This document shows, in pieces, positions 1-64,000 of a stretch of DNA of 64,000 bases. Where the stretch lies: assembly GCA_030390025.1 (NCBI GenBank), contig CM059425.1, positions 89,776,001 through 89,840,000 on the forward strand, written 5' to 3'. The notes below the pieces were generated by a model. The model was not told the DNA's origin, searched no databases, and was given only the letters and a program-made list of their open reading frames with translations. The translations under genes and the position numbers were made by a program. Position 1 is the stretch's first letter, and every line of letters starts with the position of its first letter. This DNA comes from Squalus acanthias (taxonomy: Eukaryota).

Positions 1-843
1 GGAGAGCTGTGTGTACTGAACAGTGTGTTACACAGGGAGAGCTGTGTGTACTGAACAGTGTGTTACACAAGGAGAGCTGTGTGTACTGAACAGTGTGTTA
101 CACAGGGAGAGCTGTGTGTACTGAACAGTGTGTTACACAGGGAGAGCTGTGTGTACTGAACAGTGTGTTACACAGGGAGAGAGCTATGTGTACTGAACAG
201 TGTGTTACACAGGGAGAGCTGTGTGTACTGAACAGTGTGTTACACAGGGAGAGCTGTGTGTACTGAACAGTGTGTTACACAGGGAGTGCTGTGTGTACTG
301 AACAGTGTGTTACACAGGGTGAGAGAGCTGTGTGTACTGAACAGTGTGTTACACAGGGTGAGAGAGCTGTGTGTACTGAACAGTGTGTTACACAGGGAGA
401 GCTGTGTGTACTGAACAGTGTGTTACACAGGGAGAGCTGTGTGTACTGAACAGTGTGTTACACAGGGAGAGAGCTATGTGTACTGAACAGTGTGTTACAC
501 AGAGAGAGCTGTGTGTACTGAACAGTGTGTTACACAGAGAGAGCTGTGTGTACTGAACAGTGTGCTACACAGGGAGAGAGCTATGTGTACTGAACAGTGC
601 GTTACACAGATAGCTGTGTGTACTGAACAGTGTGTTACACAGGGAGAGCTGTGTGTACTGAACAGTGTGTTACACAGGGAGAGCTGTATGTACTGAACAG
701 TGTGCTACACAGAGAGCTGTGTGTACTGAACAGTGTGTTACACAGAGAGAGCTGTGTGTACTGAACAGTGTGTTACACAGTGAGAGCTGTGTGTACTGAA
801 CAGTGTGTTACACAGAGAGAGCTGTGTGTACTGAACAGTGTGA
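1..843. repeat. 35-bp tandem minisatellite (GGAGAGCTGTGTGTACTGAACAGTGTGTTACACAG)n, ~23 copies, runs off the window start
   Basis: Period 35 read directly, with small AG/GT indel variants; lies upstream of the JMJD7 terminal exon, presumably in its last intron. Confidence 0.95.
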
Positions 844-1059
844 ACCCCCAATCAGGATTCCGCCCCTGCCACAGTACTGAAACGGCCCTTAGCAAAGTCA
901 CAAATGACATCCCCTGTTACTGTGACTGTAACAAAAGTAGCCCCAATTTTTCAATTCTTTCTCCAATAATTTCTTTATACCAGGCAGCAGCCTTGTCAGT
1001 CTGCACTGTATCCTATCTATTGCTTCAACATCCTTCCAATATAGTGTGGAGCCTAAAAC

Positions 1060-1500
1060 TCCCTACAGTACTCAAACTTTTGTCTTACTAAGGCTTTATA
1101 TAGAATCGCTATTATATCTCAACTTTTATATTCTTGTATTTTATACTTTTGCCATAAAACCTCTTATTTTGTAATATCCATCGTAGATGCTGCTTTTAAT
1201 GTCTTGTGAACCTGAACACATAAATCCCTCTCCTATTCCACATCACCCAACTGTCCTCCATTAAAAGTATGACTATTTTATATTTTTACCAAAATGTACC
1301 ACCTCACACTTACTGATATTGAATCCCATCTGCCTTTTTTCCCCCATTTCACCTTCTTATCAAATCTCCTTGGAGCTTCTTTTCTTCCCCAGAATTAGTT
1401 AGTATGCCTCCTGTTTTAGAATTGTCTGCAAATTTGGACACCCTCTAGCCCTATATCCAAATCATTTATGTACACAGTCAACAAAAGTGATCTCTGAACA
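1060..1500 (-). mobile_element. Old, degraded CR1 LINE reverse-transcriptase fragment
   Basis: Minus strand has remnants of the CR1 'SKFAD(N)SK' and 'KCEVVHFG' motifs (ttgtctgcaaatttgga; caaaatgtaccacctcacactt). Confidence 0.55.
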
Positions 1501-1824
1501 GAACAGGCACTCCCAGGTCAGATGTATCACATAAAAAAGTAGGTAAAGCTAGTCTTCCAATAATTGTGGCTCAGCCCCAACCTCAGATTAGTACCCCCTA
1601 CTGTCCCAGCGTGGCATTTTCCCCAACACCAACCATCCTGTGGCCTCTCTCGGTGAGATTACCAATCAAGTACCTCATTTCGAGCCCTTGATCAATAAGA
1701 ATGGACGGAGACTGCACCTTCAGAAGAGCAGAGCAGAAAACTGGATGTTTTTTTTTAAATTGAGAAGAAATGCAGCTTTCTGTTCTGTGAGAGAGTGTTA
1801 GCACAAACACAGCATGGAGTTTGA

Positions 1825-1935
<111 letters not shown>

Positions 1936-2878
1936 TTTACTCCGGCAGAGATAAATCCGGATCCAGATTTCCTGAACTTAACCAGATAAATTCAGCCAAG
2001 ATTGTGTGAACTGCACTGTGGGCGGTTTTCAGAAATGCTGTTCACATATGGGCTGGCCTTTTTACTGCGTGCATGATTCGTTACAGTGTGGCCCCGGCAA
2101 ATGACACGCATTTGTCTTCACTTGGGAGAGACAGTGCCAATTACCAAGAGGAAATCATTGCTGCAACTCCAGAGCAGTTACTATCCAACTACAGAAATAA
2201 TGTGCTAGTAAATCAGAATCAAGAAAGTACATCGACCCTGTGTTCATGGGGTATAGTTTCCCAGGCCCAGATGGATAAATACCCTGACATTCAGTGAACA
2301 CGAATCTGCTGCTCCCCAAATGGACATCCATGAGGTGGTTTTCAAGATTGTGCTTTCTGTTCCTCATCACGCGAGGGCGTTTTATAATTTTATTGCTAAC
2401 CTAGTTCATTGGTAGGTAGACTGGTGAAGCAGAGACTTGGGCATATTGTTCAATAGTAGCTCCATGCAAACTGCAAACCTCCCACTATTGGCAATAATCC
2501 ATGTTGTGGTTTGAATAATGCGGATGGACTGACAGATCATCACTGGCATACTACATGGAGCACACTTGCATGACTATTCTGGCTGCATCTGCCTTCCAAT
2601 GTTAACTGTTCACACAGCTTTCAGCAAGATGCAAGAAGCTAGAAACTCCAGGAACACAAGGTCCGAACTGTGTATCAGGCAATGTATTTAGTAATTGTAA
2701 GCATAGACAGTAAGTTTTACTCTACCTCATCAACTGCAATAACAGAGGATAAGACAGCGAGGAGCAGTGGAGCACCAACTTCATTCTACAGGAGAGGATG
2801 ATAGGCACAAAATACAAGAGTCTTGTGGAATAATCTGGATATTCCCGTTTCTCACTATGTATCCTGTGTTAGTTGTAT

Positions 2879-2884
2879 AATAAA
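2879..2884 (+). terminator. Candidate polyadenylation signal for JMJD7
   Basis: AATAAA ~940 nt after the stop, followed by GT/T-rich sequence. Confidence 0.5.
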
Positions 2885-3585
2885 ATATGGATAGTGAATA
2901 TGGTTTCTGTCATTTACAGCGTGTTGTCAATCTTGATTTGGTCCTTTACAGCATGTTGCCAATAGCGGTTTATACACACTACGCCCTAAACCACATGGTG
3001 CCAATAGCAGATTCCAGCCTCTAAACCGGTGCCATTGGTCATTGTGACGTCACTGATTAGCGCGTTCTAAATGCGCACAGTCGGGCTCGGGTAACATTAT
3101 CTCTTACCGCCCAGGATGGGAAGTACTGTGCCGGGGGAGGCCTTTGAATTTTCAATCCGGCTTCTAAGACCCCTCAGTCCCGAAACATCAACTGATGACT
3201 AACTCTCCGACCTGCAGATTATACCAACGCCTCGCTGCGTGTTAACTGACACTGAGTCCTTCATTAAGATGTCAGGGTGAGTGCTGTCAGGTGGCCGTAC
3301 ACTCGAGACAATCTCCAACTGGATCGTGGCCCCTTCCTCACTAAAAGACCCTCATGTTTCAGGCTCAGGCTCTCTCTTGTTCATTCCTTCTGCTCTTCGA
3401 AGGTGCTGTGTTTTAACAACAACAACATAGATTCATAACGGCACAGAAGGAGGCCATTCGGCCCATCGAGTCCGTGCCGGCTCTCTGTAGAGCAATCCAG
3501 TCAGTCCCACTCCCCGCTCTATCCCCGTAGCCCTGCAAGTTTATTTCCCTCAAGTGCCTATCCAGTCTCCCCTTGAAAACATTGA

Positions 3586-4324
3586 GGGCTGGATTTTCAA
3601 TGACCCATGGAGTCGGGTTTGGAGGTGTGTGGGGGGTTAAATTTGCGGGGTCGGGGTTTCCGACCCCATCCCGACTCCATCCCGCCTCCACGCAATTTTG
3701 ACAGAATCAGTCGCGGGGTTCCCGACTCCGTCCCGCCTTCAAGAGGCGGGAGAGGCCATTAAAGCCCTTAACAAGCTCTAAATTGGCTCTGTAATGCCAT
3801 TTTGAAACGCTGTAGCTAGTTTAACCCTCTTCTGACGTGAAGCACGCCTGGTGTGAAACTCCAGTGAAACCTGGCGGGAGCACAAGTGGATAGCTGACTA
3901 TCGGCTGCAGGTCCACTATTACAACGGAGATGTGATGAAGGTAGTAGTAGTATTAGGTCTAAACGTCGCCTCTGATGCTGCTGCATTGAATGTCTTCAGA
4001 GACTGCCTGGGAGGACTTGGTTGCAAAAAAAATTCTCTCTCTCTCCCACCCCCATTTTTGCATCCAGTCCCACTCACATCAAAAGCCAGGCAGGTCCTCT
4101 CTCACCAACAGTCTCTGAGACTAGGCAGTCAGCAATGATGACATCATCAGAGGCGACTTTCAGACTGAAAACACTAATTAGTTCATGGGTTCCCACATGC
4201 TCCAACTCAATTGCCCAATTAAGTGAAAATTGCATCAAGCATCCACATTAATCTGGAGTCGGGGGGGGAAACACGAAATGCGGATTACACGACCCCAACC
4301 CGACCCCAAGACAAAATCCAGCCC
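3586..4324. mobile_element. Non-autonomous PIF/Harbinger-type MITE, 739 bp
   Basis: 12-bp TIR GGGCTGGATTTT / AAAATCCAGCCC; TGA duplicated at 3583-3585 and 4325-4327; removing it restores the CR1 frame (EAETL-NVFKGRLD). Confidence 0.85.
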
Positions 4325-6697
4325 TGAGTGTCTCCGCTTCCACCGCTTCCGTCGGCAGTGAATTCCAGGTCATCACCACTCGCTGTGTAAAAAAGTTTTT
4401 CCTCACATCCCCCCTGTATCTCTTGCCCAAAACCTTAAATCTGTGTCCCTTAGGCCTTGTACCATCAACTAGTGGGAACAGCTTTTCCCCGTCTAGCGTA
4501 TCCAAACCCGTCATAATCTTGTACACCTCTATCAAATCACTCCTCAACCTCCTTTGCTCTAATGAAAACAAATCCAGCTTCTCCAACCTGTCCTTGTAGC
4601 TAAGATCCCCCATCCCCAGAACCATTCTGGTAAATCTCCTCTGCACCCTCTCAAGGGCCTTCACATCCTTCCTAAAGTGGGGTGACCAGAACTGGACGCA
4701 ATACTTCAGTTGTGGCCTAACCAGCGCTTTATAAATGTTCAGCATAACTTCTACTTTTGTACTCAATACCTCTATTTATGAAGCCCAAGATCCCATATGC
4801 TTTGTTAACTACTCTCTCAATATGTCCTGCCACCTTCAGGGACCTATGCACATTAACTCCCAGGTCCCTCTGTCCCTGCACACTCTTTAAAACTGTGCCA
4901 TTAAGTGTATATTACCTCTCCCTGTTCCTTCTGTCAAAATGCATCACCTTACACTTCTCTGTATTAAATTCCATCTGCCACTTGTCTGCCCATTCTGCCA
5001 GCCTTTCTATGTCCTGTTGCAGTCGATTGATATCATCACTGTTTGCCACACCCCCAATTTGGTGTCATCGGCAAATTTAGAAATTCTTCTCTGTATTCCA
5101 ATATCCAGGTCATTTATATATATCAAAAAAAGCAGTGGCCCCAGCACTGACCCTTGGGGAACACCACTGTCTACCATCCTCCAGTCTGAAAAACAGCCAT
5201 TTACCACAACTCGCTGTTTTCTGTCCTTAAGCCAATTCCTTATCCAAGCTGCCACTCACCCACCTATTCCATGAGCCTCAATTTTGTTAACCAGCCTTCT
5301 ATGTGGTACTTTGTCAAACGCCTTCCAAAAATCCATGTAGACAACATCCATTGCATTCCCTTCATCAATCCTCTCTCTTACTTCATCAAAAAATTCAATT
5401 AAATTAGTCAAACATGATCTTCCTTTTACAAATCCGTGTTGGCTCTCCTTAATTAGCTTAAACTTCTCCCAAGTGCCCGCTAATTTTTTCCTTGATTATT
5501 GTTTCTAAAACTTTACCCACCACTGATGTTAGACTGACCGGCCTGTAGTTACTAGGATTGTCCTTACACCCTTTCTTGAACAATGGTGTCACATTTGCCA
5601 CTTTCCAATCCTCAGGCACCTCCCCCGCATCTAGGGAAGATTGGAAAATTATGGCAAGCCCTTCCGCTATCTCCTCCCCCAATTCCCTTAGCAACCTGGG
5701 ATGCAAGCCATCTGGACCAGGCGACTTGTCCACTCTCAGCATACCTAGCCTTTCTAGTACATCCTGTCTATCAATTTTCACCTCTTCCATTGCTTCTACC
5801 TTTTCCACTTCTACCGATATTTTATCAGCAGCCACCTCCTTAGTAAACACTGATACAAAGTACTCATTGAGTATTTTAGCCTGGCCCTGCACCTCTAAGC
5901 ATATATTATCTTCTTTGTCTCTAATAGGCACCACCCCGCCTCTTACTACCCGCTTACTGTTTACATGCCGGTAGAAGTTTTTTGGGTTCCCTTTTATGTT
6001 AACCGCCATTCTACTCTCATATTCTCTCTTTGCCAATCTTATTTTCATCTTCACATCCCTTCTCAACTTATTGTATTTGGTCTGGTTCTCCCTTGAAGAA
6101 TTCACCTGATATGCATCATACACCCTCTTTTTTTGTTTCATCATCTTCTCTATCTCCCTCGTCATCCAAGGAGCCCTTGCTTTGGTTCCCTTACCCTTCC
6201 CTCTTGTTGGAATGTACCTAGCCTGTACTTGGAGCATCTCCTCCTTAAAGATCACCCATTGTTCTGTTACAGTTTTTCCTGTCAGTCTTTGGTTCCATTT
6301 TACCCTGGCTAGATCCTTTCGCATCCCATTGAAGTTAGCCCTATTCCAGTTCCACTCTAGATTGTTCCTTGCTCCTCTCCATTGCTAATCTAAATCTTAT
6401 GATACGATGATCACTCGTACCCAAGTGTTCTCCCACAGACACTTGGTCGGCCTGGCCCACCTCATTCTCCAGCACCAGATCCAGCAATGCCTCCTTCCTA
6501 GTTGGGCCAAGAACATATTGAACAAGGAAATTCTCCTGAACACATTTCAGAAATTCCTCCCCCTCCTTTCCCTTTACCCTAGTATTATCCCAATCGATAT
6601 TTGGGCAATTAAAGTCCCCCAATATCATCACGCTATAGCTCTTGCATATCCCTGCGATTTCCCTGCAGATTTTCTCCTCTACCTCCCTCTCACTATT

Positions 6698-6930
6698 TGG
6701 ACAAAAATGAGAAGTCGCACAACACCAGGTTATAGTCCAACAGTTTTATTTAAAATTACGAGCTTTCGGAGCTACTGCCCCTTCGTCAGGTAAAGGTACC
6801 TTTACCTGACGAAGGGGCAGCAGCTCCGAAAGCTCGTAATTTTAAATAAAACTGTTGGACTATAACCTGGTGTTGTGCGACTTCTCATTTTTGTCCACCC
6901 CAGTCCAACACCGGCATCTCCACATCATGA
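6698..6930. mobile_element. Truncated Penelope-like element: inverted pair of terminal repeats (200-bp palindrome) plus ~33-nt tail
   Basis: Arms 6698-6797 and 6798-6897 with 1 mismatch; TCACTATTTGGA duplicated at 6690-6701 and 6931-6942; same sequence flanks the GIY-YIG element at 14784. Confidence 0.85.
6806..6831 (+). ncRNA. Minimal type-I hammerhead ribozyme-like core (mirror copy on - strand at 6764-6789)
   Basis: CUGACGA-A-GGGGC(AGCA)GCUCC-GAAA followed by GCU-C-GUAA; upstream UUAC can pair with GUAA. Confidence 0.6.
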
Positions 6931-7429
6931 TCACTATTTGGAGGCCTATAGAATACCCACAATAGCGTGATCATACCCTTTTTGCTCCTCAACTCTAACC
7001 AAATGGATTCTGTCCTTGTCCCCTCAAGAACATCCTCCCTTTCCAACACTACAATGTCTTCCTTAATCAGCACTGCCACCCCACCTCCCTTGTTTCCTTC
7101 CCTATCTTTTCTGAACACCTTGTACCCTTGAATATTAAGTGCCCAGTCCTCACCGTTTTCAAGCCACGTTTCCGTTATTGCCGTCAACATCATATTGCCA
7201 CACAGCTAATTGTGCTTGTAGCTCACCAACCTTATTCACCACACTTTGTGCGTTTACGTACATGCATTCTAAACCCATTTTTGAATTTTTCATGGTCTTT
7301 CTTAGTCTGCTCCTATCTAATATGGTACTACTACCACCTCTAGTACTATCTTCTCTAGTACTATCCAACACACTCACTCTTTTATGCACCTTATTCCTCT
7401 TTTCTACTCCAATATGCTGGTGCCCACTT

Positions 7430-7950
7430 GTATTTATACAGCTCCTTTAATGTAGCAAAACATCCCAAGCGCTTCACAGGAGCGTAATCAGACAAAATTT
7501 GACACCGAGTCACATGAGATATTAGGACAGCTGGTTTGGTCACAGAGGTAGGTTTTAAGGAGTGTCTTAAAGGAGGAGAAAGAGGTAGAGAGACGGAGAG
7601 GTTTAGGGAGGGAATTCCAGAGCTTCGGGCCTAGGTAACTGATGGCACGGCCGCCAATGGTGGGGCGATGATAATCAGGGATGCGCAAGAGGCCAGAATT
7701 TGGAGAAGCGCAGAGGTCTCGGAGGGTTGTAGGGCTGAAGGAGATTACAGAGATGGGGAGGGGCGAGAGCACAGAGCGATTTGAAAACCAGGATGAGAAT
7801 CTTAAAATTGCGGCGTTGCTGGACCGGGAACCAATGTAGGCCAGCAAGCACAGGGGCGATGGGTGAACGGGACTTGGTGTGAGTTAGGATACAGGCAGCT
7901 GAGTTCTGAATAAGCTCAAGTTTATGGAGGGTGGAAGATGGGAGGCCGAC
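7430..7950 (-). mobile_element. L2-clade LINE 3' fragment
   Basis: KLELIQNSAA...LHWFPV...FKILIL and GGRAISYLGPKLWNSLP...FKTLLKTYL motifs. Confidence 0.85.
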
Positions 7951-8129
7951 TGATTCTTTAGTTGTCCCCCCCAAAAAAATGACATTGTTACTCTTCTCCA
8001 GCTAGGTCACAGAAGTAAGAGTCCAACATTATGCTACCATTAAATATAAATTCAATTATTTTCTATAAACAAAGCTTGCATCAAACCAAACTTATGCGCA
8101 AACCAAATTTTCCAGAAAGAGACCAACCA

Positions 8130-9116
8130 GAATAAAATTAAAGGCTCTTTATCTGAATACATGCAGCATTCGTACCAAGATAGATGAGTTGACGGCACAA
8201 ATAGAAATAAATGGGTATGATCTGATAGCCATTACAGAGACGTGGTTGCAAGATGACCAAGGCTGGGAACTGAATATTCAGGGATATTTGATATTTCGGA
8301 AGGATAGGCAGAAAGAAAAAGGAGGTGGGGTAGCTCTGTTAAGAAAGGATGAGATCACTGTAGTGGTGAGGAATGCTGTTGGCTCAGAAGCTCAAGATGT
8401 AGAATCAGTTTGGGTGGAGATAAGAAATAGTAAGGGTAAGAAGTCACTGGTGGGGGTTGTATAGAGGGAGGCCCCCTAACAGTAGCTATACTGTAGGACA
8501 GAGTATAAATCAAGAAATAATGGAGGCTTGTAAGAAAGGTACTGCAATAATCATGGGCGATTTTAATCATCATATAGATTGGACAAATCAAATTGGCAAG
8601 GGTAGCCTTGAGGACGAGTTCATAGAGTGTATTCGGGATGGTTTCTTAGCGCAATACGTTGAAGGACCATCCAGGGAGCAGGCTATTTTAGATCTGGTAA
8701 TGTGTAATGAGACAGGATTAATTAATGATCTCATAGTAAAGGATCCCCTCAAAAAGAGTGATCATAGCATGGTTCAATTTCAAATTCAGTTTGAGGGTGA
8801 GAAACTTGGGTCTGAAACTAGTGTCCTAAACTTAAATAAAGGCAATTACAAGGGTATGAGGACAGAGTTGGCTAAAGTGGACTGGGAAAATAGATTAAAG
8901 GGTAAGATGGTCGATCAGCAGTGGCAGACATTTAAGGAGATATTTCATAACTCTCAGCAAAGGTATATTCCAGTGAGAAAGAAAGACTCTACGAGAAGGA
9001 TGCACCATCCGTGGCTAACTAAGGAAGTTAGGATGGTATCAAATTGAAAGAAAAGGCATACAATGTTGCGAAGATTAGTGGTACGCCAGAGGATTGGGAA
9101 ATTTTTAGAAACCAGC
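8130..9116 (+). mobile_element. CR1 LINE ORF2 N-terminal (APE endonuclease) fragment
   Basis: IAITETW, GGGVAL, RPPNSS, GDFNHH, ILDLVMCN, SDHSM motifs. Confidence 0.9.
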
Positions 9117-11174
9117 ATTGAAATCCATCTGCCACAATTTTGAGGAAACATTTAGCTGTGATTTTTTAAAAGTTGAAATAGAATTTAATTCAATTACAAT
9201 GACTATCTTGGGAAAGTATTTGTTTCTGAGAAAGCTGGTTTGGATTTTTCCTCAGCACACACTTCACAAGCCTGTGTCGTTAGGGGAGGCATTCATTAGC
9301 TACCGTGTCACCACATAAATCAAATGGCTACATTCCAGCCACAGTAACTTTCAAACGGGAATTGGATATATACTTGAAAAGGATAAATTTGCAGAGCTAT
9401 GGGGAAAGAGCAGGGGAGTGGGACTAACTGGAGAGCTCTTTCAAAGAGCACAATGGCCTCCTCCTGTGCTGTATGATTCTATGATACAGTTAACACTCAG
9501 GAGACACAGCCCAGCTATCAAGCCTCGGCCTCCCAACCTGGTATTAACATGTGTTAAGCTATATCTACCTCCAGCTCTGTTATCCAGAAGTCTTTTCGGC
9601 AGTTTTGCTGATTGGATTTACACCTGATGCTCCCCGCACAAACTATCAGCGCTCCTGTGCTCCTCTGGGAGTCTGATCTGGCCAAGAGGAATTTGAGCTT
9701 AACCTGCTGACCCTAACTCATTAGATACTGCTAGACTTGTCAGGAAGACGGGTTGATGTCAGTTCTCCAGTAGCCCCAGGTCTGAGCATACCAGCTCCAG
9801 AAGTCCCATTACCCTGGGATGGAGCCTTGCTCTGGATCTTCTGCGCGCCCCACATTTTGATGATTGAAAGGGTTTTCTCTGTCTCATTCCGTGTAGTCTG
9901 GCAGCCATAGAGTTTGGAAGAACCTATGAAATCAACGGCACCTCTAAATGATGCAGCATTTCCTCCAGCCATACTGGAGCGTCTGGTTAGATGATGTGCT
10001 GAAATTCTGGCGTTGAACCTACAACCTTCTGACTTGGAGGCCAAAGGGCTGCCCAGTTGACGAGGGAAAGAGAGAAGGCCCCTGGAGCCAATGTGATAGA
10101 CATAGCTTGCCACTTTTAGCCATTGTTTGCGGCACATCTCCACGCCGGAAAACCTCCCACCTAGGATTTGTCCAATGTTGACAATTCTCAGAATGAGAGG
10201 AAGGTGTGTAGCTGCGAGGTAGAAATGAAGAGGGAGGGAGAGAGGGGCACAGAGAGGGAACCATAGAGAAGGAAAGAGGCTAAAACATTTTCACCTTTGG
10301 ATTGCTGCGCAACCAGAAGTAGTTCCGAGTACCCATTATGCTTCTCAGATGGTAGAGTCCTATTTCACTGGACAATTATTTTCTCAAGTCTCTGAAATGG
10401 AAGGGTGAAGCCCCCCACCCCACACACCAAAAACAGCTAATATTTAACAGTTAGTGTCCTGTTTAAGTGTCCACCCCTTGTAACACATTAATTGTGGCTT
10501 GAGTGACCCCATATATTGTTCAATCCAGACTGATAGTTTAATCATCTATGCCCTCTGCTGGCTGGAAGGATTGTATATCGACGCTGTTACATCTATCGCT
10601 TCACATTGTGGGACACTGATACCTGTGCACTGGCTCCTCATATTTACATTGCTAACAATATTGGAAAGGATTTATCGGAATAATAAAGCAAGCCCATCTT
10701 CTACTCTACCATCTGAAGTATTTCCAGACTAACTTGCCCAATGTATTCAATCACATCTCTATTATTTTAGTGAAGGATTGTCTAAAAACAGGTTTGGTCT
10801 GTTAGTTCGGTGGGAAAACTTCATTCAAAAGGCTAGACAAACGATCTGCCCTTTCTCTGTTTTCAAATGGCAGTTAATGTCATTTTTAAGTGATTACTGA
10901 AGGTAAGTGAGGCAGCAGAGCTAAGACAAGGGTTATTTATTTGGGAAACGAATAAAACAAAGCTGAGCAAAGGGTCCTTTTCCAAAATTAATTCTCATGA
11001 TGTGGCCATCGCTGGCAAGGCTGCATTTATTGCCCATCCCTAGTTAGCCTGGGAAGGTGGTGATAGGGTTGCCTGCTCTGGTTGGACTTATTCCTGGAGA
11101 TTCGGTCACAAGATATATTAATGCATTTAACATTGTATCGCAAAAATGAATGCCCTCCTTTAAATGTCCATTAT

Positions 11175-11402
11175 TATTTCTTAATCTCATTTGGGTGCAA
11201 TAGCAATCCCCTTTAGCTATTCACTCACATTCTGTGTCTCGTGCATGTCTTTTATTTCTCTCATTATGCCTTGTTTTGTCTCCTGCTAATATCACCTCTG
11301 CCAGTTAACCATCTCCGAGAAGCAAATCTTTGGTAGCATCCTTGCCTCTGAGTCAGAAGGTGCAGGGTTCAAACCTTGCTCCAGACAGAGTGGAGACCGG
11401 AG
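11175..11402 (+). repeat. ~230-bp direct repeat, copy 1 (copy 2 at 12670-12902)
   Basis: tatttcttaatctcatttgggtgc...ccagacagagtggagaccggag occurs twice with scattered differences; ends in a tRNA-like SINE head. Confidence 0.85.
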
Positions 11403-11799
11403 CTCTGGCTCGGAATTGACATCCAGCGGGATACTCATGTCTGGTGGGTGTGGGTGTGGGTGTGGGTGGCCCTGCCCTCATCGTATGGGTTGTGGGAGTG
11501 CATTAAACCCTCCCACCTATAGGGCTAACCACCCTATTGGCTGCTATAAAGATGGCTATGGCCATGGAAGGAGCATTCCCGTCACTGCCTGTTAATCAGC
11601 CTGTGAATCCTTCTACTTCACACTGTTCTTCGGGGGAAGAGTGCAAAGATACAACAACCATCTCCTGTTCTTCACCCAAGCAGTTCACAGGTCATTCTAC
11701 TTCTTTTCCTGTGTGTGGGTTTTTGTTGTTTGTATTTTCCCCTTTCCTTTGTTCTGTTCCTTTTTAAATGCTGTTCATAATTTCTTCTAGTTCTGAAAT

Positions 11800-12350
11800 T
11801 GTGTCCAATTTTGGGCACCACACTTTCGGCAGGACATGAAGGCTTTGGAGAGGGTACAGAAGAGATTTACTAGAATGGTTCCAGGGATGAGGGATTACAG
11901 TTATGTGGAGAGACTGGAGAAGCTGGGGTTGTTCTCCTTAGAGCAGAGAAGACGAAGAGGAGATTTGATAGAGGTGTTTAAAATCATAAAGGGTTTAGAT
12001 TTAGTAAATAAAGAGAAACTGTTTCTAATGGCTGACGGGTCGATAACGAGAGGACACAGATTTAAAGCGATTGGCAAAAGAACCAGAGGCGACGTGAGGA
12101 AAAACTTTTTTATGCAACGAGTGGTTAGGATCTGGAATGCGCTGCCTGATAGGGCGGTGGATACAGATTCAATAGTAGCTTTCAAAAGGGAATTGGATAA
12201 ATACTTGAAAGAGATAAAATTGCAGGGATATGGGGAAAGAGCGGGGAAGTGGGACTAACTGGATTGCTCTTCGAAAGAGCCGATGCAGGCTCGATGGGCC
12301 AAATGGCTCCTTCCGTGCTGTACTATTCTAGGATTAAGTGATTCTATAAT
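11800..12350 (+). mobile_element. CR1 LINE 3' end
   Basis: ERVQKRFTRMVPG...RKNFFMQRVVRIWN plus 3' UTR and (ATTCTAT) tail. Confidence 0.9.
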
Positions 12351-12669
12351 TCTATAAAATGTTATTTTCCATTTCTCCACAGATACTGCCTGACCTGCCT
12401 TTTTTCAGGTTGTTTTTCAGTTGCATGTTTTATGAGTTGTCAACTTTTCTGGGCCTGTGCTGGCTTTTTTGAAGTGTGCAGTCTATCGAATTCTAGTGTG
12501 AATAATCAGCTTGGGAGCTTTACATTGTGCTCTTCTTTTGCTGGACAGAAAGCGATCCTTGTCATTCTTCAGCTACACCACTAGATAGAGCCAGTGTGTT
12601 GTCCTGAAGAAAAGGCTTGCCCTGAACTTAATTACTTTGGACTGGTGGATGGGTGCACCACTCTCGGTA

Positions 12670-12902
12670 TATTTCTTAATCTCATTTGGGTGCTAGCCTG
12701 AGCAATCCCCTTTAGCTATTCACTCACGTTCTGTGTCTCGTACATGTCTTTTATTTCGCTCATTATGCCTTGCTTTGTCTCCTGCTAAAATCACCTCTGC
12801 CATTTAACTAATCTCCTAGAAGCAAATCTTTGGTGGCAACCCCGCCTCTGAGTCTGAAGGTGCAGGGTTCAAACCTTGCTCCAGACAGAGTGGAGACCGG
12901 AG
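12670..12902 (+). repeat. ~230-bp direct repeat, copy 2
   Basis: See 11175-11402. Confidence 0.85.
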
Positions 12903-13349
12903 ACCGGAAGAACCCATCCGAATTGGCATCCCTAGACGACATGCACTCTTGCCCTGTTATCTTGTAATGAAGCCCCCTAATCCTGAAGCTTGTAACAGTA
13001 CCATAGAGTCATAGGGCTGGATTTTGATACTGGGGACGTGATGGAGGCGGGAGTGGCAGTAGGAGGACCCGTCAGGCCTCATTAACAGCTGGGAAATCGC
13101 TGGGAAACGGCTGCCCACCTATTAAAACTGGGCGGTTGAGAGGCCGCCAGCCAGGCCCAAGATAAGTGAGGGGATGAGTCAGGTCAGCGGTTTGGGATGT
13201 GGGTGAACCTGAGGCAGGGGAGGCCTACACTTTCCTTGTGGGACCTGGAAGAGCAGTCCTACTCCTCTGGGGCCCACAAAGGAAAGACATACATAGGAAC
13301 AGGAGTAGGCCATTCAGCTGCGCGAGCCTGTTCCATTCAATTAGATCAT

Positions 13350-13537
13350 CACCAGAAAAAACAGTTTATCTGGTCATTATCTCATTGTTGTTTGTGGGAG
13401 CTTGCTGTGTGCAAACTGGCTGTCACATTTCCTACATTACAACAGTAGCTACACTTCAAAAAGTACTTAATTGGCTGTAAAGCACTTTGGGATGTCCTGA
13501 TGTCGTGAAAGGTGCTATATAAATGCAAGTTCTTTCT
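13350..13537 (+). mobile_element. DeuSINE (SacSINE1-like) 3' half
   Basis: Matches the 3' half of the full copy at 49499-49940. Confidence 0.75.
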
Positions 13538-13564
13538 GTCTAATGATCTCAGTCTTGATAGCTT

Positions 13565-14460
13565 CAATTGATCCGCCATCCACGGCCTTTTGGGAGAAAG
13601 AGGTCCAGATTCCCACTACATATTGGGGTGAAGAAGTGCTTCCTGATTTCACTCCTGAATGGCCTAGCTCTAATTTTAAGATTATACCCCCTTGTTCTGG
13701 ATTCTCCCACCAGAGAAAATAGCTTCTCTGTATCCACCCTATCCAATCCTTTTAACATTTTAAACACCTCGACTAGATCACCCCTCAATCTTCTAAACTC
13801 AAGGGAATACAAACCAAGCTTAAGCAACCTGTCCTCAAAAAACACTTTAAGCCTGGTATCATTTTGGTGTATCTGTGTTGTACCCCTTTCAAGGCCAATA
13901 GATTCTTCTTGAAGTTCAGTGCTCAAAACTGAAACAGACGGGGTCCCTGACCAAAGCTCCATACATCTGAAGCATAACTTCCTCACTTTTACATTTCAAC
14001 CCCCTTGAAATAAAGGCAAAATTTGAGTAGCCTTTTTGATTGCTTTTTGTACCTGTACACTTTTAGTGAACTGTGTACATGGACACCCAAAACTCTCTGC
14101 TCTTGCACAGCTCACCCTTAAGAAAACATTCCGATTCGTCTTTCTCAGATCCAAAGTGGAAAACCTCACACTTTCCCACATTGAGCCCCATCTGCCACAG
14201 TTTTGTCCACTCACTTAATCTGTCTATGTCCCTTTGTAACTTCCTGCTCCCCTCTACACAACTTACTGTGCCTCCTAACTTAGTGGCATCCTCAAACTTG
14301 GATACACAATTCTCTATTCCTTCATCCAAGTCATGAATAAGATACGGCCCCAGTATAGATCCCTCGGGAACACCATTTGTCACATCCTGCCAATCAGAGA
14401 TAAAGTTCCCTTTATCCGTACACTGTCTCCCACCTCCCAACCAATTACCAATCCATGCCA
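13565..14460 (-). mobile_element. CR1 LINE RT 3' fragment, degraded
   Basis: WIGNWL, GVPEGSILGP, LGLYSLEFRRLRGD motifs. Confidence 0.9.
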
Positions 14461-14783
14461 CAATACTTACCTTGTGGGGCCTCTTCTCCCAGTGATCAGC
14501 TTCCAGCCTGCTACAGTCCAGCCTGCTACAGCCGCAGTTGCTTCCCTGCTCAGGCCAATGTTGAAGTGGCAGTCAGGTCCTGATGATGTCATCGGTACCC
14601 AATCTACATATTTAAAGTAGCACCTGCCGGCTTCGGGCCTTGGCACCTGTAATTTAAAACCGTATCGGTAGGATCGAAGCAGGAGGCCAGCGCGTAAGTC
14701 TCCAGCAATATTTTAACTGCCCCTCGCCCTGTTTTGATACCCTTGTCTCCATAAAAACTCTTACTCTCTCCCATCCCAGATAG

Positions 14784-15908
14784 AAATGAGAAGTCGCACA
14801 ACACCAGGTTATAGTCCAACAGATTTATTTAATTTTCCAAGCTTTCGGAGCTGTCGCTCCTTCCTCAGGTAAGTTAGCAGTGAGAGAATCTCCCAGAATT
14901 CACAATTTAAACACAGACAAAATCTATTCAAATATTTCCCTACATCAAAGACACACTAAGAGCACAGCCAAGACAATGAGATGTGTCCCAGGGGGTCCAA
15001 CGTGTCAAACCACCTGCTGGCTGCATATCCTGTCAATTTGTGTTGGTTCTTGTGCTAGTCTTTTTTAAAAAAAAACACCTGGGAAGACCGGCCATGATGT
15101 CAAGTCACGTTCTGTATCGTGACATGAACCCGATATCGCGATTGAGGCCATCTTCATGAGTGCGGAACTTGGCTATCAGTTTCTGCTCTATGATTTTGCG
15201 CTGTCGTGTATCCCGAAGGCCGCCCTGGAGAACGCTTACCCGCAGATCCGAGGCTGAATGCCCCTGGCTGCTGAAGTGTTCCCCGACTGGGAGGGAACCC
15301 TCCTGCCTGGCGATTGTTGCGCGGTGTCCGTTCATACGTTGTCTCAGTGTCTGCATGGTCTCGCCGATGTACCATGCTCTGGAGCATCCTTTACTGCAAC
15401 GTATCAGGTAGACAACGTTGGCCGAGTCACATGAGTATGTACCGTGTACCTGGTGGGTAGTGTCCTCACGTGTGATGATGGTATCTGTGTCCATGATTTG
15501 GCATGTCTTGCAGAGGTTGCCGTGGCAGGGTTGTGTGGTGTCTTGGTTGCTGTTCTCCTGAAAGATGGGTAATCTGCTGCGAACGATGGTACTTTTGAGG
15601 TTAGGCGGCTGCTTGAAGGCGAGTAGTGGAGGCGTGGGGATGGCCTTAGCAAGGTGTTCGTCGTCATCGATGACATGTTGAAGGCTGCGAAGAACATGGC
15701 GTAGTTTCTCCGCTCCGGGGAAGTACTGGACGACGTAGGGTACTCTGTTGGTTGTGTCCCGTGTTCGTCTTCTGAGGAGGTCTATGCGGTTTTTCGCTGT
15801 GGCCCGTCGGAACTGTCGATCGACGAGTCAAGCGTCATATCCCGTTCTTACGAGGGCGTCTTTCAGTGTCCGTAGGTGTCCATCGCGTTCCTCCTCGTCT
15901 GAGCAGAT
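14784..15908 (-). mobile_element. Penelope-like retroelement 3' part: RT C-terminus, GIY-YIG endonuclease, 3' UTR and terminal repeat
   Basis: ORF 15105-15494 SCDSANVVYLIRC...WYIGET...RMNGHR...GLN is a PLE GIY-YIG domain; terminal repeat 14784-14870 contains CUGAGGA-A-GGAGC(GACA)GCUCC-GAAA. Confidence 0.9.
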
Positions 15909-16495
15909 AGAGGACTAGAATACAAGGGGGTAGAAGTTATGCTGCAGCTATACAAAACCTTGGTTAGACCACACCTGGAGTACTGTGAGCAGGATATATT
16001 GGCCTTGGAGGGAGTGCAGCGTAGGTTTACCAGAATGATACCCAGACTCCAAGGGTTAAATTACGAGGAGAGATTACACAAATTAGGGTTGTATTCTCTG
16101 GAATTTAGAAGGTTAAGAGGTGAACTGTTCGAAGTTTTCAGGATATTAAGGAGAACAGATTGGGTAGATAGGGAGAAACTATTTCCGCTGGTTGGGGAAT
16201 TCTAGGACTAGGGGGCATAGTCTAAAAATTAGAGCCAGACCTTTCAGGAGTGAAATTAGGAAACACTTCTACACACAAAGGGTGGTAGAAGTTTGGAACG
16301 CTCTTCCGCAAATGGCAATTGATGCTAGATCAATTGTAATTTTAGATCGGAGATTGATAGCTTTCTGTTAACCAAAGGTATTAAGGGATATGGGCCAAAG
16401 GCAGGTATATGGAGTTAGGTTGCAGATCAGTCATGGTCTCATTGAATGGCGGAACAGGCTCGAGGGGCTCAGTGGCCTACTCCTGTTCCTATGTT
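15909..16495 (+). mobile_element. CR1 LINE 3' end
   Basis: LYKTLVRPHLEYC...LGLYSLEFRRLRG plus CR1 3' UTR. Confidence 0.9.
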
Positions 16496-16949
16496 CTCCC
16501 GGTATGACCCACCCTCCCATCTTCGCTCCCTGAAGTCCATACGGTGCAGACTTGAGCATATCTGTCGCACAGGTGGCTTAGCCATCCATCACCAGACCTT
16601 GTCAAGCGCTATTGGGCTTCACTCTCCTCTGCCAAAACCACCCACTACGCCATAATCATTCTGAAGAGGAACGATAGCCCCCGGCTTCTTTTCTCCTTAA
16701 ATCCTTCTCCCCTCCTCCTCCACCCTCACTTCCAACAAGTGAAAGGAATACATGGACTTCTTTGTCGCTAAGATTGAGATTGCCTCTACTGCCTCCCCAC
16801 TTCCCTTTGCCCACCAAGCCAAACTTTTCCCCAGGCTCTCCTGGCTCCCTCGGCCTTAGCCCTGAACCTGCATCTTTCTCTAGCTTCTCTCCCATCACTC
16901 CTCATGCCCTGCCTGACCCATCTCCTCTTCCCTTGACCCCATTCCCACA

Positions 16950-17855
16950 AAGCTAGGTGGGAAAGTAAGCTGTGAGGAGGACATAAAGAGCCTGAACAGG
17001 GATATAGACAGGTTAAGTGAGTGGTCAATAAGGTGGCAGGTGGAGTATAATGTGGGGAAATGTGAGGTTATTCAATTTGGTAGGACGAATAGAAAAACAC
17101 AATATTTTTTAAATGGTGAGAAACTTTTAAATGTTGGTGTTCAGAGAGATTTAGGTGTCCTCGTACAAGAAACACAGAAAGTTATCATGCAGGTACAGCA
17201 AGCAATTAGGAAGGCAATTGGCATGTAGGCCTTTATTGCAAGGGGGTTGGAGTACAAGAGTAAGGAAGTCTTACTACAATTGTACAGGGGCTTGGTGAGA
17301 CCACACCTGGAGTACTGTGCACAGTTTTAGTCTCTTTATCTGAGGAAGGATATACTTGCCTTAGAGGTAGTGCAACAAAGGTTCACTCGATTGATCCCTG
17401 GGATGAGAGAGTTGTCCTATGAAGAGAGATTGAGTAGATTGGGCCTATACTCTCTGGAGTTTAGAAGAATGAGAGGTGATCTCATTGAAACAAATAAGAT
17501 ACTGAGGAGGATTGACAGGGTAGATGCTGAGAGGTTGTTACCCCTGGCTGGAGAGTCTAGAACTAGGGGGCACAGTCTCAGGATAAGGGGTCGGCCATTT
17601 AAGACTGAGATGAGGAGGAATTTCTTCACTCAGAGGGTTGTGAATCTTTGGAATTCTCTACCCCAAAGGGCTGTGGATGCTGAGTCATTGAGTATATTCA
17701 AGGCTGAGATAGATTTTTTGGACTCTAGGGGAATCAAGGGATATGGAGATCAGGCGGGAAAGTGGAGTTGAGTTCGAAGATCAGCCGTGATCTTATTGAA
17801 TGGTGGAGCAGGCTCGAGGGGTCGCAGGGCCTACTCCTGCTCCTACTTTTTATGT
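16950..17855 (+). mobile_element. CR1 LINE 3' fragment (same subfamily as 20165-21050)
   Basis: MEYNVGKCEV, RFTRLIPGM, RNFFTQRVVNLWN; very similar to the 20165-21050 copy. Confidence 0.9.
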
Positions 17856-18019
17856 TATGTTCTATTCCCCCTAAACTGCTGATGACCCAACTTCCCTTCC
17901 TGACACCCATGCTAACTGACAATGTAAAAGGATCCCTCTCCTCAGGTATTGTCCCCCTCCCTTTCAAAACTTCACCATCATCCTTCCCCTACCATAAGAA
18001 AACCCACCTTGATCCCTCT

Positions 18020-21000
18020 ATCTACAGGCCAATCACATCAGTGGTGAGAAAACTACTAGAGACCATTGTCAAGGGCAAAATTAATTCTCACTTGGAGAAG
18101 TATGGGTTAATAAGGGACAGCCAGCACGGATTTGTTAAAGGGAAATCATGTCTGACTAACCTGATTGAGTTCTTTTATGAAGTAGCAGAGAGGGTTGATG
18201 AAAGTAGTGCAATAGATGTTGTATATATGGACTACCAAAAGGCATTTGATAGAGTACCTCATAACTAGAGCTGTAGACAAGGCTTCAAACTAAAAAGGGG
18301 GGAGGAATCAGGAGAGGGGAAATTTTGAAGTCTAAAGAGAAAAGTCAAGGCAATGGAGCAGTGTAGTGATTTGGGTAAAGATAAGCAGAGTGTGACAGGA
18401 AGGGACAGAGAGTTTAACGGTGAAAGTGCATCAGCGAATAAGGTGAAAGCAGGGAATAATGGTAAAAAGTTAAAATTAAAGGCTCTTTATCTGAATGCAT
18501 GAAGCATTCGTAACAAGATAGACAAATTAGTGGCACAAATAGCGATAAATGGCTTTGATCTAATAGCTGTTACAGAGACATGGTTGCAAGGTGAGCAAGG
18601 TTGGGAGCTAAATATTCCAGGGTACTTGAAGTTTAGAAAAGACAGGCAGAATGGAAAAGGATGGGGGTAGCCCTGATAGTTTCCTCGAACAATATGTCAT
18701 GAAACCAACCAGGGAACAGGCTATTTTAGATCTTGTATTGTGTAATGAGACAGGGTTAATTAGCAATCTCATAGTAAAGGATCCTCTGGGGCAGAGTGAT
18801 CATAATATGATAGAATTTCACCTTAATTTTGAGAGTGAGTTGCCTAAGTCTGAAACTAGAGTCTTAAACTTAAATAAAGCAAATTACATAGGTATGAGGG
18901 GCTAGTTAGCTAAGGTAGATTGGGAAATTAGATTAAAAGGTATGACGGTAGATAAGCAGTGGCAAACATTTAAAGAAATAGTCCAAAATTCTCAAAGAAT
19001 ATACATTCCATTGAGAAATAAAAACTCCACAGGAAAAGTGAGCCATCCATGGCTAACTAAAGAAGTTAAGGATAGTATTAGATTAAAATAAGAGGCTTAT
19101 AATGTTGCGAAGAATAGTAGCAAGCCTCAGGATTGGGAGAGCTTTAGAAACCAGCAAAGGTTGACCAAAAAATTGATAAAAAGAGAAAGAATAAAATATG
19201 AGAATAAATAAGCAAGAAATATAAAAACAGATTGAAAGAGCTTCTACAAGTATGTAAAAAGGAAGAGAGTAGCAAAAGTAAGCGTTGCTCCCTTAGAGGC
19301 TGAGACAGGAGAAATTATATTGGGAAACAAAGAAATGGCAGAGGCTTTAAACAAATATTTTGTATCTGTCTTCACAGTAGAAGACACAAAAAGTATACCA
19401 AAAATAGTGGGGAACCAAGGGGTTAATGAGAGCGAGGAACTTAAAGTAATTAGTATCAGTAGAGAAAAAGTACTTGAGAAACTAATGGGGCTAAAAGCCG
19501 ACAAATCTTCTGGACTTGCTGGCCTACATCCTAGGGTTCTAAAAGAGGTGGCTGCAGAGATAGTGGATGCATTGGTTGTGATCTTCCAAAATTCCCTAGA
19601 TTCTAGAATGGCCCCAGCGGATTGGAAGGTCGCAAATGTAACCCCGCTATTCAAGAAAGGAGGGAGAGAGAAAACAGGGAACTACAGGCCAGTTAGCCTG
19701 ACATCAGTTGTCGGGAAAATGTTGGAATCCATTATTAAGGAAGTAATGGGGCACTTAGAAAATCATAATATGATTAAGCAGTGTCAACATAGTTTTATGA
19801 AAGGGAAATCGTGTTTAACAAATTTATTAGAGTTTTTTGAGGATGTAACTTGTAGGGTAGATAAAGGGGAACCAGTGGATGTAGTATATTTGGATTTCCA
19901 AAAGGCATTCGATAAGGTGCCACATAAAATGTTGCTACACAAGATAAGGGCTCATGGGGTTGGGGGTAATATATTAGCATGGATAGAGGATTGGTTACGG
20001 ACAGAAAACAGAGAGTAGGGATAAACGGGTCATTTTCCGGTTGGCAGGCTGTAATTTGTGGGGTGTCGCAAGGATCAGTGCTTGGGCCTCAACTATTTAC
20101 AATCTATATTCATGACTTAGATGAAGGGACCGAGTGCAATGTATCCAAGTTTGCTGACGAAACAAAGCTAGGTGGGAAAGTAAGCTGTGAGGAGGACACA
20201 AAGAGCCTGCAAAGGATAGAAACAGGTTAAGTGAGTGGGCAATAAGGTGGCAGGTGGAGTATAATGTGAGGAAATGTGAGGTTATTCACTTTGGTAGGAA
20301 GAATAGAAAAACACAATATTTTTTAAATTGTGAGAAACTATTAAATTTTAGTGTTCAGAGAGATTTAGGTTTCCTCGTACAGAAAACACAGAAATTTAGC
20401 ATGCAGGTACAGCAAGCAATTAGGAAGGCAATTGGCATGTTGGCCTTTATTGCAAGGGGGTTGGAGTACAAGAGTAAGGAAGTCTCACTACAATTGTACA
20501 GGGCTTTAGTGAGACCACACCTGGAGTACTGTGCACAGTTTTGGTCTTCTTATCTGAGAAAGGACATACATGCCTTAGAGGTGGTGCAACAAAGGTTCAC
20601 TAGATTGATCCCTGGGATGAGAGGGCTGACCTATGAGGAGAGATTGAGTAGATTGAGCCTATACTCTCTGGAGTTTAGAAGAATGAGGTGATCTCATTGA
20701 AACATACACAATTCTGAGGGGGATTGACAGGGTAGATGCTGAGAGAGTCTAGAACTAGGGAGCATAGTCTCAGGATAAGGGGTCGGCCATTTGAGACAGA
20801 GGTGAGGAGGAATTTCTTCACTCAGAGGGTTGTGAATCTTCGGAATTCTTTACCCCAAAGGGCTGTGGAAGCTGAATCGTTCAGTATATTCAAGGCTGAG
20901 AGAGGTAGATTTTTGGACTCTAGGGGAATCAAGGGATATGGGGATCAGGTGGGAAAGTGGTGTTAAGGTCGAAGATCAGCCATGATCTTATTGAATGGCG

Positions 21001-22178
21001 GAGCAGGCTCAAGGGGCCGTATGGCCTACTCCTGCTCCTAATTCTTATGTTGCTATAACAGATTTATTCGGAAAATAGAAGCACATGGTATTAAAAGGAC
21101 GATGGAAACTTGGGTACGTAATTGTCTAAGGGATAGGAGGCAGAGAGTAGTGGTGAACGGATGCTTTTCTGGCTGGAGAGAAGTATGCAGTGGGGTCCCC
21201 CAGGGGTTGGTATTAGGACCATTGCTTTTCTCGTTGTATGTAAGTGATCTGGACTTGGGTATAGGAGTACAATTTCAAAGTTTGTGGATGATGCAAAACT
21301 TGGCAACGTAGTAAATAGTGAGAGCAGACTTCAGGAGGACATGGACAGACTGGTGAAATGGGCAGACATATGGCAGACACAATTTAATGTGGATATATGT
21401 TAAGTGATGCACTTTGGGAGAAACAACATGGAGAGGGAGTATAATCTAAATGGTAATATTTTTGAGGGGGCTGCAAGAGCAAAGGGACCTGGGGGTGCAT
21501 ATTCACAAATCTTTCAAGGTGGCAGCGCAAGTTGATAAGGCGATTAAGAAAGCGTATGAGATACTTGGCTTTGTAAATAAAGGGCATTGTATACAAAAAT
21601 GAGGAAGTCATGCTAAACCTTTACAAATCTTAGGTTAGGCCTCAGGTGGATACAATTCTGGGCACCACACTTTAGGTAGGATGTCAAGGCCTTGGAGAGG
21701 GTACAGAGGAGGTTTACCAGGATGATATCAGGGATGATGGATTTGAGTTAAGTGGAGATATTGGAGAAGCTGGGATTGTTCTCCTTAGAGCAGAGAAGGT
21801 TAAAGGGAGACCTAAGAGCTATTCAAAATTATATGGGGTTTTGATAGAGCAAGTAGGGAGAAATTGTTTCCTCTGGCAAGTGGGTCGCTAACCAGAGGTC
21901 ACAGATTTTAAAACATTGGCAAAAGAACTAGAGGGGAAGTGAAGACAATTTTTTTCACACAGAGGGTTGTTAAGATCTGGAACGCACTACCTGAAAGGGT
22001 GGTGGAATCTGATCCCATAGGAACTTTCAAAAGGCAATTGGACATGTACTCGAAGAGGACTAATTTGCAGGGTTATGGGGAAAAAACTGGGGCGTGGGAC
22101 TAAACTGGATAGCTCTTTCTAAGAGCCGGCACAGGCACGATGGACAGAATGGCCTCCTTCTGTGCTGTAAGATTCTAT
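18020..22178 (+). mobile_element. Outer CR1 LINE (18020-18265 + 21055-22178) split by a nested CR1
   Basis: KAFDRVPHN continues after 21059 as [11 protein letters not shown]...WVRNCL; ATAAC duplicated at 18261-18265 and 21055-21059. Confidence 0.85.
18266..21054 (+). mobile_element. Nested CR1 LINE, ORF2 (APE + RT) with stops, frameshifts and an internal deletion
   Basis: Fragments 18651-18905, 19320-20018, 19979-20230, 20254-20691 and 20736-20966 in collinear order, ending in a CR1 3' UTR. Confidence 0.9.
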
Positions 22179-22538
22179 GGGGTAAAAATTAGGTCGCGCC
22201 CCATTTGGGGCGCAAATATCGTCTGGACGCAAATATTAGCGCCTGGCGCTAATTATCGGCACTGACTGGAAACTTCACTTTTACCGCCCCGGGAGGTGAG
22301 TGGAGCGCTAAATCAGGCGCTGCACACCTGTCTTAAGGCGCAAAGGCCAAGGAGTGAGGCGCTAACTCAGCGCGCGAGCACAGCGCAGCTGCTGCCAGTT
22401 AGCGAGGGAACACAGACACACTGGCGCCGGCCACTTCTTAAAGCGGGGGGGGGCCAACTTGCTCCCCAGCCACACCCTGCTCATTGCAGCCTTGAATCTC
22501 GGCCTGGAGAGACCTGTGAATCCATTTTGCTGCCAAGC

Positions 22539-23287
22539 ATGGAGAGGGTGAGAGAACGCGCTCATCGCTTCACCGAGCGGGCCTTGGATGCTCTGGTTGG
22601 CGCGATGGAGCGCAGAAGATGTATGCTCTTCCCTGAGAGTGGCAGGAGGCCTTTGCCACGCGAGTTCAGAAGAGTGTGGAGGGAGGTGGCTCAGAGCGTC
22701 TCCTCCAGGAGCATGGTGCCCAGGACCCATACTCAATGCCGCAAAAAGTTCAACGACCTCACTCGGGTCGTCAGGGTGAGTGGCTTTTTCTCAATACCTC
22801 TCCATCCCTCCATCTCAACCTCACTCTATGGCCAGAGGGTCTTAAAACCCCAATGCACAACACTCATCCAACACTTATGGCCCTTTCATCAAACACACAC
22901 ACACATTCCACACTTTGCATACAGTAAGGGCTATTCACCTATGGGAGGCACATCAGGCAAGACCATGGCTGTATACAGTAAGGGCTATTCACCTATGGGA
23001 GGCACATCAGGCAAGACCATGGCTGTATACAGTAAGGGCTATTCACCTATGGGAGGCACATCAGGCAAGACCATGGCTGTATATTTACTTAGATGCTGTC
23101 CTTTTTCTTACAGGCCAAGCTGGCGCATAATCGGAGACAGCAGCAACGGACAGGTGGAGGGCGGCCTCAGCTGCAACCCCTCAGCGATCTTGGTGCTGCT
23201 GATGATCATCGTCCACGTCCTCTTCCTCTTCTTCCTCCTCCTCCTCTGGTGGTGCTCCAAGGCCTGGTGGCATTGGCTGGGTCCTGA
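22539..23287 (+). CDS. Harbinger Myb/SANT (trihelix, NAIF1/MSANTD-like) DNA-binding protein; exons 22539-22775 and 23114-23287, 136 aa, probably C-terminally truncated
   Basis: RFTERALDALV...WREVA...RTHTQCRKKFNDL; AGG|GTGAGT donor; ttttcttacag acceptor; in-frame AKLAHNRRQQQRTGGG. Confidence 0.8.
22918..23082. repeat. 54-bp tandem repeat x3 within the Myb-gene intron
   Basis: atacagtaagggctattcacctatgggaggcacatcaggcaagaccatggctgt repeated three times. Confidence 0.9.
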
Positions 23288-24347
23288 GGATTGCCATGTT
23301 ATGCAACATGCAGCACACGACTACGAAGTTCGATACTCGCTCAGGCGAGTACTGCAGGGCTCCTCCAGAATGGTCCAGACAGCGGAACCGTTGCTTCAGC
23401 ACGCCGATTGTGCGCTCAATTACGTTCCTGGTAGCTTGATGGCTCTCATTGTACCGCAGCTCAGCAGGGGTGTTGGGCGTACGGAGCGGTGTCATCAGCC
23501 AGGTGCTCAATGCATACCCCTTGTCCCCGAGAAGCCAACCAACTGGCTGATGCGGTGCCTCGAAAAGTTCTGCCACAGTAGTCTGGTGCAGGATAAAAGC
23601 ATCGTGGCAGCTGCCAGGATAGTGGGCATTGACAGCGAGTATCAGCTGTCTGTGGTCACAGACCAACTGGACATTCAAGGAATGGAACCCCTTTCTGTTC
23701 CTGAATTCCTTGGCATTCTCATGCGGAGCACGCAAAGCCACATGCGTGCAGTCAATGGCGCCCTGCACCATGGGGAAGCCCGCTACCCTCGCAAAGCCCA
23801 GAGCGCGGTCACGCTGCTTGTCTGGGGTCATGGGGAAAGAGATGAACTCTCGTCTCCTTTTAAAGAGGGCATTTGTGACCTGCCGGATGCAGCAATGCAC
23901 CGCGAACTGGGAGATATTGGCGAGGTCCCCAGCAGCAGCTTGAAATGAGCCAGTAGCGTAAAAGTTCAAAGCCACTGTGATCTTCACTGCCACCGACAGA
24001 GACGTCCTGGACCTCAGTTGAGGCTGCAGATCTGGCTGCAGCAGGTGGCAGAGCTCAGTGACCACCTCCTTGCTGAATCGCAGCCTTCGCAAACACAGCT
24101 CCTCGGACATATGGATGTAGGAGAGCTGTTCACGATATACCCTGGGAGGGTAAGCTCTCCTGTACATACGCCTGATGGCCCTCCTCCGTCTGGCCATCAT
24201 TGCCACTCTCTCTCTGCGTCTCTGTATCCTCCGATTCAGCTGGAGCAGGACGACGCCCCCAATCAGTGCAGCCCCTATATTCTCTTTGCAAGCAAAGTAA
24301 TGAAGGACAGCAACTAAAGTAGCAGCGAAGTTAGGATCAATAGGCAA
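23181..24347 (-). CDS. Harbinger (HARBI1-like) DDE transposase, uninterrupted ORF
   Basis: GAIDCTHV, NRKGFHSLNVQLVCD, PGSCHDAFIL, LLGDKGY, RNVIERTIGVLKQRFRCL; track start is TTG, first ATG is at 24200. Confidence 0.9.
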   Translation of the reverse strand: MPIDPNFAATLVAVLHYFACKENIGAALIGGVVLLQLNRRIQRRRERVAMMARRRRAIRRMYRRAYPPRVYREQLSYIHMSEELCLRRLRFSKEVVTELCHLLQPDLQPQLRSRTSLSVAVKITVALNFYATGSFQAAAGDLANISQFAVHCCIRQVTNALFKRRREFISFPMTPDKQRDRALGFARVAGFPMVQGAIDCTHVALRAPHENAKEFRNRKGFHSLNVQLVCDHRQLILAVNAHYPGSCHDAFILHQTTVAELFEAPHQPVGWLLGDKGYALSTWLMTPLRTPNTPAELRYNESHQATRNVIERTIGVLKQRFRCLDHSGGALQYSPERVSNFVVVCCMLHNMAILRTQPMPPGLGAPPEEEEEEEEEDVDDDHQQHQDR

Positions 24348-24884
24348 AACTACCTCACAAAGTGTTGAGTCAATGTAGAAGTCTCTCTTTCTCTCTCTCC
24401 GAATCTCTCTCTCTCTCTCAGAACGAGTGGTGCAAAAATGTCGACCACAGAAAAAGACAGGAAGAGGCCCCCTTTAAATAGCGCCCCCCCCAGCCCCACA
24501 GCGATTGATAGCGTTCCAGTCTTCCGGTCGTTGGAAGCGCCAGGCGGTAAGGCAGGGGGCGCCACTCAATTTCCGCTCCGGGGCGCCACAAGGGCGTTGC
24601 ACCATGGAATGACGTCACAATCTGCACGCGCAGGTGGTCGCAGCGGTAAGTTTTAGCGCCGCCGCACAATCTCTAGTTAAGTTCCCGAGCGGCGCAAACA
24701 TCGCTGCGCCCGGGCATTAGCGGCTTTGCGCCCCATTAGTGCCCTCTTAAGGAGCTAACGGGAGGCGCAACCAACTGAATTTTTACCCCTATGATTCTAT
24801 AGTCTACCCACTACAGACGGCAACTGCTCATCTGTCACCTGGCATGACAACGATAAAAGTGCAACCTTGACACTATCAATATAT

Positions 24885-25205
24885 GTATAGAGTAGATACA
24901 GACAAACTATTTTCTCTGGCGGGGGAATCTTAAAATTAGAGATAGGCCATTTAGGAGTGAAATCAGGAAGCACTTTTTCCATAGAAAAGTTAGTGGAAAT
25001 TTGGAACTCTCTCCCTCAAAAGGTTGTGGATGCCGGTAAAATTGGAGCTTTCAAGAGGGAGATAGATAGAATTTTGTTAGGTTTCAAGGGATATGGAACA
25101 AAAGCGACAAAATGGATTTGAGGTGCAGATCAGCCATGAACTAATTGAATGGCGCAGCAGGCGTGAGGGGCTGAATGGCCTCCTCCTGTTCCTTGTTACT
25201 ATGTT
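24885..25205 (+). mobile_element. CR1 LINE 3' end
   Basis: aggagtgaaatcaggaagcactttttc...gaatggcctcctcctgttcc CR1 3' motifs. Confidence 0.8.
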
Positions 25206-25871
25206 TGGAGATCGCACAAAGGGCAGCGGGCTCGTTGTTTGGGACACTTCTCACCATTGTCCTAAACTCAGCTCAGCACCAACATTTCCAAATCACTCCC
25301 TGAGCTCAGACTCAATAGAGGAGTTTCCTTCGTGCGAGCTCTCGGTTTGGTTCAGGTCAGCCTATACCAGCTGGTTTTGATGTGTGAAGTCCAAGTACAG
25401 GTCAGCTCTGCCTGAGGTTCCCACTTCAGCCGTCACCTGCACACGGAATCGGAGTTCAAACCAGAGTCCCAGGAGGTAGGTAGATAAATGGGACCTGTTA
25501 AAAGTGGCATTGACCTGGGAACCTGAGCAGACCATGTTTAGTGCAGGGGGATTCTAGCCCTAGTTACAGGGTGACTATCAGCAGGTTATAGGATTACTAC
25601 TAGTTACAGGTAGAATACCAGGACGTTACATCCACTACTACCAGTTACATATTGACCATCAGTAAGTTATTGTATTACTGTTGTTATGAGGGGAATCTGA
25701 GTGTTATCAGTATTACAATTGGTGCAATTTCAGTGAGTTACTATTAGTTACTGGTGAAATCAAAGTTCCTCCCACCTCTGGTATCCTATCTGCAAATCGT
25801 GCCCCCACCTTGGGTCTCCCGTCTTCCTCCGCCTACTCACGGGTGGCCTCCTGATTCTCAGACCTTCTCAC

Positions 25872-27412
25872 ACAACAACAACTTGTATTTATATAGAGCT
25901 TTTAACATAGTAAAACGTCCCAAAGTGCTTTACATGAGCGTTATCAAATAAAATTTGACACTGAGCCACATAAGGAGATATTAGGGCAGGAAGCGGTCGG
26001 TTGTTTTAAGGAGCGTCTTTAAGGAGGAAAGAAAGGTAGATAAGTGGAGAGCTTAGGGCCCAGGCAGCTGAAGGCACGGCCGCCAATGGTGGGGTGATTA
26101 AAATCGGGGATGCGCAAGAGGCCAGAATTGGAGGAGCGCAGAGGGTTATAGGGCTGGAGGAGGTTCTTCTCTTAGGCAGCCCCTCGGAACCGAGGATGAC
26201 TTGCTTCCACACTAAAAATGAGTTCTCAGGTGACTGATGAGTCCAATGTGAGACCTATAGTCTCTGTCACAGGTAGGGGCAGACGGTGGCTGAAGGGGCG
26301 GGTGGGTTGGGTGCTTGTGCTAACGTGCGCTCCTTGCGCTGCCTGTGCTTGGCTTCCGCTTGCTCCCGGCGAAGAGATCCGAGGTGTTCGGCGCCTTCCC
26401 AGATGCTTCTCCTCCACTTTGTGCAGTCTTGGGCCAGGGATTCCCAGGTGTCGGTGGGGATGTTGCACTTTTTCAAGGAGGCTTTGAGGGTGTCCTTGAA
26501 GCGTTTCCTCTGCCCACCTGGGACTCTTGCGTGTCGGAGCTCCGAGTAGAGCGCTTGTTTTGGGAGTCTTGTATCGGGCATGCGGACGATGTGGCCCGTC
26601 CATCGGAGCTGGTCGAGCGTAGTCAAAGCTTCGATGCTGGGGATGTTGGCCTGAGCGAGAACACTGTCGTTGGTGCACCTATCCTGCCAATGGATTTGCA
26701 GGATCTTGTGGAGGCAGCATTGGTGGTACCTCTCCAGCGCTTTGAGGTGCCTGCTGTACATGGTCCATGTCTCTGAAGCATACAGGAGGGCGGGTATCAC
26801 TGCTGCTCTGTAGACCATGAGCTTGGTGCTGGGTTTGAGATCCTGGAAGCAGACACCGCGGGACACACTCACTGGAAGGAGACACACTATAAGGAGGTCG
26901 GGACCCAGGAGCGAGGACGGGACCCAGGGACGAGGACGGGACCCAGGGGCGAGATTGAGGCTCAGGAGCGAGATTGAGACCCAGGAGCAAGGACGGGGCC
27001 CATGAGCGAGGTCGAGGCCCATGAGCGAGGTTGGGACCCAGGGGTGAGGACGAGGCCCAGGAGCGAGGACGAGCCCAGCAGCGAGGTCGAGGCCCAGGAG
27101 TGGCGCAGCGTGGACCAGCAGCGAGGTCGGGAGGACCACACTGCAGCCTATGAAACCCAGGCAGAGAGGACTGCGGGAAGGAGGGAGGAGGACAGTAGGA
27201 GTATATTTGTGTGTGTGTGTAGAGGAGGTTACAGGGATAGGGAGGGGGCAAGGCCATGGAGGGATTTGAAAACAAGGATGAGAATTTTAAAATCGAGGTG
27301 TTGCTTAACCGGGAGCCAATGTAGGTCAGCGAGCACAGGGGTGAATGGGACTTGGTGTGAGTTGGGACACCGGTGGTAGAGTTTTGGATGAGCTCAAGTT
27401 TATGGAGGGTTT
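25872..27412 (-). mobile_element. L2 LINE 3' fragment (25872-26165 + 27222-27412) split by an RTE-containing insertion
   Basis: (caa)n tail and L2 3' motifs; GAGGAGGTT duplicated at 26157-26165 and 27222-27230. Confidence 0.8.
26166..27221 (-). mobile_element. RTE/BovB-clade LINE 3' end joined to a GC-rich tandem-repeat leader
   Basis: TKLMVYRAAVIPALLYASETW...QLRWTGHIVRMPDTRLPKQALYSEL...GGQRKRFKDTLK; degenerate ~18-19-bp repeats at 26895-27135. Confidence 0.85.
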
Positions 27413-27648
27413 TACAACAGCTGCTGGCGCGAAACCACGAGCAAAGATACTCAACTACAGGGAACCCAACCTTCATTAGGTAAATGCAATAACATTTGAG
27501 GTCAAATCTCCAGGAATGGTTCCCACCAGAGTTGGCGGCCCTGCTACCAGACATTAGTGGAGGTTTGGATTTCCCCAAGCACTGATGTCTTTTCCCCCTC
27601 CAATACAAGTGAATGAATGTTGGCTCCTCTGCTCAAGTTACAAAGTGG

Positions 27649-27956
27649 TCATGATGCGGAGATGCCGGTGTTGGACTGGGGTGGACAAAATTGAGAGGTC
27701 GCACAACACCAGGTTATAGTCCAACAGTTTTATTTGAAATCACAAGCTTTCGGAACTATCGCTCCTTCCTCAGGTGAAGTAAATTGGATACAGAATCGTC
27801 AGAGCATATATAGATGGAAAAAAAAGCATGTGTACATATATGCTCTGACGATTCTGTATCCAATTTACTTCACCTGAGGAAGGAGCGATAGTTCCGAAAG
27901 CTTGTGATTTCAAATAAAACTGTTGGACTATAACCTGGTGTTGTGCGACCTCTCAA
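27649..27956. mobile_element. Second truncated Penelope terminal-repeat palindrome (121-bp arms, 24-nt spacer) plus tail
   Basis: Arms 27691-27811 and 27836-27956; CTCAAGTTACAAAG duplicated at 27632-27645 and 27952-27965. Confidence 0.85.
27874..27899 (+). ncRNA. Minimal type-I hammerhead ribozyme-like core (mirror copy on - strand)
   Basis: CUGAGGA-A-GGAGC(GAUA)GUUCC-GAAA followed by GCU-U-GUGA; upstream UCAC can pair with GUGA. Confidence 0.6.
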
Positions 27957-28089
27957 GTTACAAAGCCCATGTCACCACACTATGGGCTGTACAAGCAGGG
28001 CCATTCCTCAGTTATCAGCTTTTGGGGGGGGCTCCAGCTTGGCAATCCCTGGAGTGGGACGATGATCCTGCAGCCTCTGAGCTGAGCCA

Positions 28090-28273
28090 GGCCGCTGGAG
28101 GCCGCTAGCCCCTCACTGGGGCCGGGCCGGGGACCCCGGGCTCCATGGCAACGCGGCGGCCGGAAGTGACGCCTGGCCCGGGCCGGGCCCAGCTCTCTTT
28201 GTGTCCGGGTGCTGTGTCGCTGGAAGTTCGCTGAGCTGTTGTTGGATTTCCCCGCGGCCTCTCTTATTGCGCG
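28090..28273 (+). promoter_or_regulatory. IVD CpG-island promoter / 5' UTR with an RFX-type half site (CCATGGCAAC, 28143-28152) and an ETS/GABP site (CCGGAAGTG, 28160-28168)
   Basis: Sharp rise in GC and CpG immediately before the ATG; motifs read directly. Confidence 0.7.
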
Positions 28274-28441
28274 ATGGCCGCTCTCCGTGCGCTTTGCGGG
28301 CCTACACTGACACTTGCCCGGCAGCAGGCGTCCGCTCGGCTGCAGCCCGGCTTCCGTACGCTCTGCCCCGGTCACAGGCACATGAGCGGTCTGCTTTCCA
28401 TCGACGATGTGGTGAACGGGCTGACCGAGGAGCAGAGACAG
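28274..28441 (+). CDS. IVD: Isovaleryl-CoA dehydrogenase exon 1 (mitochondrial targeting peptide ... IDDVVNGLTEEQRQ)
   Basis: Arg/Ala/Leu-rich leader; matches human DDAINGLSEEQRQ; donor CAG|GTAATC. Confidence 0.93.
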
Positions 28442-29178
28442 GTAATCTCCTGCTAACTAGAGACAGGTAATCTCCTGCTAACTAGAGACAGGTAATCTCC
28501 TGCTAACCAGAGACAGGTAATCTCCTGCTAACCTAGAGACAGGTAATCTCCTGCTAACTAGAGACAGGTAATCTCCTGCTAACTAGAGACAGGTAATCTC
28601 CTGCTAACTAGAGACAGGTAATCTCCTGCTAACCAGAGACATTTAATCTCCTGCTAACCAGAGACAGGTAATCTCCTGCTAACCAGAGACAGGTAATCTC
28701 CTGCTAACCAGAGACAGGTAACCGTCTGCTAACCAGAGACAGGTAACCGTCTGCTAACCAGAGACAGGTAACCGTCTGCTAACCAGAGACAGGTAACCGT
28801 CTGCTAACCAGAGACAGGTAACCGTCTGCTAACCAGAGACAGGTAACCGTCTGCTAACCAGAGACAGGTAACCGTCTGCTAACCAGAGACAGGTAACCGT
28901 CTGCTAACCAGAGACAGGTAACCGTCTGCTAACCAGAGACAGGTAACCGTCTGCTAACCAGAGACAGGTAACCGTCTGCTAACCAGAGACAGGTAACCGT
29001 CTGCTAACCAGAGACAGGTAACCGTCTGCTAACCAGAGACAGGTAACCGTCTGCTAACCAGAGACAGGTAACCGTCTGCTAACCAGAGACAGGTAACCGT
29101 CTGCTAACCAGAGACAGGTAACCGTCTGCTAACCAGAGACAGGTAACCGTCTGCTAACCAGAGACAGGTAACCAGAGA
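28435..29178. repeat. 25-bp minisatellite, ~29 copies, containing the exon-1 donor (AGAGACAGGTAATCTCCTGCTAACY then AGAGACAGGTAACCGTCTGCTAACC)
   Basis: Period 25 read directly; first unit overlaps the exon 1 / intron 1 junction. Confidence 0.95.
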
Positions 29179-29189
29179 TAAGCAACCAG

Positions 29190-29852
29190 AAATACAAACA
29201 GAAAATACTGGAAAACACTCAGCAGGTCAGCAGCATCTGTGGAGAGAGAAAGAGCTAATGCTTCAGGTCGATGATCTTTCATCAGAACTGGAAAAAGTTA
29301 GAGATATATAACAGGTTTTAAGCAGGGGCAGGAACGGGGGGAGGGGAGGAAGGAACAAAAGGGAAGGTCTGTGATAGGATGGAAGGCAGGAGAGATTAAA
29401 ATACAAAAGGGATGATGGTGCAAGGCAAAAGGAGATGGTAATGGGACAAGTTAAGAAACAAAAGATGGGCCTAGAGGAGGAGTAAATGGGAATAGCAGAA
29501 TCATTACCAACAGCTGCTGTCTGGGGGAAAAATGGGAGCGGTGGTTATGATCTGAAATTGTTGAACTCAATGTTGAGCCTGGAAGGCTGTAAAGAGCCTA
29601 ATCGAAAGATGAGGTGCTGTTCCCTTGAGCTTCATTAGAATAGTGTAGGAGGCCGAGGTCAGAGTGGGATGGAGAATTAAAATAACAAGCGACCGGGGAG
29701 CTCGGTCACGCTTGCAGACTGAACGGAGGTGTTCTGTAAAGCGATCACCCAATCTACATTTGATCTCGCCAATGTAGAGGAGACCACATCGTGAGCAGCG
29801 AATACAGTATACTAAATTGAAAGAAGTAGAAGTAAATCGCTGTTTCACCTGA
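29190..29852 (-). mobile_element. Penelope-like element of a second family: GIY-YIG fragment plus terminal repeat with degenerate hammerhead motif
   Basis: FTSTSFNLVYCIRCSRCGLLYIGEIKCRLGDRFTEHLRSV; minus-strand CUGAUGA-A-AGAUC(AUC)GACCU-GAAG at 29261-29285. Confidence 0.8.
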
Positions 29853-29917
29853 AAACACTTTGACTGTGATGCCCATTCACAGCCAAATCGCTTCCTAGCT
29901 AGTCTCACGTGTGATAA

Positions 29918-30950
29918 GAACATAAGAAATAGGAGCAGGAATAGGCCACTTGGCCCCTCGAGCCTGCTCCGCCATTCAGTAAGATCATGGCTGATCTTGG
30001 GCTCAAAGCCACTTCCCTGCCTGCTCCCCATAACCCTTCACTCCCTTATCTTGCAAAAATCTGTCTATCTCCACCGTAAACGTATTTAATGACCCAGCCT
30101 CCACGGCTCTCTGGGGCAGAGAATTCCACAGATTTACGACCCTCTCATCTCAGTTCTAAAAGGGCGACCCTTTATTCTAAAACTGTGCCCCCGTGTTCTA
30201 AATTTCCTCGCGAGGGGAAACATCCTCTCTGCATCTACCTTGTCGTGCCCCCTCAGTATCTTATATACTGTTTCAATAAGATCGCCCCTCATTCTTCTAA
30301 ATTCCAATGAGTATAGGCCCAGCCTGCTCAACCTTTCCTCAAGTCAACCCCCTCATCTCTGGAATTAACTTAGTGAATCGTCTCTGAACTGCCTCTAATG
30401 CAAGTATATCCTTCCTTAAATAAGGAGACCAAAACTGTACGCAGTACTCAAGGTGTGGTCTCACCAATACCCTGTACAGTTGTAGCAGGACTTCCCTGCT
30501 TTTATACTCCAACCCCTTTGAAATAAAGGCCAACATTCCATTTGCCTTTTTGATTACTTGCTGTACCTGCATGCTAACTTTTTGTGTTTCATGCACTAGG
30601 ACCCCCAGGTCCCTCTGAACTGTAGCATTTTGTAATCTCTCTCCATTTAAATAATAATTTGCTTTTTTATTTTTCCTGCCAAAGTGGATAACCTCGTACT
30701 TTCCCACATTATACTCCATCTGCCAAATGTTTGCCCACTCACTTAGCCTGTCTGTATCCCTTTGCAGGTTCTTTGAGTCCTCTGCACATACTTGCTTTCC
30801 CACCCATCTTTGTACCATCCGCAAACTTGGCTACATTACACTCGGTCCCTTCATCCAAGTCATTAATGTAGATTGTAAATAGTTGAGGCCCCAGCACCGA
30901 TCCCTGTGGCACCCCACTAGTTACTGTTTGCCAACCGGAAAATGACCCAT
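29918..30950 (-). mobile_element. CR1 LINE RT 3' fragment
   Basis: ORFs 30339-30824 and 30134-30331 with CR1 RT motifs and 3' UTR. Confidence 0.9.
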
Positions 30951-31845
30951 GATGAATGGTTATTTGAGTGACTTGCTGGTGCCTAGGAAGCTGTACTGAG
31001 CAACGAGTCCCTATCTTCTCAGCACGTGTAATAAATGAATGATAGCTAACTATCCAGGAGTGGAGCTGGAGGAGGAATTGTGAAGTGGAATCCTGTTGTC
31101 TGTACTAGGTTATGATTGATTTTAAATGATCATGGTCTCCCTCATCGGTCTAGTTAATACCCTGAACCATACAGTCCAGAAGAGCTGTAAGATCAATTCC
31201 AAGACTATACAGCTGGGGTGGCTGTATGGGTGCCATAATTCCCAAGTTAGGGGATAAACAGACAGGATTCTTGCTCCTGTTTGTTTTCAGTTCCTCTTGT
31301 TGGAAGCCATGAGTGGGCTTGACTGTGAGGCCCATTCACAGTCACACAGCTTCCTACCTAGTCTCACGTGCAATAAATTGTTATTTGAGTGACTTGCTGG
31401 TGCCCAGGGAGCTTTACCCAGCAAGGAGTCCCTGTCTTGGCGTGTGCACCCTCTGGTTTACACGGGAAAATGACACGGGTTACTGAGAGGAGCCAGGTCC
31501 TGCTGGGAGTGCAACGCCTGACATTCGGGACGTTTTTAAAAGGCGTTACCAACGATTGAGAGTGGCGCTGGTGAGGTTTGTGTTCTTGGATAGGTGACGT
31601 GAACCACCCCAGAATGTATGTAACAGGGCTGATCATGTGAGGTACACGATAAGATACGAGCTTGCCAAACTAAGGACTTGGGTTGTGTGCGGAGTGCACG
31701 ATATTGATAACCACCGAATGTGAAGCGCATATTCCAACTTCTATAAAATCTTTATTACATTTGTATTTTTTTTTTAAGGAGGGTGAGAATTGGAAAAAAT
31801 ACAGTTGCAATTCATTATAATCATACATTATCATGTTTTGATTGG

Positions 31846-32030
31846 TAATCCTAGTGAGGTAGTTGATCGGGAGAGCTGAGTGATAAGCCTGGACTCCAGG
31901 GTGAGAGAGGTTGTGTAAGTAAAGGCTTTGATTCACAATCTGAAGTCTGCAGGTTGTTTTTCATTGGTTAGGGGTGTGTTGCTGTTTCCAGTTTGCCATT
32001 GGCTGGCTGTGGTGAGCTGACCTATGAACT
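31846..32030 (+). repeat. ~185-bp direct repeat, copy 1 (copy 2 at 32619-32804)
   Basis: gtaatcctagtgagg...gagctgacctatgaact occurs twice, diverged. Confidence 0.85.
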
Positions 32031-33431
32031 GTCTTGAATGTCAGGACGCCCTCTGCTCTAGTGTAACTGAACATGGAGGAGTGCTCATAGCTCCTGCTTT
32101 TATATTTTATTCATCTTGATTAATATTGTAGGGTGGAAAAAAAACCTGTTTGTTTAAAGGGCTATTATATATAACTTTAAAAAGAGCTTGTTTTTGTGAA
32201 GCGAGTGCTCTGTGATTTAATTTTTTTCCCCTCATCCAGTTGAGTCCTGCGCTCCCCTCCAGCCCCGCCTCCCACCAAACCCATGCACAAAATCTCAATT
32301 CTGGTCTTGCTCCAGGCCTCCACGACTAGTGCTGTGAAAGGTCCTGTCAGGGACTGTACACGAATGGCCTTCAACGACTCACTGTGACTTTCCCCAATGT
32401 CCCTCTGCTCCCCATGGAGAGGCACCTGGCCTCCACTTGGAGTCCCCCTGTCGCAGCACGGCTCCGATTGGGTCCACGGCAGAGCCAACTTGGGAACCGC
32501 ACGTGAAAACCTACATCCCGTCAGCCCACGTGCCTCCACTGTGTGCTGCCTTTGGAATCACCTTTTTAAAACTGGAGAGGCACAAGCACACAATGAGGAG
32601 GGCACAGTGCCAGGACTAGTAATCCTAGTGAGGTGGTTGATTGGGAGAGCTGAGTGATCAGCCTGGACTGGACAGTGAGAGAGGTTGTCTAAGTCAAGGC
32701 GCTGCTTTACATTCTGGAGCCTGCAGGTTTGTTTTCATTGGTTAGGGGCGTGTTGCTGTTTCCAGGCTGCCATTGGCTGGCTGTGGTGAGCTGACCTATG
32801 AACTTTTGTCCACAATGCTGCCATTTTAAGATTACCTTTTGTGTGGAAACAGACTCTGTACCTGTCACAGTTTTCTAATGCAGTTTTCTTAATTTCATCC
32901 CCCCCTCCTCTCCTTCGGTTCCCTATTAAATGAAAGTTCCTTAGCTGCCCTCTGGTTCCCTCCCCAAGTGGCCATTCCTCATGTATTGGCAGACACAAAA
33001 CCTGAGCTAGAGTCCGTAACAGGTTGACGTAATACAGACCCATTTGAAGGAGTGGTCTTTTCTTGTCCATGCTTTATGTTCTCGTCTCGGTCTGGACAGA
33101 GTAGGAATGAGCAAGTGACAGTACATTGTCCTTTCCTTCACTGATTAACTCAGTGGGGTAGATTTGTCATCCTGCCCACCTGGGCATTAAGAATCCTGTG
33201 GGCTGAGTTCAGAAAGGAAAATCTGACGGACAATATTGCACGCCCCTTACAGAGTCTGCTGGATTTCTCTTCCTTTCACTTCAGTGCGATTCTCCCAGCC
33301 AGATTTCCCCCTCTGCACTCCGCACAAACAATAAAGATGAAACTCTACCCCAGTGTCTTATGTTTTCTAAGTAACCTTTAAAACTCCAGAATTGACTCCA
33401 TTGTTTTTGCTTTTCCTTCTTTGCTAATTAG

Positions 33432-33521
33432 CTTCGGCAGATGGTTCAAAAATTCTGCCAGGATCACCTCACTCCCAAAGCCCAGGATATCGACCAGAAG
33501 AATGATTTCCCAGAGTTGAAG
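33432..33521 (+). CDS. IVD: IVD exon 2 (LRQMVQKFCQDHLTPKAQDIDQKNDFPELK)
   Basis: TAG acceptor, GTAAAT donor, 90 nt, phase 0/0. Confidence 0.93.
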
Positions 33522-33639
33522 GTAAATGCGCAATGTGGCGTGTAGCTCATGTCCTTGTGTATTAATCACTCCCTTACATCTGAGAGTTTAAAACTAGACA
33601 TTAATATAACCTCCGAATATATATCAGTGCTTCTCTTGA

Positions 33640-35300
33640 TTGAGAAGAACCAGAAGTTACAAAAGAGGTTAAAGTTGGCTTGGAATGCTTCAGACTTCAC
33701 TCTTTCCAACTCTACGCCTACATCTTGGATTGTTTATTTCTATGGTCTGTTGTGTAGTGGTAAAACAAAATCCTGCCACATCTAGATGTTTCAGTCTGAA
33801 GCATCCTGAGCTGACTCTACCTCTGATAGTAACCTCTATAAATTCAGTGTTACAGCTGCTTGACAACTTTATTGAAGAGAAGTGTCAACGATTGTCTCCG
33901 TGCCTCTCCAGCACCCACTTCTGCTGATCCTTTGATGCAGCTGTTTCACTTTCCGCTCCTCTTCGATCCCGATACAGTTCTTATCGCTCTTAAACTAAAT
34001 GCTGACCCTTTTTGGTTAACCTTTTTTTCCCCCCCCTCCCACTCTAGTATTGGTAAAGAACCTCCTTTCATTGTTCCATATTGTTTGATCATTTTGATCA
34101 ACATCGAGTTTTAGCTGCACTTGGCCTCTCTGATAAAACTTCTGGTCTCACAGTGTCCCTCCCATTGTCCTCAAGATGTGGCTCCTAACTTACCCTGTCC
34201 AAAGTTGTCGCAATCTCAGTCCACCCTTCCTTATTGAAAATTTGTATTTGCTAAGAAAGTGAAATGCTTTTGCTTTTTAATGTTCTATTCCATTGCCCTT
34301 GCATTGTTACTTTCTAAAGTTATGAAAACTACTGTTGACTCTGAAATTGTCCATCATTTTAAAAGTTCTGGCCTACTCGGTGATTGCTGATGTGGTTTTT
34401 GGCATGGCCATTTCACTTGTAATGTATCTGTGGAACTGTTCTCTTGAACACTTTCATGAATCATCTGTCATTGCCTTTGATGTTTCCAAAGCCTTTAACA
34501 GCTTTGGTAGCAAGAGCTTCTAAACAAGTTATCATATGGCCTAAGGTCATTGCAATCTAACTTCCTATGAAATTGCTGAAATTAATAGCTCATCCTTTGA
34601 CTCCTTTTCCATTAATTCAGTGGTTCTCCAGGGCGCTGTGTTCTCCTGCTCTGTTCCTTCCTATCATTAACCTCCTGGTCTCATCTTCCAACTCTATCCA
34701 CGCTGTTGCTGATGATTGTATTCTACATTCATCAGCTTCCTTCAGACTACAGGCCTTCAGCGCTCAAGATCCTCTGCTCTTGCAGTGCAATGTCTGAATC
34801 CCTATGTCTTCTATATCCCTCAATTCTTCAGACAGTATCCTTGTATTACTTCCAAGTCTAACCAATTGCTACCATCTCTTATCTTTGGCTCAACCCTTCT
34901 TCGTCTGTTTATATCTTGGCCTCGTTGTCTCCTCTGAGCTGAAATGGAACACACACTTCCTCCATTGCTGAAGCCGATTCCCAAGAAATTTGAGTTCCTC
35001 CTTCATGCCAAACACTTGTTTTCCCCTCAAAAGCTCACCCAAGGTGCAAATACTGCTCCTGTATCTGGGTAGACTCTTCTGTCACTCCTAGACAGGATAC
35101 TAGAAAAGATTGGTCGTCATATACACAATCCCGCTCTCTTTTCTACCTTGTAATCTCTATCCATTACAATCTTTCATGTCTTTCTCGATTTTACTCATAC
35201 ATTACTATGGCCACTGGTTCTCTGAACTTCTCCTTTCTAAGGTCCAAATATGCCATCCAACATTTTCTTCCTCCTTTCTGTATCCTCACTGTGTTGAAAT
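33640..35300 (+). mobile_element. Ancient degraded non-LTR retrotransposon RT (clade uncertain)
   Basis: Remnants VIAFDVSKAF, NSIHAVADDCILH, HYYGH across frames with many stops. Confidence 0.55.
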
Positions 35301-35302
35301 CT

Positions 35303-36912
35303 ATGGAGGCAATCTTCCCTCCCTCCTGCCCCATCGTGGAGGCAATCTTCCCTCCCTCCTGCCCCATCGTGGAGGCACCTCCCTCCCTCCTGCCCCATCG
35401 TGGAGGCACCTCCCTCCCTCTAGCCCCATCGTGGAGGCACCTCCCTCCCTCCTGCCCCATCACGGAGGCAATCTTCCCTCCCTCCTGCCCCATCACGGAG
35501 GCAATCTTCCCTCCCTCCTGCCCCATCGTGGAGGCACCTCCCTCCCTCCTGCCCCATCGTGGAGGCACCTCCCTCCCTCCTGCCCCATCGTGGAGGCACC
35601 TCCCTCCCTCCTGCCCCATCGTGGAGGCACCTCCCTCCCTCCTGCCCCATCAGGGAGGCACCTCCCTCCCTCCTGCCCCATCGTGGAGGCGCCTCCCTCC
35701 CTCCTGCCCCATCGTGGAGGCAATCCTCCCACCCTCCTGCCCCATCGTGGAGGCACCTTCCTCCCTCCTGCCCCATCGTGGAGGCAATCTTCCCTCCTTC
35801 CTGCCCCATTGTGGAGGCACCTCCCTCCCTCCTGCCCCATCGTGGAGGCACCTCCCTCCCTCCTGCCCCATCGTGGAGGCACCTCCCTCCCTCCTGCCCC
35901 ATCGTGGAGGCACCTCCCTCCCTCCTGCCCCATCGTGGAGGCACCTCCCTCCCTCCTGCCCCATCGTGGAGGCACCTCCCTCCCTCCTGCCCCATCAGGG
36001 AGGCACCTCCCTCCCTCCTGCCCCATCGTGGAGGCACCTCCCTCCCTCCTGCCCCATCGTGGAGGCACCTCCCTCCCTCCTGCCCCATCGTGGAGGCACC
36101 TCCCTCCCTCCTGCCCCATCGTGGAGGCACCTCCCTCCCTCCTGCCCCATCAGGGAGGCACCTCCCTCCCTCCTGCCCCATCAGGGAGGCACCTCCCTCC
36201 CTCCTGCCCCATCGTGGAGGCACCTCCCTCCCTCCTGCCCCATCGTGGAGGCAATCTTCCCTCCCTCCTGCCCCATCGTGGAGGCACCTCCCTCCCTCCT
36301 GCCCCATCGTGGAGGCACCTCCCTCCCTCCTGCCCCATCGTGGAGGCACCTCCCTCCCTCCTGCCCCATCGTGGAGGCACCTCCCTCCCTCCTGCCCCAT
36401 CGTGGAGGCAATCTTCCCACCCTCCTGCCCCATCGTGGAGGCACCTCCCTCCCTCCTGCCCCATCGTGGAGGCACCTCCCTCCCTCCTGCCCCATCGTGG
36501 AGGCAATCTTCCCTCCCTCCTGCCCCATCGTGGAGGCACCTCCCTCCCTCCTGCCCCATCGTGGAGGCACCTCCCTCCCTCCTGCCCCATCGTGGAGGCA
36601 CCTCCCTCCCTCCTGCCCCATCGTGGAGGCACCTCCCTCCCTCCTGCCCCATCGTGAAGGCAATCTTCCCACCCTCCTGCCCCATCGTGGAGGCACCTCC
36701 CTCCCTCCTGCCCCATCGTGGAGGCACCTCCCTCCCTCCTGCCCCATCGTGGAGGCACCTCCCTCCCTCCTGCCCCATCGTGGAGGCATCCTCCCTCCCT
36801 CCTGCCCCATCGTGGAGGCACCTCCCTCCCTCCTGCCCCATCAGGGAGGCACCTCCCTCCCTCCTGCCCCATTGTGGAGGCACCTCCCTCCCTCCTGCCC
36901 CATTTCATGGAG
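35303..36912. repeat. 31/33-bp C-rich minisatellite (GGAGGCACCTCCCTCCCTCCTGCCCCATCGT)n, ~50 copies
   Basis: Read directly; interspersed 33-bp variant with GCAATCTT; explains the Pro- and Gly-rich ORFs on both strands. Confidence 0.95.
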
Positions 36913-37545
36913 GTAATCTCTTCTCTGTCCCTGGTGTTACAGAAGTATTCTCTCTTCCCTCTCCCTGGAGGCAGCATTTTCTTTCTCCTGTTTTACGGAG
37001 GCAATGTTACTCTCTTCCTCACGCCTCCCTCTTCCACTTCAGGTCATAAAATTGCTCGTCCATCAGTCCAAGGAGTCACTCGTCATGGACGTGCTTTTAC
37101 TCTTTCCCCCCCCCCCCCCCCCCCCCCCCCCCCGGCCCAAATTCACGAAGGAGCTCTTCTCCCAGTATCCACTTTTATTTTTTCTGAACTTCTTAATTAG
37201 ACTGCATTCTATAACTCACTCTGAGTCATTCATTATTCTGTGTATACACCATTTGAACCCCTCGATGAGGTTCCAGCCTGTAACTTTCCATTGTCCTGTA
37301 TATAAACTGTTTGGATACCTGTGATTAAATGACAGCCTGTACCTCATTGCTAGATAATCAGTAATATGGCCTGATGTGACCAGTACATTTTGAGTTCGCA
37401 TGCTGCAAAATGTCTTGTGCAAATCCCACATGTGCACATCCTGTAAAAGAGTGATTTATGCACCAGTGTGTGACCCGGTTTGGATTTGATGATAAATTCT
37501 TCCCTTCGATTTGACTTACCGCCATGTTGCCTCTTTGGTGTTTAG

Positions 37546-37597
37546 GAGTTCTGGAAACAGCTTGGTGATCTTGGTGTTCTTGGGATCACTGCACCCG
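37546..37597 (+). CDS. IVD: IVD exon 3 (EFWKQLGDLGVLGITAP)
   Basis: TAG / GTGAGT, 52 nt. Confidence 0.95.
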
Positions 37598-37789
37598 GTG
37601 AGTTGTGGCAGCCTTAGCTCCCATCTGCTTTGCTTTACATAGCAGTCATTTTAACTACCAGATGGTGGTAGCATGCTCAGGGAACATCTGATAAAGCACA
37701 GGCTTGCACTATTTACAGAATGTGATGCTAACTAGACAGTCCCTAATCACACACAAGGACTTCTGCACACAATCTTGACTGAGACTTCA

Positions 37790-38102
37790 GTCCAGCCCTG
37801 AGGGAGTGCTACATTGTCAAGCGGTCGAATGAGATGTTACACCAAGGGTCCCTTCTGCCTGTCTCATGGACAGTAAAGATCCCAGGTAACTATTTGAAGA
37901 ATGGTTGTCCTGGCCAACATTAATCCCTCAACAAATAAACAACCACCCGTAAAACAGATTAATTGGCCATTTGTCTGGGACAAAATGGCTGCCATGCGTG
38001 CCTACGTAAGTCACTGTGGTCCAAAATGAATTAGTTATGTGAAGCGCTTCAAGAGGTTTTGAAGATTTGCTAAGGCGCTATATAAATGTAAGGATTTCTT
38101 TC
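37790..38102 (+). mobile_element. Degraded DeuSINE (SacSINE1-like)
   Basis: tgagggagtgct...aaagatccc...gcgctatataaatg. Confidence 0.65.
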
Positions 38103-38799
38103 TGTGGGCATCCACCTGTAATATTTTTGAATAAAGATCGGCTATTGTTGCTGTTGTCAATTAAACTTGCCCAATGAAAAATGTTTTTTTTGCTCTGAAA
38201 ATGCTAAGTAATCAGCTTTTAAGAATCTTGGTGTACCCAACGACTTAGCTGTAAATGCATTACCCAGTGTAGTACTTAAGTCATACAGACCAGGAAGGTC
38301 CCGGGTTTGATTTTTCACCAGGGCTGAGTTAGCTGATCCCAGCCACGATTCGAGTCAATATCCCTGGGCTAGGGAAGGGGAACAATTTAGCACAGGCTCC
38401 TACTTTGGATGCTGTCCAGTGACTCCGCTATACAAAAGAACCAGTGGGGAGATGAGAGATTTTTTAATGCAGCGAGTTGATATGATCTGCAGTGCTCTGC
38501 CTGAAAGGGTGGTGGAAGCAGATTCTAAAGTATCTTTCAAAAGGGAATTGGATATATACTTGAAAAGGAAAAATTCGCAGAGCTATGGGGAAAGAGCAAG
38601 GGAATGGGATTAATTGAAGAGCTCTTTCAGAGAGCAGGCACGATGGGCCGAATGGCCTCCTTCTGTGCTCTATGATTCTATACATATGTACACCTCAGAT
38701 GAATCAGACTGAATAGCCAGCCAGCACTTATTGTCTAGGCCTTTACACAAAGAAGGACTTCTTGGATGAAGTACTGGAAGACTGCCACCAAATTATCAT

Positions 38800-40090
38800 T
38801 AATTCTTGGGATGTGGACGTCGCTGGCAAGGCCGGCATTTATTGTCCATCCCTAGTTGTAATGAGAAAGTGCTGGCGGGCCTTCTTATTGAACCGCTAGT
38901 GGTTTGATACGACTTAGTGGTTCATTAGGCCACTTCAGAGGGCAGTTAAGAGTCAACCATGTTGGTGTGGGACTGGAGTCACATATTGGCCAGACCGGGT
39001 AAGGACAGCAGGTTTCCTTCCCTAAAGGACATTAGTGAAATTTTCTCCAATTAAATATTGGGAAGACCGAAGCCATTGTTTTCGGTTCCTGCCAGAAACT
39101 CTGTTCGCTAGCCACTGACTCCATCCCTCTCCCTAACATCTGTCTGAGGCTGAACCACACTGTTCGCAACCTTGGTGTCATATTTGACCCTGAAATGAGC
39201 TTCCGACCGCATATACGCAGCATAACTAAGACCGCCTATTTCCACCTCTGTAACATCGCCCGTCTCTGCCCTTGCCTCTGCTCATCCACTGCTGAAACCC
39301 TCATCCAAGCCTTTGTTACCTCTAGACTTGACTATTCCAACACACTCCTGGCTGGCCTCCCACATTCCACCCTACGTAAACTTGAGGTCATCCAAAACTC
39401 GGCTGTCCGTGTCCTAACTTACACCAAGTCCCGTTCACCCATCGCCCCTGTGCTCACTGACCTACATTGGCTCAAGGTTAAACAACGCCTCGATTTCAAA
39501 ATTCTCATCCTTGTTTTCAAATCCCTCCATGGCCTCGCCCCTCCCTATCTCTGTAATCTCCTTCAGCCCCCCCCGAGATATCTGCGCTCCTCTAATTCTG
39601 CCCTCTTGAGCATCCCTGATTATAATCGCTCAACCATTGGTGGCCGTGCCTTCTGTTGCTTAGACCCTAAGCTCTGGAATTCCCTCCCTAAACCTCTCCA
39701 CCTCTCTACCTCTCTTTCCTCCTTTAAGACGCTCCTTAAAACCTACCTCTTTGACCAAGCTTTTGGTCACCTGCCCTAATTTATCCTTATGTGGATCGGT
39801 GTCAACTTTTTTGTCTTGTGACGCTCCTGTGCAGCGCCTTGGGACATTTTACTACGTTAAAGGCGCCATATAAATACAAGTTGTTGTTGTTGTTGTTGTT
39901 GCAGTGAATCACTTGGGATTTTACCACAATCCGACAGCTTCATGGTCACTTTTACTGATGCCAGCTTTTTACTTCCAGAATTTTTGAAACGGAATTCAAA
40001 TTCTCAAACTGCCCTGGTGGAACTTGAAGTTGCGTTCTCTGGATTACTAGTCCAGTAACTTAGTCTCACGTACGGTAGTGTAGTGGTTAT
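38800..40090 (-). mobile_element. tRNA-headed SINE with CR1-like tail, split by an L2 insertion
   Basis: Same family as the intact copies at 56120-56482 and 57912-58332; AGTGAA duplicated at 39034-39039 and 39903-39908. Confidence 0.75.
39040..39902 (+). mobile_element. L2 LINE 3' end with (GTT)n tail
   Basis: ORF 39195-39779 AFVTSRLDYSN...QNSAVR...LHWL...GGRAF...LWNSLP...FKTLLKTYLF. Confidence 0.92.
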
Positions 40091-40429
40091 GTCTTCAAGA
40101 TGAGAGGAGAAAAAAAAAAATCTTAACGTTAAGTAGGTGGCATCGCAGTGCAGTGCAGAATAGAAGGGCACGGGTTTGTGTCTGTGATTTCCCCACGATA
40201 TCAAAATGCCGATAACCCCCAGAGACTTCCTTACAAATCATTGGGTGTGGCTGAATTTGCACTGCTTCAGGGACTTCATGCAGAAAAAAATGTGGAACTG
40301 TAGAAGGTGTGTGTATATTGGGCTGGTGTGGTGGAGATATTTAGCAGGTGTGTGCTTATGTGGGTGTTTTTAACTAGGATGTGCTAGTGGAGTCCACTTT
40401 GCGCGTTATTGCAGTAACTTTGAAGAAAA

Positions 40430-40870
40430 GAGAGCGAACTTGCATTGCTATAGCACCTTTCACATCCTTGCGATGTCTCAAAGCGCTTCACAGCCACTGA
40501 ATTACTTTTGAAGTCTAGTTACTGTTATAATACAGGCTTATTTGGCAGCCAATGTGCGCACTACAAGCTCCCACAACCAGCAAATAAGATAAATAACCAG
40601 GTAATCTGTTCTCAATGATGTTGGTTGAGAGATAAATATTGGCCTGGAGAACTCCCCTGCTCTTCATCAAAAGAGTGCCATGGGATCTTTTATGTCCACC
40701 TGAGAGGGTTTAAATTCTCAGTCAAAAAACGGCACCTCTGACAGTGCAGCGCTCCCTCAGTACTGCAACGGAGTTTCAGCCTGGATTTTGTGCTCAAGTC
40801 CTGGAGTGGGACTTGAACCCACAACCTTCTGAATCTCGGGTGAGAATGTTACCATTGAGCCACGGCTGAT
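40430..40870 (-). mobile_element. DeuSINE (SacSINE1-like), full length
   Basis: Reverse complement of the family at 49499-49940. Confidence 0.8.
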
Positions 40871-41035
40871 AATTATAAACTGTATTTTTACACTTATAAA
40901 CACTAAATGCATTTAGTATGTCTCTGGTGGATGAGTCTGTGTGTTTGCAGACTAGTGCCTGCATGTGTTTCGCTGGTGTGTATATTGTATGCAACAGTGT
41001 GCTGTGTGTTCTTCATGTCATGTTGCAGTGTGTTT

Positions 41036-41036
<1 letters not shown>

Positions 41037-41086
<50 letters not shown>
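41037..41086. repeat. (GT)n microsatellite
   Basis: ~24 uninterrupted GT units. Confidence 0.95.
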
Positions 41087-41089
<3 letters not shown>

Positions 41090-41753
41090 CAGCTAGGGTG
41101 TGGTATGTGGGGGGGCACTGCATTTTGCAGTTGTTTGAATGAGTGTGTTGAATGGATGGGACTGCAGTGTGTTTAGCTTGGCGTGTGCATTGTATGCAGC
41201 AGAGTGCATAGTGTGTTCAGTATGGTTACTGCAGTAAGTTTTTGAATACCTGATGTGTGTGTGTGTACACTGCCCAAGTTACATAGAATGTACAGCACAG
41301 AAACAGGCCATTCGACCCAACTGGTCCGTGCCGATGTTGATGCTCCACACGAGCCTCCTCCCACTGTACTTAATCTCACCCTATCAGCATATCCTTCTAT
41401 TCCTTTCTCCCTCATGTACTTATCTAGCTTCCCCTTAAATGCATCTGTGCTATTCGCCTCAACCACTCCATGTGATAGCGAGTTCCAAATTCTCACCACT
41501 AGTGTGTGTGTAGTGTATGTAATTACGGTGTCTGTGAGATGGGGAGAAAGCAGGGACAGGGTACTGAGTTTGAATGATCAGCCATGATCGCATTAAATGG
41601 CGGCGCAGGCTCGAGGGGTCGAATGGCCTACTCCTGCTCCTATCGTCTATGTTTCTGTGTCTCGGATGGAGGATGCAGTGTGTTCAGCATTTTGTTACTA
41701 TTGCAGTGAGTTTAGTGGGCAGCTTGTTCAAGTAACTCTGTGGTACCTTACAG

Positions 41754-41923
41754 TGGAGTATGGAGGGGCTGGCGGCGGATACCTGGATCACGTCCTTGTC
41801 ATGGAGGAAATAACCCGTGCGTCTGCTGCCATCGGCCTCAGTTACGGAGCACATTCCAACCTGTGCATCAATCAGCTGGTGAGAAACGGGAACGAAGAAC
41901 AGAAAAAGAAATACTTACCAAAG
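41754..41923 (+). CDS. IVD: IVD exon 4 ([57 protein letters not shown])
   Basis: CAG / GTACAG, 170 nt. Confidence 0.96.
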
Positions 41924-43088
41924 GTACAGCACCAACAGCACAAAGCTTCAGCACTGCTTAAGTTTAATTACTAGGCTGTACCAAATAGCTGTCTATTCCT
42001 TACTCACTCACAGGCCATCCTTCATTACCTAAAGGAAAGTTCCAAGAATTAATCTCCAGTGCCCCTTAACCCCAAATTCTATGGGGCCAGTTATACTATA
42101 GGTGCCAGGCTCAGACAAGTACCTGTATAGTGGCATACGCAGCTAACAGATCTCGGTTATGTTGCCAGCTACGCAATGTGCTCTGTCTAGTGATAAAGCA
42201 GCTCTGCTTGGCTTCACTGTATTGCAGCAAGACTGGAGGCCTAGCAGTGTGAGACTGCCTCCTCGCCGTGGGCTCACGCCTCCTGGCTTCATACTGCCTC
42301 CCGTCACCTGACTTGTGCACACTGCTGTTGCAGCAGTGTGCACTGAAAACCACTTTGCATCGATGCTGAAGTGATAATATAACTGGCCCAGATTTGTTCA
42401 GTTAAAGAATGTAAGTTTAGGAGTTGTATCTGAATGTTCTACTTTTTAGTTCAGCTGCTGTCCCACATAGTGGGCTCATAGGAGTCATTAGACAACTGCT
42501 ACTGTTCTCAAAGGATGATGGCGTGCTGGAAAAACAATATACCATCAGTCTCATTGGACCAGTAAAGCGTGCCTAACCAGACAGCTGCGATTATCAACTA
42601 CATCACAGAGATGAAGCGGGGATGACATTATGACCAAAGTACCATAAAGGTTGCTGGTATTTGAGCCTAACTGCCCCTAAATCCCTACATTCTGTTCCAA
42701 AAATACGATAACACGGGCAACCAGGTTAAAAACTGAGGAATAACAAGGTAGCAGATTTAAAAAAAAAAAATACAAGGATAAAAAGCATTTCAGTGTTCTT
42801 GCAAATGGTATCTTCAAAAATGACACAAATTCTATTGAAGTGAGCTGTTCAGTACCAGCAGAAGCAGGGCTTTCAAATCAGCAATGGGTATAACAGATTG
42901 CAAGTGAAGAAAATTCTTTAAACCATCACCTGTGTAACTGCGTTACAGCTAGAAGTGAATCCATTGATTGTGTTATATTCTGCAGCTTGTTCTCACAGCA
43001 GCCCCCTGAGTGTGCTTGTCACTACACTGCAGTTGAACTGTGAAGTGGGTTTCCCATCTGTTTAACTGGCTTTCTCTCTTCTTTTCAG

Positions 43089-43182
43089 TTAATCAGTGGA
43101 GATCACTTAGGGGCTCTCGCAATGAGTGAACCGAATGCAGGGTCGGATGTTGTCTCGATGAAATTGAGGGCAGATAAGAAAG
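43089..43182 (+). CDS. IVD: IVD exon 5 ([31 protein letters not shown])
   Basis: CAG / GTTTGT, 94 nt; acyl-CoA dehydrogenase signature SEPNAGSD. Confidence 0.96.
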
Positions 43183-43587
43183 GTTTGTGGAATTAATGAC
43201 ATGATGAGTGACACTGTGGCTGAGGACTTTGATGGTTTTTTTTTTGGGACCTAGATTTGAATCCAGCCCAGTGTGATCAAAGTTGCCACTGTTTGGCTGT
43301 AAGGGGCAACAACAACAACAACTCACATTTATAGGGTGCATTTAACGTAGCAACATGTCCCAAGGCGCTTAATGAGAGCGATATCAATAAAAACATTTTT
43401 GATACCAAGCCACAGAAGGAGCTATCAGGATAGGTGACCAAAAGCTTGGACAAAGAGGTAGGTTTTAAGGGGCATCGTAAAGGAGGAGAGAGAGGCGGAG
43501 AGGTTTAGGGAGGGAATTCCAGAGCTTAGGGCCTTGGCAGCTGAAAGCACGGCCACCAATGGTGGAGCGATGAAAATCCGGGTCCCA

Positions 43588-44439
43588 TGTGAAACAAGTT
43601 TGGTCACTTTTTACGTACCTTCAAGTGGGCCCAAGTTGATGGTATAAAACTACCCATAATTTGGCATTAAATTGGTAAGTGTTATGGACTTGAGTCTGCC
43701 GTAGATACCTTCTTGGGTTCAGTGGCGCCATTACACCCATAAGCAACTTGAATGTCTTACTTTTATGGGAGTTGACTCGCACTGTCCTGTATCTACTTGT
43801 GCGGTAGTGGGATCCAGGCGTGTAACAGTGAAACTTGCTATTGATCGGGACCGATCTCCGTGTTTCACGCCCGTATATGTCTTCAATCCCTCCGAAGGAG
43901 GACTGAGTAAACACTAGACGAGGAAAAGTTTGGCTTGAGTCATAAACTGCTTTATTCCACGGTAAGGCAGAAAGTACAGATTAACCGGTGTGATCAGTGT
44001 CACTTAATTCAATTGGTACAACTTATGTTTGCATAACGATATAAAATAAAGAGCACGTGACATTGCCCCACGTTGGCAGCTTGTCATATGTAACTTGAAA
44101 CCAATTAATCTCTTTGTATCCTGTCCTACATTCCCGGGGCAGAACTACTTTTCCGTTGCAGCTTTTTGCTGTCTGACTGCCTATGCAGCCCTGTTCCCAA
44201 AAACCAGACTGCCTTCCTGTGTTCAGCCTTATTCCTGACTGCAATCAGTTTGGTCTCTTGGGAAAACAACTTCCGATTAGCATACCAACCACCTTACACC
44301 TGACTTTGGATTTGCAGCCCATTCCAGGGCTGTCCTGAGAAACTAACCCCTTTAAAGTAAGCTTCAGCCCAAAACACATTTTGAAATAGCTCCTATCTGA
44401 ATCTTATTTGTAGCAAAATGGCCAAAGAATCCTGAAACA
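43588..44439 (-). mobile_element. Putative solo LTR (852 bp) inside an L2 fragment
   Basis: TGT...ACA ends; flanks TCCCA / TGCCA (4 of 5 match); AATAAA on - strand at 43951-43956; L2-like sequence on both sides. Confidence 0.4.
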
Positions 44440-44603
44440 TGCCAATAAACTTACTCTTAAGAGGCCCAAAAGTTTGGCTGGTGTGGAAAGTGTTGCGTTT
44501 AATGTAGCAGTGGATGATCTCCTGAGGTTGGAGGCCAGATACCTGGTTGGGGCAGTGGAGAGGAAGCTTCACTGTCTGAGACTTGTTTGTGTTTTTTTGT
44601 AAG

Positions 44604-44740
44604 GTGACTACTACGTGCTCAATGGCAACAAGTTCTGGATTACCAATGGCCCTGATGCTGACATTCTGATTGTTTATGGCAAGACAGACATTAATGCCAA
44701 GCCAGCGTCCCGTGGCATCACAGCATTCATTGTAGAGAAG
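44604..44740 (+). CDS. IVD: IVD exon 6 ([46 protein letters not shown])
   Basis: AAG / GTAACA, 137 nt. Confidence 0.96.
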
Positions 44741-44959
44741 GTAACATTTTACGCCGATTCTCATCGGGACCTCCTAATGTTTTTTGGGGGCATTTTGGGC
44801 ATCAGACATTTGTAAATGACAGTCACGTTCTCTTTAACTTGCAGTCATATGAGCTGGGGCTCAGGGATACATCTTTAGTTTGGCCTGCTTTATATCTAAA
44901 ATTTTCCCCTGAGCTTCAAGAGTGAATCTTCGCCAGGTGTTGTCCCACGGAGCTTCTGG

Positions 44960-45110
44960 AGCTCACGGCTGGGCGTGGTGATCAGGGGTCCCTTTGTCGA
45001 GCTCAAGGCTGGGAGCGGTGATCAGGGGTCCCTTTGTCGAGCTCAAGGCTGGGAGCGGTGATCAGGGGTCCCTTTGTCGAGCTCAAGGCTGGGAGCGGTG
45101 ATCAGGGGTC
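44960..45110. repeat. 40-bp tandem repeat, ~3.7 copies
   Basis: gctcaaggctgggagcggtgatcaggggtccctttgtcga. Confidence 0.9.
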
Positions 45111-45993
45111 GCCATGTGGAGCTCGTTGCTGGACGTGGTGACCGGAGCTGCTAACCCCCATCGCCCCCCCCCCCCCCCCCCAACCCTTGTATTGAGAGGC
45201 CTTTGACCTAAGGAATGAGCTGCCTGGTAGAGCTTGCATGGTAAGCAGATTCGCTCGTGATGAGTGCCTTATCTCTCCCATCCTGTGGGGGCAAAGTGCT
45301 TTCTTGCAAAGAGAAAGGGATATATTTAGAGGGTTAGTCAATCTGGAGTGACTCTTTATCACCTTGTAATAACCAGCTGTAGAGTGGGACTGACTGAGGT
45401 ATAGGAACAAGTTCTCTGTAAGCACTCTGCTGGAAATTCTAAGTTACAGGGGTGCAGGTGGGGAGTAAAAGATGGTTTTATAAAAAACATACAGCATGCA
45501 CCAGTGACAGGAGACATTTGGTTATATGGGGCATTCCTTATTCACGTTCATCCAGCCAGAAAGACCCCATCAGAATATCCTGCTGTTCCTTAAATGATTC
45601 TAGGTTTTTTGCTTGAACTACCTGGGGCTCCATTCCAAATGTTGTGAAGAGGATTAATACAGAATGTTGAGACACAGCTCCTGTGTCCCTGGCATTAACA
45701 TACAGACTGGCTCAAGCACACACAGCTCTTGTGCTGCTGCTCATGCCACACTCCCTTGTGCCCAGTCTATCAGCCTTGTATTTCCAGTGTTGTACTGGGC
45801 TGACTTTGAACTGTTCTGAGCCCAGGAACAAGAAATTGATTTTTTTCTGCACCCTGCCAAACAGGGCAGATAGACCGAGCCAATTACTGCAGGGCTGTTT
45901 ATAATCATCTACCGGCTTTCTTCACCTATGTCTTTGCTCTAGTGTGTCTCAGATACAATTGTCTGTCCAAGCAGCCAGAGTTCGTAACATTTA

Positions 45994-46574
45994 GGGGCAA
46001 AAGTTGGCTCGCGCCCCCTTTGGGGCGATAACTTCGCCAACGCCTCAAAGTTTGCGCGTCCGAAATTGAACGGTAGCGCCCCAAGCAGGAGGCGGAGCGC
46101 TACTGGAAGCATGTAGCGCTGCCGTACTGCAGGCTTCCCTCCCCTGATTAAAGGGGAGGGGCCTAGCGCAGCGCGATCCGGGGCCCTGCTGGACCATTGG
46201 GGAGCGGGGTGCCGGCAAAAGAGCCCGGCACTCGAGGAGGCGAGAGGGGTCAGGTGCTGGCAGGCAGCCCAAAAAAATGGCCGCCCGGCACCTGCCCTTT
46301 AATTTACGCCGCCCTGGCCACAAACACGGCACCCTGACCCTGTCGGACATAGTGTCCGGCGGTAAGTCAGGGGGCGCGAGCCAAGCTTGCGAGCGGAGCG
46401 CTGCGCACGGCGATGACGCCATCGCCGGAGGTGCGGGGCGCTACCAGCTACCGCCGCCGCTAACCTCCTGCTGAATTTCGCAGGAGGTGTTCGCGGCGCT
46501 GCGCCCGGGCGCTAGGTGCTTTGCACCCCCTCGAGGCACTAACGGGAGCCGCTAAGCAACCGAATTTTTCCCCC
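45994..46574. mobile_element. Harbinger-family MITE (581 bp, GC-rich) related to the element at 22179
   Basis: Imperfect TIR GGGGCAAAAGTT / AATTTTTCCCCC; TTA duplicated at 45991-45993 and 46575-46577; subterminal similarity (ctaacgggag...gaattttt) to 24755-24789. Confidence 0.8.
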
Positions 46575-47024
46575 TTAATGTCCACTTGTGCGTTCCTTCT
46601 CGTGCTTCTTTCTTTTGGTGTCCCTTTGAACCTCTTTCTGTTCAGTATGCATCTGAATCTCTATCCTGGCTACTTGCTATCCTGTAGCTCCATATATTGA
46701 ATATATTTGCTTGCTCCTGCCCTTGCAGCGCGGGTGAGAGAAATCTAGTCTTCCCACCAGTATGATCGTGAACCTGTTCCCTTTAGCTAGGATGGACATG
46801 TTTCACAGGCTTGCCCCCCAGTAATGTGCTATGCTCTTTCTGGGTAGGCGGGCGGGAGCAGCTATTTAAGATGCACGAGCAGCTGAGAGAGCCACTCGAC
46901 CATTTCTAGGAGATACGGGGACAGAGTTGAGCACAAGGCAATCTGCACTGTGGTCAACAGAGCAACTCCATTGTCAACAGAATTGATGCTGTTCTTGGTG
47001 CACTGCTTTTTGTTTGTCTTTAAG

Positions 47025-47121
47025 GACATGCCTGGATTCAGTACGGCTCAAAAACTCGATAAATTGGGAATGAGAGGCTCCAACACGTGTGAGCTAGTCT
47101 TTGAAGACTGTGAAGTGCCAG
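47025..47121 (+). CDS. IVD: IVD exon 7 ([32 protein letters not shown])
   Basis: AAG / GTATTC, 97 nt. Confidence 0.96.
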
Positions 47122-47164
47122 GTATTCAACTGTTCCGTATTTGAATCTAATTATTGTTGTTATA

Positions 47165-47975
47165 AGAACATAAGAAATAGGAGCAGGAGTAGGCCAGTCG
47201 GCCCTTCGAGCCTGCTCTGCCATTCAATAAGATCATGGCTGATCTTCTACCTCAACTCCACTTTCCTGCACTATCCCCATATCCCTTGATTTCCTTAATA
47301 TTCAAAAATCTATTGATCTCTGTCTTGAATATACTCAACGACTGAGCTTCCACAGCCCTCTGGGGTAGAGAATTCCAACGATTCACCACCCTCTGAGTGA
47401 AGAAATTTCTCCTCATCTCAGTCCTAAATGACTGACCCCTTATTCTGAGACTGACCCTTGGTTCTAGACTCCCCAGCCAGGGAAACATCCTCCCTGCATC
47501 TACCCTGTCAAGCCCTGTAAGAATTTTGTATGTTTCAATGAGATCACCTCTCATTCTTCTAAACTCTAGAGAATATAGACCTAGTCGACCCAATCTCTCC
47601 TCACAGGACAATCTCCCCATCCCAGGAACCAGTCTGGTGAACCTTTGTTGCACTCCCTCTATGGCATGTATATCCTTCCTTAGGTAAGGAGACCAAAACT
47701 GTACACAATACTCCAGGTGTGGTCTCACCAGGGTCCTATATAATTGCAGTAAGACATCTTTACTCTTATACTCAAATCCTCTTGAAATAAAGGCCAACAT
47801 ACCAGTTGCTTTCCTAATTGCTTGCTGTACCTGCATGTTAACTTTCAGTGATTCGTGTAAAAGGACACCCAGATCCCTCTGCACACCAACATTTCCCAAT
47901 CTCTCACCATTTAAAAAATACTCTGCTTTTCTATTTTTCCTACCAAAGTGGATAACTTCACATTTCTCCACATTA
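47165..47975 (-). mobile_element. CR1 LINE 3' end
   Basis: ORF 47252-47971 is a CR1 RT C-terminus, followed by the 3' UTR. Confidence 0.92.
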
Positions 47976-48839
47976 TGATCGGGAATGCACTGTCTGAAAG
48001 GGGGGTGGAAGCAGATTCAATAATAACTTTTGAAAGGGATTTGGATAAATACTTGAAAAGGAAAAATTTGCAGGGCAATGGGGAAGGAGCAGGGGAGTGG
48101 GACTAATTGGAGAGCTCTTTCAAAGAGCCGGCACAGGCACGATGGGCCGAATGGCCTCCTTCTGTACTGTATGATTCTATGATGGTATGACACAGACTAT
48201 TGTGGCTCTTGGGAGCATTGTAAGAATCTGCTTCATTAGTGTCCCTCCCTCCTTTATGTGCAGGTTTGTGGTAATGTGACCATGTGACAGGAAAATGAAC
48301 CCTAAAGAGAAGGGCAGCCCCTGCCCACCCACCCCCCATCTCTCCAATCCATTGCAGATAGGGTTGGCCAAAACTTAGTTGTCAATTGAATTAGAATAAA
48401 TGAGGCAGACATGTGCGAGTGGACCCATTTTGTGCTTGTGCAGAGCGTTATTAAAATGCAGCTTCATCCTCAACACCTTTTGGATCATACATCAGCTGAC
48501 TGCCCAATTTGCAGGTAAATGCTCGTCACAAGCCACCTTCCTGGGATTTTGGTAAATACCAGAGCAAATCAGCTTGATGGGAGTACAGTGACCTATGACA
48601 TCCTATGTTGAAGAAAGTGACTCTGACAGTGACTAGAGTCATGGGTGCATAGAGGATTCCTGGGAAAGGAAATATTGTAAAGGCTGAACGCTTTCTTTGC
48701 AGGGGAGGGTGAAGGGTGGTCCGTTGCTGTCCTGGCAAGCGCCTATCGCCATTGTACACAGCTGCAACACTGACCTGAGCCCACTTTTTAAAGATGTGAT
48801 GTTCATCTCCACATGATGTCTATGATTTAATGGTTTCAG

Positions 48840-48933
48840 CCAAGAATATCCTGGGAGAAGTGAACAAAGGAGTCTATGTGCTGATGAGTGGTCTGGACTT
48901 GGAGCGACTGGTGCTGTCTGCTGGTCCTCTAGG
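48840..48933 (+). CDS. IVD: IVD exon 8 ([32 protein letters not shown]), contains the catalytic Glu
   Basis: CAG / GTAAGG, 94 nt; GLDLERL motif. Confidence 0.96.
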
Positions 48934-49169
48934 GTAAGGAAGTACCTCCTCTGCCTTCCCATTGATCGTGTACCTCGTCCTCTTAACAAACGCTTGACGT
49001 TCTCATCTGAAAGGCACTATTTCAATGCAGGTAAGTAGTGTTCTCAGTCAGTGGTGTCTCAGATCTGAACTTGGTACTATTAGTTTCTGCTCCGAGATCC
49101 AGTGTGAACATGGCTGTCGTGGGTTATACTGTCTTTATATAATTACTGCATGAATGAAGCAGACACCAC

Positions 49170-49255
49170 TGACTGTAGGAAACTTTGACCCAGACGCCAG
49201 TGATTGTAGGAAACTTTGACCCAGACGCCATTGATTGTAGGAAACTTTGACCCCA
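49170..49255. repeat. Short ~31-bp tandem repeat x3
   Basis: tgtaggaaactttgacccagacgcca repeated. Confidence 0.8.
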
Positions 49256-49498
49256 GCAAGGTGAAAACAAGCAGGTGAACAGCCAGCGTTTCCCATCTCC
49301 TTTGCTTTTCTGCCCCAGTCTTCCCTGCTCGTCTCTTGAAGGTGCGGATTCTGGCGGGGATAAATATCCATGGCTGCCAGCAACCCTCTGGTGCTTCACT
49401 CAACCGCCCGTTCTTCACGTATGTAACGAAATAGTGCAGTCAGGCAATTCGACTGTAGAAGGCATGTCAGCTGAGCCTATTCCTGCAATGCATGTGGT

Positions 49499-49940
49499 GT
49501 CAGCCGTGGCTCAGTAGTAGCACTGTCGCCTCCGAGTCAGACGGTTATAGGTTCAAGCCCCGCTCCAGAGAATTGAAAGCATAATCCAGGCTGACACTCC
49601 AGTGCAGTACTGAGGGAGTGCTGCACTGTCGGAGGTGCCGTCTTTCAGATGAGACGTTAAACCGAGTCTGCTCTCTCAGGTGGACATAAAAGATCCCACG
49701 GCCACTATCTCGAAGAAGAGCAGGGGAGTTCTCCCCGGGTTCCTGACCAATATTTATTCCTCAACACCACTTAAAATAACAACAGATTATCTGGTCATTA
49801 TCTCTTCCCTGTTTGTGGGAGCTTGCTGTGCACAAATTGGCTCCCACGTTTCCTACAGCACAAAAGTACTTAATTGACTGTAAAGCGCTTTGGGACACCC
49901 TGAGGTCATGAAAGGCTCAGTATAAATGCAACTTTCTTTT
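49499..49940 (+). mobile_element. DeuSINE (SacSINE1-like), full length
   Basis: tRNA-like head with A/B boxes (tggctcagtagtag, ggttcaagcc), central aaaagatccc domain, tail tataaatgcaa. Confidence 0.8.
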
Positions 49941-50309
49941 TGCTTCTCAGAAATAGGCTGTAGGACAGTAGCCCCAGGGGAGGAGGGCTACAACGCTCCC
50001 TCGATACTCCCCTTCTTCCCAATGCTCTGCGACAGTAAACTAATAACCATCAATAACGCAAGAGAGTGGGTGAGTTCAGGCACGAGCTCAGGTTGTGCGT
50101 ACTGCTCGCCCACTGCACTATAGCATTAGCCAGAAACAAGAGAATAGATTCCCCAATGGCTCTGAAGAGGATGAACTGTGCCACTCAGTCACACAGACCT
50201 GAAGGGGTCAGGTTTGATCCCCGGTCTGTGCTGATTCAGCTCCGGCAACAATTGGAGTACTTTAAGGGGTCTCAACACCTGAGAGTTTGTGGGGGGGAGG
50301 GCAGTAAAA

Positions 50310-50720
50310 GAAAAAAAGACTTGCATTTCTATAGCGTCTTTCATGACCGCGGGACATCCCAAAGCGTTTTACAGCCAATTAAGTATTTTTAACATGTAGT
50401 CACTGTTGCAATGTAGGGAAACGTGGCAGCCGATTTGCGCACAGCAAGCTTCCAAAAACAGTCAAATGACGAGATAATCTGTTTTAGTGATGTTGGTTGA
50501 GGGATAATTGTTGTCCAGGACATCAGGAGAACTCCTTTGCTCTTCTTCGAATATTGCCATGGGATCTTTTACATCCACCTATAGTGGACAGATGGGGTCA
50601 TGGTTTAATGTCTCATCCGAAAGACGGCACCTCCGACACTGCAGCACTCCCTCAGTACTGCACTGATGTGTCTGCTTGGATTGCGTAGTCAAGTCTCTGG
50701 TGTGGGACTTGAACCCTGAG

Positions 50721-50759
<39 letters not shown>

Positions 50760-50770
50760 AGGCTGACACA
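50310..50770 (-). mobile_element. DeuSINE (SacSINE1-like), full length, inverted relative to 49499
   Basis: Reverse-complement match to the previous copy. Confidence 0.8.
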
Positions 50771-51114
50771 CAAAAGATAAGGTTTCATTACAGAATTCAT
50801 TGGCTTGGAATGCATTACTACCTTTTTCTAGTGAAGAACCTAGGTGAATGGCCAAGGCCCATGGTGTAGACCACCTTGAGGATGAGAAGGATAGTGGACA
50901 AGGTAAATCAAGAAGTAGTAGGCAACGTCAAGTTTGGATTTTAAATGCCAGTAGATTGTAGAGGCAAGAGAAGACTGAGAGGTAGAATTTCTACAGTATA
51001 GAGGTCTGGGAAAGAATGAGGGTGTGTAGAGACATCTGGGCTCAGCGCTTCTCCAGTTTCATTCATTATCTTCATCTTACTGATTGGTAAAAGTTTCTTG
51101 TCATTCACTTGCAG

Positions 51115-51196
51115 CATCATGCAGGCGGTCCTGGACAATGCTCTCCCTTACTTGCATATCCGAGAAGCTTTTGGTCAGAAGATTGGAGAGTTTCAG
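51115..51196 (+). CDS. IVD: IVD exon 9 ([27 protein letters not shown])
   Basis: CAG / GTAAGG, 82 nt. Confidence 0.96.
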
Positions 51197-51526
51197 GTAA
51201 GGTGCCACAAGGACTCTGAATATAATGTGATGTATTTATATATTTTTTTAAATCTTTTTTCCTTCTCTTATTAACTCTCTTTGGTAGACACATTACTCCT
51301 GATCAAATAGGCAGGTAAGCAACATCCTTTTGGGCCTCTGTTGCTATTTGAGCAGAGCACTTTGAGCAATCAACTGCTTTTGAGAGGCCCATTAGTTCTA
51401 GTGGTGGAGTAAGTAACTCCCATTCAGGGGGTTTAATGTTGAAGCATTCAAATCCCATTCAATAGTATATACTCCAAGTGATACAGAATGGGCTACCTTT
51501 TGAGAGGAATGATGGCCCCAGTGACA

Positions 51527-51797
51527 GAGGATTGGGTTCCCATTCAGTGAGGGGTGGGAGCTCTAGGGATGGAGCATTGGTTCCCATTCAGTGAGGGGTG
51601 GGAGCACGAGGGATGGAGGATTGGGTTCCCATTCAGTGAGGGGTGGGAGCACGAGGGATGGAGGATTGGGTTCCCATTCAGTGAGGGGTGGGAGCTCTAG
51701 GGATGGAGGATTGGGTTCCCATTCAGTGAGGGGTGGGAGCTCTAGGGATGGAGGATTGGGTTCCCATTCAGTGAGGGGTGGGAGCACGAGGGATGGG
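51527..51797. repeat. 45-bp minisatellite, ~6 copies
   Basis: gaggattgggttcccattcagtgaggggtgggagc(tcta/acga)gggatg. Confidence 0.92.
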
Positions 51798-52474
51798 TGC
51801 CCATTTGAGGCAGCATAGTAATGGTAGTGATGGAGATTTGGGCTATCTAAACCTCTCCGTCTCTCGCTACCTCTCTTTCCTCCTTTAGTCACTCCTTAAA
51901 CCTACCTCTTTGGTCAAGCTTTTGGTCACTGTCCTAATGTCACTTTATGTGGCTTGGTGTCAAATTTTGTCTGATAACATCCCAAGGTGCTTCACAGGAG
52001 TGTTAACGTGATATAAATGCAAGTTGTTGTTACCTAGGGATGATAACACCAGATATGTTTAAATTGGCTCCCATTTCAGAGGATGCAGTTACCCCAACAG
52101 TAGAGCCTTGGGCCCCATTCTGGACATGGTAGGCCTAGCAGCTGAGTGCTGCTTCCCAGTTAGAGGGTCGAGGTTTGGATCTGGCTCTGTGACGCACATT
52201 AGCCTGTTAACGGCTGGAGTGGAAAGCCTTTTTCCAGGCATTGCCATGGTGGTTGTAGCAAAAGCCCCATCTCTCTTTCTCAACTCTTCCCTCCTCCCCA
52301 ATACATGGTAGAGTTATGTGATCACAGCGATGTTCAAGTTTTGTCCCTGTTATGTCCTCATTTTACCCAATACTAATGAGTTGTACTGAGATGGGCTAAC
52401 AGGAGTGCTTCCTTGGTATATTTAATTTGATAATTGTTAATTTGTGTGTCTCTCTCTCCTTCACTTGACTGCAG

Positions 52475-52579
52475 CTTTTACAAGGCAAGATGGCTGACAT
52501 GTATACCCGTCTGAGTGCGTGCAGACAGTACGTATACAACGTGGCAAGAGCCTGTGATGAGGGCCACATGAGCTCAAAG
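52475..52579 (+). CDS. IVD: IVD exon 10 ([35 protein letters not shown])
   Basis: CAG / GTGAGG, 105 nt. Confidence 0.96.
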
Positions 52580-54022
52580 GTGAGGGTAGAGGCAGCTCAT
52601 GGACTGCCGTATAAGCAACCTGCACTGTCAACAAGCACTTGGTAGATTAAATCGCTCTAAACGGTTTGCATAAATTCTTGACCACGGTCATGGACTGGGT
52701 GCTACAGTGGTCACCTGTGGGATTCCGTGGAGGAAGACTTCCTAACAGGACAGTTGCATATCATTTTGAAACCTGCTCAAGGGCTGCTTAGGCAGAAACC
52801 TGGCAACAGCTGGCTTACTTGAGGTCTCAGCCAGGCAATGGTGTGTCACACTGTGTACAGCACAGGGGGCTATCTGGCCCATTGTGTCTGTGCTGGCTCT
52901 TTGCTAGAGCAATCCAAAGCCAGTGTCCCTGCTCGCTCTCTCCTCACAGCCTTGTACCTTCATTAACTTCAAATATTGATCCAATTTTCCAGTAAAAGAT
53001 ACAATGCTTTCCATCTCAACTGCGCCCTGTGGGAAAGCATCCCATGCTCCAACTACCCTCTGAGGAGAGAGGTTAGGAGAAATCTCTTTACGCATTCTTA
53101 GTAACAATTTTAAATTGACTGCGTGGCACTGTTTCCCCAACCAGAGGAATCAGTCTTTCCCTATTCACTCCATCAAAACACTTCATCATTTTAAAAACCT
53201 CTGCTCGCCTTTCCTTTTAAGTAATTAATAATCAATAGACTGAAAAGGGAGTTGCTGATGTTGTATGAAACAACATCTCTAGACGTCCCACATCTTCTAT
53301 CTGGAATAATAGTGCCGCTTCCCCCTCATCCTTTTGCAGATTTTTTTTCTGCTTTCATAGAATAGTACAGCACAGAAGGAGGCCATTCGGCCCATCGAAT
53401 CTCCGCCGGTTCATTGCTTCTCATTCTGTGTGTGTGTGCCTTTCTGTCTTGCTTGCTTGTGCTTTTGGTCCAAATAAAGGTAAAACTATAATTATTAGTA
53501 AAGGTAGTGTGCACAAACCGTTCTGATTGGTGGACAAGATTGTCCACTCACATGTTTCCCCTTCTCCAATGTTTGATGGACAGTACAAGGCTTTAAGCCA
53601 CGCCTACCCTTGTAATTACGTCATGCACATATTGTCCTGGCCAGTATTTATCCCTCAACCAACCCCACTAAAAATCATTATCTGGTTGTTTGTGGGAACT
53701 TGCTGTGTGCAAATTGGCTGTTGCGTTTCCTACATTACAAAAGTGACAACACTTCAAAAATATGTCATGGTTGTAAAGCGCTTCGAGACGTCCTGAAGTG
53801 GTGAAAAGCGCTGTATAAATGCAAGACCTTCCTTTCTTTAGATTAGGAATGCACAGGACTAGAAAGGAACGTTGAGATCCATCAGGCCGGTTCTACGCTA
53901 TATTGAGTGGCATTGGGTATTGATCAAGATGACACACTTTGAGTCCTGGTTACTTCACTACAACTGGCTACTCAAAGCATCTCCAGGTTTAGGACCTCAT
54001 TTACCTCTCCTTCCTTTTCCAG

Positions 54023-54095
54023 GATTGTGCAGGTGTGATTCTTTACGCTGCAGAGGCAGCTACCAAAGTCGCCCTGGACGGAATTCAGTGCCTGG
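54023..54095 (+). CDS. IVD: IVD exon 11 ([24 protein letters not shown])
   Basis: CAG / GTGAGT, 73 nt. Confidence 0.96.
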
Positions 54096-54349
54096 GTGAG
54101 TGCTCTTTTCTTTAAATGGTAAATCTAGGTGAAAGGCCGAGACCGACCGATGAGGAAACCACCACCGTTGGAAAGGGAAGGCAAATAATAGTAGGGTAAC
54201 ATCTTTGCTTTCAGCACCCCTGTAAACGGTAGGAGGAAGGGAAGACTGAGGGCAGTAGGGTCCCACACTTCAGAGGGAGTCGGAGCAAGGAGACTCTACA
54301 GTGAGTCTTAGTTTTCAAGTGATGCATGGAAGAGGAAGAGTGCCTAGGT

Positions 54350-54725
54350 TGAAGTGTTTGAAGATGTTTAAGATGATTAAAGGATTTGATAGGGTAGATA
54401 GAGAGAAACTATTTCCTGTGTTGGGGGGAGTCCAGAACAAGGGGGCATCACCTTAAAATTAGAGCTAGGCCATTGAGGGGTAATGTCAGGAAACACTTCA
54501 TCACACAAAGGGTAGTGGAAATCTGGAACTCTATTCCCTCAAAGAGCTGTTGAAGTTACATCAATTGAAAATTTCAAAACTGAGATTGATAGATTTTTGT
54601 TGGGTACGGGTATTAAGGGAAATGGAACTAAGGAGGTTAAATGGAGTTAAGCTACAGATCAGCCATGATCTAATTGAATGACGGAACAAGATCGAGGGCT
54701 GAATGGCCTCCTCCTGTTCCTATGA
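54350..54725 (+). mobile_element. CR1 LINE 3' end
   Basis: gatagggtagatagagagaaactatttcc...gaatggcctcctcctgttcc. Confidence 0.85.
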
Positions 54726-55751
54726 AGCTGATAAAGAAGGCAAAAACTCAGGAACACTTGCCAGAGTAGAATTGATTCAAAAAGAAAGAGAAACGTTTGC
54801 AATAGAGAAAAGTTATAGGATAGAAGTGTAAGATGGATTTCCTTTCAAATGACTAGTGTTTCCTCATTTTCTGACCCAGACTCTGAGGGAGATATAAAGA
54901 GAGCCCCTGGAAATGGAGCAAGATTCAAGTTTTGGATGGACTTGGGCATTGCAAGGAGTTAAGGGGGGAACAAAAGTGTTTGGCACAGTGTGTTTCTTTT
55001 CTGCTTTCCTTTTTGAGTGACTGAGTAATTGGACACCAGGTATCAGAGTGGAACTTAATGCCAAATTCATCTGAAGAGCATTATTTTCAGTATTGGTTAT
55101 GGATCATTGAACAAGCCTACTTTTGATTCCTCAGTAGCAGTGTTCTTCTGCATGGAATTCTTAACAATTTGCGCTCCTGATGACGGCGAACAGGCAGCGT
55201 TCGGCGTCATTTCTCCTTTGAAACTGACCGCAGCTTCAGGATTTAGCGCAAGCGCAGCCTCACGCAGAAATCCTGAAGTTGTGGTCAGTCGTTCACTGCT
55301 CCGACACTGGCTGCGCCGTCCTCCCGAGCCGACAATCAGTGTAATCTGTCATCATGGAAACTGACACACATTTTGGCTCTTCCACGGGAATATCGCTGTT
55401 AAATACCCCATTAAAAGTTAGACCCTTTTGGATTAGATGTAACTGGGGTTTTAACAACGTATTGACTGCTAAACAAAGGTGTTTTTTTTTTAACTTTGTT
55501 CATCTTTATTTCAGGTTTGCCTTTTCCCCATGTGAGAGCTCTAATCTTTGTTTTGCTCTCTCTAACATTTGTAAAAAGTTAGAATCAAAGGACCTTACCC
55601 ACTCCCTGGTTCGCTGCCTGTGAGAATTCTGCGTTTTCATTGGCTGCTAAGACAGCTTGTTGGCGTCACAGCAGCTCATCGCTGGGAATCCCCATTAACT
55701 TCTGTTGACTTCAATTACGCGTCGATCGAGATCTATGTGGGAAGCTTACTT

Positions 55752-55870
55752 ACACATTTAATAGCAAAATCAAATTAATAGCCCGTAATTTGCGGTCAGC
55801 AGTGAACGCCTTTGCTTTGCCGCTGACTGCAAATTATGGGCTATTAATTTGATTTTGCTATTAAATGTGT
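55752..55870. repeat. Inverted repeat, 49-bp arms (2 mismatches), 21-nt spacer
   Basis: 55752-55800 is the reverse complement of 55822-55870. Confidence 0.9.
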
Positions 55871-56119
55871 GCAGTCAACTCAACATAACCCAGTCCAAGC
55901 ATAGAATTCTCATGAATGCAAACGTCATTCCAGTCCCTCCCATTGTATGGGATTTAAATGGGCCAACCCTGTTGAAATAGTCTAATACTTAGAACTGAAT
56001 CTGTCTAACTCTGAAGTATTTGTACTTGTGACAATGGAATGACAAATAGGGACAAACATGCAGTAGGTGTCTGTTCGCAATAGCAAGCACAGTTTTATAT
56101 ATATATATATAATATATTC

Positions 56120-56482
56120 ATTCTCAGGATGTGGGCAAGGCTGGCATTTATTGCCCATCCCAGACAACTGAGTGGCTTGCTAGGCCACTTCAGAGGACAG
56201 TTAAGAGTCAACTGCGTCGGTGTGGGACTGGAGTGACGGATAGGCCAGACCGGGTAAGGGCGGCGGGTTTCCTTCCTCGAGGATATTGGTGAACCACTTG
56301 GGTTTTTACGACAATCCGACAGCTTCACGGTCACTTTTACTGATAGAAGTTTCTAATTTCCAGATTTTTTTTTTAAACTGAATGCAAATTCTCAAACTGC
56401 CATGGCGGGATTTGAACTCCTGTTCTCTGGATTATTAGTCCAGTCCTCTGGGTTACCATAAACCACTACAGTACCGTACCCC
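56120..56482 (-). mobile_element. tRNA-headed SINE with CR1-like tail
   Basis: Minus-strand head ggtacggtactgtagtggtt...gagttcaaatccc and tail gggatgggcaataaatgccagcc; further copy at 57912-58332. Confidence 0.75.
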
Positions 56483-56702
56483 TAAATTATTAGAGTGGGA
56501 TCCTTTACCCTATCAGAGTTTAAGATCTGTTTTCTAGTTCTGTTTTTTTAACTCGTCTAATGCTTGGGAAGTGGGGACTCGCCAAGAAAGGTTCATGGTG
56601 CAATCAGAACCTATTCATGAGCGCACGATATGGTCTTTGCTAATTGACTCTTGTACTGTGATGAATCTGCTCATGCTTATTCTAATGTGTTTGCAATTGC
56701 AG

Positions 56703-56836
56703 GCGGCAATGGCTATATCAACGACTATCCTATGGGCCGCTTTCTGCGGGATGCTAAGCTGTATGAAATAGGGGCCGGAACCAGTGAAGTCAGGAGGCTC
56801 ATCATCGGCAGAGCATTTAACGCCATTTACAAATAG
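56703..56836 (+). CDS. IVD: IVD exon 12, terminal ([44 protein letters not shown])
   Basis: CAG acceptor, TAG stop; IGAGTSE motif diagnostic of IVD; exon lengths sum to 1296 nt. Confidence 0.97.
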
Positions 56837-57424
56837 CCTCCCAGCAGCCCTCCGAGGCGAGGCCTGCTACTTCCACACGGCCCTACTGCATTATGGCAAT
56901 ATCTCGTATTAACGTGTGTACTTGCTGTATTTTGAAGTGCCTTGGATTCTATGAGGACGTTCTTCATTCATAGAGAATTATCAGCTGCAAGACTAAGATC
57001 ATGGCAAAGTCATGAATGTTGACTTTCGTTGAACATGAAATACTCAGCTAAAATATCAGAAAGGAGAGCATGCTACAGTTAGCAGAGCAACAGGACACTC
57101 AATGCAATACAGAAATCGGCTCTGCATCATCACTCTGGGCCACTGGTTAATGCACCGTGTGGTGTTTTATTAGCTTGCAGAGAAGAAATAGGACGCAAAT
57201 GCCATGAGCTTATCCCTCCACACTTCACTTTAAATAGGAGGATTAGTCAGTGTTGTTGTTACAGTTGCACATAATCTGTACCCTTTCCCCCCAGTGTTGA
57301 ATCACATTATACTTTTAAGTGTTCAATTGCCATTGATGGGAAAACTATAATGCAAGTGTCAGCGGGTGGTTGACTTTCTAAAACAGGGACTAAGATGCAA
57401 GCTGTTCAAATTGGGCAGCCTCTC

Positions 57425-57437
57425 AATAAATAATAAA
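57425..57437 (+). terminator. Tandem AATAAA polyadenylation signals for IVD
   Basis: AATAAATAATAAA ~590 nt after the stop. Confidence 0.65.
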
Positions 57438-57911
57438 TATTGGCAGATCTCCCATGGCATTGCTCATGGTAAATAGAGGCTATGCTGACTGGAGTGTTAC
57501 ACTACGTACTGCACATTGTATTATAAGAACATAAGAAATAGGAGTAGGCCATTCGGCCCCTCCAGCCTGCTCCGCCATTCAATAAGATCATGGCTGATCT
57601 TCTACCTCATCTCCACTTTCCTGCCCAACCCTCATTATTCTGTATTTAAAATGACCTGTCCCAATAAGGCCACAAAGTCTTTGCACAACCTGAGGTCCCT
57701 CAGCGTTTAATCGCTTTTCAGTGAAAGAAGTTAGAGTGGAAAGTGCTTGTAAATTTCTGACTCCAGGTCAGAAAACAGCAGCATGAAATGACTGACTTTT
57801 TTTTATATATGACATTCTGAAATATGATATCCCACTTGTGACAGGCATTAGTTTCTGCAATGTACACTTGATAAGCTTTGTCCAATTTTATTTTTATGCC
57901 TTTTTTTAAAT

Positions 57912-58332
57912 TCATTCTTGAGTTGTGGGTGTCACTCACAAGGCCGACATTTACTGCCCATCCCAGTAGCCCTGAGAAGGTGGTGATGGACCTTCATTCT
58001 GAACCGCTGATCGCGGTTTGATGCAACTGAGTGGCTTGGCTAGGCCTCTTTAGAGGGCAGTTAAGAGTCAACCACATTGGCTTGGGAAAGGGGGTCACAT
58101 AGAAGCTAGACCGGGTATGGGCGGCATGCTTCCTTCCCTAAGGGGCATTAGTGAACCAGTTGGGTTTTTACGACAATCCAGCAGCTTCGTGGTCACTTTA
58201 TTTCCAGGTTTTCTTAAACTGAATTCAAATTCTCAAACGGCCCTGGTGGGGTTTGAACTCACGTTCTCTGGATTATTAGTCCAGGCTTCTGCATCACTAG
58301 TCCAGTAACATAACTACTACACTACCATACCC
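57912..58332 (-). mobile_element. tRNA-headed SINE with CR1-like tail
   Basis: Collinear with 56120-56482. Confidence 0.75.
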
Positions 58333-61300
58333 ACTGATAAACAAACTTTATCACAAAATGTAGATATATTGGACGTCACTAGAACCTGTTGGTGAACATT
58401 GTCTACCATGCTGCCAATTCGAACCACACCACAATCACTTTCCTATTCAAGGCGATCAGGACAGCACCCTATGGGCGGGCAGACTTAAGTTGTGCCTATG
58501 ATTCTACACACAGTAAGCCAATCAGCTGGAGGACATGCTCTGAGCAGAGTGCAGTCCTGTCCAGACTAGAGGGCAAGCACTTTCTTCCCCCTCCACCTTC
58601 AGCTGCTGTTGTAGGCCTCCCAGATGGAGCGATCAGTCATTCTTTAATATTCATTCATGGGATGTGGGTGTCTCTGGCAAGGCCAGCATTTATTGCCCAT
58701 CTCTAGTTGCCTTTGAGAAGGTGGTGGTGGTGGTGGTGGGCCTTCGTCTTGAACCGCTGCAGTCCGTGTGGTGAAGGTACTCCGACATTGCTGTCATGTA
58801 GGAAGTTCCAGGATTTTGACCCAGCAACGATGAAGGAGCAGCGATATATTTCCAAGTTGGGATGGTGTGTGACTTGCGGGTGATGGTGTTCCCTCGCACC
58901 TGCTGCCCTTGTCCTTCTAGGTGGTCGAGGTCGTGGGTTTGGGAGGTGCTGCCGAAGAAGACTTGGCAAGTGGCTTCAGAGTGCTTTCTGGGATGATTAT
59001 CCGGTAATTGAACAGGATAACAAAAGTCTAGTTTCAATTGTTGCCTTTTTTAAAAAAAAAGATAAAATGCTGCATTCAGGAGTAGCTCCATCTTGCACGT
59101 GCGCAGAGATTTAAATGTCCACCCCATCTGGTATTGAACTAGGAAATGGTTGCAGTCCTATTTACAGCAGCAAGTGTTCAGCCCACCCTCTGGGCTGTGT
59201 GTTATTGTTGGCCAGGCAGGGGGAGGGGAGAAGACACCACAACAGCAAACACCCTCTGCCCGAGTGAAGGGTCTACACCCAAAATGTTTGCCTATTTTTC
59301 TGCCTTACCTGCTGAGTATTTCCAGCATCTTTGATTTTATTTCAGATCGCCAGCATTTTCCGTGTGTTTTTAATTTGGTCCAGTTCGTGAATTGAGGGAA
59401 CAACTGCTAACTCTAGTGCAATAGGATGCAAGCTCCTGTATGCACGAAGGCTAGAACCGCAGCCACCAAAGAGGGAGAAACCTGCTCCGTGGTTTATGTC
59501 ACTTTTCCCCCACTGACTGCCAACCTAGCAATCAGACCCCTAAATTTAGGAATATTAAAAGATGCTGAGGACCAGGCCCTTGGGGTTTTTTTTTTGGTTA
59601 TTATCAAAGTAAATTCACTGCTGTTCAAACTCAATGCCAGCCAGTGAGATAGTGGGGCCTATGAGTAGGAGTGTCCGATTGTCAACCAGTGCCACCAGCT
59701 ATTATTGTAGTTATTGGGTGGAACTGCAGCTGCACTACATGGTAACGGTAAAGTAGGGTCTGTTTTTCTTTTTGTTTCTGCAAGATGAACAACCACTTGC
59801 ATGAGTAAAACATCCCCAGGCACTTCACAGGAGCAGAATCAGACAGAAATTTGACACTGAGCCAAAGAAGGCGGCATTACGAACTGGTGACCAAACACTT
59901 GGCCAAAGCGGTAGGTTTTAAGCAGCATCTTAAAGGAGGGGAGAGAGAGGTGATGAGGTTTGGGGAGGGAGTTCCAGAGCTTGGGGCAGAGACAGCTGAA
60001 GGCGCGGCAGCCAATAAAGAAGACGACGACTTGCATTTATATAGCGCCTTTCGTGACCACCGGACGTCTCAAAGCGCTTTACAACCAATTAAGTACTTTT
60101 TGGAGTGTAGTCACTGTTGTAATGTGGGAAACGATGGTGGGGCGAAGGTAGTGGGGTGCACAAGTTCATTTTAGATAACACAAAAATTACAGTCTTACAT
60201 AATTTTCCAGGCTTCAGTACTCCCAAGTGAATCTGGACATGGCCTGGAAGGGGAAAAAAAATAACAGTGCCACAATCAAGTCTCCAAACCCATCAAAGAT
60301 CTTTGCAGCTCCATGCTCTCCTTGTGTTTATTGATATTGTGCGTCTTTCAGTCGAGTGGTAACAATATTTAATTCCCATTCAGTATGCCTGGCAGCCCTC
60401 CTGTTGTCATTGGGAACCTCAGCATGTAGAGCCCACCCAAAGGAAAAGCCTCGATCACCCATTTTATACTGGCTGAAGTTTCCATGGGATGTGGGTACAA
60501 CCCACCAAAAAAAATGTACCTGCACGGGGTGAGAACGCAGAGCAACGTGACCGGAATGTACTGAAGTATGTAAAGTATATGGTATCGATAAGGTGAACTA
60601 GAATATCACTTCAAGATAAGTCAGCAAGTCGAACAAGAGGCCATGTATAAATGAGTGAAAAGTCCATTTACCGAAGGGATGAGCTTAAATGGTCTTTTCT
60701 CATTCTGGTGTGCTGGGTAACTGGCTGAAATCCAGTTAAAATTGCAGAAAATCCTCCTCAATTCTCAAACACTGTTGAATCTGTGCAATTACACACTGAC
60801 CCACTTGTACTGGGGAATCCATTCCTTGTGATACACGTGCTTACGTACAAAGGGTCTGGTGTAGGGTTGCCAACTCTGGTTGGAAGTATTCCTGGAGGTT
60901 TCCTCACATGATGACCTGTCGCCAACTGCCCCCGCCCCCCTACTTTCCTGCCTTTGGTTGCCCAGCATATCCATCCGTGCGATGTACCACCTTCCTGCAC
61001 TAATTGGAAAGCGAAAAAACTCATCATTACCCAATTGGATGATTCTTGACTGTCAGTCAAGAAGTGTTTTTTTCCCCCCCATCTCTAATGTTTTTATAAC
61101 TAATAAACAAAGAAAATGAAAAAACACTTTTTTATACCGCTGTGATTTTTCTCCAGGTTTGCTTGCGGCAGTGTCCTGGAGAGGAATCTTCAAATTCTGG
61201 AGACTCCAGGCCAATCCTGGAGGGTTGGCAACCCTTGTCTGACGTGAATGATCAAACTTCATATCATAAATTTGATCAAATTATAAAGATCAAACACTCT

Positions 61301-62284
61301 TGATGATGGATTGCGAAATGTCTCCGTCAGTTAACTCTTTGTCTAATGTTCATTCACACTCTGGATTCTTGGTTTGACGGTACTAGATTTACTATCCTGA
61401 ATCACAGCTCCTGTGGGATTGCAGAACCCTCTTGCAGATGTTAGTTATAAGCTGTTCCAGCCCAAGGATGGAATTATATCAGAAGAAGGCTGAAGAATGC
61501 TAAAAGGGCGATGTCTTCACATGTAGCTGACAAAACTCTTCATTTGGGTCGCAAAAGTACCACACTGTTGTAAAATTGCTGCAGCGTGCAACAGCACTCA
61601 GTTTTTCTGCCTTTCTCCATCAATAAATCAAACATTCAACAACAGCAACAACAAGCATTTATACAGTGCCTTTACCATAGCAAAATGTCCCAAGGTGCTT
61701 CACAGGAGTGTTCTCAAACAAAATTTGACACCGAGCCACATAAAAGGATATTAGGGCAGATGAAAAGTGGTAGGTTTTAAGGAGTGTCTCAAAGGAGGAA
61801 AGAGAGGTTTAGGGAGGGGATTCCAGAGCTTAGGGCTTTTTACCCAGCAGCAAGTGACAATATAAATGCATACTCATCATTTAAGTTACTGCCGGATTCC
61901 TATTTAGAGTAAATGGGCCTGTGTCCATGCAATTGAGATAGTTGGAGACTTGGATACAGCCTTGTTGCCCATAGCTGCATTAGCCCCTAATAACTGCCCT
62001 GATGCAGTCTCATAAGGGAGCCATACTTTTAATCAATCAGTGCTATGTCAAATCTATGTGATTAGCCTTTAGACGTGATTGTACAGCTGGTTCAATGATT
62101 TTTAATACCATCTATGTGCAACACACTTTGGTGTCGTATGGTTGATGAACTATGAATGATTTGCTGCTTCTGTAAAGGTGGTTTTCATGCATATGCACCA
62201 GGAAGGGCACTGGACTCGTTTAACAGCTATCCTGTGATGCTGGTATTCTGGATGGAAGGGTTCAAATGGGCTCAGGGCCCTTCT

Positions 62285-64000
62285 TAGAAACATAGAAACA
62301 TAGAAAATAGGTGCAGGAGTAGACCATTCGGTCCTTCGAGCCTGCACCGCCATTCAATGCGTTCATGGCTGAACATGCTACCTCAGTACCCCATTCCTGC
62401 TTTCTCGCCATACCCCTTGATCCCCCTAGTTGTGAGTATTATATCTAACTCCCTTTTGAATATATTTAGCGAACTGGCCTCAACAACCTTCTGTGGTAGA
62501 GAATTCCACAGATTCACCACTCTCTTGGTGAAGAAGTTCCTCCTCATCTCAGTCTTAAATGGCTTCCCCTTTATCCTTAGACTGTGACCCCTGGTTTTAG
62601 TTTTCCCTAACATTGGAAACATTCTGCCCGCATCTAATTTGTCTAAACCAGTCAGGATTTTAAACGTCTCTATAAGATCCCCCCTCACTCTTCTGAACTC
62701 CAGAGGATACAAGTTCAGTTGATCCAGTCTTTCTTGATATGTCAGTCTGGCCATCCCAGGAATCAATCTAGTGAACCTTCGTTGCACTCCCTCAATAGCA
62801 AGAATGTCCTTCCTCAAGTTAGGAGACCAAAACTGCACACAATACTCCAGGTGTGGCCTCACCAAGGCCCTGTACAACTGTAGCATCACCTCCCTACTCC
62901 TGTACTCAAATCCCCTTGCTATGAAGGCCATCATGCCATTTGCTTTCTTGACTGCCTGCTGCACTTGCCTTCCCACCTTCAGTGACTGATGTACCATGAC
63001 GCCCAGGTCTCGTTGCACCTCCCCTTTCCCTAATCTGCCACCATTCAGGTAATAGTCTGCCTCCCTATTTTTACCACCAAAGTGGATAACCTCACATTTA
63101 TCCACATTGTACTTCATCTGCCATACATTTGCCCATTCACCCAACCTGTCCAAGTCACTCTGTAGCCTCCTAGCATCCTCCTCATTGTTCACACTGCCTC
63201 CCAATTTAGTGTCATTCGCAAATTTGGAGATATTACAATTAATCCCTTCGTCCAAATCATTAATATATAATGTAAACAGCTGGGGCCCCAGCACCGAACC
63301 CTGCGGTACCCCGCTGGTCACTGCCTGCCATTCTGAAAAGTACCCATTTACTCCTACTCTTTGTTTCCTGTGTGCCAACCAGTTCTCAATCCACGTCAAC
63401 ACATTACCCCCAATCCCATGTGCTTTAACTTTGCACACCAATCTCTTGTGTGGGACCTTGTCGAAGGCCTTCTGAAAGTCCAAATACACCACATCTACTG
63501 GTTCCCCCCCCGTCCACCCTATTGGAAACATCCTCAAAAAATTCCAGAAGATTTGTCAAGCATGATTTCCCTTTCACAAATCCATGCTGACTTGGACCTA
63601 TCATGTCGCCACTTTCCAAATGGTCTGTTATGACATCTTTAATAATTGATTCCATCATTTTACCCACCACCGATGTCAGGCTGACCGGTCTATAATTCCC
63701 TGCTTTCTCCCTCCCTCCTTTTTTAAAAAGAGGGGTTACATTAGCCACCCTCCACTCCTTCGGAACTGATCCAGAGTCTAAGGAATGTTGGAAAATGATC
63801 GTCAATGCATCCACTATTTCCAAGGCCACCTCCTTCAGTACTCTGGGATACAGACCATCAGGCCCTGGGGATTTATCAGCCTTCAGTCCCATCAATTTCC
63901 CCAACACCTTTTCCCGACTGATAAGGATTTCCCTCAGCTCCTCCCTCTTACCAGATCCTTTGATCTCTTTTATTTCCAGAAGGTTGTTTGTGTCCATGTA
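62285..64000 (-). mobile_element. Young CR1 LINE ORF2 (RT), one frameshift near 63510, runs off the window
   Basis: ORFs 63425-63997 and 62383-63537 with the full set of RT motifs; (TTTCTATG)n tail. Confidence 0.95.

Follow-up and report, generated by a model that had tools for sequence, protein, structure and literature searches.

Tandem repeats that span an exon/intron boundary and carry copies of its splice donor into the intron have been described in several genes. In human F7, intron 7 carries a 37-bp minisatellite that was studied with 50 constructs, in which 1-12 units left donor choice unchanged (PMC1557585), and the same report cites 6-16 intron 2 (25 pseudo-sites), CBS intron 13 (15-20 units), LMNB2 and PDGF intron 4. 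Intron 18 of human ABCA7 harbors a VNTR with a 25-bp unit and about 24 copies in the reference, which includes the exon-18 donor; retention of one unit amounts to about 2%, introduces a premature stop, is subject to NMD and is independent of length (PMC5954066). The amphioxus 'mirages' of Adh3 and the globins have units of 10-160 bp and are also found at acceptor ends (PMC3087553). More generally, a catalogue lists 9,537 human repeats linked to splicing (PMC10078293), and recursive splice sites with a pyrimidine tract have been described in mouse introns over 51 kb (PMC8797253). Our literature search, which left subscription journals mostly outside its coverage, found no paper pairing isovaleryl-CoA dehydrogenase with a minisatellite, and the enzyme goes unmentioned in the 20 papers listed of 816 from a broader search. 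What is new here is one further locus, in the gene IVD, of this already described class of donor-spanning minisatellites.

The window (the whole stretch of DNA analysed, 64 kb) contains 12 IVD exons within positions 28274-56836, which give an intact 431-aa frame. The coding part of exon 1 (28274-28441, + strand) starts with an ATG at 28274, has 56 codons, ends in phase 0, and aligns to residues 8-51 of human IVD with the same EEQRQ end (E 0.03); it is predicted to encode a mitochondrial targeting peptide and the start of the mature enzyme. The transcript starts by about 28199, as an RNA-like contig of 28199-28441 is joined to exon 2. Exon 2 (33432-33521, + strand) corresponds to residues 52-80 of human IVD (E 1.6e-5), its acceptor ends in TGCTAATTAG, and intron 1 has a length of 4,990 nt. 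The authentic exon-1 donor, CAG^GTAATC (28439-28447, + strand; the caret marks the cut, after 28441), is used in nine of nine partly aligned raw reads and in a contig of depth 217. The protein alignments and RNA reads thus bear out the claim of a first-pass annotation of this DNA that the first repeat unit is the real IVD exon-intron junction.

Starting at this junction, a 25-bp minisatellite (28434-29173, + strand) extends into intron 1. Tandem Repeats Finder reports 29.6 copies with 98% matches at 28433-29173, and our own parse gives 30 unit starts (28434 to 29160), namely, 29 full units and one 14-nt partial unit, in line with the roughly 29 copies annotated before. Each unit joins the terminal 8 nt of exon 1 to 17 nt of intron 1. 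The GT is kept at 29 of the 30 unit starts, always as CAG^GTAA, so that the annotated repetition of the donor in nearly every unit holds, and 28 of the 29 spare donors are intact. The exception is unit 9 (28635-28659, + strand), which reads CAT^TT and is the copy near 28640 already reported to lack the GT; unit 4 has 26 nt. The units fall into a proximal block (28434-28709, + strand) with 11 units of the GTAATCTCC type, 10 of them with the GT, and a distal block (28710-29173, + strand) with 18 identical full units of the GTAACCGTC type plus the 14-nt partial unit, close to the earlier counts of about 10 and 19. The order of the two types is perfect, with P 3.7e-8 against shuffled units, a value that shows polarity only because units are not independent. 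Between the array and the adjacent retroelement, the partial last unit recurs as a degenerate 14-nt sequence (29174-29187; 11 of 14 letters alike, GT lost).

The window is rich in such repeats, with eight minisatellites making up 6.4% of its length. A larger one, C-rich on the + strand, lies in IVD intron 2 (35316-36903; 31 bp x 50.6), and the six others, at 1-842, 22919-23083, 26894-27100, 44959-45124, 49160-49253 and 51527-51796, have periods of 35, 54, 19, 40, 31 and 45, respectively; three of these six fall in IVD introns. By a rough estimate that assumes 150,000-250,000 donors, 650-1,100 donors per genome would lie inside the first unit of such a repeat by chance.

Reading through donor 1 in frame adds VISC and ends at a TAA (28454-28456, + strand; codon 61), as had been annotated. 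The further claim that any downstream donor places a premature stop in the mRNA holds for plain read-through, but not for splicing from donor 1 to an internal AG and then from that unit's donor to exon 2, which would add an in-frame 6 nt (RQ); no such product was seen among the reads. An in-frame stop occurs early, within 2-26 codons, in 11 of the 11 IVD introns. We rejected the stop as a designed poison signal, given that all 11 introns stop early and that the 25-nt period shifts the frame, and also rejected a coding role of the array, whose + strand frames are open for at most 16 codons and whose - strand frames are also interrupted.

We examined six of the 24 sequencing runs listed, in which no holder of the sampled words is recorded as RNA. 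In X22, a run of raw single-cell RNA reads of which about 26% was read against 27950-28478, 14 reads fell on this interval; nine of them were partly aligned, all nine leaving at 28441, and one ran unspliced into the array. Use of donor 2 (28466) was found in none of the nine exon-leaving reads, from material in which NMD was not blocked. Were donors 1 and 2 used equally, this result would have P 0.002, and the upper 95% bound on downstream donor use is 28% (n=9, if the reads are independent; they may include copies of one molecule). The consensus of the leaving reads equals exon 2 for 25 letters. In X1, a contig joins 28441 to exon 2 at a depth of 216.7, while array contigs have depths of 3.6-33 and the single-copy array end has 5.3, about 2% of the exon 1-exon 2 contig; this array-end contig runs unspliced through the last donor. 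X1 behaves as RNA, with the promoter and the unique intron showing no depth. The mapping of RNA junctions proposed in the first-pass annotation, done here without an NMD block, thus gave 28441 in all nine leaving reads and in the X1 contig, and donor 2 in none. This dominance of donor 1 comes from a small sample, distal type A donors lie under the likeness limit of the read alignment, and the contigs (Logan) drop weak branches, so that a leak of a few per cent would escape them. Searches from the array end to exon 2 in X1, X2, X23 and X24 were swamped by retroelement reads, with an exon-2 depth of only about 3-4 in the raw runs; the output covered 15 of 111 joints, with no array-to-exon-2 joint among them, and 24 of some 2,930 loose ends. 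No joint inside the array was listed among the X22 and contig alignments, whose depth is too low for rare intermediates.

The spare donors pair with the 5' end of U1 at -8.0 to -8.1 kcal/mol, equal to donor 1 and within the range of the gene's 11 donors (-5.7 to -11.5 kcal/mol). Since the spare donors are as strong as donor 1, position rather than strength must decide between them, as in F7. Hairpin folds for donor masking were computed without shuffle controls and are not used as evidence.

The array is a locus-specific minisatellite whose first unit lies across the boundary of IVD exon 1 and intron 1. We consider it probable that the first donor is the one used, as in the RNA reads seen, and that the other 28 serve as silent, near-neutral spares. 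The array would have originated by local duplication across the exon 1/intron 1 junction and grown through unequal exchange or slippage, with the block of 18 identical units as its latest expansion. As the F7 experiments suggest, the spliceosome would commit to the most upstream of identical donors, and the array would be removed with the intron. Growth into the intron is tolerated because the first donor stays in place. Occasional splicing from donor 2 or 3 would lead to the stop at codon 61, and hence to clearance by NMD or to a useless 60-residue peptide; stops so near the start codon can partly escape NMD. The broken unit 9, the 26-nt unit 4 and the variant units of X1 and organism B (below) are signs of turnover rather than constraint. 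Together with the donor-1-only splicing in the reads seen, they support the suggestion, made in passing in the first-pass annotation, that the array could be neutral. Among the points that count against this explanation are the 28% bound left by the nine reads, the mixed loose ends of those reads (below), the two pseudo-donors used in 6-16 and CBS, the 28 of 29 intact spare donors, though homogenisation alone predicts them, and a likeness between unit junction and true acceptor (below) that plain local duplication does not explain.

The reading that competes best with a near-neutral array takes its length to set, as a heritable dial, the amount of productive IVD mRNA, acting either through leak to downstream donors (codon 61 stop, NMD) or through skipping of exon 2 or of exons 2-3. 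The equal strength of the spare donors and the differences in unit sequence among samples fit it, and in ABCA7 a 25-bp donor-containing VNTR raises next-exon skipping 3-4-fold with length (PMC5954066). A hint of exon 2-3 skipping, which would be out of frame, comes from the nine X22 loose ends, whose agreement is only 0.72; at letters 26-30 they give ACACC instead of the GCCAG of exon 2, so that about two to four of the nine donor-1 reads may go elsewhere than exon 2. The start of exon 4 (41754) fits these letters at four of five, the best of 11 exon starts. However, this fit concerns five consensus letters, and two shifted exon 2 registers fit equally well. As for leak, donor 2 appears in none of the nine reads, the F7 units could be varied from 1 to 12 without change, and the one-unit retention in ABCA7 is length-independent. 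On balance, we regard a length dial as unlikely; the array would matter more if its length changed IVD output.

The remaining splicing hypotheses concern the signals inside the unit. The first-pass annotation had pointed to a branch-point-like CTAAC followed by TAG or CAG acceptors. The motifs are indeed present, but a T-rich tract is lacking and the branch-like A stands only 5 nt from the junction AG, which is the start of the exon's own Arg codon and opens the next unit. The internal AGs have 3-5 T in positions -20 to -4 (8-9 Y in 17), versus 6-13 T in the 11 real IVD acceptors, none of which is as T-poor. Two further AGs precede each internal one, and the internal AGs are no better than 123 decoy YAGs of intron 1. 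We rejected the branch-point-like motif as significant, for it is a single independent instance, and YTRAY is found in 11% and CTAAC in 0.5% of unique-intron 17-mers.

The proximal-block junctions TGCTAACTAG/TGCTAACCAG (within 28434-28709, + strand), on the other hand, resemble the true exon-2 acceptor. TGCTAACTAG at 28451-28460 matches TGCTAATTAG at 33422-33431 in nine of 10 bases, a level reached by 14 of 9,169 other YAG sites (0.15%), while the other ten IVD acceptors match the proximal junction at 2-6 of 10. This match was noticed post hoc and the likeness ends at 10 bases, so that it is a lead only. It would fit a scenario in which the units are collapsed copies of both ends of intron 1 (donor, last 10 acceptor bases and 6 exon bases). 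The array would then be a series of donor and acceptor decoys, and its length would vary between sharks and determine exon 2 inclusion versus skipping. We judge this to be very unlikely. If it were true, an array of self-miniaturised introns would act as a heritable dial on leucine breakdown, and derivation of the unit from both intron ends would be an unusual way of seeding such arrays. In array-less orthologues, CTGCTAAC directly after the donor would mark the acceptor match as chance, and its presence at the acceptor only would mean that the unit was fused from the two ends of the intron.

Along similar lines, each unit might work as a miniature intron 1, a donor fused to a copy of the acceptor end, that permits stepwise splicing or inclusion of the in-frame 6-nt mini-exon (RQ). 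Beyond the same nine-of-10 match, each junction AG has the preceding unit's branch-like motif 30 nt upstream of it, and introns of 69-195 nt from donor 1 would be possible. Yet the match is post hoc and nothing similar is found upstream of the 10 bases, and the internal AGs, T-poor and preceded by two other AGs, look like ordinary decoy YAGs. No joint in the array was listed, the mini-exon register agrees with the X22 loose ends at only two of five letters, and intron 1 is far shorter than known recursive introns. We therefore hold this to be highly improbable, and the recursive splicing raised in the first-pass annotation is not supported, given the missing T-rich tract at the internal AGs and the 4,990-nt intron.

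Downstream, the array is separated by 15 nt from a high-copy retroelement fragment (29189-29870, right end approximate, - strand), which we take to be Penelope-like; it gives a GIY-YIG hit with E 0.04, below the Pfam cut-off, and has 4,882 candidates in the genome. It is followed by a decayed LINE 3' fragment (29914-30950, - strand), presumably CR1-like, with an RVT_1 hit of E 1.7e-5, likewise below the Pfam cut-off, and with a read pile-up and loose ends. Intron 1 also contains dispersed duplications, at 31840-32030/32614-32804 (191 nt at 88%) and, both at 86%, at 30952-31017/31373-31438 (66 nt) and 29860-29917/31319-31376 (58 nt). In X1, a contig of depth 5 (29110-29254) continues past the last donor and reaches the A-rich end of the element, while the unique intron beyond 30958 shows nothing; this RNA may stem from internal priming, from early termination or from nascent transcripts. 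U1 snRNP is known to keep nascent transcripts from being cleaved prematurely at poly(A) signals, and 29 promoter-proximal donors might load it and so shield nascent IVD RNA from cleavage at retroelement poly(A) signals. The position of the array, less than 1 kb from the transcript start and directly before antisense retroelement fragments, would suit such a role, as would the seven AATAAA/ATTAAA hexamers in intron 1 and the low-depth X1 RNA that runs through the array into its flank and ends before the unique intron. However, the hexamers are not unusually dense, the array is young as well as variable, and oligo-dT priming at the A-rich end of the element, or nascent RNA, would explain the X1 pattern equally well. 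A protective function of this kind thus appears extremely improbable to us.

A genome-wide search (3.7 Gb) for the exact unit pattern placed 28 of 28 matches inside the array, with none for the control. No array was found at the matching end of 24 other copies of the flanking retroelement (0/24), so that seeding of such arrays is not a general property of the element. With the unit absent elsewhere in the genome and from these copies, we rejected a dispersed satellite or an element-borne repeat; the array is specific to the IVD locus and arose in place. DNA contigs of X3 (organism A, at least 99% alike and probably the window's species) and of X2 (organism B) both stop at 28463, where the repeat begins, and short multi-copy unit contigs are present in the public runs X1, X2 and X3. 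The array therefore occurs in independent samples and is older than the split of two close organisms. Over 512 letters, the X2 contig of organism B shows 6 differing letters and 4 gaps; organism B is a sister organism, the two having the array in common, in altered form. In a single contig of depth 19, organism B's last full unit is 3 nt short at 29147. The penultimate unit in a 161-nt X1 contig over the array 3' end shows 3 differences to type B, compared with 4 for the window's type A. In exon 1, a T>A difference between samples at 28357 is found in X1, X2 and X3 and is absent from X22 (3 reads), while substitutions at 28331 and 28384 occur in organism B only.

It is barely credible that assembly error produced the array or the long block of identical units in it, for although the best word share of any listed run is 0.61, none of the records seen spans the array and the X1 contig over its 3' end carries a unit unlike the window's type A, the X2 and X3 contigs break exactly at the repeat start 28463, all three runs hold multi-copy unit contigs, and private variants such as units 4 and 9 are atypical of collapse or inflation, which confines the doubt to copy number.

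The IVD array belongs to the donor-spanning minisatellites of the F7 type, or mirages: its first unit spans the boundary, the donor is reiterated, the repeat is locus-specific and the most upstream donor is dominant in the small sample of reads. As in F7, where only the most upstream donor is used, the first IVD unit spans the exon/intron junction and identical pseudo-donors follow; F7, in contrast, has 5-9 copies at an internal exon and 50 constructs behind it, whereas IVD has about 30 copies at a first exon and nine reads (PMC1557585). The array shares its architecture and similar copy numbers with 6-16, CBS, LMNB2 and PDGF, but 6-16 and CBS use two proximal pseudo-donors, whereas the IVD reads seen use none (as cited in PMC1557585). 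With the ABCA7 VNTR it has in common a 25-bp unit containing the donor; unlike the IVD units, those of ABCA7 are C-rich and start with the GT, and their length was shown to raise next-exon skipping (PMC5954066). The units resemble vertebrate recursive splice sites in carrying AG^GT in a first intron, but differ from them in lacking a pyrimidine tract, in not being AGGTAAGT and in lying in a 5-kb intron (PMC8797253). Like the mirages, which belong to cephalochordate genes, the IVD array reiterates an exon/intron boundary; mirages are tandem boundary copies that are unstable, homogenised inside and divergent at their ends, with no splicing interference reported (PMC3087553). The IVD array could serve as a polymorphic marker or as a natural test substrate, and among these systems it extends the rule that the most upstream donor wins to a first exon, to 28 equal competitors and to a cartilaginous fish.
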